A stretch of DNA of 64,000 bases from Octopus vulgaris (Eukaryota): contig OX597817.1 in NCBI GenBank assembly GCA_951406725.2, positions 116,870,001 through 116,934,000 of the forward strand, in the 5' to 3' direction. This document shows, one piece after another, positions 1 through 64,000 of this stretch. Position 1 is the stretch's first letter. Every line of letters begins with the position of its first letter. The notes beneath the pieces are model-generated. The model saw only the letters and a list, made by a program, of their open reading frames with translations. It was not told where the DNA came from and did not search any database. The position numbers and the translations under genes were made by a program.

Positions 1-308
1 TGGGAAAAGTGTATGTATGTATGTACATATATGTATGTATTATGTATGTGTGTGTGTGTTTGTGTGTGTGTTTGTATGTGCGTGTGTGTGTGTGTGTGTG
101 TATGTGTGTGTGAGATGAAATTTCCCGTCGGAGTAGACGTATGAGGGTTCAGCTTTTGCCGAATGATTTGTTTACAGTGAGCAGTTGCGTGAGGTCTGAA
201 TTTACTTCTCACACCTGATGCATGTGTATGTTTTCAATGTGTACAAATAACGCAGGAGAAAAGGCGGAAGCATAAATATTTGAATAACGCCTGCGTTTAA
301 CTGCATTT

Positions 309-356
<48 letters not shown>

Positions 357-358
357 TA

Positions 359-620
359 TTAAATGTTAAAAAATATATATTTGCGTCAATATGTCTGAAG
401 AATATTAAAAATTTTTGAAGAATATTAAAAAATTTTTCTTATAATGACAAATTTAAAGAGAACCGGTTTCGCGTTTAAAAATTTCTTGCGACGTTATGAA
501 ATTTGAAATTTGAAAAGCTAAACGCGAAACCGGTCTTTTTTAAATTATGTCATTATAAGAGAAAAAAATTTTAATATTCTTCAGACATATTGATGCAAAT
601 ATATATTTTTTAACATTTAA
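359..620. repeat. Foldback (inverted-repeat) element between two (TA)n arrays
   Basis: TTAAATGTTAAAAAATATATATTTGCGTCAATATGTCTGAAGAATATT...ACCGGTTTCGCGTTTA (359-478) is the near reverse complement of about 519-620; (TA)n at 311-352 and 692-748. Confidence 0.9.
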
Positions 621-689
621 GCCTTCTGTAGTTTTTTCACTTTTACTATTTTCTATATATTCAACCACGTGCTTTCACAAACCAACTTT

Positions 690-752
<63 letters not shown>

Positions 753-958
753 TGAATACACAACCAAAAGAGGGACTAAAAATTTCATGCTTTTAAGATC
801 CTTGGACAGGCATATCTATAAAAAACGGCATACATTTTAAAGCAACTTTCATTTTATGAATATTCGTGGCTTTTTTGGTTGTGTGTTTAAATTGATATGA
901 ATCCCTCTCTTCTGTTAGTACTTTAAACTATACATTTATATGTGTGTATGTATATATA

Positions 959-1006
<48 letters not shown>

Positions 1007-4000
1007 CAAGTACAAGTTGTTGATTAGCCCCCAACTACGCTTTGATGAAACAAATGATTCATCAACGGTTTTTTAGTCATAATCATTCCATAACTTATTG
1101 TACAACTAGAATATTAATGACCAATGTAATATACCTTCCTCTTAACAAGCAGAATAAATTTCGAAGTAGATGTGCTTGCTATTTCGATCAGATATTTGGA
1201 TTTTGTCGAAATCGCATAGACGACGCGTTTGGATATAAGTATAATGAGCTATGAAAGCTACTAATAATGTGAAATCAATGTAAACTCAATATATTTAAAG
1301 TTTCGAATTTGACACTTCTTCATCTTGAAATTACGCTTCATGGTTGTTACCAACGCTATTTTAATGAAATTCACTTCTCACTTAACCTCGGGTTCTTTTA
1401 CTTAAATTCAAACTCAAAGAAAGCACAGTAAATGTAAAATCATGAAGTACGGTATGATTATTTTTATTTTACACACTTTTGGAAGTGTTTTAAGCTCAAT
1501 TACATTCACTTAAAATGTACAAAACATTACAAGTTTATTTTAGCTATTTAGGTTAATTTCTGTTATATTCGAATACTGTGGCTATATTCGTGTTGCAGAT
1601 ATTCTGACTTACTCAGAAAAGAACTCATGCTCTATCGTAGTGGCAACTTTTGTTTTATCGTGTCACTGAGTTTCCTTTTCTGCATAACCTGAAGCATAGA
1701 TTACTATATAATATAATATTCACATTTCCGATAATTTTCCTAAATACTCTGCATGATTGGTCACAGAGATTCAATTTATGTATATACTCAATACACATAT
1801 ATTTTGGCATCTGATTCCACCCTTTCTCCAGGACACTGCATAATGGCAGTTTAGTGATGTTTTGCTTGGTGGTTTCATGGGATCTTCGAGAACTACGTTG
1901 TCTGTTTAATGTCGTTAGATTACAAACATTCCTTCAGCATATCCTAAACTCATTCTGAGCCTCGTATTTTGAACATTCTACATCGAAATTTTAAGAGCAG
2001 CTTATATAGATGCCCTCTAACATTTTAATATTAATGATGATACTGCCGCTCCGTCTATATGTTGGTAAATTCAATTTTTCTCTAAGCCCAAAGCATGCTT
2101 GAATACAGTATTAACATCTTTAGTCTTTGACATATTGTTTTTTTATCTAATTTCAATCAGACAAATATAAATGCCGAGACTTTTGGACACATTCTAGACA
2201 CTCACTTAACAGAAATGATATAAATATATTTTTGATTTGATTTGTAAAGTCTGCAATATCTACATATAAAAGAGGTCTGGCGTAAGTGGGGAAATGACCA
2301 GAAGCAATTTCAGTATGGTTAGAATTTATTTGAAATATATACTAAATATACAAATTAGTTCAGTACGATATCTACAAAAGCATTCAGCTATCCCCCTGGA
2401 ATTCATGAATATCAATGTGTTTCATATACAAGAATAAAAAAGAAAAGATCTTATATCAATAGATATGAATAATTTTATGCATTTTATCAAATCGGTAGCT
2501 CTTGGAATTATGTATATATTCTATGAAGTTCAATAATAAAGGATTGAAAATCTTTACCTATTACTCTATTTTCTTGACAATAATTTGGATGATTAAATAT
2601 TCAATCTACATCATATTTCACCTTAATTCAATGAAAACATTACCATTTTTACTTGTATATTTTCAGTTTAGGTATTATGAACACAACATAGTTATTAAAT
2701 ATATTATCTATTTATATAATTTTTGTTGTATTTTGTTTATCTTCGTTGAATTGCATTTCAGGATTACTTCCAAATGTTGCTATAATCCTTGACGTAACAA
2801 TCAACATATAATCAGTACTTTCAAGTCTGCTTCCATTGAAAGCAATTTTAATAATCTACTGTGAATTTGTTTTCACTTAGAGACAAACAACGTCTATCCT
2901 CTTAAGATATTTTATTACAGAACAAATAATGAGTTGAGATTTATTTGTGATATATTTCTTGCTAGAAAAAGCGCTTTATCGACTCACCTCAGTCTATTCT
3001 TGTAATTGTATTGGCAGTAAGAATGGTATCAATATAAATATATAAATTACTCTCTTCGGAATTGCACATGAATGCGAACATTTTAAAATATGTTACTTTT
3101 GTAAGCTAGCAATACAAAGTAGATTGTAGAATTTCTAGATTTCTTTAAGATTTAAATTAACACACTAATATGCACACATACATATCACAGATATATAGTG
3201 AAAGGTTAATTGTAACCCTTTAAGAAAACACCTAATCTACTGTATTCACTTTCCGTTTAATTATAAATAGTATAATCTATTATGAATTTTCTAAAATCTT
3301 AGTGCACATCTGCGACCAACTCGCTGACTTAATTCCACGGCATTAGTTAAAAATCATTTACTGATAAGTTTTCATACACTTAGCTGGCTTTGTTTTCTTT
3401 CTGTGTTTTTTTTTTATATTTCCCAAACTTTTTTGTCATCTATGTTTCTTCAAAATATTTAAATTTACATATGTTATCTTAAAGTACAATGTGCTTAGTC
3501 CGTGGTCAGATCAGTTTCTTTTTGTAATATTTGAGTAAATTTACATTTTTGTTTATTTCAAAACTTAAGCCTGCAGCGCTAATTTATTGATGTTCTTTGA
3601 ACATTGTAGAAGTGGAATTTTTTGTGAATTTCAAATTTAATTCCGATTTACCAAACTTAATCTTTTCTGGCAGAGATCGTAAATATAACAAAGGAGTTAC
3701 AAATATTCCAAACTAAAAAACGGAAAAATAACGGGTACTTTATCATCTTACCTACAATTATCTACTAAGAAGACAGGTAGTAGTAGATGTAGTGACTCAA
3801 ATTCAAAACTCATGAGTAGTTGAAGCATAACTAGAAATTCCATACAAATGCAATCCTCTGATTATATCAGGATGTCATTATGTATAAAGGAAGCAAAAAT
3901 GTTTTGACATTGTCTAAGAAGTGACAATAGGTAGTATACACTCTCTATACCGTAATAAATTTTGAGATGCAAGAGACAAAAATATCTAAGGATACAACAT

Positions 4001-4125
4001 GCCCAATAACTAAGAAGTTGATAACATAGTGTTTGTAGATGCCACGCCAAATATGGAAGTACCTAATAGATCTAAGTTTTATCATTTAAGAAAGCAATTT
4101 CAATATTTACGTTACAGATTAAAAC

Positions 4126-4335
4126 GGCGACATGGCACAATCGTTAGCACATCGGACAATGTTTTGCGGCTTTTCCTTCGTCTTTACCTTCTGAGATTAC
4201 ATTCCGCCGATGTCGACTTTGCCTTTCGTTTCTTCTGGGTCGATAATACAAACGGCAGATGAACGCTGTGGTGTATGTAATCGATTTATCCCTTGCTCAA
4301 GATTACTGGCCATGTGCCGAAATTTGAAATCAATA
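4126..4335 (+). mobile_element. tRNA-type SINE, family B (octopus OR-like)
   Basis: GGCGACATGGCACAATCGTTAGCAC...ATTCCGCCGATGTCGACTTTGCC...AAATTTGAAA matches the copies at 15354, 23027 and 37413. Confidence 0.8.
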
Positions 4336-6237
4336 TTTAATTTACAGATTTAAAAATTCAGATATACTATTCGGGTTAGCGTCTGTGAGTTACATCGTTT
4401 TGACACTTGTATATTTAAAACGAATTTCATTTGTAGACATATAAGAGATAGAATATGCTACAATTCAACCTAACCCTGTTTTAACACTCTAAAATAGTTA
4501 CATTTTAGATTTTACCGTAGATTACCTAAGCAAAGAATTTTAAATCGTTTGACTTTCTGTCACATGAAGCACTTGCTCGTAGGATATAAGTTGTGTGTAA
4601 TGAATGTTAATGTATATTACTCGAGATAATACTTTAATGAAATCAGCTCATATCCGTCCAAATGGAAAAACTGTAACTTCTTATTAAGTTGCAAATATAG
4701 ACACTACAAACACTGAATTGTGACTGAGTTTTGATACCTACATAAAGGTTTATATTAATTAGATTCCAAGCTATGTTTAATCTGCCCAGAAAGAAACTCC
4801 TCATTTCTGAATACACCATATAATATTATAGTAAAGTGTTTTCAAGAGTTTTTCTTTGCATAATACGAACCACTTATCTACATGAAGTATGATTTGTACA
4901 GTTTATGAAACTTTACTGAAATTGCCAATAGGAAGAAAATTTTTAATTTTAAGATAACCCTTGAATCTAGAAAACATAATGGTTTTCCAAGTCTTACTGA
5001 ACCCTATCCTAAGTAATATATTTTGCTTACAACTTCAAATCACTCGGCAAACACAGTGTTCCTTTATTGAAGTCTTCTTTTTGGCCGTATCGGTTCGAGA
5101 AAAAACTCTTGATTATGTAGTGTATACGATCGTGATTATTGCCTGTTACATTTGTTCACATATTCTTGATTAAATAATCAAATAAACCACTGCTTTTGCT
5201 CCATAAAATTCCATTATCTTTCTCTTGAAGCCGAGTAATTATATAATATAACAGTAGAAAAGATGTTGGTTTAAATTATAAAAGACATTTTACAATTCCA
5301 TTTCTATTATATAATTATTTTACAACTTCCTTTGATTGCTAATAATTTATGGCGGACAAAGTCAGACATAATTAGCAAAAACTAAATTTAGCTTGTAAGC
5401 TTTGCTTTGTGGTTATTTCGGATGATACATTACCAATATCACTTTTGACATTTTTGTCTAAATTTTCTACTCTCCCAATTAAAAATTTTATCATTTTATG
5501 TTATATTTTTTAGAGTTTTGTCAAATTTTCAACGTTTTCTAATTCTAACAATACTTCAAAAATATATTTCTACTATTTCAAATTGAATAGAGGAATATCG
5601 CTAATAGAGGTCTTTAAGATAAAATCTGCATTTATTTGTCAAACTGAGGAAATATAAAGTTAAATTGAATAATAAAATAAATGTTCAAAATATATTATTC
5701 ATCTTACAAAACATGAGGGGTCAGATTATAGACTTGGATTTCACTTTCCACATGTCTAAGAGTTAGATTTTAATGAAATTCATAAGAAATAATATCTGGC
5801 ACCGATTTTATAGCATTAATACTTAGAAAGAAAAGAATTTCGTTCCTAATACACCATCAATGTACCAAGTGAAACTTAGCAAGATTTTCCAAAAGATTTT
5901 CCTATTTTCCAAAAGCCAGCTAAACCTAAACGTATCCCTTCAAATGTCCTCTTTATATAGGTAACCTAAATGAAACTTGTTCAAATACTAAATGCAGCGC
6001 AATGCCAAATTTAGTCATCAATCTGGGATGAACGTTTAAAAGTAGTTGTATAAACAGAAGACCATTAAACATACATACGGACGTACATATACACACACTC
6101 ACGCGTATACGCACACACACACAATCACAGACACAGATACATACACACAATCATAGACACAGCCATACACACACACAATCACAGACACACACATGCATAT
6201 GCATATGTATGTATCCATACACTGTGTTTATGCATAT

Positions 6238-9169
6238 CAGGTCATTTATGAGCCTCTCATAAGTGCTACTGGTAACATGGAACCTGTTGCACGGTCGGGT
6301 TGTCGGCGAATAAACAGGCACCCCCACTAGGCTACCCTGGTGAGGAGGGTTGCTAGAAACTCAGCAAGATTAAAAACAAGACCTGTTGAAAGGTCTGATG
6401 AACCTAGGGCAGGCTCAACGGTTATCTAGCAATAGCACGGGTACGCAGGAATTTCCGGGATGGTGTCCGGCGTGCTGAAAGACCGCTGGGAGTGAGGCAC
6501 GAGTAAGATTCTGTTTAAGCATGTCTCTAGAGAAGGTCACTCTGATATAAAACCAGATATGCAGGGAATGGCATTGGACATTTTGGGGATCTTTGGTTTG
6601 TGCTAGAGATCATGGCACTCCCACACCCCTGAGTCTCTGATTCATAGTGGCACCAGACACCTTGCTCTGGCTTGTCTCTGGACAATGTCAATAAAGTGAA
6701 AAGGGACTGTGAGGTGTCATGCAAGCTTTATTGGACCTAAAACTATGCACAGGCATTGCTGACCTCTACTCAATAGGTGCTGTTTATTTTTCATGCTATA
6801 TATATTTATTATATTTTTATTCGGAAGTCCTGCGGGCTTGGAAGGTGGCGAGGCATGTAAATCTGATGGGTTGGAAGCATGTAGTCAGCGACCTGCACGT
6901 AGGCGGCCCATGCTAGATATAAAGTCGTCTCCTTGTCGCCCAAAACAGCGGTAGGATTCAGTTGCTGCATGGGTGTCTAAACAGCTCCATTTGGAGAGGG
7001 CTCTCCTCACTTGAGGCCTGAGGAGGTTCTGAAAAAGTGAACCAAAAATTGCCTGTCTTTCTATATCTGGTCAGTTTAGCGCGACAGACGAATGCCCAAC
7101 CTGCGATCGAAAAACAAAGAGACTATTATTTACGAAATCTGGATGGGGCTTGAACATCTCATGTTGGAATGTGCGTACTCTGTTGGATAACAAGAGTGAT
7201 TTTAGGCCTGAAAAACGCACTGCACTGAACCGCTATAACATTGATGTAGCTGCACTATCAGAGACTTGTATAGAAGGTTATGGTCAGCTTCAGTAAGTAG
7301 GAGGTGGATACACGTTTTTGGAAGGGGAGGAAGAAGAAGGAGGAAGGCAGAGAGGCTGGTGTTGGCTTTGTAATTCAATCTGATATTCTTAAGAACTTGG
7401 GGGAGCTTCCTGTTTCCATAAATGAAACACCTGAAAGGTGGGTGGTTTGCTACTCTAATAAGTGCCTATGCACCTACTTTGACTAGTAGTGATTTCGTTA
7501 AAGCTATTTTTTTTATACCCCTCTGAGAGCCATACTTAGGAAAATCTCTAATTCTAATAAATTCATTCTTTTGGGGGATTTCAATGCCAGGATCGGAGCA
7601 GACTGGTGAAAATGAAACTCTCCAGGACGTTTTGGTGTAGGGAAAACGAATAGCAATGGTCTCCTGTTGCTGGAGCTTTGCGATGAACATGGACTTTACA
7701 TCGCACACACTCATTTTATGCACAAAGGTGATCACACAAAAAACGTGTATGCATCCAAAGTCTAAAGTTTGGCACTTGCTGGATTATGTCATCATCTGCA
7801 AGCTTGACATCTATGACATTTGCAATGTCAAATCCTTTCATGGAGCGGAATGCTGGACAGACGACAGTCAGGTGCGAGCAAAGTTCCGGATGATGATTAG
7901 AGTGAAAGAAAGAAGAGGGCCAGACGAGACACTTCGGCGTCCGAATGTCCACAAGATATATGTGTTGAGAAATGAGATTCAGGCTCGCTTGTCCAGCATT
8001 GAAAGTACTGTAGCATGGGAAGATGTTCGAGACCAGGCTCTTCAATGTGCTGCTGAAACACTGGGATCTGCTGCCGCCAGACACAGAGACTGTTTTGATG
8101 AAAATGGAGCAAGAGAAGTGCTATGAGCAGAATAAGTATCTTATCCAGGTATTCATTGATTTGACGAAGACCTTTGATACTGTGAATAGGTCCTTGCTGT
8201 GGAAAATACTTGATAAAGTTGGATGTCCAGATCACTTTGTATCTATAATTAAATCATTTCATGATGAGATCGGGGCTTGGGTCAGTGTTGGTGGTGGCAT
8301 GGCAGGACCCAATCCTGAAGAGAATGTTGTCAAGCAGGGTGACATCCTTGCACCAACTCTCTTTTCTGTGTACTTTGCTGCTGCTTTTACTCATGCTTTT
8401 CCTAAGGTTAGCTCTCTGGGAATACATGTCAAGTATCAATCTACTGGTCGTCTCTGTAATCCGACCCAATGTGCTGCCAGTTCAAACGTTTTCCTGTCTC
8501 TTATTCGTGTGCTGACATCGCTCCTTTACTCTTGTATTACATGGACCCTTTACAAATTTCATGTGAGGGTCCTTGAACGCGTTCATCAGAGATGCCTCAG
8601 GCACATTCTGGATATCGGTTGGTCCTTAAAAACTCCAGACACACAGGTCCTGAAGACAGCTGATATTATTAGTAGTGAGGCGATGGTGCACAAGCACCAG
8701 GAACGTTGGATTGGACACCTTATTAGAATGAAAGATGGCAGGATCCCTAAGCAGATGATATATGAGGAACTTGTGAATGGAAAGAGACACCGGCAGAGAC
8801 CAAGGCTGCGATTTAAGGACTGTGTCAAGTCCTCATTAAAGGCCTGTGATATGCAGGAGACTGACTGGGAGAGCAATGCCTGTCATCGCCACAGATGGTG
8901 GAAGCACGTTAAGGAGACGGTCGACGCCTTTGAGAGAGCACGTATTCTGCATGACGAACTTAAGCGTATTGCTCGAAAGCGCATTCCTCGTGTGGTGAAT
9001 AGGGAAAGCTTGGTTTGTAATGTTTGCAGTCATGTATGCTTTTCAAGAGTAGGGCTCATTAGATACCGACGGAGCGGTAATTGCAAAATATAGGCTAATC
9101 CTAGAGGGCACAATGTTTCTGAAGGTCAGCGATGGTCTTCCTTGGTCACGAGTGGACGGCTATCATATA
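6238..9169 (+). mobile_element. RTE-clade non-LTR retrotransposon, internally deleted and decayed
   Basis: APE motifs WNVRTLLD (about 7165), GVGFVI and HPKSKVWHLLDYVI; RT motifs FIDLTKTFDTVNR and VKQGDILAPTLF; RTE-type C-terminus RWIGHLIRMKDGRIPKQMIYEEL; degenerate TSD CATACACT(AT)GTGTTTATG(C/T)ATAT at 6216-6237 and 9170-9193. Confidence 0.92.
8023..9093 (+). pseudogene. RTE reverse transcriptase remnant lacking the YADD catalytic region
   Basis: The 356-aa ORF runs from RT motifs 3-4 straight into the C-terminal region (LIRVL|TSLLYSCITW) with no YxDD. Confidence 0.85.
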
Positions 9170-10905
9170 CATACACTATGTGTTTATGTATATACATACA
9201 CACACTTAATCTTTTACGCATTAAGTGTACTGTGATTTTACATGGATTTAAATCAAATTATTTCTCAGTAGACATCATTAAGAATTTTAGTTAACCCCGC
9301 CACCCAGTATGTTAGACAACTGATATAAGCCGATCGTGGTAAATATTCCAATTAGGGAATCTGTACTCGCCATCTTCCAGCCGAAAACATTAAGACATGC
9401 ATTTCTAATTTCAGATATAGTATTTTAATTAGATTAATTTATTCATGACAACATTATACAAATTACTTTTCTCTATATTAGAGAAGTTGTTTCTTATGTG
9501 ATGTTGCTTTGATTTCGCTGTTTTCGTATGTTCATCAACGACCATGTGTCCACTGTTTCGATTTCTGTTGATTATTTGAGGCATACACTAGTAGTGCCAG
9601 ATGTTTTATTGCCGCGTTAAAACTATTTTGTAACGCGAGATTGATAACAGCTAATGTTAGCCTTAATCTAGTCACTTTTCACAACAGTCATATATGATTT
9701 TATTCAAACTTTGTTACAACACGTTACGTGTGCGCTTGCCATCAACTTCATCTAAACTAACAAACAATCGTTTCATAATCACAGCACGATTCTTGATGAG
9801 TGTGTATTTACAACATACTCTGGCTACAATCGTGAAGACAAGATTCTGTAGAATGATATGGGATAGTATTAAAATTTATTATAAACGAAAGGGTCTCTAA
9901 GCGATCAGTCCACGTGCTGGAAATGACAAATAACTGTGTTCTTACCTTCCTTCTTTGTAAGAGGAGATGAATGATTATTTAGCATATGTTATTATAGTAA
10001 ATCCCGATTGACATTGAACATATAGCCAAAGTTTTCCTGTACTTTCTATCTCCGATAGATTTTCCAATTTCGGACATTGATAAAATATGCATTATCACTC
10101 AAAAATGCTGTATTAGTTATATGCAAATGGCACGGGGATGCTTTTTTCTATTAAAAACGGATTATATATGCATTTTGTTCTTTCAGATATTTAAATTTTC
10201 CATACAATAAATAAATAAAGGAGAGCAAGCAATCATTTGGGAATTTTAAGAACATTTTTTTTAATGGAAGCTAAAGACATACAACAAGTAGAAAATTACT
10301 TGAGGAAATCCAAAGAATATTACAAGAATTATAATTTGTATTCATAAAGTTTTGAAATAAGCCAAAAGGATTTTCTTAACAATATAGTTTAAACAAAAGG
10401 AAGTAAATTTTATGAGACACAGCCCGAAAATACAGATACTTGATATATAATAAAAATGGCTAAAGATGTTACGACGTATAGAATATGAAGGTAAATTTCA
10501 AAATATCTATTAATCTCAGAGCAGTAGAAAAAGAACAATTACACAGTAAACTTCGATCAATTTTCAGTATACTTTTAGACAGCGTTCTTTGTATAAAATT
10601 TGAGTTATTATACCAATAAACAAGAAATATATATTACAATGGATTTTGAAATGGTCCAATAAAATAGCAATTAACATTTTTTTCTGTCTAATGTTAAATT
10701 TAATATTCTCAAATTTCGATGCCAGAATAAACGCGGGTAGCACGCTCATATACAAAGACAAATGCTTCACAGAGATATATATGTATATAGCTGCACATAC
10801 ATCAGAATGAATATATATATATAAACACACACACACACGCAGACACACACATACCACACACTCACAAACACACACACACCATATATATATATATATATAT
10901 ATATA

Positions 10906-11063
10906 TACGACGGGCTTCTTTCAGTTCCTATTTACCAAATCCACTCACAGGGCTTTGGTCGACCCGAGGCAATAGTAGAAGCCCAAGGTTCCAGGCACTG
11001 TGACTGAACCTGGAAACATGAAGCTGGTAAGCAAACTACCTGCCACACAGCGACCCCTGCACC
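10906..11063 (-). mobile_element. tRNA-type SINE, family A (octopus OK-like), head region
   Basis: Minus strand GGTGCAGGGGTCGCTGTGTGGCAGG...GGTTCAGTC...GTGAGTGGATTTGGTA...CTGAAAGAAGCCCGTCG then (TA)n; many copies in the window. Confidence 0.85.
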
Positions 11064-11065
11064 TA

Positions 11066-11128
<63 letters not shown>

Positions 11129-11193
11129 TTTTTTTCGTAATGAGATAAGAACCCGAGGGTGTGTAGATTCTTAGAACATTTATAGATACAAAA

Positions 11194-11241
11194 ATATTAC
11201 AGCTGTTTCCATGATATTTATTATATCCCTTCATCGGAGAT
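11194..11241 (-). ncRNA. Decayed type I hammerhead ribozyme motif
   Basis: Minus strand atct-CCGATGA-AGGGATAT-aataa-ATATCATG-GAAAC-AGCT-GTA-atat, inside a roughly 220-bp element bounded by (TA)n on both sides. Confidence 0.65.
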
Positions 11242-11340
11242 GGTATGAGAGAATTGTTAAGAAATAGTTAATTTAGATAAGATATCAAATAGAGAGTGAG
11301 GTGGAGGAGAGAAAAGAAAATAGATGTGAGATATGTAGGG

Positions 11341-11385
<45 letters not shown>

Positions 11386-11607
11386 GGTACTGAGAAGTTA
11401 GAAAGATCGGATATTTTCAATGTGACACTCATTGTAAATATCATTTGGTCATGTGCAATTCCAGCTTAATATCAAAATTCTTCAGGGGTAGAAAATCCAG
11501 CTTTCACAACGGTAAATCCGTCGTGTGGGTTTCGCAAAGAATAAAATATAATCTAATTAAGAAGACAAATGCAGCTATTAGAACATAATAACATAATAAT
11601 GATAAAC

Positions 11608-12162
11608 GCCGTGATGCATTAGCACGAACTGGCTCTCAAGTCCTCTGATCTTAACTCATTGAAAGTATTATATGTCTTGGTATAAAAGATAGGTTACAAC
11701 AAATATACTGCTCAATACCGTAGATTTACTTGTCTATTGTTTGGCCTTAACCAGTTTGGCATGTCCCTTGTTGGTTGGTGATATGTGCGTCTGTGATCAC
11801 GAAAAGAAGTAGTGCGGGAACATCAAAGCTCTGCGTTGAGAGGTATTCTCTGGGGTTTGAATAATGCACCTTTGGATTCATGAATGTTTCGTTTAACATC
11901 CTTAAACAACACTTATCCAGGGACCTTTTGGGTGGGATGGGCTACTTGACCTAACGAAAATTCTAACTGGACTCCATTGGTAGTGTCATGCGCTGTTTAT
12001 CTTGTTATGAGATCACCATGTTGCGTACCTATGGGTGTGATGCATGCACCTGGTGCACCCTTATCAGACGTGTAGTCATGATGGGTATACACCATTTCGT
12101 ATATTTCACCCCAGTTTCACTTTGATGGCATGCAGTGTTCTCCAAGTCAATAATGCTAATGC

Positions 12163-12254
<92 letters not shown>

Positions 12255-12255
12255 T
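11608..12255 (+). mobile_element. Non-coding repeat of about 550 bp with (TAA)n tail, copy 1
   Basis: Colinear with 43973-44515 (shared GTCTTGGTATAAAAGAT, CCTTAACCAGTT, CATGCGCTGTTTATCTTG, GAGATCACCATG, TTGATGGCATGCA); TAA-type repeats on both sides. Confidence 0.85.
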
Positions 12256-12298
12256 TTAAGAATACGATATATATATATATATATAAATATAAATATAA

Positions 12299-12382
<84 letters not shown>

Positions 12383-12923
12383 CTGTGTGTGCATGTATGT
12401 ATGTATAATACAATTATGGTTCAGTTGTATTAGTTACTTAAATTGAGTACCTTCTTATTTCGGAGTAACATGCATACTCTCATAATATTGATTGAATATC
12501 AAACTCAGTGCAGAAGTTCAAGCACCAGATATTCTTGCATTGTATGCAGATGTTACGACTCAGCTTTGTGAAGAGATCCGCTCTTGGCTATTCAGACATG
12601 TACGTATATTAAAATACTTTCTATTAAAATACTTTTCGAAGCACATATTTCAGGATAGGTGAATGCAGTATAAATAAGTAATAAAGGGTTACGGATGTCA
12701 TGCATGAACTTCAAACATAAAGGACTATTCGACTAATTTAACATATTCACAACTCCAAAGAGCCAAATATTTACATTGATTCTGCTGCTCTTCAGTTCGC
12801 ATTATGGCTTTACCAAATAGTTTATATCATATTAGTAAAAACAGAATTTAAATGAAAGAAGAGGTTACAGAAGGGGTGGTGGAATAACTGATATCAGGGT
12901 CCCAGTTATCTATACTTCAAAAC

Positions 12924-13601
12924 AAAAGAGAGAGGATTACCTCAGGCCGTCTAGAATTAAGTCTTACAGGAGTAGTACATGTAATCTGGTCAGTGGTGAT
13001 TAAGTAATTAATATCATGTTGATCTACTAAACCATCATGTGTGAAGGAGCAATACATCCGTCTTTATGTACAAAATGGGTAAGGCGTGGGATATGGGTGA
13101 GGGATAATAAGTAGAAGTAAACAGAAAAAATAGAAGAAAGAGATAAGGGAGAGCTGCTACAACTTATTTTGATTATCGTATTAAAAGAGGAAGAACAAGT
13201 AAACTACTGGAATATGTAATAGACATTAGGGGTGGGAATCAAATTTAGAGAATAGGAAAAGCTGTTTCATACAATTTAGCATATTTATATTCCTATTCTC
13301 TGAATTTGATTTCCTCTCATACTTTCTATAACTAATTCCATTCCAGTAGTTTTGTAAGTCTTCCATTTTTAAAAATAAGTATTATCAGCTCTCCCTATCC
13401 TTTTTTCTTCTATTTATCATTCCTTACCCATATCCCACGTCTTACCCACTTTTGTAGATAAAGATGGCTGTATTGTTCCATCATACATAATAGTTTATTA
13501 GCCTGACATGATATTAATTAATTTATCACCACTGACCAGAAAATATGTACAACTCCCGTAAGACATAATTCCAGACGATTGGAGACAATCCTCCCGCTTT
13601 T
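12924..13601. repeat. Long imperfect inverted repeat, arms about 330 bp, loop about 33 nt
   Basis: CTGGTCAGTGGTGAT/ATCACCACTGACCAG, GGGTAAGGCGTGGGATATGGGT/ACCCATATCCCACGTCTTACCC and AGAGAATAGGA/TCCTATTCTCT lie symmetrically about 13274. Confidence 0.92.
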
Positions 13602-13761
13602 GAAAACAATGCAAAATTATTTTGATTTGGACATTTTTTTCCTTATCTGACGTTTATATTGTATAGAAAAATCTTAATTGTCTTTGAAAATTGAATGTTA
13701 ATCTCTAGTACTATTTATTTGTATGACATCCTTAGATGTCTCCATGTAAATATTTTTTAAT

Positions 13762-14197
13762 GTTTGTCTTGTTTTAAGCCATTCTGGGACACAAACTTGA
13801 AGGATTTTAAGTCGAATGCATCGACGTCAGTACTTATTTTTTTAAGCATGGTATTTATTCTATCGGGCTCTTTTACCGAACTTCTAAGTTAAGGGGATGC
13901 AAACCAGCCAGCAACAATTGTCGAGCAATGGTGGTGGAGGTGGTGGGGGTCAAACACAATGACACAGCCACACAAACGAACACACGCACAAAAAGCACAC
14001 ACGCACACAAACACACATACAAAACACACACGCATACACATATATTCGACCGAATTCATTCAGGTTCCGTCAGCCAAGGTTTTGAACGGCCCGAGGCTAT
14101 AGTAGAAGAGACTAGTCCAAGGCACCACGCAGTGGATCTGAATCCGGAACTACGTGGTCGGGAAGCAAGTTTCTTACCACACAGTCACGCCTCCGCC
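13762..14197 (-). mobile_element. SINE family A, full composite copy (head, CA spacer, tail)
   Basis: Head homologous to 10906-11063; tail homologous to 27655-27830 and 17800-17986. Confidence 0.8.
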
Positions 14198-14800
14198 TAT
14201 GTGCATTTTTAATTTATGTCTTTGATGTAAACAGTTGTTCATTTCTTGTTGTATAACTATACTTAAAATAATACTGCTTGGAGTTTTATATGTATATATA
14301 TATGTATATGGAATTTCAGCGAGTATTGTTTTCTACGTCTTCCCTTATATTTCCAACGCCATGAATTGTGTTAATTGTAACGGATGTATCGCCCACGTAT
14401 CCCGTGAATATCGTACGCTTATGTTTTGCATTTCATTCTATCAAGATTGATGATAGAAGCAGTATTCATATCACAACATAACACTAAAAGAAATAGAGAC
14501 CGGATTCATTTGTCAAAACAAAAAGAATGCCTGGCTGCTGATGTATAGATAAGGGCGAAATTTCAAATCCAGGCATTGATATTGTTATGAAACACATTAA
14601 TCCTGCCAAATATAAAAGAGGCAGCAACTCCCGGAACAACACTTTATCCTGAAATCGAGACTATAAAAATCTAGAAAGGTTGATGATAGATGATAGATTT
14701 AAGGCATTTTACTGATGCAAAGAAACTGCAAAGAAATCATAGGAAAATACAACTCATGCCGACAAAACTTTGCTTCGTAAGTATTTATATATCTATGTAT

Positions 14801-14900
<100 letters not shown>

Positions 14901-15353
14901 AATATACATACAGAACCGAAAGCTCAGTGTACATGTGTTCCTGAATATAGACACTTTTATGTAGTTATATCCTTGTGTGTATGTGGATATATATGTGTGT
15001 TTGCGTGTGTGTATTTGTGTATGCATATTATTGTTCTTTCTTACGAAATATATAGAACGGCTTAAGAAGTGCTCGGATCGAAACCAAGACAAAAAATAAG
15101 AATTAAGATAAAAACTCAAATTAGGCAAACAGTTTTAATACATACACATACATTAAAAAATTCGACTTAAAATGCGTATATATATATTAATACATATCGA
15201 CATACATGAATATTAAAATATATTTTGAATATAAATATATTTATAAATATACATAAGTTTATATTATGTCCTGTGTCGTAGTGTGTTTATGTGCTGTATT
15301 TGTCAAAATTCAATTTTCTATGTAAAATCTGTTACTAGGTAATAAAGAAATAA

Positions 15354-15572
15354 GAATCGTTAGCACATCGAGCAAAATCCTTAGCACACCGGCTGTAATC
15401 CTTAGCAGCAATTCGTCAAGTTCCGCCGATGTCGTTTTTTCCGTTCATCTTCTAGGGAGCGGATAGGTCGATTAAATGGACTCCAGATGGATACCAGTTG
15501 AACTCTGGAGTCCATTTAATCGACCTATCCGCCCCCGAAATTGCTGGCCTGGATCAAAAATTTGAAATCAAT
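15354..15572 (+). mobile_element. SINE family B copy containing a perfect internal hairpin
   Basis: GAATCGTTAGCAC...TTCCGCCGATGTCG...GAAATTGCTGGCC...AAATTTGAAA. Confidence 0.8.
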
Positions 15573-16310
15573 ATTTAGGCGAAGCGTACAATATTGAATT
15601 TGTTTCCCAGACCAAACTCGAGCGGCTTGGGACACGTGTTTTTCTCACGATTTGAAACGACCGGTATATACAGTCCTCAACTCCGAAAAGGAAGAGACAT
15701 TTGCATATTTGGAAATATTTTAGAACAGACGTGACCAATGATACTTTAGATGGTAAAGCTAAAAAGAAGGTAAGAGAATGTAATTCACATGGACAATGAT
15801 GTTTACTTGAATAAGGTTCTGTCGACAATGCACGTGTGGTTGTGTTTGGTTGTTGTCAAACAATCAAGCAAGGCTTAAACTGCTGTCACATTCCTTGAAA
15901 AATTCAACCAGTCTTGTGCCTGCATTCTCGTTGACTGTTTCTGGATTTTCTTATAAATTTCTTTTACTAATGTCATTGTATTCAGTCGTTTTCTATCCCG
16001 AGAAGAGTAAAATGGCTCTAACTGCAATTGTTTCACTACGCATTAAAACTTTAAAATAAATGATAAATAATTAATGTTTATGTTATATATGAAACTAAAA
16101 ATAAATAATTCAGCAACAATTGTATCAAGCAAATGATATATGATGGAGATACAAGTTGCTAAAATTCATAAGTGAAGAGCTGAAAAGAACATTTGGATAA
16201 AATTTGTACATATATACACACATACATATGCGCATACACACAGATATATAAATACATGCTTACAAACACAAAAATACACAGATACACACGCACACATACA
16301 CACACACACT

Positions 16311-16374
<64 letters not shown>

Positions 16375-17717
16375 CAGGTAAACACATGTCTGCTGGTGGT
16401 GTGTGTGTATGATTCTATTCTTCATGCAACATTTACAAAGACATTTCTGCTTATGCAAAAGACAAGTACTCAAATGGACTGACTTACGTTATTAAGACTG
16501 CAGAGACACATAAGTACATATTGCTTTGCACACATAGTAATACATACGTTTATCGACACATATGCTTATTTTCACTTTGATTTAATATTTCTAGTCCAAA
16601 GTTGAATGGCAGACTAATACTGTAAACTCGTATCAATGCCAGAATAAGATGCTGCACTGCTATTTCCAGAACTGATAAGGAAAGGGCAGTAGCTATGTCA
16701 GACATAAACTATTCAGTTAAACAAGTTATAATGTTATCACGGAATGTCGACCAGTTTCCCCTTAACGTTCCCACCAGCTTCTGCATTCCGAAGCTAGGCT
16801 TTACAATTGAAGCGACTATAGATCCGGCGTTTGTCAATAAAACAAGAACAACACAACAAGACCAACAATTGTAACTGTAATAGTAATGATGATGATAAAT
16901 GATGATTATGATGATGATGGTGATGATGATGATGATCATCATCATCATCATCATTATTAGCATTATCATCATCTGTCGCCATCATCATCATCATCATTAA
17001 TCCTCATCGTTGTCAGCATCATCATGAAAAATTTCAAGAGTGGCAAATAAGAAAAAGAAATATTCCTCTCATTTTGTTGTTGCATTCTCTTTAGTAGTTT
17101 GTTGATAGGCGTGTCCCAATAAATGAAATGTCACCAGTACAATGGTTATCATACATTGAATGTCTTGACTTGTGTGCTTTACTGCGTTACGCTAATGTAT
17201 AGACATTTTCCAGGCACTGATAACTCAATGAACTATTACTTGTCTGGGTATACCATAGAATTTCACGTTCAAGTCTTGTGATCCTCAGCCGAAAGTATGA
17301 TTGGAAATGTGCTATGTTAAGTTACAAAATTTTAAAGCTAAAAATTATATTGCTCGCCGTCCTTATCTCATTATCGTTACTGTTTGTGACATTGCTGATA
17401 TTGTTGCTGTTGTTGTTATTCTTCTTCTGATGTTGCTATTGTCATTGTAATGTTCAGATTCAGACCATCCCTGATGCGCAAGCCTATTTATATGTAAAAT
17501 ATATACACGTTTCAAGTTCATTCTATATTTCTACCATACACACACACATCATTATTAATATTATACATCGAGCAGATCCTTTTTTCCAAATAAACACATG
17601 CACTATATATGCGTTCTTCACTCATGTATAACTGGTCTTCTTTTATATTATGTCCACTGTCTGGAAATATTTCGTCACACATCACTGATCTCTTCAGTAA
17701 CCCTTTCCGAGACCCAG

Positions 17718-17986
17718 GCAAGTGCCCTCTGCTACAGCATCGGGTCAGCTAAAGCCTTGTGAGTGGATTTCGTAGGGTAAGACTGGAATAAAATGTATAC
17801 CCCCGCCCACCGTCGCTTGACAATCAGTGATGGTGTGTTTATGTTCATGTAAGTTAATTGTTTGGCAAAAGAGACCGCTATATTAAGTACTAGGCTTAGA
17901 AAGAATAAGTTTTGTGTCGATTTCTTCGATTAACCCTTTCAGACGGTGCTCCAGCATGGCCGCAGTCAAATAACGGAAACAAGTAA
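17718..17986 (+). mobile_element. SINE family A, 5'-truncated
   Basis: GGCAAGTGCCCTCTGCTACAGC...AAAGCCTTGTGAGTGGATTT...CGGTGCTCCAGCATGGCCGCAGTC. Confidence 0.8.
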
Positions 17987-18141
17987 ACAAACATAATAAT
18001 ATATATGTATGTGTGTTTGCTTGTGTGTGTGCGTGTGTGTATGCGTGTGTGTATATATTCTCGCTCATATAATATCTATACATCTACATACATGCTAATT
18101 TACGATAAATTTGAAAACAAAAGAGCGTAATACTTGATGTC

Positions 18142-18223
<82 letters not shown>

Positions 18224-18229
<6 letters not shown>

Positions 18230-18544
18230 AATATAAGAGAGTGGTCACTATATTGCTCACTCTAGCACCAGTTAATCCAAAAGGTTTCAACCACGAAAAT
18301 ACATGTTTCCCATGAAAGTCAGTACGATTGTTAGCTCACACGGACAGGGCAAATAAAAAATAACAAAAATACAGATTATTTTGCCAAAATAATCTGTATT
18401 TTTGTTATTTTTTATTTGCCCTGTCCGTGTGAGCTAACAATCGTACTGACTTTCATGGGAAACATGTATTTTCGTGGTTGAAACCTTTTGGATTAACTGG
18501 TGCTAGAGTGAGCAATATAGTGACCACTCTCTTATATTTATTTT
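18224..18544. repeat. Perfect palindrome, 160-bp arms with a 1-nt centre, inside a (TA)n-bounded element ending near 18670
   Basis: Arms read as exact reverse complements about C18384 (ATTATTTTG-C-CAAAATAAT). Confidence 0.97.
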
Positions 18545-18665
18545 GTAAAAATATTATAATATGTTATAAAATATTATAATAATCCAGGTTTCTCGGAGCA
18601 CTAGGCCACTTGGTGTTGAATAAATATACTATTAAATTAGTATCTAATTCTCTCACTCTTATTAA

Positions 18666-18698
<33 letters not shown>

Positions 18699-19824
18699 CT
18701 AGCAAATGCAACCGTCCTTTGGACGATTTAAGCTGCTTTGGTGCATTTTTTCACCAAATAATTGAACTACAGAGGTGTATGAGTAGCATTGCAATCTATG
18801 TTTCCGATTAACCTAGGAACGGAAAACTGAATTGAAGGTTGGTTATTATGGACATCGTAGTACTTTAATAATAATAAAGCATATAAGTTTGCAAGCGATG
18901 CAAAGTAGACCTACTGAAATGTTTTGAAGTATATTACGGATAATGACTACAAAATATGTTTTACATAAAAAGCAAAATTTCTCGTCAGAAAGAGCCACAT
19001 AAATGGTGTAAGGAAATTGAAGACGTTGAAACTTCTATTCTGCGAGTTTATTTTATTCAACAGCAAAAGGAGTTTTTTTTTTTTGGAGAGAGAAGTATCA
19101 TTGGTACGTTAAAAAATGGCAATATAATACCTACTTGAAAAGGTAGAGGTAAAGAAATGTATTTGCTACGTGCTTATAGTGTACGGCCACTCTGAAATTG
19201 ACTTCAGTAAACGAAAAGTGAAGGCATGAAGTGTTTGACTTCAGTTCACGAATAATTTTTGAATCTTTAGCAGTTTGCAGTGAAAAGTTGTCAAGTTGTA
19301 TGGCAAGCAAATAATAAAAAAAGTCTAAAATCAACCAAATAAATTTCTGTAATGCAAATATACGACCATCTAGTTTTAAAAAGTATGGGAAACACTCGAA
19401 ATAAATAAATAGACAAAATATTCTCTCTTTTATATTTTCCAACTCAAACACTGAAACACAAAATACAAACCAATACGCATATAAAAAATATAGAAAGTAA
19501 TAATATACAATTACAACATGTAAATAAATAATAAATAAAAAAGTGAAAACCAGTAAAAAATATTCTCTAATGCCATTATACAACCATTAAAAATTATGGA
19601 AGACCCAACATACAAAAAACTATGTACATAAAACGAATTAGAAAAAAAAAACCCGTGTAAACCACCGTTTTGTTCTGTTTGTCAGTTTACACGGGAGCTC
19701 TGGGCTATGCGCTATAACACTATAAGTAACGTGTTTATAAAATTTTGTGAAAATCGGCTGAGGACTGTGGAAATGTATGCGTTAGTCAAAATATGCTCAC
19801 TTTCTGTGATTTATACGTGTTAGA
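18699..19824 (-). mobile_element. Non-autonomous Helitron-like element
   Basis: Minus strand starts TC (19824-19823), ends with hairpin ATCGTCC-AAA-GGACGGT followed 8 nt later by CTAG; host A|T, no TSD. Confidence 0.6.
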
Positions 19825-19994
19825 TAAGTAAAACAATGAGCAAGATAATTTCGATTATCCGCATGTGACTTGTTCAAATACAAAATCACAATTACTTCAA
19901 TGCCATGATATACGAAACGCGAAACCGATCAACTATCACAATACTCTATAATTTCAAATATATTAAAACTATGTAAACTGTGTGCATTTTCCTT

Positions 19995-20073
<79 letters not shown>

Positions 20074-20273
20074 GTATGTAAGTATGTATATGTATTATAT
20101 ATGTATGTGTGTATGTTGTGTAGGTATCAGTTAGAGGAGTTTAACACCTCTGAGGGATAATTAAATCCAAAGGCGCTCCTGGTTATTACCTGAGTAGGTA
20201 AAGTATTTTGTAATTTTGTACGGTAGCAGGGAGTTCGGTACGTAGACCTTGTTATTCACATGCATGTTTCCTC

Positions 20274-20307
<34 letters not shown>

Positions 20308-20355
20308 CAATAATAAATCTCTGAGCGAGATGTAAACAGTAACCGCTCGACAATG

Positions 20356-20761
20356 TAAAGTATAATAGCCATCTCAATATGGCTAACCACAAAGGGTGGG
20401 TGTTACTGAAGCTTTTAGCCCCAGGAGATCATCGTCTTAAGCTGGCTTTAGGCACATTATTTGTGCCCTTATGGTATTTGCAAAGGGAGGTCATCCCTTT
20501 CTCGTAAGCCTAAGTGATTCGCACGGACTTCCTTTTCATCGTAAACCTGTGATTACCTCCCGTTGACAAGAGGCAACAACCTCGAAACTCCGGTCCGTGC
20601 GTATCACTTAGGCTTACGAGAAAGGGATGACCTCCCTTTGCAAATATCATATGGGCACAGATAGTGTGCCTAAAGCCAGCTGGAGACGATGATTTCCTAG
20701 GGCTAAAATCTTCAGTAACACCCACCCTTTGTGGTTAGCCATATTGAGACGGCTATTATAC

Positions 20762-20765
<4 letters not shown>
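20356..20765. repeat. Foldback element, arms about 172 bp, spacer about 63 nt, between microsatellites
   Basis: TAAAGTATAATAGCCATCTCAATATGGCTAACCACAAAGGGTGGGTGTTACTGAAG...GCACGGAC is inverted at about 20593-20765. Confidence 0.95.
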
Positions 20766-20852
<87 letters not shown>

Positions 20853-20916
20853 TGTTGGATCGTTAGATCTACACACATTTTTTTCCTCTCCTTGTTTCTC
20901 TCCTTGTTTCTTTTCT

Positions 20917-20960
20917 GTGTATCTTTCTGTCGAAGAGCGTAGGCTCGAAACGTAATACAC
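20917..20960 (+). ncRNA. Variant hammerhead-like motif
   Basis: gtgtatcttt-CTGTCGA-A-GAGC-gtag-GCTC-GAAAC-GTA-atacac; perfect stem II, palindromic ACGT stem III, non-canonical core; in a (TA)n-bounded element at about 20850-21060. Confidence 0.5.
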
Positions 20961-21118
20961 TTGTTTTATTACTATTCCTGAGCGCCATACTAATACAATT
21001 GTTTGTTTGTACTGCACCTGCCTTTGTCTTTTGTTTATTTTCGTAAACCTTCCCGTTACATTTATATATATAGTTGAAATTCACAGAAAAACAAAACATG
21101 GCACATACATACATGCGT

Positions 21119-21171
<53 letters not shown>

Positions 21172-21174
21172 TGA

Positions 21175-21400
21175 ATCACTACATTTGTTACGATTTCTAC
21201 AGTTGTAGTGATTAAAAGATAAATATCCAACCCAACCCTTTCTTGTTGACTAATTTTTTCAACTGCACAATTAAAAGAACTGGTGTCAACAAGGAGCAGG
21301 GTTGGCCATTTATTTTTTAATCACTATAAGTGTAGAAGTTGTAACAATTGTAGTGATTAAAAAATAAATGTCCAACCGTACCCCTTCATGTTGACTCCAA
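21175..21400. repeat. Alternating-orientation repeat of a unit of about 47 bp
   Basis: TTGTAGTGATTAAAA(G/A)ATAAAT(A/G)TCCAACC...TGTTGAC forward at about 21204 and 21348, reverse at about 21285-21329, partial reverse at 21175. Confidence 0.85.
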
Positions 21401-21563
21401 TATTTTCAATTATATGTTCACATACAACTAATGTCCAAACCTAAAAGTACGTATAATACTACTACCGTATGTTATAGGGCAAATAGGAAAGTAGACGAGC
21501 TTTATACTTACCCTACTACGCTATTATCAGAATATACAAACACTGTACGTGTGTATATATACA

Positions 21564-21597
<34 letters not shown>

Positions 21598-21605
21598 ACT
21601 ATTTA

Positions 21606-21644
<39 letters not shown>

Positions 21645-21648
<4 letters not shown>

Positions 21649-21909
21649 CAGAATGGGACAAAAACGCAAAACATCCGTACAGCTAGACGATACAAAAAGG
21701 GACAACAAAACATTCAGATAGACGATACAAAGAAAATAAGGACAAATCATTCGAAGTTTTCTTTCCGCAGTCAAGCACCGGATTATCCTCGCAGTTTCGG
21801 CTGATTATTTTTGAGATTGCTCCAATCTGCCCAGCCAAGGAAAAAACTAAGCTAAGAGAAATAGATTCCTTGGAAGAAAGCAACGATTATATACAAAAAC
21901 AGGGACGGA

Positions 21910-21918
<9 letters not shown>
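21645..21918. repeat. Non-coding insert bounded by (TA)n on both sides
   Basis: About 270 bp between (TA)n arrays, with an internal direct repeat of TAGACGATACAAA and GGGACAA. Confidence 0.5.
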
Positions 21919-21992
<74 letters not shown>

Positions 21993-23026
21993 AAGAGAGA
22001 GCGTGTGTGTGTGTTAGGTGTGATGTACAGTAAATGAATGTTGAGAAAAATGTCAGAATTTTTGAAAAAGGAATTTTACTTTTGTATTTCTTCATTAGCG
22101 CTTTCGTTCGTTTCCCGAACTCGCCAAATAAAATTTTGCGAATGTATAAAGAGCTTGTTCATTTATATAAAATAGATGTATGTTGGGTTTTTGTTGAAGA
22201 AGAGAACACTGTTTATTTTAGATAGTCAGACAGATAGAGAGAGAGAGAGAGAGGGAGAGCGAGAAGGGACCCCCTTCCTATTCCCCATGTATTTATTTAG
22301 TCATTTACCATTGTATTGGAATGGGTTTAATATTGGTGAACTCTTAAAAAAACAAAAACAGGTGTAGTGTGTTCATCACTGAAATTCTCCTTGCTTCCTC
22401 TTTCCTTCTTTTTATCTCTTTCTTTCTTTTACTCCTCTTTGAGTTATATTTAGAATACAAAAATGAAATGCTTAGGATGTGAAAGATTCTGCTATTCGTA
22501 ATATTAATATTTAATAGAAAATGATATCCAGTTGCAACGGTTCCATAAAGTAGCTAATTCTGTACAACATCTAATATATGTTCTGATGTTTTCTCGAAGT
22601 CGTGATACGGAAATTTTCATTATTTTCATTATATTAGAGGTTAATGCTATCCGATTGATTGCGTAACCCTCCGACGACTTCTATAACTTAACTGATAACT
22701 TCAGCTGACACTTGTAGGACCTCGTATTAAATATGACCTAACCCATCGCACCCAGCACACATATACGCTCGCAGATAAAGACATACACACACACAAACAC
22801 ATATATACACACATTAATTTTACAAATAGACCAGAGTTTCAGTTTTCCCAGGGGATAATATTTCAAACCAATGATGTCACCGAATGCCAATGATGTCAAC
22901 AAATGCTTGTAATTTAACCATGGAATTTGGTTTCTTTCTTTAAAGACGGAATATATGAAAATAAATATTTTTTCCTTCACATGAAACTTAACGTGATTCT
23001 TCAATAATTAATATGGGTGTCAAATT

Positions 23027-23213
23027 CGGCGAGCTTGCAGGATCGTTAGCACGCCGGATAAAATGCTTAGCGGCATTCCGGCACTCTTTACATTCTGAGT
23101 TCAAATTCTCCCAAGGCTAAATTTGCTTATTATCTCTTCGGGGCTGTGTGGTCCATGTAATCGATTTAACTCTACCCCCGAACTTGCTGGCATTGTTTCA
23201 AAATTTGACACCA
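23027..23213 (+). mobile_element. SINE family B
   Basis: CGGCGAGCTTGCAGGATCGTTAGCACGCCGG...TTCTGAGTTCAAATTC...AAATTTGACACC; followed tail-to-tail by a decayed minus-strand copy at about 23222-23360. Confidence 0.85.
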
Positions 23214-23421
23214 ATTAATATTGGCACAAGGCCAGTAATTTCGGTAGACGATTGAAATCGTTTTCGTCGACCACACTATTCAACCGGTTTTTATTTTATC
23301 TACCCCGATATGGTGAGTGCCAAAAACAACCAATAAGGTATTTGAACTCAGAACGTAAAGAGGGACATAAAGATGCTTTTATGCGTGCGTGTGTATGCGT
23401 ATATATATATATATATATATA

Positions 23422-23942
23422 TGGAGAAAGAAAGAGAATAACTTCACTGGTACAACTTACCAGTTTATTCTATTTTATTTTTTAATTTTTAAAAAATATA
23501 AATTTTACACTTTAGTTCATAGATCTAGTAAGTTCTTTGTTAAATTTGGTGGGGAGATTTTATACAAAAATTCCTTGTTAACTTTTCCGGAGAATGTTCT
23601 CGCATTGGTTGTGAAACTGATTTGAGGGTTTGGGCTTTGTTATGCTATATATGGGATTTGGAGATGTTTCTGGATGGGGTGTGTTAATTAGTGTGGGAGT
23701 GAAAGTGAATCAGTGAATTTGTGTGTGTGTACCTATATATATATATATATAGGCACACACATATTTCATTAGCAACTAAGTTCCCACGGTTTTTTTAATT
23801 TAAAATTTAAAAAAAAAAATAACAACTAATTAATCAATAATGCATTCACCCTTGTTGTTTACAGCTTCTTCCCAACGTTGGTAGAAATCACCCGATTTCG
23901 GCTCCAAAAAATTGATCCAACCAGGCTTCAATTTACCAACTC

Positions 23943-24006
<64 letters not shown>

Positions 24007-24193
24007 GAAAGAAAGCGAGAAATTTCTCCAGAATAGTTAACAAGGAATTTTTGTAAAAAATATCCCCACCCAAATTAATAAACAACTTACTAGATCTATG
24101 GACTAAAGTGTAAAATTTATATAATTAAACAATTAAAATATAGTAAATTAAACTGAGTAGAACTGTCCGCGAAATCATTCTTTTTCTTTTTTC
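23422..24193. repeat. Inverted pair of about 185-bp arms with a spacer of about 400 bp, each arm preceded by (TA)n
   Basis: AAATTTTACACTTTAGTTCATAGATCTAGTAAGTT and ACAAAAATTCCTTGTTAACT (23500-23585) are reverse-complemented at about 24035-24120. Confidence 0.9.
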
Positions 24194-24224
24194 AAATATA
24201 TCTAATTCTACCAAGGATCTCACA

Positions 24225-24264
<40 letters not shown>

Positions 24265-24618
24265 AGATAGATAGATAGATAGATACAGAAAACGAGAGAG
24301 AGAGGTGTGTGAGTGTGCATGTATGTTTCTGTGAGTGAGTGTTTGTGTGTATGTGTGTGTATTCGTGCGAGTTTGAGTGTATTTTGGTGCCGGTGTGTAT
24401 CAGTAATATTGCTTATCTATCGGCAATATTCTGCGACAAAATATTAGTGCGATTTAGCAATAAAAGTTACGTATATGTGTTTTCACTGCACCGAGTACGG
24501 GCAGGTGCAACTGGGCATAATTTTCTCTGTAGCTTCGTTCAGGATTTATAAATATATACGCTTTTCAAATAGGATTAATATATACACACACACACACATA
24601 CACACACATATATGTATA

Positions 24619-24710
<92 letters not shown>

Positions 24711-25019
24711 CGTGTGTATACGTGTGTGTGTGTGTAATTTTCGGCCAGCTAATCCATTACCGAACTGCGATGAAACAAAAATCCCATTACCTGAATATGA
24801 TACATCTAAATATACTCCAGTGTTTAAAAATTACACGCATGAAGAAATTCTGAACAATAACATAACTCTAAATTTAATCAATAAAACTTTCTCCGCAACA
24901 TATCTATTACAACTTATTCTATAATTTAATTCCCATTCAACTGAAATACACCATATTCAAAGAAATTCTTAAATCACCTGAGACTATATAAAACCAAAAT
25001 CAACGCAATGCATCGCTGA

Positions 25020-25054
25020 CTGATGATGGCGTGGCTCGTCGAATCATCAAAGTC
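25020..25054 (+). ncRNA. Decayed hammerhead-like core
   Basis: CTGATGA-t-GGCG-tggct-CGTC-GAATC-atcaaa-GTC; GAAA is mutated to GAAT and stem I is not evident. Confidence 0.4.
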
Positions 25055-25302
25055 ACTGTCAAAATTATTCTTGTTTAAGACAATTTTTATTTGTAATCCA
25101 CAAAAGTATAGCGTATAGAGTAACGCTTCAGATTAATGTAAAATTGTGTTTATTGCAACTGAACATAAAATAAACATTGATATACGTACATTCACACACA
25201 CACACCTACATCTCAAAAATACTAAAACTCTAAGGATTTGAGTGTGTTATTCCATATCTCATAAATAGTATATTTTATCGTAATTTCTCTATATTTATTT
25301 TC

Positions 25303-25526
25303 ATACTTACCTTCGGCAGTGTAGTACAAATGTTTGTGACATTTGGACCTCTATTTAAACGATTAAACAATTTTGTTGTTATTTCTTGTCGAAAAACATG
25401 CTTTCTGTGACGTCAACACACATACACACATACAGAATACACACACATATAATGAATATCATGGCGTGTCAATCAACACAAACACACGTCCTATATCTGT
25501 GACATATACACACAGAGCTTTCGCGC
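25303..25526 (-). promoter_or_regulatory. Candidate promoter and first-exon donor cluster
   Basis: E2F consensus TTTCGCGC at 25519-25526, CRE TGACGTCA at 25408-25415, consensus donor AAG|GTAAGTAT on the minus strand at 25311/25310. Confidence 0.3.
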
Positions 25527-26129
25527 TCACTGGGACAAAAAAAGAACGTCGACATTTTGACGGACATAATATTTTAATCATTTAGAAATATTTTTAAGTG
25601 AATGTGATTTCATTATCTAGATTTCTTTAATTTCCTTAGAAAATATTTATTTTTAATTACTTTTGCTTTAAAGTGAAAGAGAGGAGAAAGTGAATGATGT
25701 ATGTACGTGTATATGAAAGGAACGTGTGTGTGTGAAAAAGAGAGAGAGAGAAGGAGAGATAAAGAGAGAGAAGGAGATAAAGAAAGAGAGAGTGAATGAG
25801 GGTGTTTTGTCATGTATACTTACATACATCAATACGTATGTGTACAACTTTTTTGTATGTACTTGTGCATGAGCGCATGTAAGAGAGAGCGAGTGGGAGT
25901 GAGCGTGTGAGTGAACGTGTGTTTTCTCATATATGTGGAAGTGGCTCTCTCTCTCTCTCACATGTCCTTTTCATATATACGTTCTTACATCTTTCACTTT
26001 CTTCTCTCACTTTAACACAAAAGAAACAGGTGATTTTCAGTATAGAAATTGTTAAAAAGAAATTCCATTGTAGAAACTGACAAGCAATTCCTTGAATACT
26101 TTACCGGGCAAACTTGAGTAGTAAGTCTA

Positions 26130-26173
<44 letters not shown>

Positions 26174-27302
26174 GTACTTAAAAGCTGGATGAAGGCTGTC
26201 TACACGGTTTCAATTTATCAATATTATCTAGATATACCTGGAAATTACTTTAAACAGAGATGTCAGTATATACTTCTTCAATTTTATCTGGAAGTAATTC
26301 TGAAGTTTTTAGTTGTAAATGTTATACTCTGCATAAGATCGGGAACGTATTTGTTGAAATTTGAATGTAGTGAGTTTCGACTATGTTTTTAGACAGATTC
26401 TGTGCAAATGTTTTTTAAAAATTGCAAGATTGGTGCATATTAAAGTATAATCCAGCTTTCATATTCTTTCAATTATACAATTATTTTGAAATATATTTTT
26501 CAGAAAAGATACTAATATCTTTGCAAGCATATAAAGATGTTGTTCGCAAATATTGCCTATTCTTTCACAAAAGCCTCATATTCTACTAAGTAATTAAAAT
26601 TAATTTTTTGTAATATATACTTCAGAACTGGAAGGTCTTCTTTCAGATTTTAGTTTTTTAGCATGTATAAATTGGCGTTATCAATATTTTAATTCGTCCA
26701 TTTATATTGGGTTGCTTTGTTTTTAAACATATAGTTTGGTTTGAAGCCTCAGCAAAAGATGGGTTGGTCTAAAACTATATTACTTAGATATATAACCTGA
26801 AGATAATTTAAATATTACGTTAATTCAATTTCTTACAAATAATGCTACTCTCACTCTCTTATGAACATAAAGCATTTTTGCTTGCTTTTGTCTAGTTTTA
26901 AAACTAGTTTTATAAGCATTTTAACATATAAATTATATTATACGATATAATGTCTTTGTATAGTTTTTATTTGTCTGCTGGCACAGTAAGTGCAGCAAAA
27001 ATATATTAAGTGGACGTTAAATTGTTTTAATGTTGGTAGACTCACTAGTTTCATATAAGCGTAAAATAGTCTAAATAGTATTACAATTTTAAACTAATGA
27101 CACAGCGATGGTAAATTTCATTTCGAGGTTAAATTTTGGTAATTGTACATAAATTAATGGTATGAATATTAAATTTAAAATTCCTACTTGATATTGTGGT
27201 AAATTTCTGATTATAAATATATATAGAGGTGTGTATAAGTATTTGTCTGTATATACATCCACAGACACACACACAGACGCACAAAGACACACAGACACAC
27301 AA

Positions 27303-27340
<38 letters not shown>

Positions 27341-27503
27341 ACACAAATAAATTATATATATTTACAATTAAGTTGCTAGAAATAGGAGTCAACACCCCCA
27401 AACTGAAAAGTTCTCACTGTAAGTGATACAAGCAAGCTAGTATTTCAGTACCCCAATGTATTTGTATATATCTTGCCTATTTAGGTTAAGATTGCTGGCC
27501 ATT

Positions 27504-27586
27504 TTCTTCTTCTTCTTCTTCTTCTTCTTCTTCTTCTTCTTCTTCTTCTTCTTCTTCTTCTTCTTCTTCTTCTTCTTCTTCTTCTT

Positions 27587-27614
<28 letters not shown>
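27504..27614. repeat. (TTC)n microsatellite
   Basis: Pure trinucleotide run. Confidence 0.98.
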
Positions 27615-27617
<3 letters not shown>

Positions 27618-27639
27618 ATAATGGTAATAATATTCTTTT

Positions 27640-27927
27640 ATTCTTTTTATTCTCTTATATGTTTTAGTCATTTGACTGCGGCCATGCTGTAGCACTGCCT
27701 TCAGTCGAACAAATCGACCCTAGGACTTATTCTTTGTAAGCCGAGTACTTAGCCTATCGGTCACTTATCGGAAACGCTAAATTACGTGGAAGTAATCACA
27801 CCAGTATTGGTTGTCAAGCAAAGGTGCAGAGAGAAAAACAGTGACGCAAACATACACACACAAACACACACGCACACACACACACACACACACACAAACA
27901 GACTCACATATATATATATATATATGA

Positions 27928-27959
<32 letters not shown>

Positions 27960-28098
27960 GACGGGCTTCTTTCAGTTTCCGTCAACAATATCAACTCGCA
28001 AGGCTTTGGTCGGTCGAGGCTATAGTAGCACACACTTACCCAAACTGCCATGCAGTGGGACTGAGCCCCGAACCATGTGGTTGGTAATCAAGCTACTT
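27640..28098 (-). mobile_element. SINE family A, interrupted in its tRNA head; the remainder is at 30064-30093
   Basis: ...AACCATGTGGTTGGTAATCAAGCTACTT continues after the insert as AGCTACTTACAACACAGCCACTCCCGCGCC. Confidence 0.88.
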
Positions 28099-30063
28099 TT
28101 ATTCATTAAATTTACCGTTTAGGCAGCACATATTTAAGGTAGCTGTGCGAGCTTAACACAGACATTGATGAGGCGAATCTTTATGATACAAAAATGATAA
28201 ATGATGGGAGATGACAGAAAGCGCCCGCCGACCCTCTGCTTCTCTATAACATTGTTCTTTAAAAACACATATACAGAGGTATTAACCCACTTACAATTTA
28301 AAATACAATATATTTGGACTAAAATGTCCATACAAATATAAAACACAATTTATGCACAAATTGGAGGCGATAAACCTTTACAATCCTTCTCCGCAATCCG
28401 GGGCTCCAAAAAAAGAATTCTATAGTTCTCATTTTTACACGAATCAATTATGAGATCACAGTACTCTCTTTCAAGCAACAGAGCAGCCACATGCAGAGGC
28501 AACTGTGTACTGTCCATATCATTTTCCACGAAACTGTTAATAGCCCCTCCCCTGAGATAGAAGAACATATATTCTTCACCACTTTCCGTGGAAGGGTCCT
28601 CAACTCCCTTGCTCGGTGGCACACATCCCACTGAAGGAGTTTCAGAACAAGCCGTCGCCGGCAATGCCCCGTTTTTCTTCTTTCTCTTCTCTTTACCTGT
28701 TATGACAGAAGGGTGGAGTTCCTCCGACATCTCCAGAGGACACTTTCCCCTGCCGTCTCAGGATCCATCGGTGGGCAAACATTGCTGCCCACCTTTCTTT
28801 TCTTCCCTTTTGTTTTCGAGGAAGTTACCTCCTCCTTAACTTTTTCCTGCACTGGGAGAGCTGTGGGCACCTTTTAAATTATCAGTTCCAGGACCCTTGC
28901 CTTGTCCCGGCAAGAGTTCTTCTTTATGTGGCCCGATTCCAGGCACAAGTGACACTTTGGGGGACGTCCCTCAACCATCACCGGGTACCTGGATGCGACC
29001 ATTGTTAAAAAATCTGGTAAAACCAGATTTTCGGCTGATTGGGTCTATAGTGTCAAAATTGCTTTTGAGCCGACCCAATCAACCGCAGGTAAGATTTTTA
29101 CATTTAAGTGCCTGGCAGGGCCGCCACCCAGGCCCCGATGGATAGTGTCTTCTGTCCACTTGGTCACTATACCGGGTGGCAGCCCACACACCCAGGCTCT
29201 TGTCGACTTTCTACCGCCATAAGTAGGGAGAAGTAAAATGTTCTTCCCCTCTAAAGGCATGCTCGCAAAATCATCAGCTTCCACAGTGGTATCAAAAAGT
29301 ACACAGACAGTACAATACTTCGCACCTCTGCGGATAAACCTAACAGTTGGCAGATAGTCTGCCAATTCTTCCTCAATTTTTTCCTGAGAGAAGACCTTGA
29401 TGGTGTCAAGGACCCTGGAATAGGTCCTTAACACCACCGTTCTTTCCGTATAATTTTTCAACCATTCTTTGGGGACCTCAATTTGCCACTCCAAAGCGGA
29501 TTTCACAGTTGCTATGTTGATAGCCAAAACAAAAATAAAAATCCACAAACAAAAATGAAAATGCTCAAGTGAAAGTCTATAAAGAAATTAAAAAAAGCTC
29601 AGAAAAACAGACAGGAGAAGAAAGAGCGAATGATGATAATTCATAATGGCAACCCAACACAGTTCTGATACTCCGGTAATCCAAAATGGTAGCACTTCGC
29701 AGCACAAATAGCATTCCGTCCAACTCTGGCTGTACTCATATGCTTTATAGCAAAAATCCACTTGAAAGAGTACAAACACTGTCATAGAAAATACCCAAAA
29801 AGTTTCGGAGGGACACGCCTCGCAAATTAAACACAATTCTCCCTACGAAGTGAGTCGTCTGTTACGACCACTGGCAAACAAATGCCTGGAACCCAGTGGA
29901 GACCTGTGTTCGAAAAAAATACTTAAATGCAAACAGCAAATCCCACTAAGCTCCTCAAAAACAAATTCTTTACCTATGGTCGTGCTCAAGTGTTCAATTT
30001 TTCACGTACGACGTGACTTTCACCGCGACGAAAAACAAAGCAACAACTTTGTAGCAGAAAGCT
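28099..30063 (-). mobile_element. TSD-bounded non-LTR element of 1965 bp encoding only an L1/Tx1-ORF1-like protein (HAL1-like), decayed
   Basis: 8-bp TSD AGCTACTT at 28091-28098 and 30064-30071; ORF pieces 29045-29548 (RRM-like, resembling the ORF1 remnant near 41900-42100) and 28350-28730; no EN or RT motifs seen. Confidence 0.7.
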
Positions 30064-30199
30064 AGCTACTTACAACACAGCCACTCCCGCGCCCATTTAT
30101 CAATTTTTAAAAAACTTTAAATAATACATTAAATAATACATTAAATTTAAATCTTTAACTTACTTTTTGTTCTGCTTTGAATGAAATGGAATTAATGAA

Positions 30200-31160
30200 A
30201 ATATTCAATTCACAATAGAACATTACCAAGAAAAACTACCATTTCTAGACATCTTCATTAAGAAAGTCGGTAACAAAACAGACACAGATATATATTATAA
30301 ACTGACAGACTCAAAACAGTACCTACCATTTGACTCATGCCACCTAAGACACACAAGAATGAATATCCCTTTCTGTTTAGCCAGAAGGATTTGCACTATA
30401 GTATCGGACACAAACACCGGACATACATGTCTCCAGGAACTACACTCATGAAAAGGAATTATCCTCAACCCCTAATAGACATTACAATCCAACGAGCACT
30501 TAAACTAAATATAGAAGACCTGAGACAACCAAAACCAAAAGAGGAAGAATACGCTACCCTACATCACTACACACAACCCACTTAACAACGACGCCTTCAA
30601 CACCATACTCCAAAGCACAGCCCTACTCCAAGGACACCCAAAGATGGACCGAATCCTCCAAACGCACACCATCATAAAAAGTAAACGGCAACCAAAATCC
30701 TTAAAGAACAGTTTAAACCAGGCTAAACTGCACCCAATAACAACCACAAAATCAACAGTTAAAGGGTAGAAAGCCCAAAAGCGGGATCTGTGTCATCATA
30801 GTAGAAGGTTCGGAATGCACATTAGAGCAAGGCCATCATTTTACCATCAGAACAAACTTCACCCGTGCATCGGAAAACTTAATGTACGTGATAACATGCG
30901 CAGGGTGCAATAGGCAATATATGTTGGCCCTACAAAGAACAGCCTACGGAAAAGAATGGCAGTACATAAATCTCAAATCAGGAATCCTGAATAGAGAAAA
31001 ATACCTGTCGGCGGCCACATAGACAGATGTGCATCAAATAAAAATCCAAAATTCACAACTTTCCCACTTTACCAATTCAATAACAACGTAACTTTCACTA
31101 AACGTCATAACAAAGAACTACATTTCATTAGAAAATTCAGACGGAATCTAAACAACTTAG
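30200..31160 (+). pseudogene. Penelope-like element: RT 3' part, thumb and GIY-YIG endonuclease remnant
   Basis: Manual translation IQFTIEHYQEKLPFLDIFIKK...DIYYKLTDSKQYLPFDSCH...NIPFCLARRICTIVSD, then FTIRTNFTRASENLMYVITCAGCNRQY; frameshifted and 5'-truncated. Confidence 0.9.
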
Positions 31161-31304
31161 GCCAAGAACATTAAAACCATACATTGGTTATCCAAAAAGA
31201 AAAAAAAAGGGATTCTACAACTGCAACCACCACTGACACTACTACTGCAAACAACGGTGTCTGCTACTACTGCTTTACAGCCAACGGTCACTTCAACTAC
31301 TACA

Positions 31305-31369
<65 letters not shown>

Positions 31370-31723
31370 AGCCAATGTACTACTGCTACAACTCCAACCA
31401 CATCGATCACTACTATTACTACTACTTCTACTACGACCAACGGTCTCTGCTACTACTGCTATTACGGCCAACGGTCACTTTTACGATTACAGCCAACGAT
31501 TCTAGTCAACGCACAAGACAGGCATTATGCTCTCCCCCATAAAACACCACCACATGGACTCTGTTGAGACTAGTAAAAAATAATTATGAACTGCTTTATT
31601 ACACTTAACTTTTAAAAATATTTTTAATAAGGTTCGTTTTTTCAAGGAGAACCGGAACGTAAAATCTCTAAGAAAATTAAAATTTATCTTATATAGTGGT
31701 ATTTTCAAACTTCTTTTTTATAA

Positions 31724-31727
<4 letters not shown>
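31161..31727 (+). repeat. Penelope 3' pseudo-LTR region with (CTA)n array, CAGCCAACGGTC repeats and a relic hammerhead
   Basis: Directly follows the GIY-YIG ORF and ends at (TA)n near 31728; relic motif at 31620-31665. Confidence 0.55.
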
Positions 31728-31812
<85 letters not shown>

Positions 31813-34812
31813 TTTGTGTGTGTGTGTGTGTATGTATGTATACATATGTTTGTGTGCTTGTCTGTATCTCTCATGTTGTGTACATTGCCCTAAAATTATT
31901 GCCGCTACTTGTATTTATATTCATTGCGTAAATTAGCGGATCGACACATAAATAGCAAACATTTGACACTGGCGTGTTACGGTGAACATCCTGACAGCCG
32001 TTCGGTAACGACAATCATTAAAGTCGTGTAAGAACAACAGTACGTATCAGCATTTTCTGGTTAAGTAGATATTTCTCTTAAAATCAATATGGCGGGATGA
32101 TTTTGATTTTGATTAAAGCATGTCCGTTTATTTTCTTGCTATAGGTTTAGCTTAGCTCACGAGTAGCCTTAATAGTGCAGACATACGTGTAATCACATCC
32201 CAATGATAGTTTTCTCGCTTTCCTACATTTATACAGTGCTCTTGCTCAAAATATTTCTTGTAAACTTTATTCAAGGCAGTTGGAGTTTCATTGGGATTTG
32301 CAGCTATTTCTAGACTCGGGACAAAAATCACAGTTTCTTTAACTTGTTTGCTAATTACATATTGATCTATAACAAATAATATTTTCTTCTCTTTGAAAAA
32401 AATATATAATCCATCACACTGCCGAGAATGTATACTGAGTATAATAGAGGTATTTAGTACAAAGGAAACAAATGGTAATTTAAGTCATGTTTCATTTAAA
32501 TTATCTACTTATCTTTCATCCGTTTCTGTGTATGTATAACTACATTCTGTCGAGATTGAATATGTGACAGTTGTCAAAGCATTAAATAAGAAATTATTAT
32601 AAGCTAAAACGAATGTCGGAAACGAATATTGTAAATGGTGAAAAATACGTGCTAGGATATAATTATACAAAGTGCATTCCAATTATAATTGTCATGTTAT
32701 TTTATTATTAAATAGAAACTATATCGTATACAACACGCACTATTTATTCCACGAACAACTGTATTACAAAGAAGTAACATCATATAACCTACATCGACAA
32801 ATAGATTTAACAAGCAATCATATTTATCCTAACGGAATGGCCATTTTCCAAACTGTGTCAATTTCAATCAATTTCATAAAATATGAAATCAAATCCAACA
32901 AAAGGAGAAAATAAAGTAAAAAGACAAAAATTAACAGATTTCCCTAAAGCAGAAAAACCTGTTTAAATTCACAATGTGTCCAATTCAAATAAAAGCCATC
33001 AATCAGACAATATTTTCGAAATTGATTCAATGCCACTTTCAAAATAATTGGGAAGAAAATTGGAATATTTCCCTGGCTGGCATCATTTACAATTGTTAAA
33101 CAATACATAAATTTATTTAAATCTCATAAAACAATATCGTCCTGATATAAATGGAGATTACTTTCAAATATATTTCACAAAAAGCCAGCTTACTTCTCCA
33201 GAATGATGTCATATTAAAAGCAGAAAATAATTAACCCATCATGGTTTCAGTTTTAAATCCTTATTTCGATAACACGCTTTCGTTTTAGAGCACATGAGGA
33301 AAACTTCCAAATACACTGTATGTAAACTTTTAGTATAAATTATATTATTATGATTATAACTTTTTCAAAGACGTAATGGATAGGAGAACGTAATTTTTGA
33401 ATAGGACGAAAATTATTTGCTTCAGATCGGACAGCTCAGCATGGTGCACCCGGTGACCAAATACCTCACTACATTTTTCGTGGGCAGGTATAGCACGTGG
33501 CCGAGTATATTTTACTGTCTCAAAATGATGGACTCCGCTAGATATCTCAGTCCAATTATTTTCATGAGGTTGTCTAACCTTAATAAAATACTTCTCAGAT
33601 TGCCACATTTTGTGCATTATTTTAATCAAATTTATTGATAATGCTAATATTCATGTTCTTGTTACTCAGCAAGGATGTTCTTTGGGCTCAGGTCAGCACT
33701 GAGCGAAAAGATTTATGGAATTTTCAATTACACTCGCTTGGTTGTTGGTTGTTTCTTTTCGGACTACCTTCTCCAATATTTCTTTTCTCTTAAAACCAAG
33801 TTGATTTGAACTATGGACGATTCGGGTGTTCTAGTCGAGTGACCGTACGGACACTTATTTCAATTTAGTTGAAACAATAAAGTGCTGGACTCAATGTCAA
33901 TATTAATATATTTCAACTTTCTAAATTATAATTTAAAACCATTTTAGGTGTTTACATAATTACTTGCAATAGACAGCGATTGATGCAGTCTCTTAACTTA
34001 ACATCGTAGTTTGCAAAAGTTGACTTTTATAATTTTGTTAGACATTAACCACAAAGTGTAAACACATGTTTGGAAATATCCACATTTCTTGAATACGAAA
34101 TTAGTATATCAAACGGCAGATGAATTGAAATTCTTCTTATTTATCTATTGAGTTGAGTATAAATGTCACACACGCTTTGAATTTGTCGTGTAATCGTACG
34201 AAACACTGATCATTCCCGTTGTTGCATTGTTTGAAAATATTGAAACATTGGTTGACTAAACAGCTTATCCACATGAATGGAAGCTTGACTTTAAACCCTG
34301 TAATAACAAAATAAAGGCATAAACAATATCAACAAGAATAATCTTTAATATATAACCAAACCTTTCATAGCCATTCAAAATCCTGTTTCCATCACATATA
34401 ACTTCGACTAAATACAAACTACGACAAAATGTTCGGTACGTGTCGAAAACATATCATTTGCATACTCGTGTTTACATTTCTCAATCTCATACATACATAA
34501 ATACACACCCACGCACAAACATATAGAATATAAATAAGCTACAAAGATGTACATATGTCAATTCATTACGGCCGTTTCAAGTGGTTCTGTTTAATTCTTT
34601 AATGAAAACATTACATCAATTTGAAAGAAGACTTGATATTCAATATTCAAATACAGATTATACTGAACTAGCAACATTATACTGAACACACAGACAGACG
34701 CACATACACACACACTCGCACACATACATATATCAAAAAGAAAATGGAGAAATCGATATGCAGACATCAATTTATTGAAACATCCCTTATACAGGTTTTT
34801 ATATCCTTGAAA

Positions 34813-34928
<116 letters not shown>

Positions 34929-35284
34929 TCATTTACACGTGTCGGAATGTATGTGCGTAAAGGTGTTTAGATATTTTAATAATGAAAAAAATACACGGAT
35001 AGAAAAACTTGATACCGAAGGTTGTTTCACATTACTTATTTGAGTAATTAATTGCGTTCTGTGTTTTGCAGTTTCGTGTTTCTTGTTAGAGCTAAAATGA
35101 TTTTGTATTAATCACAAATGCACAAACAGAATAAAAAGGCACAGAAGGGACATAAGGAACAGCTACTGCACGTAGTAGGCAACTGCACTACATTTCTGTA
35201 TTTCTGTAGTCCGACAGCACAAGCGTAGAATAATATTAGATAAATATACCTACTGTTCTTGATGTATAAGATCCGCAGATCACC

Positions 35285-37292
35285 CTGATCGAATATGTGT
35301 ATCGGCATATCTATCCCAGAGTATGGTTGCTTTCTCGTTTTCTGTGACCTTTTCTGGTGTGTGCCTATACCATCTTTTTTCTGTTGTTATTCCGTAATGT
35401 TGGCATAGCTTCCAGTGTACGTAGGTTCCAACTCTGTCATGTCTGTGAATATATTCCTTCTTAGCCAGGACTGGGCAGCTAGAGATAATATGATTTATTG
35501 TTTCTTGTCCATCTCCACATATTCTGCAGTTACTTGTAATATTTCTTTTCATTACATGTTTTTGGTAATTTCTGGTGGGGAGGCTTTGGTCTTGTGCTGC
35601 AATTAAAAATCCCTCTGTTTCTGCTTTGAGTCCTGAGCTTCTCAACCATTGCTGGGATTTTTCTTTGTATATTTCTTTTGCGTTTAGTTTAGTGCAGTAT
35701 TTACCATGAAGGGGCTTTTCTTGCCATCGTTTTATCATGGCTCATTGCTGTTCTACTTTTAGTTTGGATTTCATTTGTTTTATAGCTTTTGTTGTTTCTT
35801 CATCATCATCATCTTCTTCTTTGTGTTTATTAGGTGGTATGATTTCTTGTTTGTATTTGTCATCTTCCTTAAATACTGAGAACAGTTTTTTTGTTTTGCT
35901 CGTGTTTTGCTTCTATCTGGATCAGTTTTCCTTCCTTCTGAAGTAGATATTTTTGCAGTCCTATGGTGGTTATTTTATAGTAGTTTTCCAGCTGTATAAG
36001 GCCTCTACCATCTTCTATACGTTGGATATATAGTATTTCTATGTCAGATTTTGGGTGATGCATCCTAGATCCTGTCAGTATTTTTCTTGTTTTCCTATCT
36101 ATTTTGGACAGTTCATTTCGTGTCCAGTTAAGGATATTGTAGCTGTAACTTATAACTGGGACAGCTAAAGTGTTGATACCTATTATCTTGTTTTTAGCAT
36201 TGAGCTCTGTTTTTAGTATTGATCTAACTCGTCTATAATATTCTTTTTTTATTTTCTCTTTCATCTGTGTGTGTTGTGTCTTATCTAGTTCATGGATTCC
36301 TAAGTATTTGTAAGTTTGGCTTTGGTCTAATTCTTCTATTTCATTGGTTTTATCTAGTGTGATGTTGTTACTCTTAACTAGTTTTCCTCTTTTCATGGTT
36401 ACTTTGGCGCATTTTTCTAATCCAAATTTCATATCTATTTCTTTGGTAAATCCATGAACTGTCTTTAATAGTGTTTCCAGCTGTTTGTCATTTGCAGCGT
36501 ATAGTTTTAGGTCATCCATATATAAAAGGCGGCTGATCGTTTTGCCGTAACATTTATATCCGCATCCAGTTCTATTTAGCATATCAGATAGAGGTGACAG
36601 TGCCAAGCAGAAAAGGAGTAGAGAGATCGTGTCTCCCTGGAATATTCCTCTTCTAATGGGGATGTCTTTGGTTTTCATGAGTCCCTCTTTTGTTTGGAGG
36701 TGTAGGACTGTTTGCCATTTATTCATAGAGTGCTCTATGAATTTTATGATTGTTGGTGCTACTTTGTTAATGGCTAGTGTTTCGAGGATCCATGTGTGGG
36801 GGATGCTATCAAACGCCTTTTTGTAGTCAATCCAGGCCATACTGAGGCCTTTCTTCTTTCTGTGGCTGTCTTCAGTTACGGCTTTATTAATCATTAGTTG
36901 ATCTTTACAGCCATATGAGCCCTTGCGGCATCCTCTCTGCTCTTCTGGGAACAGTTTGTTTTCGTCCAGGTGCTTGTTCAGCCTTTGCGATATCACTGCA
37001 GTAAATGCCTTGAACATAGTAGGGAGGCAGGTTATTGGTCTGTAGTTTTCTGGTTTTGTTGTTTCATTTGATTTGTGAATTAAGATGGTTTTCCCCTTCG
37101 TGAGCCATTCAGGCATTGTCTCTGGCTCTGCTAGTATGCTGTTAAAGTTTTCAGCCAGCTTTTTGTGCATTCCTGTTAGATATTTCAACCAGAAGTTGGG
37201 GATCTTGTCATGCCCAGGTGCCTTCCGGTTCCTTAGTTTTTGCAGTGCCTGGGTAACCTCTTCAGTTGTTATGGGGGTCCAAAGTTGTTCAG

Positions 37293-37296
<4 letters not shown>
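35285..37296 (-). mobile_element. R4/Dong-clade (RLE) non-LTR retrotransposon, RT and CCHC fragment truncated at both ends
   Basis: KAPGHDKI, NYRPITCLPT, EQRGCRKGSYGC, WIDYKKAFDSIPH, RGIFQGD, LLYMDD, YKYLGI; then AAQDQSLPTR, CRICGDGQETINHIISSC, RHDRV; 5' junction abuts (TAA)n at 37297-37410. Confidence 0.95.
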
Positions 37297-37386
<90 letters not shown>

Positions 37387-37412
37387 CATCATTATTATCA
37401 TTATTATTATGC

Positions 37413-37622
37413 AGGCAGTGAATTGGTAGAATCATTACCGTGCCGAACATAATGCAACACAGCATTTCTTCTGATTTACGTTCTGGGTTCAGACGCCGTC
37501 AAAGTTGACTTTGTCTGTCATCCTGCAGGTTTCTTAAAATATGTACCAGTTGAATACTAAAGTTGGCGAAATCGGCTATATTGTTCCCGTAAAATTTCAG
37601 TCCGTAAATCTGTTGTAAAATT
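37413..37622 (+). mobile_element. SINE family B, decayed
   Basis: GGCAGTGAATTGGTAGAATCATTA...TTTACGTTCTGGGTTCAGA...GTTGACTTTG...GTACCAGTTGA. Confidence 0.7.
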
Positions 37623-37988
37623 ATTATTACTAGTAGTGTTTGTTGCTGAAATTGTTCAGATAGGCTAAAATTTTGTTGCGATTACTATTCGATGTTTCAC
37701 AAGAGAAAATCAACGAAGTAACATTTTTTTCATTTTAGATTTTATTTCATACAGAGATATTTAATATGCTTCCGTAAGTTTAGCTTATAATGACATTAGA
37801 CAACATGGCCATTTCGTAATACATTGCCATTTATAATCTACCCTATGGATGTAAAGAAAAAGATGGTACAAAGTTTCCGTTATAGCCTTTTGAATAAATA
37901 ACATCGAGCAAAGGAAAATAGCAACAAATATAAATAATGTCGAAAACATTTCAAGGGGCCCAATGCAGAAGATGAAATGAACTGCAAA

Positions 37989-38090
37989 GGAAAGAATGAC
38001 ATTTAAAAAATATATATCATAACTGGTAACATGTTCAACAACAATGATAAAAAGACTGTGTACATGCACATATATTACGTACAAAAACAT
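37989..38090. repeat. Dispersed repeat of about 100 bp; second copy at 40113-40210
   Basis: GGAAAGAATGACATTTAA...TCATAA(C/G)TGGTAACATGTTCAACAACAATGATAAAAA is shared. Confidence 0.85.
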
Positions 38091-38647
38091 GGCTTACAAT
38101 AGCAAAACATCATTATTTTTAAGGACCAACATTTCTTGAAATATACACTAATTGAAGGGACAAAATATTGACATCATGATGTCCACAAAATAAGAGCCAA
38201 CCTGCCCCGATCCATCATAAAAGCGTAGGATAGGAAGATTATAATATACTAGTACTTTGTATAGACATCCGAGGTATTTCGTTTCTGAATTATAGGGAGA
38301 GCCACTGACAGCTCTGGCACACAGTTTCAACGAACTCCTTTATTTGGTAGAGAGAAGTCATATGGGCTTGTATATGTCGTCATATTAAAAATAGAGGGTG
38401 AGGGTGAAAGGACAAGTTCAAATTATACGCGCCGATACTAAATCAGTAAATTCATTTCAAACTGCACTGATCACTTTTGTGTGGACATGAATGACTTGGA
38501 AATGATGTATACTGCGTTACTTTAACTCCTGCTGATTAAAGTGCGGACAGAAAATTGCTATTAGCATTGTAGGTTTTTGTTCTCATCCGCATTAGCTAGT
38601 TCCGTTTTAGGAAGAGAAGTTCCTAACAACTTGCGAATGACTCATAC

Positions 38648-38697
38648 GTTGTCTGCCACTGACGAAGTAAAATTACCCCGAAACATTGGTGTCCAAC
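38648..38697 (+). ncRNA. Hammerhead ribozyme motif with intact catalytic core
   Basis: gttg-tctgcca-CTGACGA-aGTAA-aa-TTAC-ccc-GAAAC-ATTGGT-GTC-caac; stems I and II are imperfect. Confidence 0.55.
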
Positions 38698-38806
38698 AAA
38701 CCACTAACGACATTTCGGGCATTTTTTCGAGTGCGCAGAGATGAACGACAAAGTCTCCTTGGTGAATTTGTTCTCCGACAATATATCCCCCAAAGGGAGT
38801 TGCTCC

Positions 38807-38855
<49 letters not shown>

Positions 38856-38871
38856 TAATAATTATTATTAT

Positions 38872-38946
<75 letters not shown>

Positions 38947-39109
38947 TATTATTATTATTATTGTTATTATTATTAATCCAGCTTCTGCGACCATAGGTCG
39001 AGGCACTACGTACAGAAGAGGCGAGAGTGGGTATCATTGACAGATAGAATGAGCGAAGCTAAATGATTCCAATAGGTATCCATTTACTTTAACCACTGAA
39101 CAGATTTAC

Positions 39110-42100
39110 ATTGCAGTGATCAAGACTCTGAAAACGTGACCGAAAACCCGCTGTCGTGAGAACAGCCTACAAGTATTGGTGGTTGACCTTATGAAAAGCT
39201 TTCGACTGATCCAAATTGATCAGGGCTCCAACTATGCCAGTTTCCTTACCCACCCCCTCTAGGTAAGATAGTGCATGTCTGCGCGTCACAAACGAAAGTA
39301 ACGATGACAAATGTCAACCTCTTGGCCAACACCTTGGCCAAAATCTAATAACGTATATCCAGCAGAGGTAGAGGCATAAAATTATCAATTTTTTGCATTC
39401 CTTGTTCTGATCCTTCCTCAACAGGACAACTACTCCTTGGCTCACGACACTGGGAAATCTACCGTTCTGCTGCCAGCTATCGTAGAGACCACGGAAGAAG
39501 TCTGGCATATGAAAAAAAAAGCTCGATGGGCAGACCATCATGCCCCAGAGACTTTTCTCTTGTCCAGATTGTCATCGCACCCCCACACGTCTCGGTATTT
39601 CGCAGAACTCCGCCTCCCTGGCAGGGAGGCATGGCATGCTACGGTGAAATCCACCACGATCCCTGGACCACCGCGCACCTCATACAGTTCGGCGAAGTAC
39701 CGCGGAAATTCCGCACACATCTGCTTGTACTCGGTTATCATGAACTCATTACAGCTCATCAAAGACCGAATTGTTGCATTGTTTCCACGAAGCGACTCTG
39801 CTGCGCGGGCCCATTGGACGACTTTCGTCCCTTCCCGTCTCAGTGCACTAGCTCTGACAATGCAACCTTCGTGCTTGTCATTGAAGAATTGATGAAGAGC
39901 GAATCTCGCCGCCAGGACGTCGATTGCTATGCCTTTCTTAAGCGCCTCTTCTAGTTTCCTATTTAGGACTCCCTCTATGCTAGATTCCTCTAACGATGTT
40001 TCCTTAAAACCTACTGCCTCTAATCTAATAGCCCTTTTCAATACTATCCACCAACGGCTGTTGGTGATTGCTCCCGCCTACTCTTGATGGACTAAATCAC
40101 TAACCTGTCAATGGAAAGAATGACATTTAATAAATATAAATCATAAGTGGTAACATGTTCAACAACAATGATAAAAATATGTGTACATCCACATGTATTG
40201 ACTAACAAACAAATAATCCAGTGATGGACTAATTCGCTAACCAGTTAGCCAACTGAAAGCAACTGTGCAGATTTGTGAGGCTTTTTCTCTACCTCTACTA
40301 TCAGCTAGCCCCACCCTATCCAAGTTGCATCCAAGATGCCTTCTAGTCACCCACTAACGTTAAAGAGTGGGACGTCCCAAGGAAAACCTCCAAACATTTG
40401 AAGAAACTTGGCTTCTCCAACCCTGTGAGCGCAGAAACATTGAATAGTCTAAAGGCACCACCTTCACTCACAGGGTCTAGGAAGATCGTCCGAATTTCAA
40501 AATCTAGACATTTCCTAAAGAGAACTGCCACCCCGCTTCCCCTTTCGACTCGACTAATTGATGTGTAGATCTCATAAACCTCGAAAATGGGTGTAAGATT
40601 GCTTTTGTGGGAAACCCTGATCTCACTGGCTACTATCCATCCAAACGTAGCGATCTGAAGTCATTGAGGAAGCGACCTTGCTTCCAACCTTACATCAGGC
40701 CGCGAACACTTATGCAGCACAATCTGACAATCACCATGACGGCTCGAAAGGGTTGATAGAAAGGAAAAAAGGCGGTGTTACTATCCTGGTGCTATTGGCA
40801 GCCCGGTGACCTGGGTTCCAGATCTGGTTCCTCTGGGAAACAGGCTAAAACCTCTTCATGGCCCGGACGTTTGGCCTTCCCACATCACGCGGGAAGTCCC
40901 TCTCAATTTCTCTGTATGCTTTGAGTGTCCTAAGGGTGCTGCTGTCATAAGTTGCCCCCTCTCTCTCACTCTTCTTCCTTGTGGCTATGAGAGCCAACAA
41001 AAATTGTTTGGCTCTCCTCACGAACACGTAATTCGGTGTTTCCGTATTGGTGACTGTAAGCTTTCTTTTCGGGGCTACATGTGGGTGTGAGTACATTGGT
41101 GTATTTGGTTGGGGTAGTAGTGGTTGTGTGGATGGTGGTGCTGGCGTTTTCGCAGTGTCTACGTTCGATATGCTGAGGGATTCTGTGTTTTCAGGTGTTG
41201 GTATAGGTTCGCCTGTCTTTTTTTCAGTTTTCCTTACATTTTTCTGCTTTGTTAGGTTCTTCCTCATCTTCACTACCGGATGGGGAGGGACTAGTGTGTG
41301 TAAAATCTTTCTTGGAGAGTGCGAGTGCATCTGTAGTAGTGTGAGTGTGTCTGTGGCCGTGTGAGTGTGTTTGTGAGAGTGTCTGCTTGAAAGACAGGGT
41401 GAGGAGTGGCTGGTTTGGCAGATAGCTTGGGTGGGGTTCTCCATTCTATGAGGTTCATGGGCCTCTGTTGTTGTTGGAGATGAAACTACCGTTTTATTAA
41501 AAGGTCTCTGTTGTTGTTGTTGTTGCTGTTGCTGTTGTTGTGGGTGCGATGTTGACTGCAGGTGTGGCCACGCACCTCCCAACTTTTTGGGCGGAAGGCT
41601 CACGGGTGGCTTGAGGCCAAAGAAATGTCACATTTGTGCATCATGTCTTCCACGACAACACACATTCCACCTCGTTGGGCAGCTGGATCATGTCCAAGAT
41701 CTCAAAATTATCTGGTTTCACATGGATTAATAGTTCTAAGTTGATGCTACAGCAATTCTCCCTGCTGCTCCTTTTTACCTCCAGGCATGTCCCTGAGTAC
41801 TGCACAGGTTAGAATCCGCCAGACGTTTACGCCCGGTTTCACGCCATTTACTCTAACTCTGGTCGTTCCCTTTGGGAGGTAAACGAGTTACAGGACTCAC
41901 TCCTCAATCCATCGACGTGGCACTGCATTTCATTGCGCGAGGTCTTCATTTTTAAAGAGGACCTCAATGATCGCAAACTGCTTCCCTCTATATATATGTG
42001 CTACTTCTATTAAAATTTCACTGAGGGCTTTCTCAATATGATTGATGGAAGCTAATTCACCTCTCCTACTTTTGCACGATACGCATCTTCTATTTTTCCT

Positions 42101-42976
42101 CTTTTATTTCGGAAGTACATGCACTGTAAACTTACCCTCCTTAAATTTAATGATATCTTTCGATCTTGAGATTTCACGTGTTTTGTCATCGAGTGCGATG
42201 GCAAACATTTCTCTCTTTGTGTTCGCTACATCAGCAAGCCATTTTATTTTTGTTGTTGTTGTTGTTGCTGTCGTTACGGTTATTGTTGTTGTTACTGCTG
42301 CTGTTGCTGATGGTAATGGTGGTGGAGTTGTGGCCACTTGTACTGTTACCATTCTCTCTATTTTCCTCCAGTTCGCCTTCAATTGTAGGATTGTCTTTTC
42401 CAATAAAATCCGTAGCATTGTTAACGAAACGGCTGCCTCTGCTACTACTGTCACTGTCACTGCTGTTGCTGGTGCTCTTGCTGTTTTCACATTGTTGTTC
42501 CTACGACAACTACTACTGCTGCTGTTACTGCTGCCTCTGTTGCTGTCACTGATATCACAGCTGTTTTCGATGTTACCACAGCTCTTACTACGAGGTGGAC
42601 TTTCTAATTTTTCTCCCTTTTCTCCTTTCCCTCTCTTGTATTGTCGCCAATAACGGAGGGAAGGGGAAGGGAAACCTCAGCAGTCACTAGACCTGCAGGA
42701 GAGGAGGTTTTCCCATAACACTTTCAAGATGCGCCCCGCGATCTTGCTGAATTGTATATGATTAAGCAAGAATGGAACTTATTTGGTGGGCCGCATATAG
42801 CCCCTTCAGGGGCCAAACAAGCAGGGAAGACCAGTGGCAGGTTCCTTGTGTTTCTATTAACAACTTGGAACAAAATGTAAACCGAAAAAAAAAACGGCAC
42901 CGAACTGGTGTAAAAAAATGCGTAAACTGCACCTACATGGAACGCTCGAAAGCACGTCCGATATACACCGCAGGAA
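39110..42976 (-). mobile_element. L1/Tx1-clade non-LTR retrotransposon, decayed and 3'-truncated
   Basis: Putative 5'UTR to about 42976; low-complexity ORF1 remnant at 40845-42650; APE remnant GVAVLFRK...LTLVGD; RT start SWQQNGRFPSVVSQGVVVLLRKD and GALINLDQSKAFHKVNHQY (about 39175-39230). Confidence 0.85.
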
Positions 42977-43047
<71 letters not shown>

Positions 43048-43048
<1 letters not shown>

Positions 43049-43908
43049 GGGTTTATCATAGCAGCTCAAGATCAATGCCTACCAACAAGAAACTACCAGG
43101 CCAACATATTAAAGATCAGAAGCAGTCCAACGTGTCGTGTATGCAAGCAACAAAATGAAACCATTGACCATGTGGTCTCCAAGTGCAGTCTTCTAGCGCC
43201 TACAGAATATCTCAACAGGCACGATAGAGCTGCACAATATATTCACTGGGTAATCTGTAAAAACCTGGATTTGCCCCATGAAAAAAACTGGTGGGAACAC
43301 AAACCACCCCCAGTGCTTGAAAATGACCACATCTCACTCCTCTGGAACTTCGCCATTCAAACTGACAGAAAGATAGATGCAAATAGGCCAGACATCATAT
43401 TGAAAGACTTCAAACAAAGAACATGCCTCCTCATTGATATGACTGTCCCAATCGATATAAACGTATCTGTCAAGACCTACCAAAAACTGAGCAAATATAA
43501 AGATCTTGAAATAGAAATCAGCAAAATGTGGAAGCTGAAGACTAAAACAATACCTGTTGTCATAGGTGCCCTGGGAATGATAGCAAAAGGGGCAGATAGC
43601 TACCTAACTCAGATACCAGGAAACCCCAAAATGGCAGAAATTCAAAAGATAGTGCTCATGGGAACTGCTCATATCCTACGCAAAATACTTTCTATGTAAT
43701 CTCAAGGTTTAAAACAAACATAATTTTCGGTTTAAAAAAAAAAAAAAAAAAAATTTTTTAGACATTCATTAGTACAACACCCCCACCCGCCAAATATATG
43801 GCACACTAGGCATAACAACAACATGAACTTCCAACCCTGTTGTCTCTTGAGGTCTCTGGGTGAGACTTGGAGCCAACTTGTACAAATATAAAGCAAAAGT
43901 CAAACATA

Positions 43909-43909
<1 letters not shown>
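43048..43909 (+). mobile_element. R4/Dong-clade element, 5'-truncated copy with CCHC knuckle, RLE endonuclease and 3'UTR
   Basis: Open frame GFIIAAQDQCLPTRNY...CRVCKQQNETIDHVVSKC...RHD...NRPDIIL...LIDMTVP...KLSKYKDL to stop 43699; (TAA)n on both flanks. Confidence 0.95.
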
Positions 43910-43941
<32 letters not shown>

Positions 43942-43972
43942 TAATAATAATAATGATAATAATGATAATAAT

Positions 43973-44513
43973 TGCTCTGATGCAGTACCAGAGAGTGGCT
44001 CTCATGTCTTCTGATCATAATTGATTGGAAGTGTTATCATGTACATTGTGTTGTCTTGGTATAAAAGATGGGCTACAGCAAGCTCAATACCACAGATTTG
44101 CTTGTCAGTTGTTTGACCTTAACCAGTTGAACATGTCGCTTAGTGGCTGATGATATGTGCATCACTGACCACGAGCATAAGTAGTGGGGGAGCCTCATAG
44201 CCGTGTGTTGGAAGGAATTTCTTGGAGGTTTGGATAATTCACCTTTCAAAACATGGGGGCGTCGTTCAACATCCTTAAACAATCATTATTCAGGAACCTT
44301 TTGAGCTAGATGGTCTGCTCGACCTGAAGAAAATTCTAACTGGGTCCAACTTGCAAGGTCATGCGCTGTTTATCTTGATATGAGATCACCATGTCGCGCA
44401 CATTTGGCTGTGATGCATGTGCCTGGTGTACGGGTAGTCATAATGGGTATACTGGGCTTCATATATTTTACCCCAGTGTCACCTTGATGGCATGCACTGC
44501 TCTCTCACCCAAT

Positions 44514-44515
<2 letters not shown>
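43973..44515 (+). mobile_element. Non-coding repeat of about 550 bp in a (TAA)n array, copy 2
   Basis: Colinear with 11608-12150; (TAA)n on both sides. Confidence 0.85.
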
Positions 44516-44570
<55 letters not shown>

Positions 44571-44590
44571 GATAATGATAATGATAATAC

Positions 44591-44626
<36 letters not shown>

Positions 44627-44644
44627 TAATAATAATAATAATAA

Positions 44645-44675
<31 letters not shown>

Positions 44676-44702
44676 AAGAAGAAGAAGAAGAAGAAGAAGA
44701 CG

Positions 44703-44743
<41 letters not shown>

Positions 44744-44744
44744 C
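44516..44744. repeat. Compound microsatellite (TAA)n(GAA)n(CAA)n
   Basis: Direct reading. Confidence 0.97.
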
Positions 44745-45540
44745 TTTATGTAGAAGTATTTGAAAATTAACTAGATGTTCGATAGGCTAGTAATAAGACA
44801 ACAGAATTTTTTTAGGAGAATAATTTCTGAGAAGAGTCACCACAATAACAATAATGGACAAATGAAGGATGCGTGGAAATAAAGGAAGGAAACAACTCGC
44901 AAAAAGAGGTATTGAAAGATATTACATTAAACTGGCGATTAGAAGCTTTAAAGAATGTATATAATATAGTGGTTATGCATTAAGATACCGACGAAATCAG
45001 AGAAAGCCTCATAGAATCACTTCTCTTAGTCAATTTCATTTTGGTTTCCTACCACTAAAGAAAGACAAATACTAAAGTTCACTGAACCATAACCTTCACT
45101 ATAACAGCTTACAAAGATTTGACAGAAATAAAATTGCTGAATATAAAGAAACATCTCGATAAATATTTTCTTATTAAGGAAGTTGAATAGGATTGTACGA
45201 CTGTACGAGTTCATTTCTAATGAACAAAGACTTTACTGAAGTGCAGCAGGAAAATCTCCTGTCATTGGATGGCTTGATCCTGAAAACTTCTTTGACAGCG
45301 TTGTCCAGAAAAGGATACTCTCTGTTGCAAATAGCTTAAAGCGAAATGTCGGTCTAGACTGACAAGAATCGGATAGCAAATATCATGCTTGTTAATAGCA
45401 ATAGCTTCAAACCCCACCACGAATAGTAAACAGTTATATTAGAAGAATTGATATGGAATTTGAATATAAAAGAAAAGCACGAACACGTCAAACAGGAAAC
45501 GAGGTTTAAAATATCCAATAGAAATGCTTGATAAACATAA

Positions 45541-45549
45541 TACTTCTTC

Positions 45550-45581
<32 letters not shown>

Positions 45582-45596
45582 CTTCTTCTTCTTCTT

Positions 45597-45677
<81 letters not shown>

Positions 45678-45680
45678 GCA
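45541..45680. repeat. Compound microsatellite (CTT)n(CTA)n(CCA)n
   Basis: Direct reading; adjoins a SINE B tail at 45697-45830 on the minus strand. Confidence 0.95.
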
Positions 45681-47926
45681 CTACCGCCACGACTAATGGT
45701 TTCAAATTTTGCCACAAGGCCTGAAAATTTTGCCACAAGACCACAACACCTGCAAGTTTGGAGGAGGGGATGAGTCGATTACAACGGCCAGTAGCAGTGT
45801 TCAACAGGTACTTATTTTATCGACCCCGAATTATAGACCCTCTCTATTATAGAGAAGGACATATTGACAACATCCTATATCATTTGTTGCGGTCTAATTA
45901 GAAACGTAACTAAACATGTAGCTGCATCTTCAATGTACAAAAGTAAAGTAACACAGCAATAATATATTGGACACTGGAGGTATGAGTTTAAAAAGGCTGT
46001 TATTGAAAACGCATGGAAATATATGTGGATTGTTAAAAACGAAATACTCTAAAACACATTAAGAAAGATTCCTAAACTCGATACGAATAAAAACAATCTA
46101 CTGAAACAAAGATGAGAAGGCGCCACCTGATTGCATTCTGCTCCTTCCAATCCGTGCAAATTGTCTTCTCTGAAAATTTGCTTGATTAATTTCAGCAACT
46201 TAATTGTCGAAGAGAGAAGAAGTGCTCCAACTTAGGTTCACAATCTTTTGGCTGTTGATATGCCACTAAAATCTCATCTGCCATTGAGAATCATCTGGTA
46301 CTCCTCCATCTCAAGCAGCAAAGAAAATACTTTGCTTACCTTTTATCTTGTGAGCACATGATTCGCACCCCCATTCATTTCTTACCGTCGTTTGCTTCGG
46401 TTTCCATCCCTTCTCAAAGCAACAAAATTATGGGGGTGGTAGTGCTGATCGTAGGTACTGCTCAGTCTTTCGCCTCACGAGGAAACTCACTATATTCTCT
46501 GCCATCATCATTTCCCTGGTCTGTATTATAATGGGATCGTGGTAATTTCTTTGGCATTTATTTCGGCTACTTGGAGATGAGCCAGGGGATGTTGTAACCA
46601 TAGAAGAATCCGACATAGTTTCAGTAACGAGTACTTCTGCTACAGTTCCTGCTTAATTCCATATTTTTCTATTGCCTTGCCTTTCCTTCTAAGCGGGAGT
46701 ATCAATCCTTTCTCTGTATAACTCTTGGCAAACGAAATTATCTCATCTACCATGACTGATCCATTGGATCGACTCCATAACATAACCACTTCTTCAATGA
46801 AGTACATCTACTGAATAGTCGTATAACTTTCGGCAATAAATAGAACCTGGATGGTCTTACCGATTCGACATCACCAGATGTTGTTTAGAACCAAACTTAC
46901 TGCTATACTCATATCCACACTGTTGCAAAAAGGTAGCATGCTAAAGTTTGAAGCTTCTTCTAATAACTTAATAGTTCCTCATGAAGTGTACAGATCTATA
47001 CACTTCACAATTTTTTTTTCTTTGATCTTAAAATGAAGTTCATCCTCCAGCATGTTTAAACACCATGTAAGCATTATTTCTCTTCGAAACTTAGATATGC
47101 TACTTAGGTTGTTAGAGTGTATACATTAGTGCTATTTTGCGAGAGAATTATGTGTTCATATCAGTATACGTGTGGCTAACCGTTGCTAAATGTTTGTCCA
47201 GTTTATAAGAAATCTGTCTCGTAATTCTAACATTAAAGGTTCCATATTATTGTGCTGCACCTTGGGCATGTATCATTTTTCATCAAATATGGATATTTAT
47301 GAGACTTGTGAATGAAAGGAAATTACCAGAATCCACACTCAAACATGTAGCAGTAATTCTAACAGGCAGGCCTGATCTGGATGTTGAATCTCAATAAAGA
47401 TTAATTGTGAATTTTGTGATTTACTCAACTATATATCAGTAATTATATGATATTTCAAGGTACATGTAGTATTTGTAGCTCATACAGCTAGAGAAATAAT
47501 CGCAGAAACTGACGACGCATCCATTTACTTGTTAATATAGCAGTACAACTATGAATATTTTATATTCTCATGTATGTATTGGCATATATATTTTCAATAG
47601 TAGATAATTTTATAATATACATAACTAAAGTGGACATTCTGATTCTGTTTGCCTAAAACATAGGTTTTATTTTCCCACCGGCAGGGCAACATAATGCATA
47701 TACACCAATTTTTTGAAAATGAATGAAAGTAATTAGCCCTACACGGCGAGTGTCCACCTACGAAACAGAAACTTCAGTTCATTGGTATTATGGATTTCCA
47801 GACTTAATCATCTACTACAGTTAAGTGCATATTGTAGGAGGTGAGAACACAATATGGAAAAAAGTTGCCTGATAATTAGAGAGAAATCGAAAGATAAATG
47901 TATGCATGTGAATTGCACATATGTAT

Positions 47927-47969
<43 letters not shown>

Positions 47970-48011
47970 TATATGTATGTATACATATATATGCATATTG
48001 TGTGTATGTGA

Positions 48012-48042
<31 letters not shown>

Positions 48043-48717
48043 TATCGATATATAAATAGATAAATAAATAGATAGATAAATCCGTGTGTGCGTACACTCT
48101 CTCTGTATATATGTAAATATTTATGAAGCTCAATAAATGGATTAATGCATGTAGAATAGATAATAACTTAGGATGATACTGCTTTTTCTATATCATTGAT
48201 AAGCACGTCTGTTTCAGAAACAACGAAAGCAAAAGCGCAAAACTATAATAGCAGCATTAGAAATGTTTTAAAACCACCACACATAATATATGTACTAAGT
48301 TCTATGTATATATTATAATGAACACGTGAGAAGCTGTTAAAAGAATGACATCTTTACCACCAACATGAACATCGTAAAAAAATTAAAAGTAAAAGGGGAA
48401 AAATACGTATCTCTTCAATCATCCCATCTCATTATCTTGAGATTTTAGTTTGTATTAACGAAAAATAAAAAATCTAATTATGAGAAATGCAAAAATATAG
48501 GAAAAATAACAATAACAGGAAAATGTTATCAATAATCTAACTAAGGAGAGGGAAAAGATTTGAGAATTTCTCCATAAATTTTTGATATGTGTTGATTAAT
48601 ATTTACTAACCACGGTAACCATCAACGATTGAAAGCATCTGCTCTCCTGTTCATCTTTATTATATCTTTGTGACACCGTCCCCTTAATGCTGTATTATAT
48701 ACTCTCTAGTTATCACT

Positions 48718-48809
<92 letters not shown>

Positions 48810-49031
48810 GTATGCATGTATAGTGTGTGTTTGGGCGCGCGCTTATGTACATGTACGTATGTGCCTGCGTAAATACTGATATTTGCACATATATGCATAC
48901 ATGTATACATACATATGCATACATCCATACTGTTCTATCTCGTATGTACTATCACCTTCTCACATTCAGATATACTGTTGCAGTGGTTTCCGTGTTTCTT
49001 GTTATCGATCAAATTTAATGTAGATTGGACT

Positions 49032-49068
<37 letters not shown>

Positions 49069-49107
49069 ATGTTTGAACGCGTGTGTAAATGTAAGTATAT
49101 ATGTAAG

Positions 49108-49177
<70 letters not shown>

Positions 49178-50004
49178 AAAACAAGTTAAATGCATAATTT
49201 AAAAGAATGTCGACTGTTGTAAAATGTCAAACATTTTGTATTCAATACATGACTAAAGAACAACAAGAGAAAACAGAAAAAAATCTTTAATGTTCGAATT
49301 TTAGTTAAAAGTATGTTTACTAATGGTAGAGGATCAAATGCTTGACGTTATTTAACGGACTTATAGCGGCGAGTAGTTTGAATCGTTTGTAGGCCGGGGA
49401 AAATATTCAGCGCCTTTTCGCCCGTCTTTATGTTCTGATTTCAAATTCTACCGTTGACGTGCAAAATGTTTCAACTTCAAGTAGTAGAATGACTACTAAT
49501 TTATGAGGCATATTATCGTATGCTCAATGTACACACTGTAATTTCCTGTGTATTGTAATAAATAAAGAAAGGTAATGAGGAAGTTTCTTCACAAATTTGT
49601 CTAAATCCAAACCCAGCTGTGTTTTCTGTCAAATGAACCAAATTCTAATATACTGCAATGCACAGTTTAAAAGACAATTTCCTCTGCTAAACAGGAATTG
49701 ACGTGTGGTATAATAGTTGATACTTTAGAGAAGTAAAAGTAATTATGTTAAAAGTGATTTAACATATACATTTATTAGGAGCTATCAGATCTCTTTATAT
49801 GAAGCTAGATAATCATTAGAAAGATAGCAAGCTCAACTTACGCAACAATACATTCTACCTAGTTAATATACACAAATGCTAACAGTGCCATTGAAAAGCA
49901 CAATCATGCAGATGACATCTGCTCGAAGTTTGCTTTATGAATAAAATTTAAATACCAAAATATAAAGAGAATATAACTAAAAATATAAAGCGTGTTACCG
50001 GCTA

Positions 50005-50193
50005 TATATTTCATGGCGTATATGTTACCCACCTGGACAGGACGTCGGTCCGTTGCAGGATACTCATTTTTGCCAACTGGGTGGATTGGAGCAACAAGAA
50101 ATAAAATGTCTTGCTCAAAAACACAACACATCGCGCGGCCCATGAATTGAAACCGCATTCCAAGAAACTTAACACTAAATCACGCACCTCCAC
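50005..50193 (-). mobile_element. tRNA-type SINE, third family
   Basis: Minus strand GGAGGTGCGTGATTTAGTGTTAAG (A-box-like), GGTTTCAATTC (B-box-like), GTGTTTTTGAGCAAGACATTTTATTTC. Confidence 0.7.
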
Positions 50194-50227
<34 letters not shown>

Positions 50228-50243
50228 ATATATATATATATAA

Positions 50244-50277
<34 letters not shown>

Positions 50278-50572
50278 GAGTAAATAATTTCTATAATGGT
50301 TTTAAAAAACAACAACAATTATTTACTGGTAGAATTCGGTATGTAAATATAACAGATTAACAGTAGGAACTTCTGTAAAGTTCAGTATATATATTATATA
50401 TAAATAAATGGGGCAGGCAACAGGTTGCTTGGCCGCATACCGAAAAATTAGAAATAGCAGTCAAGAGTGTTTATTTCTATTTTCTACAAATGGGACTCCA
50501 CATACGACATATCCCTGTAATTCACATATGCAAAACAGAAGGAAAAAATAACGAAAACAAAGTCTGGTGGTC

Positions 50573-50604
<32 letters not shown>

Positions 50605-51690
50605 TGTGTGTGTGTGTGTGTGTGTTGGGAGCGGTGTACATGTGTGAGTGTGAAAACGTTTGAATGCATATGCTCATATATAATTATACAGAGAGAGAAG
50701 GAAAGAGAGAGGAATTCAGATATGCAGATGAGCAGACAAGCAGACAAAGTAAGAAATACACCCCCATACGAATGGACAGTAGTATAAACCTGTAAAAAAT
50801 GACAGCATTTTAAAACTAATAAGCTAAAATTGCATTTAGAAATAAATCAACATGGGATACATATATTCGATATATACTTGTTAACATATTGTCAAGATGG
50901 TTTTTGCACCATGCTCATTTGCTAAAAAGTTGTGTATATTTTCAATAATCAATTTAGTACACATTCCACCCACGTACAGATTTAAATATCATTCTTAACG
51001 CTATATATATGCGTGTGTGTGTGTGCGTGTGTATAAAGTGTTAGAGCGAAACACAAATACGTCACAACACACAAATATTATTCTATATGCATTTATTGCA
51101 TATAGTTCTTCAGGTCAACATGAATTTCTGTAGGAAATAAATGCAGTAGATATATATTGAATAAACTTAGTATATATTGTGATATACTTCCGCAGTACAT
51201 CGTACATTACTGAACATAATTTAGACGTTCCTGCTTTGAAACACTTTATGAACATAGTTAGAATGGTATATCCTTGGCAGATTTTATTTTTAAAACTCAT
51301 CGATTTTTATGCTTAATTCAGTAAATCATTCAATGCAACGTCTTTTTGATAAGAATCTGCATTTAGTCAGGTAGCTTTTATCATTACTTGTAACCCAATA
51401 CAATCAAACGTTATTTTTGCTAGCACTATATTTATAAAAAATACGCAGCAAAGATTATTGTTGAAGATAAATATAATACAAGTTGTTTAGTATTTTCGTC
51501 CATAAAGTGAGTTGAACTTTCGTCTCTTCCCATTAGTGCTACCACTGATCCACATGTAAAATATATTGACACTATTTAGAAAAAAACTACACGCACCTCT
51601 CGCGCACATACACATAAATTTTCTGTATATATGCGTGTGTATATACGTTTACACACACACACACACACACACGCACACATATATATAATG

Positions 51691-51815
<125 letters not shown>

Positions 51816-54710
51816 ACAGACATGTGCACATACTTTCGTACCTGATGCACAAATTCAGAATAACGCCAGAAAAATGATTAAGTTTTCTGCTGAGTTACCT
51901 GGAAAAGGAAAATTCAATTGATCTTTGAAAAAAATATGTTCATTAGTTTCCGAGCATATAATTTCAATTCGCTTCTCAGTGTACAAGGTATTAAATATTT
52001 TAACAACACACCTATGATTATACGAAATGTTAGTTGACAAAAATAATAAAAAGATAATATAAATGAACTGAAATTGAGCGTGAAGATACGAAGAACAAAT
52101 TGCATGAGTGGATGTCATTTTTCTGAACAGCAAGAGAATGATCATTTAGCAATATGAAAATCATATTTAAAATGCTATATATGTTACTTATGGACTCATG
52201 AGTTTCACACCTCATGCTATTCGCGTAAACATTCTTCCACATCGGCTCGAATCACCAACACAGACTGAAGAAAAAAAAACCGGAAGCCACCAGACCAAAT
52301 AGAAATTGCAGACAATTTATCCTACACCCAGGAGATAAAACAGGAAAACATGATGTTATTTTGTTGCGCCTGATATATAGAATATTTTCAATTTCATAGT
52401 TATAATTTAATTTTGATTGTAGTTACGTATTAATCTAATTTGAAAATATAATGGACAAATAAATTTGTGTTGGTTCATTGTTGCAATCCAATTTTATAAA
52501 ACGTACCATAAATATTATAGTTGTAATTACATTTTGCTTTTAGTTACATATTAAGCAAATTCAGGAATATAATTTACAAATAAGTGTGTTGTCTTCGATC
52601 AAATGTGTGAGTTTGTGTGTGTATGGGCATTTGTGCGTATGTGCATGTGTGTGTGTGTGTGTGTGTGTCTGTGTGTGTGTGTGTGTAAATACATTTGTAT
52701 ATAAATGTGAAATTTATGTGAAATTTAATTTGCTATTATAAAATTGTTTATGAATAACAACGGATTTACCGTGCGGATAATGTAGCGGATGTTAAGATAT
52801 TCTTGTAGACAATATATTTGAAAATACATCAAGTTGGGCAATGGATGATACGGACTTCAAGGAAGGGTCTCTGTATCGGACTTCAGGGAAGGGGTTTCTG
52901 CATCGGTACATTTCTATAAAGTACAATCTTATAACCTAGTTCGATATAACTTCCATATGTGTCTTTGGTGGTTTGGTATATCAAACGTCCATCAGACAAC
53001 AGTAATTTCATATTTATACTAATTGCCTTGTTTGTGATTTAAAGGGAGATTGCGCATGTATTTCCTTCCTTTCCCTTTGTCTTACCTTCTGCAGGTCGAT
53101 TCTTACGGAGGCATAGCGTGGGGTTTAATTTGTCTCTTCTTTGTGTAGTATAATTTTGATTTTAATGCATTTTCATTTTTTATCATTACCTATTCAGTGT
53201 ACTTATTTTTCAGTCTTAGCTATATATTTTGGTTATCTATAATAAAAAATTATTTTGTCTTTTTAATTTTTTACATTTTCTTTTTCCATTGGTCAGTATC
53301 CTTTGCTTCTGGATATTTTAATGTATGTTTGTTGTTTCTTTTTTGCTTGTCTTGTTCTTGAGTATTATCTCACTTCAGTGAGACTACGTGGTATATCTGT
53401 TCGCTTGTTTTCTGTTTATGTCAGTATTTGTCTGATGGCTTCTAAATGTTTTACTTCTCCTTTTTTTAATGTTCCGTTTAAGCTCTTCCATTCACTTGCA
53501 GTTTATTATGTTGAAGCTTCAGATTAAAACCATGACAGCAAGAGTTTTTAGACGTATACTTTTATTTCCTATATTGAAAAGGGTTGTTTTAAATTACTCT
53601 GGCTTTTTTTCGCGTTTTCGTTTCTAATATCTCTTCATATATTTTGTTCCTCATTTTATGTATTTCAACTAGTCCTATGTATGCCTATGAAGTATTCTAT
53701 TCTAATTCTCTTATTTCAGTGCTGTTTTTATTTGATGTTCACAGATTTATTTAATGTTTTCCGTTTTAAAAGAAGCTTTGTCACATTTTTCTAATCTCAT
53801 AACTATTTTTATGTTTTGACTGAATTTGGAAACGCTTAGTTGCAGGATTACCAAAAAATTATTATAACCTTGTAAATATTTTCATGCTAAATAATGATCC
53901 TCTTTGGAAAATTTCAATAGTTGAGGGAATACATTTGGTTTATGAATCCCTTCTCCTTGCTGTATAATGTCATTATTGCTGTTATCGTTTTCGGAGTGTT
54001 TGGATATCCAGTTTTGGAGAAATAATATTGCTTTCCGCTCCCTCAGCAGTTGATTCTGGTATGTTTTATAAAGCATTATATACTACGCTAATACACCCAT
54101 GGGTTTCGGCTGAGTGCTTCAAATCTTTGCTGTTGCAGTAATGTATTGGTGAAATTCATGAGATAATGATAGAAATTGCTCGTAGTGCTATTATACATTA
54201 CCTTCTTATTCTCTGTTTTATTACTGTTTCTTGTACTGAGTTTGCTTTCAAAGTTCTATCCCAAAATAAAAAAAAATGAATTCTTTGGCATTGAAAGTTT
54301 TCCAGTTGTAAGTACTTTCTATATCGCTTTGGTGTTTGATTTAAATACCTTGTTTCTATGGAAGAAGCAGGCACATTTCTCGAAGTCCCTTATCATGCAT
54401 GCTTTTACTGAAATAATTTCTTTAATTTTATTCTCTTCCATTAAGTGTGATCAATTATTTTCATCAAGAATTGTACATAACCTTCTGATTTACGACCTAA
54501 GTAAGTAATAAACATTTATTATTCATAATTTTCTATCTATCTATTTTAACTTTCTATGTGGTAGATATTAGAATGCACACATTATTATCTCAGATCCTGC
54601 ATACATTTTCTAATATCGGTGAAAATATGTATAAACACCGAAAAACTATTGACCGTAAACATGCTCAGAAACATATTTGTGTGCACAAGTACGCAGGCCT
54701 GGTTTTAATA

Positions 54711-54863
54711 AGCACAGGCGTCGCTGTATGGCAAGGAGGTTGCTTCCCAGCATCATAGCTCCGAGTTCAGTCCAACGCACGGCACTTTGAATAACTTTTA
54801 CTATGGCACCGAACGATCAAAGTCTTGTGAGTGGATTTGATGAACAGAAACTGAAGGAATACC

Positions 54864-54914
<51 letters not shown>

Positions 54915-54925
54915 AATACATACAT

Positions 54926-54983
<58 letters not shown>

Positions 54984-54984
54984 C

Positions 54985-55029
<45 letters not shown>

Positions 55030-55205
55030 CACCAGCACTTGACTGTAGTTGGTTTCTTTACGTTCCAGTTCTGCAAAAAGATGCTAGTAAAATAAGCACC
55101 AGACTTCAAAATATAGATGTTTAGCGTCGATGTCTTTGACCAAACCCTTCAAGGCGGTGCCTAAACATGGACACAGTCCAATGACTAAAACAAGTAAAAG
55201 ATAAA
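54711..55205 (+). mobile_element. SINE family A, composite copy with internal (TA)n/(TG)n expansion
   Basis: GCACAGGCGTCGCTGTATGGCAAG...CTTGTGAGTGGATTTG...CTGAAGGAATACCG; tail CCCTTCAAGGCGGTGCCTAAACATGG. Confidence 0.8.
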
Positions 55206-56337
55206 ACATAAACAAACAATGCGTACTGAAATATGTGCATATTTACACATGCCAGCACCTATGTGTACTTATCTTATTGCAATATAATTACTAAGAAAAA
55301 TAAGTTACGTAACGCTGCTTCAGAATAAATATGCAAGCTTGCAACGAAAGTAGTCTGCTTTTGTTTATACTACATACACGTTGGTGCAAAGCTCAGACCA
55401 TTTTCGTAATATTGGAATGGCATTAGTAACTAATTGAAAATAAATCCCAAAGGGAAAACAAACTAAGATTATATATTATCGCAAAATATTGTTTATTGTT
55501 TATTGAGTGGTGTGTTGGTTGATATGAGTTGATGACTAATAGAGTCGTCTGAAAATATTTCTTGGGCTGCGTGAAGAAGTAACTGACACCATCCGTGAAC
55601 AGTTGAAAGAAGATATCATTGCACATCGAGTTTAAACATATTGGTCTTTTACAAATTATAGCAGCAATAATTATACACGAGGCGAGACATACTGCTTGGT
55701 ATTTACGGCAAGTTTACTGATGCAGCAATTTCTGGCTGGCCCTTCATAACTGAAGACTATTCTGTTGTGTTCTTGGTGACGGAGATATCTGTCGACCATA
55801 TGACATATGTCTTGACTGTCTGGCTATGGTGAGAAAAGGTACAGAACGCAGCTGCATCAATATTCAGAAATTATCGCCAAAAGTGGCGTTTTTATAGGGT
55901 AATAGAAAGAAAATTCCAGACGATTAAATCACGCAATGACGTCATACTGATTTTTTGCTTAATACGAGTACATCGATCACGTGAATCTACTGTTGCTCAA
56001 TGGTAATGTATGACCGGCTACCCAAGCGATTCGCTTTCGATTCACTCCTATAATATTATGTAACACAAGTAAGAATAAAACTGCAACGAAGTACATTGAC
56101 CACAATTTCCATAAGATTTGTGAAATACTGGTACTTAATTAGTGTAATTGATTCAAATATAGCGTCACTATCACAATGATCATTCACATATGCAGATATC
56201 TGAAATATTTCCGAATAATTAAGCTTTAATAAATTGTTTATGTTAGTAATTTTGTTTGAAAGTATCTAGAAGATTATAAATATATATGTGAGCTTGTGCG
56301 TGCGTGTATGTTCGTGTACGTATGTATATAGATACAT

Positions 56338-56386
<49 letters not shown>

Positions 56387-57439
56387 TGTACTTGTGTGTA
56401 TATACGTATGTACATGTGCAAGTTTTGTAGGTTTTAATTTTGTTAATAAATTTTCCTTTTCTTCATTAGTTATATTTTAGAAGCTTCTTTAATCAAGGAC
56501 GTAATCTATAGTTATGACAAAAATTAAAATAAAATAAAACAAATAACTTGTTAGAAGCTGCAGTTGTATCACATTTGTCAATCGAGTCGTAAAACGCTTG
56601 TTTCATCGTTATATTTCTCAGAAGATTAATATTTGTTGCCAAAAGTAACTACGTACAACTTATAAATAGATGCATTGAGGAATTACAATCGTTGACTAAG
56701 TTTTGCAAAGAGAAAGGTTACCTGTTTCAGAAGTGAGTTTTTATTTTATACCTGATTCCAGTGTTTTGCTTTGTACAGTGACTACCAACCTGAATTACTA
56801 ATGTCATTGCTAAGAGGACACGTGCAGTCACATGAAGAATTAACATGTGCAGTACTCTACAGTGCAATATAGAATCTTCATAAATATATACGAATACACT
56901 AAAGAAGCATGAAAGCCAGAAACATGAAAAGAAGGTAGAACGTTCATATTGTTTGAGATCAATTGCTTGTACATGATAATAGCATAAATATATCTGTAGA
57001 AATACTACTAGACAAAATAACATTGGCGCCTTCTCATCATATTTACTATAAAACGCTGAAAGCATATAACACTACTGCACTATAAGTGCTTAAAAGAAAT
57101 TGTGCGCAGTATACGATGAAAGTTTTTATTTATCTTACTGATATGAGAAAGCTAATTCACAAATTTACCATATCTCTGTGTATTTTTATTTTCATATCTT
57201 TATAGTTTGTAGGTACACTCGATCTCTAGAAATATTTTCATTTGCTTAAAATCCTTGCAATGATTATTGCTTCTATTTCTTATTCTGTTATTTTTGAGGA
57301 TAGGTTACATCTATTTTTTATATTTCTCATTTATTGTGCACAGCCAGGTTGCAAATCTTCATCAACACAATAACGTATTATATAGACACTTTCTAGTTTA
57401 ACTTATAAACCTAACATCTTAACAGATATTTGGGATTAC

Positions 57440-58385
57440 ATAAAAGATGGGATTCATTGCTAATTTAGAAGGGATTGATAGAAGTGTCTTTGTATAACAA
57501 AGGGCATATCATGTCGATTGTTATTCGACATGAAAAACGATCGGTGGCTTGTGTGAAACCTAATGCGTGCCTAGGTTACGGTACGAATAACTAAAGACGC
57601 TTAGTAGGCTATGTCAGCATAATTGCGTCGCAGTAGGTTCATCCACAATACAGACATAGACGGAATGCGTACAGTATGTCAGATTCCATAACGCCTTGCT
57701 TAACACTTCAGGAAGTATGACGGAGTAAAGCCGGATGGCTTTGAAGGTTACCTTCACAGCCTGTCTTAAATTGGAACAAAATAGGTGGAATTTCTTTGTG
57801 AATTTATTGTGATATGCTTCTATGGTTGCAGAGATCTATCGGAATGGGCACTTGACTGATGGAATCCCCGTTTATAAATATATAGCGTATTGAGTATCTG
57901 AGAAAAGATCGAACAAGGCGGACGCTTACTTATTGAGAATTTGAGATCAGGAATTGAGCTGCAAGAATTAAGTTATTTAGCCGAGGCTCTAGAAAAAATG
58001 TTGGTGCTCGTCACTGAAATGTCATTCGACATGCACAAATGTTGCCGGTTCAGACGAATCTATTCAGTAAAACATTACACATAAGCCATAAAGGGAGACA
58101 TGATTTTGATTTAGTATGTAACAGGCTGGTGAATTTGAAGAGGAGAGCTGTACCCTTTCCGAGTACCCTCGAAGAGTCGGGTGGTTCAGGATTGGTGTGG
58201 TGCCTGAGCCAACCCTGAGTGTTTATACCTCCTACTGAAGAAATCTCATTATAATACTTTTCTTTTTTAATGTTTTTTGCTATTGTTTTCTTAACTGTTT
58301 ACTCGTTGTTTCATGTAAAAAAACCACTGTTCCCGTCTACTGGATTGTTCCCTATATGTTGGCCCTAGTGGCCAATAAATGAAAT
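57440..58385 (+). mobile_element. Probable decayed non-LTR element 3' portion
   Basis: GC-richer block ending in T-rich UTR-like sequence, hairpin TTGGCC-CTAGT-GGCCAA overlapping AATAAA, then a (TTA)n run; no recognisable protein motif. Confidence 0.35.
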
Positions 58386-59358
58386 ATTAATTATTATTAT
58401 AAACAACAACAAAAAGAACAATAATAATTATCATAATTAATAATATTATGCATGCACTTGTTGTTTCGTTTATTAATCAGTCAACGAAGTGAACACGTCC
58501 ATATTCTATTTTCAAGCAGTAAAATCAAGTACTTTTCAAGACAATAACTTTAATTAGCGCATTCTATTCCCGATTGTTTGAATAGTAATTAGGTAATTTA
58601 GCTTCAGATGCTATGAATTTAATGGTGCCTCGGATATGAATTCGTTTGTTATCAATTTTGGCATGGATGTTATGTGACTTTAAACACAATGTTTGTAAGG
58701 TATTAACATTTTCTAGTATTACCAAAAGAATTACATTACAGGAATATTAATTAATAGTAGTTCAGAGCGATGAAGACAGTAGATCGGAGTTTCGGGGGCG
58801 CTAATTAGATTACTATCGTTTGTTTAGTCCCCCAATAGTTAACTCAAATTTCTGGTGATCGTTTGAAGAATACTAATATTTTATTTGAGACGGAAGAAAA
58901 GATATACATCGTCTATTACAAATTTCGATTTGGTGGATGAATAAGAAGTGTGTATTAGGAGGCGCTGTTCTTGTTATTATTGTTTTCATTTATTCAGATG
59001 TAGTATATCAAAAACTGCAATTTCCAATCCATTTTCCTTTATATAAAACTTTAATTTATGATTTAATGGAGGTTTTGCCTTGTATTTCTTGCCTTGTATT
59101 TCATTTGTTTTATCATTTACTTCTCTCAGTCATTCGACTGCGGCCATACTGGGGCACCGCGTTTAAAAGTTTTAGTCGAATGAATCGACCCCAGTATATT
59201 TTTTAAATCCTGGTACTTACTTCTAGGTTTCCTTGCATACATTCTAACTAAACACCAAATTTAAATATGGGTTGAATAACAAGCATATTGCAGCAATACA
59301 CCTTGGATGAAATCACCACAAATCTGGTATAGTTTACGTATATTGCGTACGATCAAAT

Positions 59359-59397
<39 letters not shown>

Positions 59398-60022
59398 CAC
59401 AGGCATACAGGAGTAGATGACCTTCCAACAATATGGTTTCGGGTTCAGTCCCACTGCGTGACTCATTGCGGTAGTGTCTTCTACTGTAGCCTGAAATCAA
59501 TAAAAGAATAAAAGAATGTATGCATATATGTATGTATTTTGTATGTATGTATATATATATATATATATATATATAAGTAAAATTAATACGTTCTCAAACC
59601 GGCAAAAGACTACTGCAGTGAATTATTTTATGTAGTATCATTTCCGGTAATTTAGCGCGCCTAAACGAAGACTTTTGAAAATAACCACAAATGTAATAGG
59701 TAGAAATGCATGCATTTTCGTCCTCATCTTGATGTCTGGCGTGAAGTTCTGCAAATCATAATTTGCATAGACGATAATACTGAAGATCTACAGATAAATT
59801 GTGTAAGTAAAATTACGTAATTTGTTGATAGTGAAACAATTGTTTATGATTCATCTATATTTTAGATACTTTTCATTTGTCTTGCTCGCTTACGTTTCTT
59901 GTTCTTGCTTAATTTTCTGGAGAACGACTCTTAGTGGTTAAGACCATAGCGGATCTTCTAGCATATTGCTTTCTACTTAGTGGTAAAGAATTCCCTCTTA
60001 TATTTATGCATTTATATATATT

Positions 60023-60055
<33 letters not shown>

Positions 60056-60087
60056 GACATAGGAACAGTTGCGATGGTATGGCGTAA

Positions 60088-60490
60088 GCGTAGGCATAGC
60101 TGTGTAGTAAGAGGCTTGCTTGCCAAAGATATGGTTGCGCGTTTGGTCCCACTGCGTGAGACTTTGGGCAGGTGTCTTCTACTGTAGATTCGAGCCGACC
60201 AAAACCTTGTTAGTGGATTTCGAAGAGGGAAAATGAAAAAGATATGTTGTATGTATGTGTGTATGTGTGTTTGCGTGCGTGCGTGTGTGTGTTTTCTTTA
60301 TGTTTGTCCCCACCACCACTTGAAAACCGGTGTTCGTGTGTTTACATCTCTGTAACCTAGCAGTGCGGGAAAGAAATTGATAGAATTAGTACTTGGCCTT
60401 TAGAAAAATAAGTCGCTTTATTCGACTAAAACGTCTGCATGCGGTACCTCAGCATGGCCGCACTCCAGTGACTGGAATGTATAAAAAAAG
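60088..60490 (+). mobile_element. SINE family A, composite copy (further fragments at 59123-59220 and 59402-59495)
   Basis: GCGTAGGCATAGCTGTGTAGTAAG...GTCCCACTGCGTG...GCCGACCAAAACCTTGTTAGTGGATTT...CAGCATGGCCGCA. Confidence 0.82.
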
Positions 60491-61021
60491 ATAGAAGATA
60501 TACATCTATTCATCCATCCATCAATCCATCCATCCATCCATCCATCCATACATACATACATACATACATACATACATACATACATACATACATACATACA
60601 TACATTTATACCTAGTGGTAACGTGTCAGTCAGTGATCCTTGTCAAGTGTTCGGACAATCAGTGCGTTAACCACCGACTCTAGCACAGCCTACTTAATCA
60701 GGAGAGTGGTTTTCAGAGGACAAACTGCAGGGCAATAGTTTAAACTTGTGAAAGGCAGTTGAACTCAATAGACTTCATTTGTAGTAAAGATTGCTTGCTA
60801 ACATAACATGGCAGTCCTGGTTTACGACGAATGTTGCTGTAATTTAGTCCCAGGGGACATCGTGTCCAGCTGGATATACGACATGATCTCTGTAATTATA
60901 GCACCCCCACTCAGCTAAAAACAATTTCTGTGTATCGCGATTTCCGGGTTATTTCCCTAATTGTTCACACACACACACACATATATGATCAAATGAATAA
61001 CAGAGGATGGATAGGTGTCAA

Positions 61022-61106
61022 CTCATTACAGCTGTTTCTAACGCATTTTTTTAAATAGAAGAATGAGAACGTAACTTCATTACAAAAACCGTAATCATCA
61101 GATGAA
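61022..61106 (-). ncRNA. Type I hammerhead ribozyme with canonical core, palindromic stem III and long loop II
   Basis: Minus strand TTCAT-CTGATGA-TTACG-(46 nt)-CGTTA-GAAAC-AGCT-GTA-ATGAG; stem I TTCAT/ATGAG, stem III ACAGCTGT self-complementary, cleavage triplet GUA. Confidence 0.78.
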
Positions 61107-61835
61107 ACGTAATTTTACAAACAAAAGAATAACCCAAGAATACAGACAGGACGTGGTTGACGACTGTCGAGGCTAACTACGAAATGGGAGAATGGCCAAC
61201 CAAACTGCCCGTTGTGGGCACTAGGGGGCAGGGTTAGGTTAAGAACATAGTTTGTGAAAGCGAGTAATATATTTAAGGTCAGCGATCCGGATGAGATAGG
61301 AGTCTGTTAGTCTGGTTCTTTGGTAAGCTAGATGTGGTGTGTATTAATTTCGATTCATATGGTTATAATTTTTACGTCCTAATTTCTCCATCATATAACT
61401 AATTGACATGACTTATCATAGAATTTTACCTTATCAGTGTTTTCTTCTTTCTTGTAACTTATATATTTTGCAGTCTTCGCTTCACTTTTACATGCTCCAA
61501 AGAACGCTTTCAAAAATACTGTTCGACGCAGACTCGCTGACACTGCCGTTTGCCTTGTACATATGTTTACAACTCCACACCAATGAACACATCTATATTG
61601 ACATATTTAATTACATTTACACACACACACACACACACAATGTTACAAGCACGCACGCATACAAACACATAAACACACACGCTTGCATACACACACACAA
61701 ACATATACACATCCATACCCTCGTTTTCATTCAATGACTTTATTAATTAGATATTCATATGATTCTCACAACCATCCCAAACAACACCACCAAATTTACA
61801 TGAATGCATACATCTACACTGATATACACTGATAT

Positions 61836-63050
61836 AATTTATAAGTTTCATTTCCAATCTATAGAAGGCTTGTATTATTTCTGCAGTTCTATATTTGCAG
61901 ATGAAAGATGGACATAATAAATTAATAGTACCTCACGTACACAGATGTCTGCCTTATGCCCCACCACCCCTTTATACCAGCTTTCTGACGCACGAACACT
62001 TTAAATACTTACATTCACACACTGAATAACCATTGAATGATATTCTCACTCTGAGCTATGTTCTCATATATTTCATATTTCAATATTCAGTACTTTAAAT
62101 TCTTTGTTTTTTTAAATTATAAATCTGTTCTTTCTTTAATCAATTCCTACACTGTTTCTTCTGGTATTTTTCTGTTTCTGCTTTCAAGAGTACCAAAGTC
62201 AGAAACGTTTTTGCGGTGATATTCTCTTTTATTACGCTAAGTTTATATAGAACTAGCAGTATCGCGCGGCGTTGCTCGGGTTTGTAAGGGAAATAACTAT
62301 ATAAGCATTTTTAGAGAGTTATAGCAAAAAGATGCATTAAAAATGGAATAAAAAATGATGGTATTTTTTTTTAAATCGTTGACTCATCGTAGACATTTTT
62401 AGAGAGTTACTTCCCTTATATAATAGCGAAAAATACATTAAAATGGAAAGAATGATGGTAAATTTTTTTTTAAATCGTAGACTCATCTATATGAATCACG
62501 ACTATAAGATATCCGTTTTTGGTTAAACTGCACCGCAAAATGTGGGAGTAGTTAGGAATCTAAATCGTAGGAGACAGACACTCACACAACTTCACTTTTA
62601 TATATATAGATTAACAGTACCTCGTCCTTTGTATTTTAAGCTCCTTTTCACTAGATATTAACACATATATATGTATAAATGAATTCATTCATTATATATA
62701 TGCGCGTGTGCCTGTGTATGTGTATGAATGTGTGTCATATTAAATTTAATGTGGACGTATGAGGTAGTATAAATTTTTTTTGTGTATCCATATTTCTTTC
62801 CTCAAGAATACGGAAATACTGAAATTCTGAAATACAGAAATGATGCAAATCTTTCCCAATTTTTATGTGAAACAGAAATAAAATATACATATTTACTTTC
62901 ATAAATGAAACACATACATGTCACTCCGTTTAAAATTCAAGCATCATTTAATTTATAAGTTTCATTTCCAATCTATACAAGGCTTGTATTATTTCTGCAG
63001 TTTTCTATTTGCAGGTGAAAGATGCACATAATACATTAATAGTACCTCAC
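61836..63050. repeat. Direct repeats of about 100 bp at 61836-61936 and 62949-63050
   Basis: TTTATAAGTTTCATTTCCAATCTATA(G/C)AAGGCTTGTATTATTTCTGCAG...TTTGCAG(A/G)TGAAAGATG...ATTAATAGTACCTCAC. Confidence 0.92.
62253..62610 (-). mobile_element. Non-autonomous Helitron, 358 bp
   Basis: Minus strand 5' TCTATATATATAAAAG; 3' GC-rich imperfect hairpin CCCGAGCAACGCCGCGCG then ATACTG-CTAG; host A|T; internal tandem duplication CATTTTTAGAGAGTTA...ATGATGGTA...AAATCGT(T/A)GACTCATC. Confidence 0.8.
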
Positions 63051-64000
63051 AAACATCCTTTAATGTTAAGTATATTGAATATTTAATTATATAATCTGTC
63101 ATTTTTAAGTGCCTGATTGTATATAAACATATGCTTGCATATGATTAAGTACATTTATCTTCGGCGAACTCTCTAAAGTATATTAGATAAAGTTATAAAT
63201 TTTTTGAGTGCTACTTGGTAGTTTTGTTTCCATGTATATTATACATTTGTGTATGTGTTTGTGCGTGTGGTTGTCTGTGTGCGCGCCTTCATTAATCCAC
63301 ATTTTTTGAAAAGGTAATGATATTAAACTCATCGCACACACACACATACACGAACACACATTCACACACAGACACACAGAGACATACACACACACACACA
63401 TATATATATACAAGTATTTTATAAGGGAATATTACATGTTTATATATATCCACAGATATATATTAATAAGAAATCAACGTTGGAGAATCATATATACATT
63501 TATTTATATACTCCATATGCTTCTTAATCTATAGTATAAACCAACCCACATAGAATACAAACTGTGTTTCAAACGGATTTGAAGCTAATTGAAAATGGTG
63601 AGGTGTTGCTCGTAAGAGGAAACGAAATATATAGCAACACAGTACAGCTGATGTATAAAAATGTAATACTGGCAATCGCGAAGTCGTCTCTGAATTCGCT
63701 TTTCCAACTAGAAATAACAAATGTTTCCTAAACCATTACATCTCAACCTATCACTAATTTAAGGATAATTCAATATTCTATGCCTCCAGCCTTGTTTCTC
63801 GGTCCTTCGTCAATGTCTCACCTCACCTTTTATCATTATCTGCTTAGTCCCGTAAATTTCTCCCAGTTCCATCTTCCTTCAAAACAACTTCTCTGGGAGA
63901 TCATTGTTGACTTGCTTCTAGCATTAAAAGTTGCTTCAATGATCTGTTTCTAGCATTAAAGTTGCTGAAATGACACATCTGCTTACATAACGGTAGATAT

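Follow-up and report, generated by a model that had tools for sequence, protein, structure and literature searches.

Hammerhead motifs with a long, pairing-conserved helix II in Penelope-like retrotransposons of the octopus, and a probably weak or inactive copy at one locus

Hammerheads in Hydra-clade Penelope-like elements are already known. The motifs listed in File S2 of Craig 2021 (PMC8557442), in which the octopus family Hydra-1_Obim is included, agree with those considered here in being of type I, in lying in sense orientation near the 3' end of the element, and in having a short stem I, a palindromic stem III of the form AC...GU, frequent U-U at position 1 of helix II and insertion into (TA)n. 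The listed motifs have 12-26 nt between the two parts of the core (26 published rows) and belong to elements of less than about 3 kb, whereas the octopus motifs have 45-105 nt there, a perfect 8-nt palindrome and a 1,072-aa ORF with N-rich linkers in a 4.7-kb unit, with a 3' UTR of 0.6-1.7 kb and tens of thousands of copies. With 56 nt, the motif in the 64-kb stretch of Octopus vulgaris DNA analyzed here (the window) is thus as unusual in this respect as had been proposed from the sequence.

The minimal Penelope hammerheads (Cervera and de la Pena 2014, PMC4209133) resemble the octopus motifs in their location in pseudo-LTRs, in being mostly solitary because they derive from truncated copies, in the occurrence of close inverted pairs, in their dimer-type architecture, and in their U-rich 5' and AU-rich 3' flanks. 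The descriptor used there (stem II of 3-7 bp, loop of 3-10 nt, at most 26 nt) is exceeded by the octopus motifs. The original prediction took a tiny stem II to be usual for this class, which fails as a general rule, since minimal hammerheads of Schistosoma have a helix II of 7-8 bp (PMC4209133). In vitro, cleavage by Penelope hammerheads with a palindromic stem III is weak and remains so in dimers (PMC4209133, PMC6765202).

A precedent for a long helix II or loop II comes from two spike-moss elements, PLE-X1_sMoe and PLE-X1_sTam, which have about 50 nt between the core segments and were flagged as deviant (PMC8557442); unlike the octopus elements, they are endonuclease-less, rDNA-targeting single cases from plants. 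Poseidon of Anolis (Frangieh et al. 2024, PMC11167929) shares with the octopus elements two classes of 3' ends past the hammerhead and, probably, an uncut template, but belongs to another clade, has a short helix II overlapping the start codon, and carries a tail of a few tens of nt rather than the ∼125 or ∼250 nt of the octopus. Non-LTR retrozymes (PMC7229834; Li et al. 2026, preprint) likewise have type I motifs with a weak palindromic helix III and can reach high copy numbers. They are non-coding tandem repeats of ∼300 bp, whereas the octopus motif is the 3' end of a coding element and the window copy is solitary.

Further hammerhead literature was also compared (PMC6962438; bioRxiv 10.64898/2026.07.22.740005). 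A published core-only search was limited to 17 nt, and eight Naiad "half cores" 35-50 nt apart were reported unfolded. That these half cores are of the long-helix kind found no support in a string search or in the Naiad_Ovul consensus, whose 3' end contains CUGAUGA but lacks a corresponding GAAAC..GUA. The string search covered six palindrome-core strings, none of which occurred in the supplement of Craig 2021 (PMC8557442), where line breaks could hide matches. The "long helix II" of PMC13725137 has 6-8 bp. In the literature searched we found no account of such a long-helix class, either for cephalopods or for Hydra elements, and other variant surveys could hold precedents; on this basis the long helix II would be a new structural form of a known motif.

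The hammerhead in the window occupies minus-strand positions 61106-61022 (Table 1), has a complete type I core (C3-A9, G12-A14, A15.1-U16.1 and H17), and is the only motif of the window to match a strict type I descriptor. An Rfam scan of the whole window gave no match at gathering score. The core, the 5-bp stem I (its outermost pair a G-U), the dimer-type palindrome and the cut 3' of A61027 all agree with the original prediction. The 8-nt palindromic stem III cannot close as a monomer; it is predicted to pair between two ribozymes, and a cut would be expected only from such a pair. A stem II closing a 46-nt insert had also been proposed. Its 5-bp arms (TTACG/CGTTA) are present, but pair 1 is U-A in place of the canonical G10.1-C11.1, and pair 2 is a U-U mismatch.

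Table 1. Features of the hammerhead and its host element in the window (all on the minus strand)
Feature	Position	Strand	Basis
Stem I, 5' arm, TTCAT	61102..61106	-	sequence
Catalytic core C3-A9, CTGATGA (CUGAUGA)	61095..61101	-	sequence
Helix II region, long and irregular, 56 nt	61039..61094	-	folds, covariation
Helix II apical hairpin, contains TTCTCATT (61069-61062)	61062..61073	-	folds
Catalytic core G12-A14, GAA	61036..61038	-	sequence
ACAGCTGT between GAA and A17	61028..61035	-	sequence
Stem III, 8-nt palindrome ACAGCUGU (A15.1 ... U16.1)	61028..61035	-	sequence
A17, GUA triplet, predicted cut 3' of A	61027	-	hammerhead numbering
Stem I, 3' arm, ATGAG	61022..61026	-	sequence
5'-truncated 3' end (pseudo-LTR part) of family A element, decayed	60981..61343	-	blastn to genomic copies
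Junction of the element's 3' end with its (AT)(GT)n target, ∼45 nt past cut	60963..60984	-	3' end classes

A relaxed scan of the window gave two extra hammerhead-like motifs, each departing from the core. One, at 59780-59844 (+), belongs to a different family and has CUGAAGA, a 46-nt hairpin of -11.7 kcal/mol, the palindrome ACAAUUGU and U17. The other, at 11237-11198 (-), has a short helix, a broken core (CCGAUGA, with C at position 4) and the palindrome ACAGCUGU, and resembles an abundant short-spacer family of the genome.

The window motif is real and not a chance match, given the genome-wide excess of such motifs over a reversed control and stem covariation beyond 5,000 permutations. The genome was searched with the pattern CUGANGA-N-GAAACRNNYGUA, which demands the core, and the reversed pattern served as control. 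Matches numbered 25,168 for spacers of 45-75 nt (control 114), 4,833 for 76-106 nt (control 141), 3,190 for 27-44 nt (control 56) and 8,261 for 8-38 nt (control 137), the last two ranges overlapping and nested cores being counted repeatedly. About 30,000 matches have a spacer of at least 45 nt, and 33,191 lie beyond the 26-nt descriptor limit, both figures without deduplication for nested cores.

The long spacer is a family-wide irregular helix II, kept for pairing rather than for sequence. It had been described as an unusually long loop II; it is neither an open loop nor peculiar to the window copy, but is present in all copies of the family (family A) and folds as a continuation of helix II. 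In the family majority sequence, the 56 nt form a single irregular hairpin of -13.1 kcal/mol with AATG-TTCT-CATT at its tip, and the 54-60 nt of sister families, unrelated in sequence, fold in the same way (z -4.7 in L096, -1.8 in L104).

Covariation was assessed on 38 regions chosen by eye for distinctness from the first 100 of the 45-75 nt matches, on two regions with short spacers, and on earlier loci, together giving 119 distinct motifs in 36 clusters at 70% identity, none dropped. Counting outward from the core, stem I pairs are formed in 32, 33, 27 and 23 of 36 clusters (permuted 18, 15, 13, 15), helix II pairs in 19, 33, 33, 30 and 28 (permuted 17, 15, 14, 14, 14), and the inner palindrome pairs in 34 and 32 (permuted 28, 16), the outer of the two palindrome pairs being, for the C1 set, partly forced by the search pattern. 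The resulting totals (stem I 150 vs 95, helix II 213 vs 120, palindrome 66 vs 43) were reached by none of the 5,000 permutations; the test used one representative per cluster and is inflated by kinship among families, and stems I and II lie outside the search pattern. All four Watson-Crick pair types occur at most tested positions, and the palindrome center varies across clusters (AGCT, AATT, GATC, ACGT, ATAT, GTAC). Position 17 is A in 31 of the 36. The first pair of helix II, which is G10.1-C11.1 in the consensus of PMC4209133, is G-C in only 6 of the 36 octopus clusters, and is paired at chance level (19/36). For only 17 of 35 cluster representatives, many of them old copies, did the insert have z ≤ -2. 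Most of 24 matches (20 regions) in the 76-106 nt class form a single hairpin closed at the core, but in only 8 of these 24, stem I pairs 1-3 and helix II pairs 2-4 are all intact.

Short-spacer hammerheads are found in the same genome. A very young, compact Hydra family (L198-L227, for example G000:C8:58715128-58717236), with 63 near-identical matches, most of which have an intact frame of ∼710 aa, was probably active recently; its hammerhead lies ∼180 nt before the ATG, with a 10-nt spacer between the two parts of the core and the 9-nt palindrome ACUC-A-GAGU. Since this very young family has a helix II region of just 10 nt, a long helix is not a general requirement for transposition of Hydra elements. 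At L197:2026-3919 (G000:C1:14261525-14263418), a 546-bp tandem repeat with one short-spacer hammerhead per unit, together with an inverted part and beside a weak EN remnant, forms a retrozyme-like partial tandem.

By blastn, the best genomic copy of the repeat surrounding the window hammerhead is 82.5% identical over 366 nt. The repeat is dispersed, with 48 matches among the 40 candidates scored out of 714, the best being 83-87% identical, and the 3' end of the element adjoins an (AT)/(GT) microsatellite. Just past this microsatellite, at 60770-60940, contig depth indicates a very high-copy short repeat. Upstream of the motif in other copies, GIY-YIG is encoded on the hammerhead strand, with a stop 1.2-1.4 kb before the motif (Pfam GIY-YIG match in relatives, E 2.8e-5), and a natural family A copy (L109) carries RT, GIY-YIG, hammerhead and tail in this order. 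The Penelope-type assignment of the original prediction is therefore supported by the RT and GIY-YIG of relatives. Altogether, a Hydra-type EN ends 281-1,705 nt upstream of 19 distinct long-helix motifs; for most of the 36 clusters, the fetched flank contained no ORF and the host element is assumed. No ORF was found opposite the hammerhead strand in the family majority.

Placement in the Hydra clade was by motifs, for which an intact ORF in a young sister family was used. The L096 ORF has 1,072 aa from the first Met and contains RIRWR, ADKT, LYRDD and CNC-x5-C; a CxxC precedes the conserved E, a CxH follows the conserved N, and CCHH is absent. The clade is characterized by RWK, DKT, a CxCX5C linker, CxxC and CxH around E and N, absence of CCHH, a C-terminal EN and (TA)n targets (PMC8557442), so the sister ORF shows the motifs of the clade; its unit of 4,722 nt exceeds the descriptive Hydra trait of <3 kb. 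Likeness to Hydra-1_Obim was noted by eye, and the trees used homologues without named Hydra references. The Neptune clade was excluded because the sister ORF lacks the CX2-5CxxC finger, the CCHH motif and DKG, and Naiad because the EN is C-terminal and followed by the stop rather than an N-terminal GIY-YIG. A non-LTR retrozyme was rejected, there being no tandem array at the locus and the motif lying downstream of an ORF in relatives. Pfam gave no match on the full sister ORF. In a FastTree analysis with reduced rows, the family A EN grouped with those of the young sisters (SH-like 94-100). In the RT tree, in which one frameshifted row forms a long branch, a branch supported at 99/99 set the long-helix families and one protein apart from 21 homologues, an unlinked RT and the compact Hydra family. 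A single origin of the long-helix families is possible.

The elements also display Penelope hallmarks, namely close inverted pairs, two 3' end classes, a hammerhead in the pseudo-LTR, and tandem and tail structures. Among 36 family A copies, 23 end ∼45 nt and 13 end ∼290 nt past the cut site, the window copy belonging to the shorter class; in all seven scored inverted pairs, the two arms have different 3' end classes. In full-length sisters a hammerhead is also present 5' of the ORF, with the cut ∼208 nt before the ATG. The Penelope tail measures ∼250 nt in family A (L004, L015, L019) and ∼125 nt in family B (L096:2249-2409), compared with a described length of 30-40 nt. The young long-helix family represented by L096:2400-5672, L097 and L098 has two long Asn-rich insertions in the ORF and a 1.2-kb 3' UTR, and a branch-point-like and an acceptor-like sequence 5 nt before the ATG suggest a 5' UTR intron. 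Decayed non-LTR ORFs with RT-like or zinc-finger-like segments lie elsewhere in the window, at 7641-9093 (+), 35280-37431 (-) and 43049-43699 (+).

The window copy itself is ordinary, and the interest lies in the class. It has lost its 5' part and ORF and retains the 3' end only; no ORF remnant of the element was found in the window, and no other family copy spanning the motif in the window or in 20 kb beyond. Compared with the family majority, it has T for A at 61040, which mismatches helix II pair 2 (A-U in the majority, retained in 33 of 36 clusters), changes at 61073 and 61071 that break the apical hairpin (AATG to TACG), and one extra T in the 3' arm of helix II. In four public runs, the contigs are mostly paralogues, and almost all related contigs differ from the window copy at base 61073; one 390-nt contig crosses the 5' junction with a single difference, and neither expression nor cleavage was seen in these contigs.

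The original prediction considered this the best-preserved copy and the top candidate for real activity. The former applies among the three motifs of the window and not in the genome, where its helix II ranks 48th in stability among 56 siblings, with -5.2 kcal/mol compared with -13.1 in the family majority; against shuffles it has z -0.27, that is, no added stability. The core is intact in 33 of the 56 siblings; core, stem I and palindrome are all intact in only 10, among them the window copy, which speaks in its favor; and with all five helix II pairs in addition, 4 remain, excluding it. Its rank as activity candidate likewise applies only among the three motifs of the window; a wider claim is not supported, given this weak helix and a tandem-dimer model in which the double hammerhead lies 13.6 kcal/mol above the best fold, compared with 3.6 and 2.9 kcal/mol in two young sister families. 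For five further family A copies, whose cores are intact or nearly so, this gap is 11-26 kcal/mol in four and 6.4 in one, which gives family A as a whole a decayed appearance; as folding-energy gaps are noisy, the gap alone does not single out the window copy. The solitary, mutated window copy likely cuts poorly or not at all.

The explanation that we favor, and consider probable, is a decayed type I hammerhead in a Hydra-clade pseudo-LTR, with a long helix II conserved for pairing and a predicted cut after GUA in the dimer only, the window copy being weak or inactive. In intact elements, the 5' and 3' hammerhead copies, or two transcripts, would join through the 8-nt palindrome to form a double hammerhead. 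By analogy with anole Poseidon, where cleavage requires the element protein and the template is uncut RNA (PMC11167929), dimer cleavage would probably be aided by the element's own protein. Cleavage would release RNA of unit length out of tandem or read-through transcripts, and would leave an uncapped 5' end ahead of the ORF, giving an uncapped message; in RNA viruses, hammerhead cleavage in the 5' UTR can start cap-independent translation (PMC13725137). Reverse transcription would use uncut RNA. At the weakest step of this scheme, the long helix may act as a stable folding arm or protein handle, and may replace the G10.1-C11.1 pair and the loop-loop contacts that these motifs lack.

The positions of genomic ends fit a template that was not cut. 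In family A, each of the 36 scored 3' ends is downstream of the cut site, and 18 of 30 near-full-length sisters include sequence upstream of the cut; none of these 30 starts within 20 nt of it, so the genomic 5' ends give no sign of cutting. In three of the 30 (L116, L125, L126), the first base falls within the long helix II, 48-58 nt ahead of the cut, which would fit stalling or switching of reverse transcription at this point. In anole Poseidon, two internal RT starts produce the tail (PMC11167929).

A serious rival, possible in our view if somewhat doubtful, is that helix II tolerates a hairpin of any length and grew neutrally through local duplication within AT-rich elements, persisting only because its breakage would unfold the ribozyme; this view agrees with most of the favored explanation and departs from it only on the role of the helix. 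Engineered hammerheads tolerate variable helix II length. Helix II lengths are continuous among the octopus families, from <10 to >100 nt, no sequence is common to the clusters, and this genome also contains a highly active Hydra family whose helix II is short. Neutral growth is harder to reconcile with the 3:1 excess of 45-75 nt over 8-38 nt spacers (25,168 vs 8,261), and with the sampled long-helix families, which cluster on the RT and EN trees and hold 54-60 nt despite sequence identity below 70%. This retention of length during divergence suggests some length constraint.

It is unlikely that helix II is a regulatory module in which a poly(A) signal (AAUAAA or AUUAAA), 21-28 nt before the cut, lets folding choose between polyadenylation, self-cleavage and read-through. 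At this distance from the cut (21-28 nt), the 3' arm does contain AWTAAA in 13/13, 10/10, 6/6 and 2/2 copies of sister subfamilies and in 12/23 of family A, the hexamer alternates between two canonical variants, and a U/GU-rich tract follows the cut. The AATAAA/ATTAAA site of families A-E corresponds to window positions 61056-61046, where the window copy has TTTAAA, the hexamer thus being lost. At 82% clustering, 16 of 59 representatives have the hexamer compared with 7.6 in shuffled sequences, but at 70% clustering the count falls to 5 of 35 with 4.6 expected; the hexamer is confined to one lineage, and its counts are therefore not independent. Most long-helix families lack it, and AT-rich arms yield such hexamers easily.

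We regard as similarly improbable that the motif no longer cuts and that core and stems are retained as a protein-binding or dimerization structure. The absence of genomic 5' ends at the cut site (0/30) and the chance-level pairing of helix II pair 1 (19/36) would fit, as would the anole element, in which catalytic mutants left in vitro insertion unaffected and no RNA-seq reads ended at the site (PMC11167929). Against this, more than 30,000 matches in dozens of diverged families have the full core and H17, although the searches required the core and its conservation was thus not measured independently. Moreover, active hammerheads tolerate a U-U at 10.1-11.1 (PMC3088659), which is common in published Hydra motifs (PMC8557442).

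Very improbable is the alternative fold of the original prediction, in which the insert pairs with AAUGAG at the cleavage site to turn the ribozyme off in a copy that is the best candidate for activity: CTCATT (61067-61062) is perfectly complementary to AATGAG over 6 nt, and the hairpin usually occupying CATT is broken in the window copy, but the CUCAUU/AAUGAG pairing probability is 0.00 there and in L017 and L046, the two siblings having both of these sequences. Complementarity between insert and cut site is not in excess across 35 clusters (4.09 vs 4.10 nt permuted, p 0.57). In the family majority, CATT is used in its own hairpin AATG-TTCT-CATT, and this apical stem is closed in most siblings. 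AATG-NNNN-CATT is retained in related subfamilies, in which the bases following the cut vary (AATGAA, AATGGA, AATGTA), so that it is the hairpin, and not pairing with the cut site, that is conserved. Pseudoknots of helix II gave no signal with the 5' flank (p 0.74), and p 0.037 with the 3' flank, uncorrected for three tests and counted as no signal.

The ∼30,000 long-spacer matches in one octopus genome exceed the 4,000-9,000 minimal Penelope hammerheads of coelacanth and Xenopus (PMC4209133). Rfam missed the window copy, and surveys that limit loop II to short lengths undercount genomic hammerheads. The young elements have a 1,072-aa ORF and near-identical copies; with such intact elements and a deep covariation set, the purpose of Penelope hammerheads becomes directly testable. 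The AU-rich hairpins of 20-40 bp, which number in the tens of thousands, and the inverted element pairs are also candidate substrates for A-to-I editing, which is extensive in cephalopods.

A bolder reading, which we hold to be rather unlikely, is that in a cephalopod radiation of Hydra elements helix II became a functional arm of 20-40 bp, a dock for the RT-endonuclease or a poly(A)-hiding switch, that gates dimer cleavage and sorts cut mRNA from uncut template. If this were true, a major class of genomic ribozymes would have escaped notice through the length caps in published descriptors, and ribozymes might possibly also be present in Penelope clades now said to lack them.
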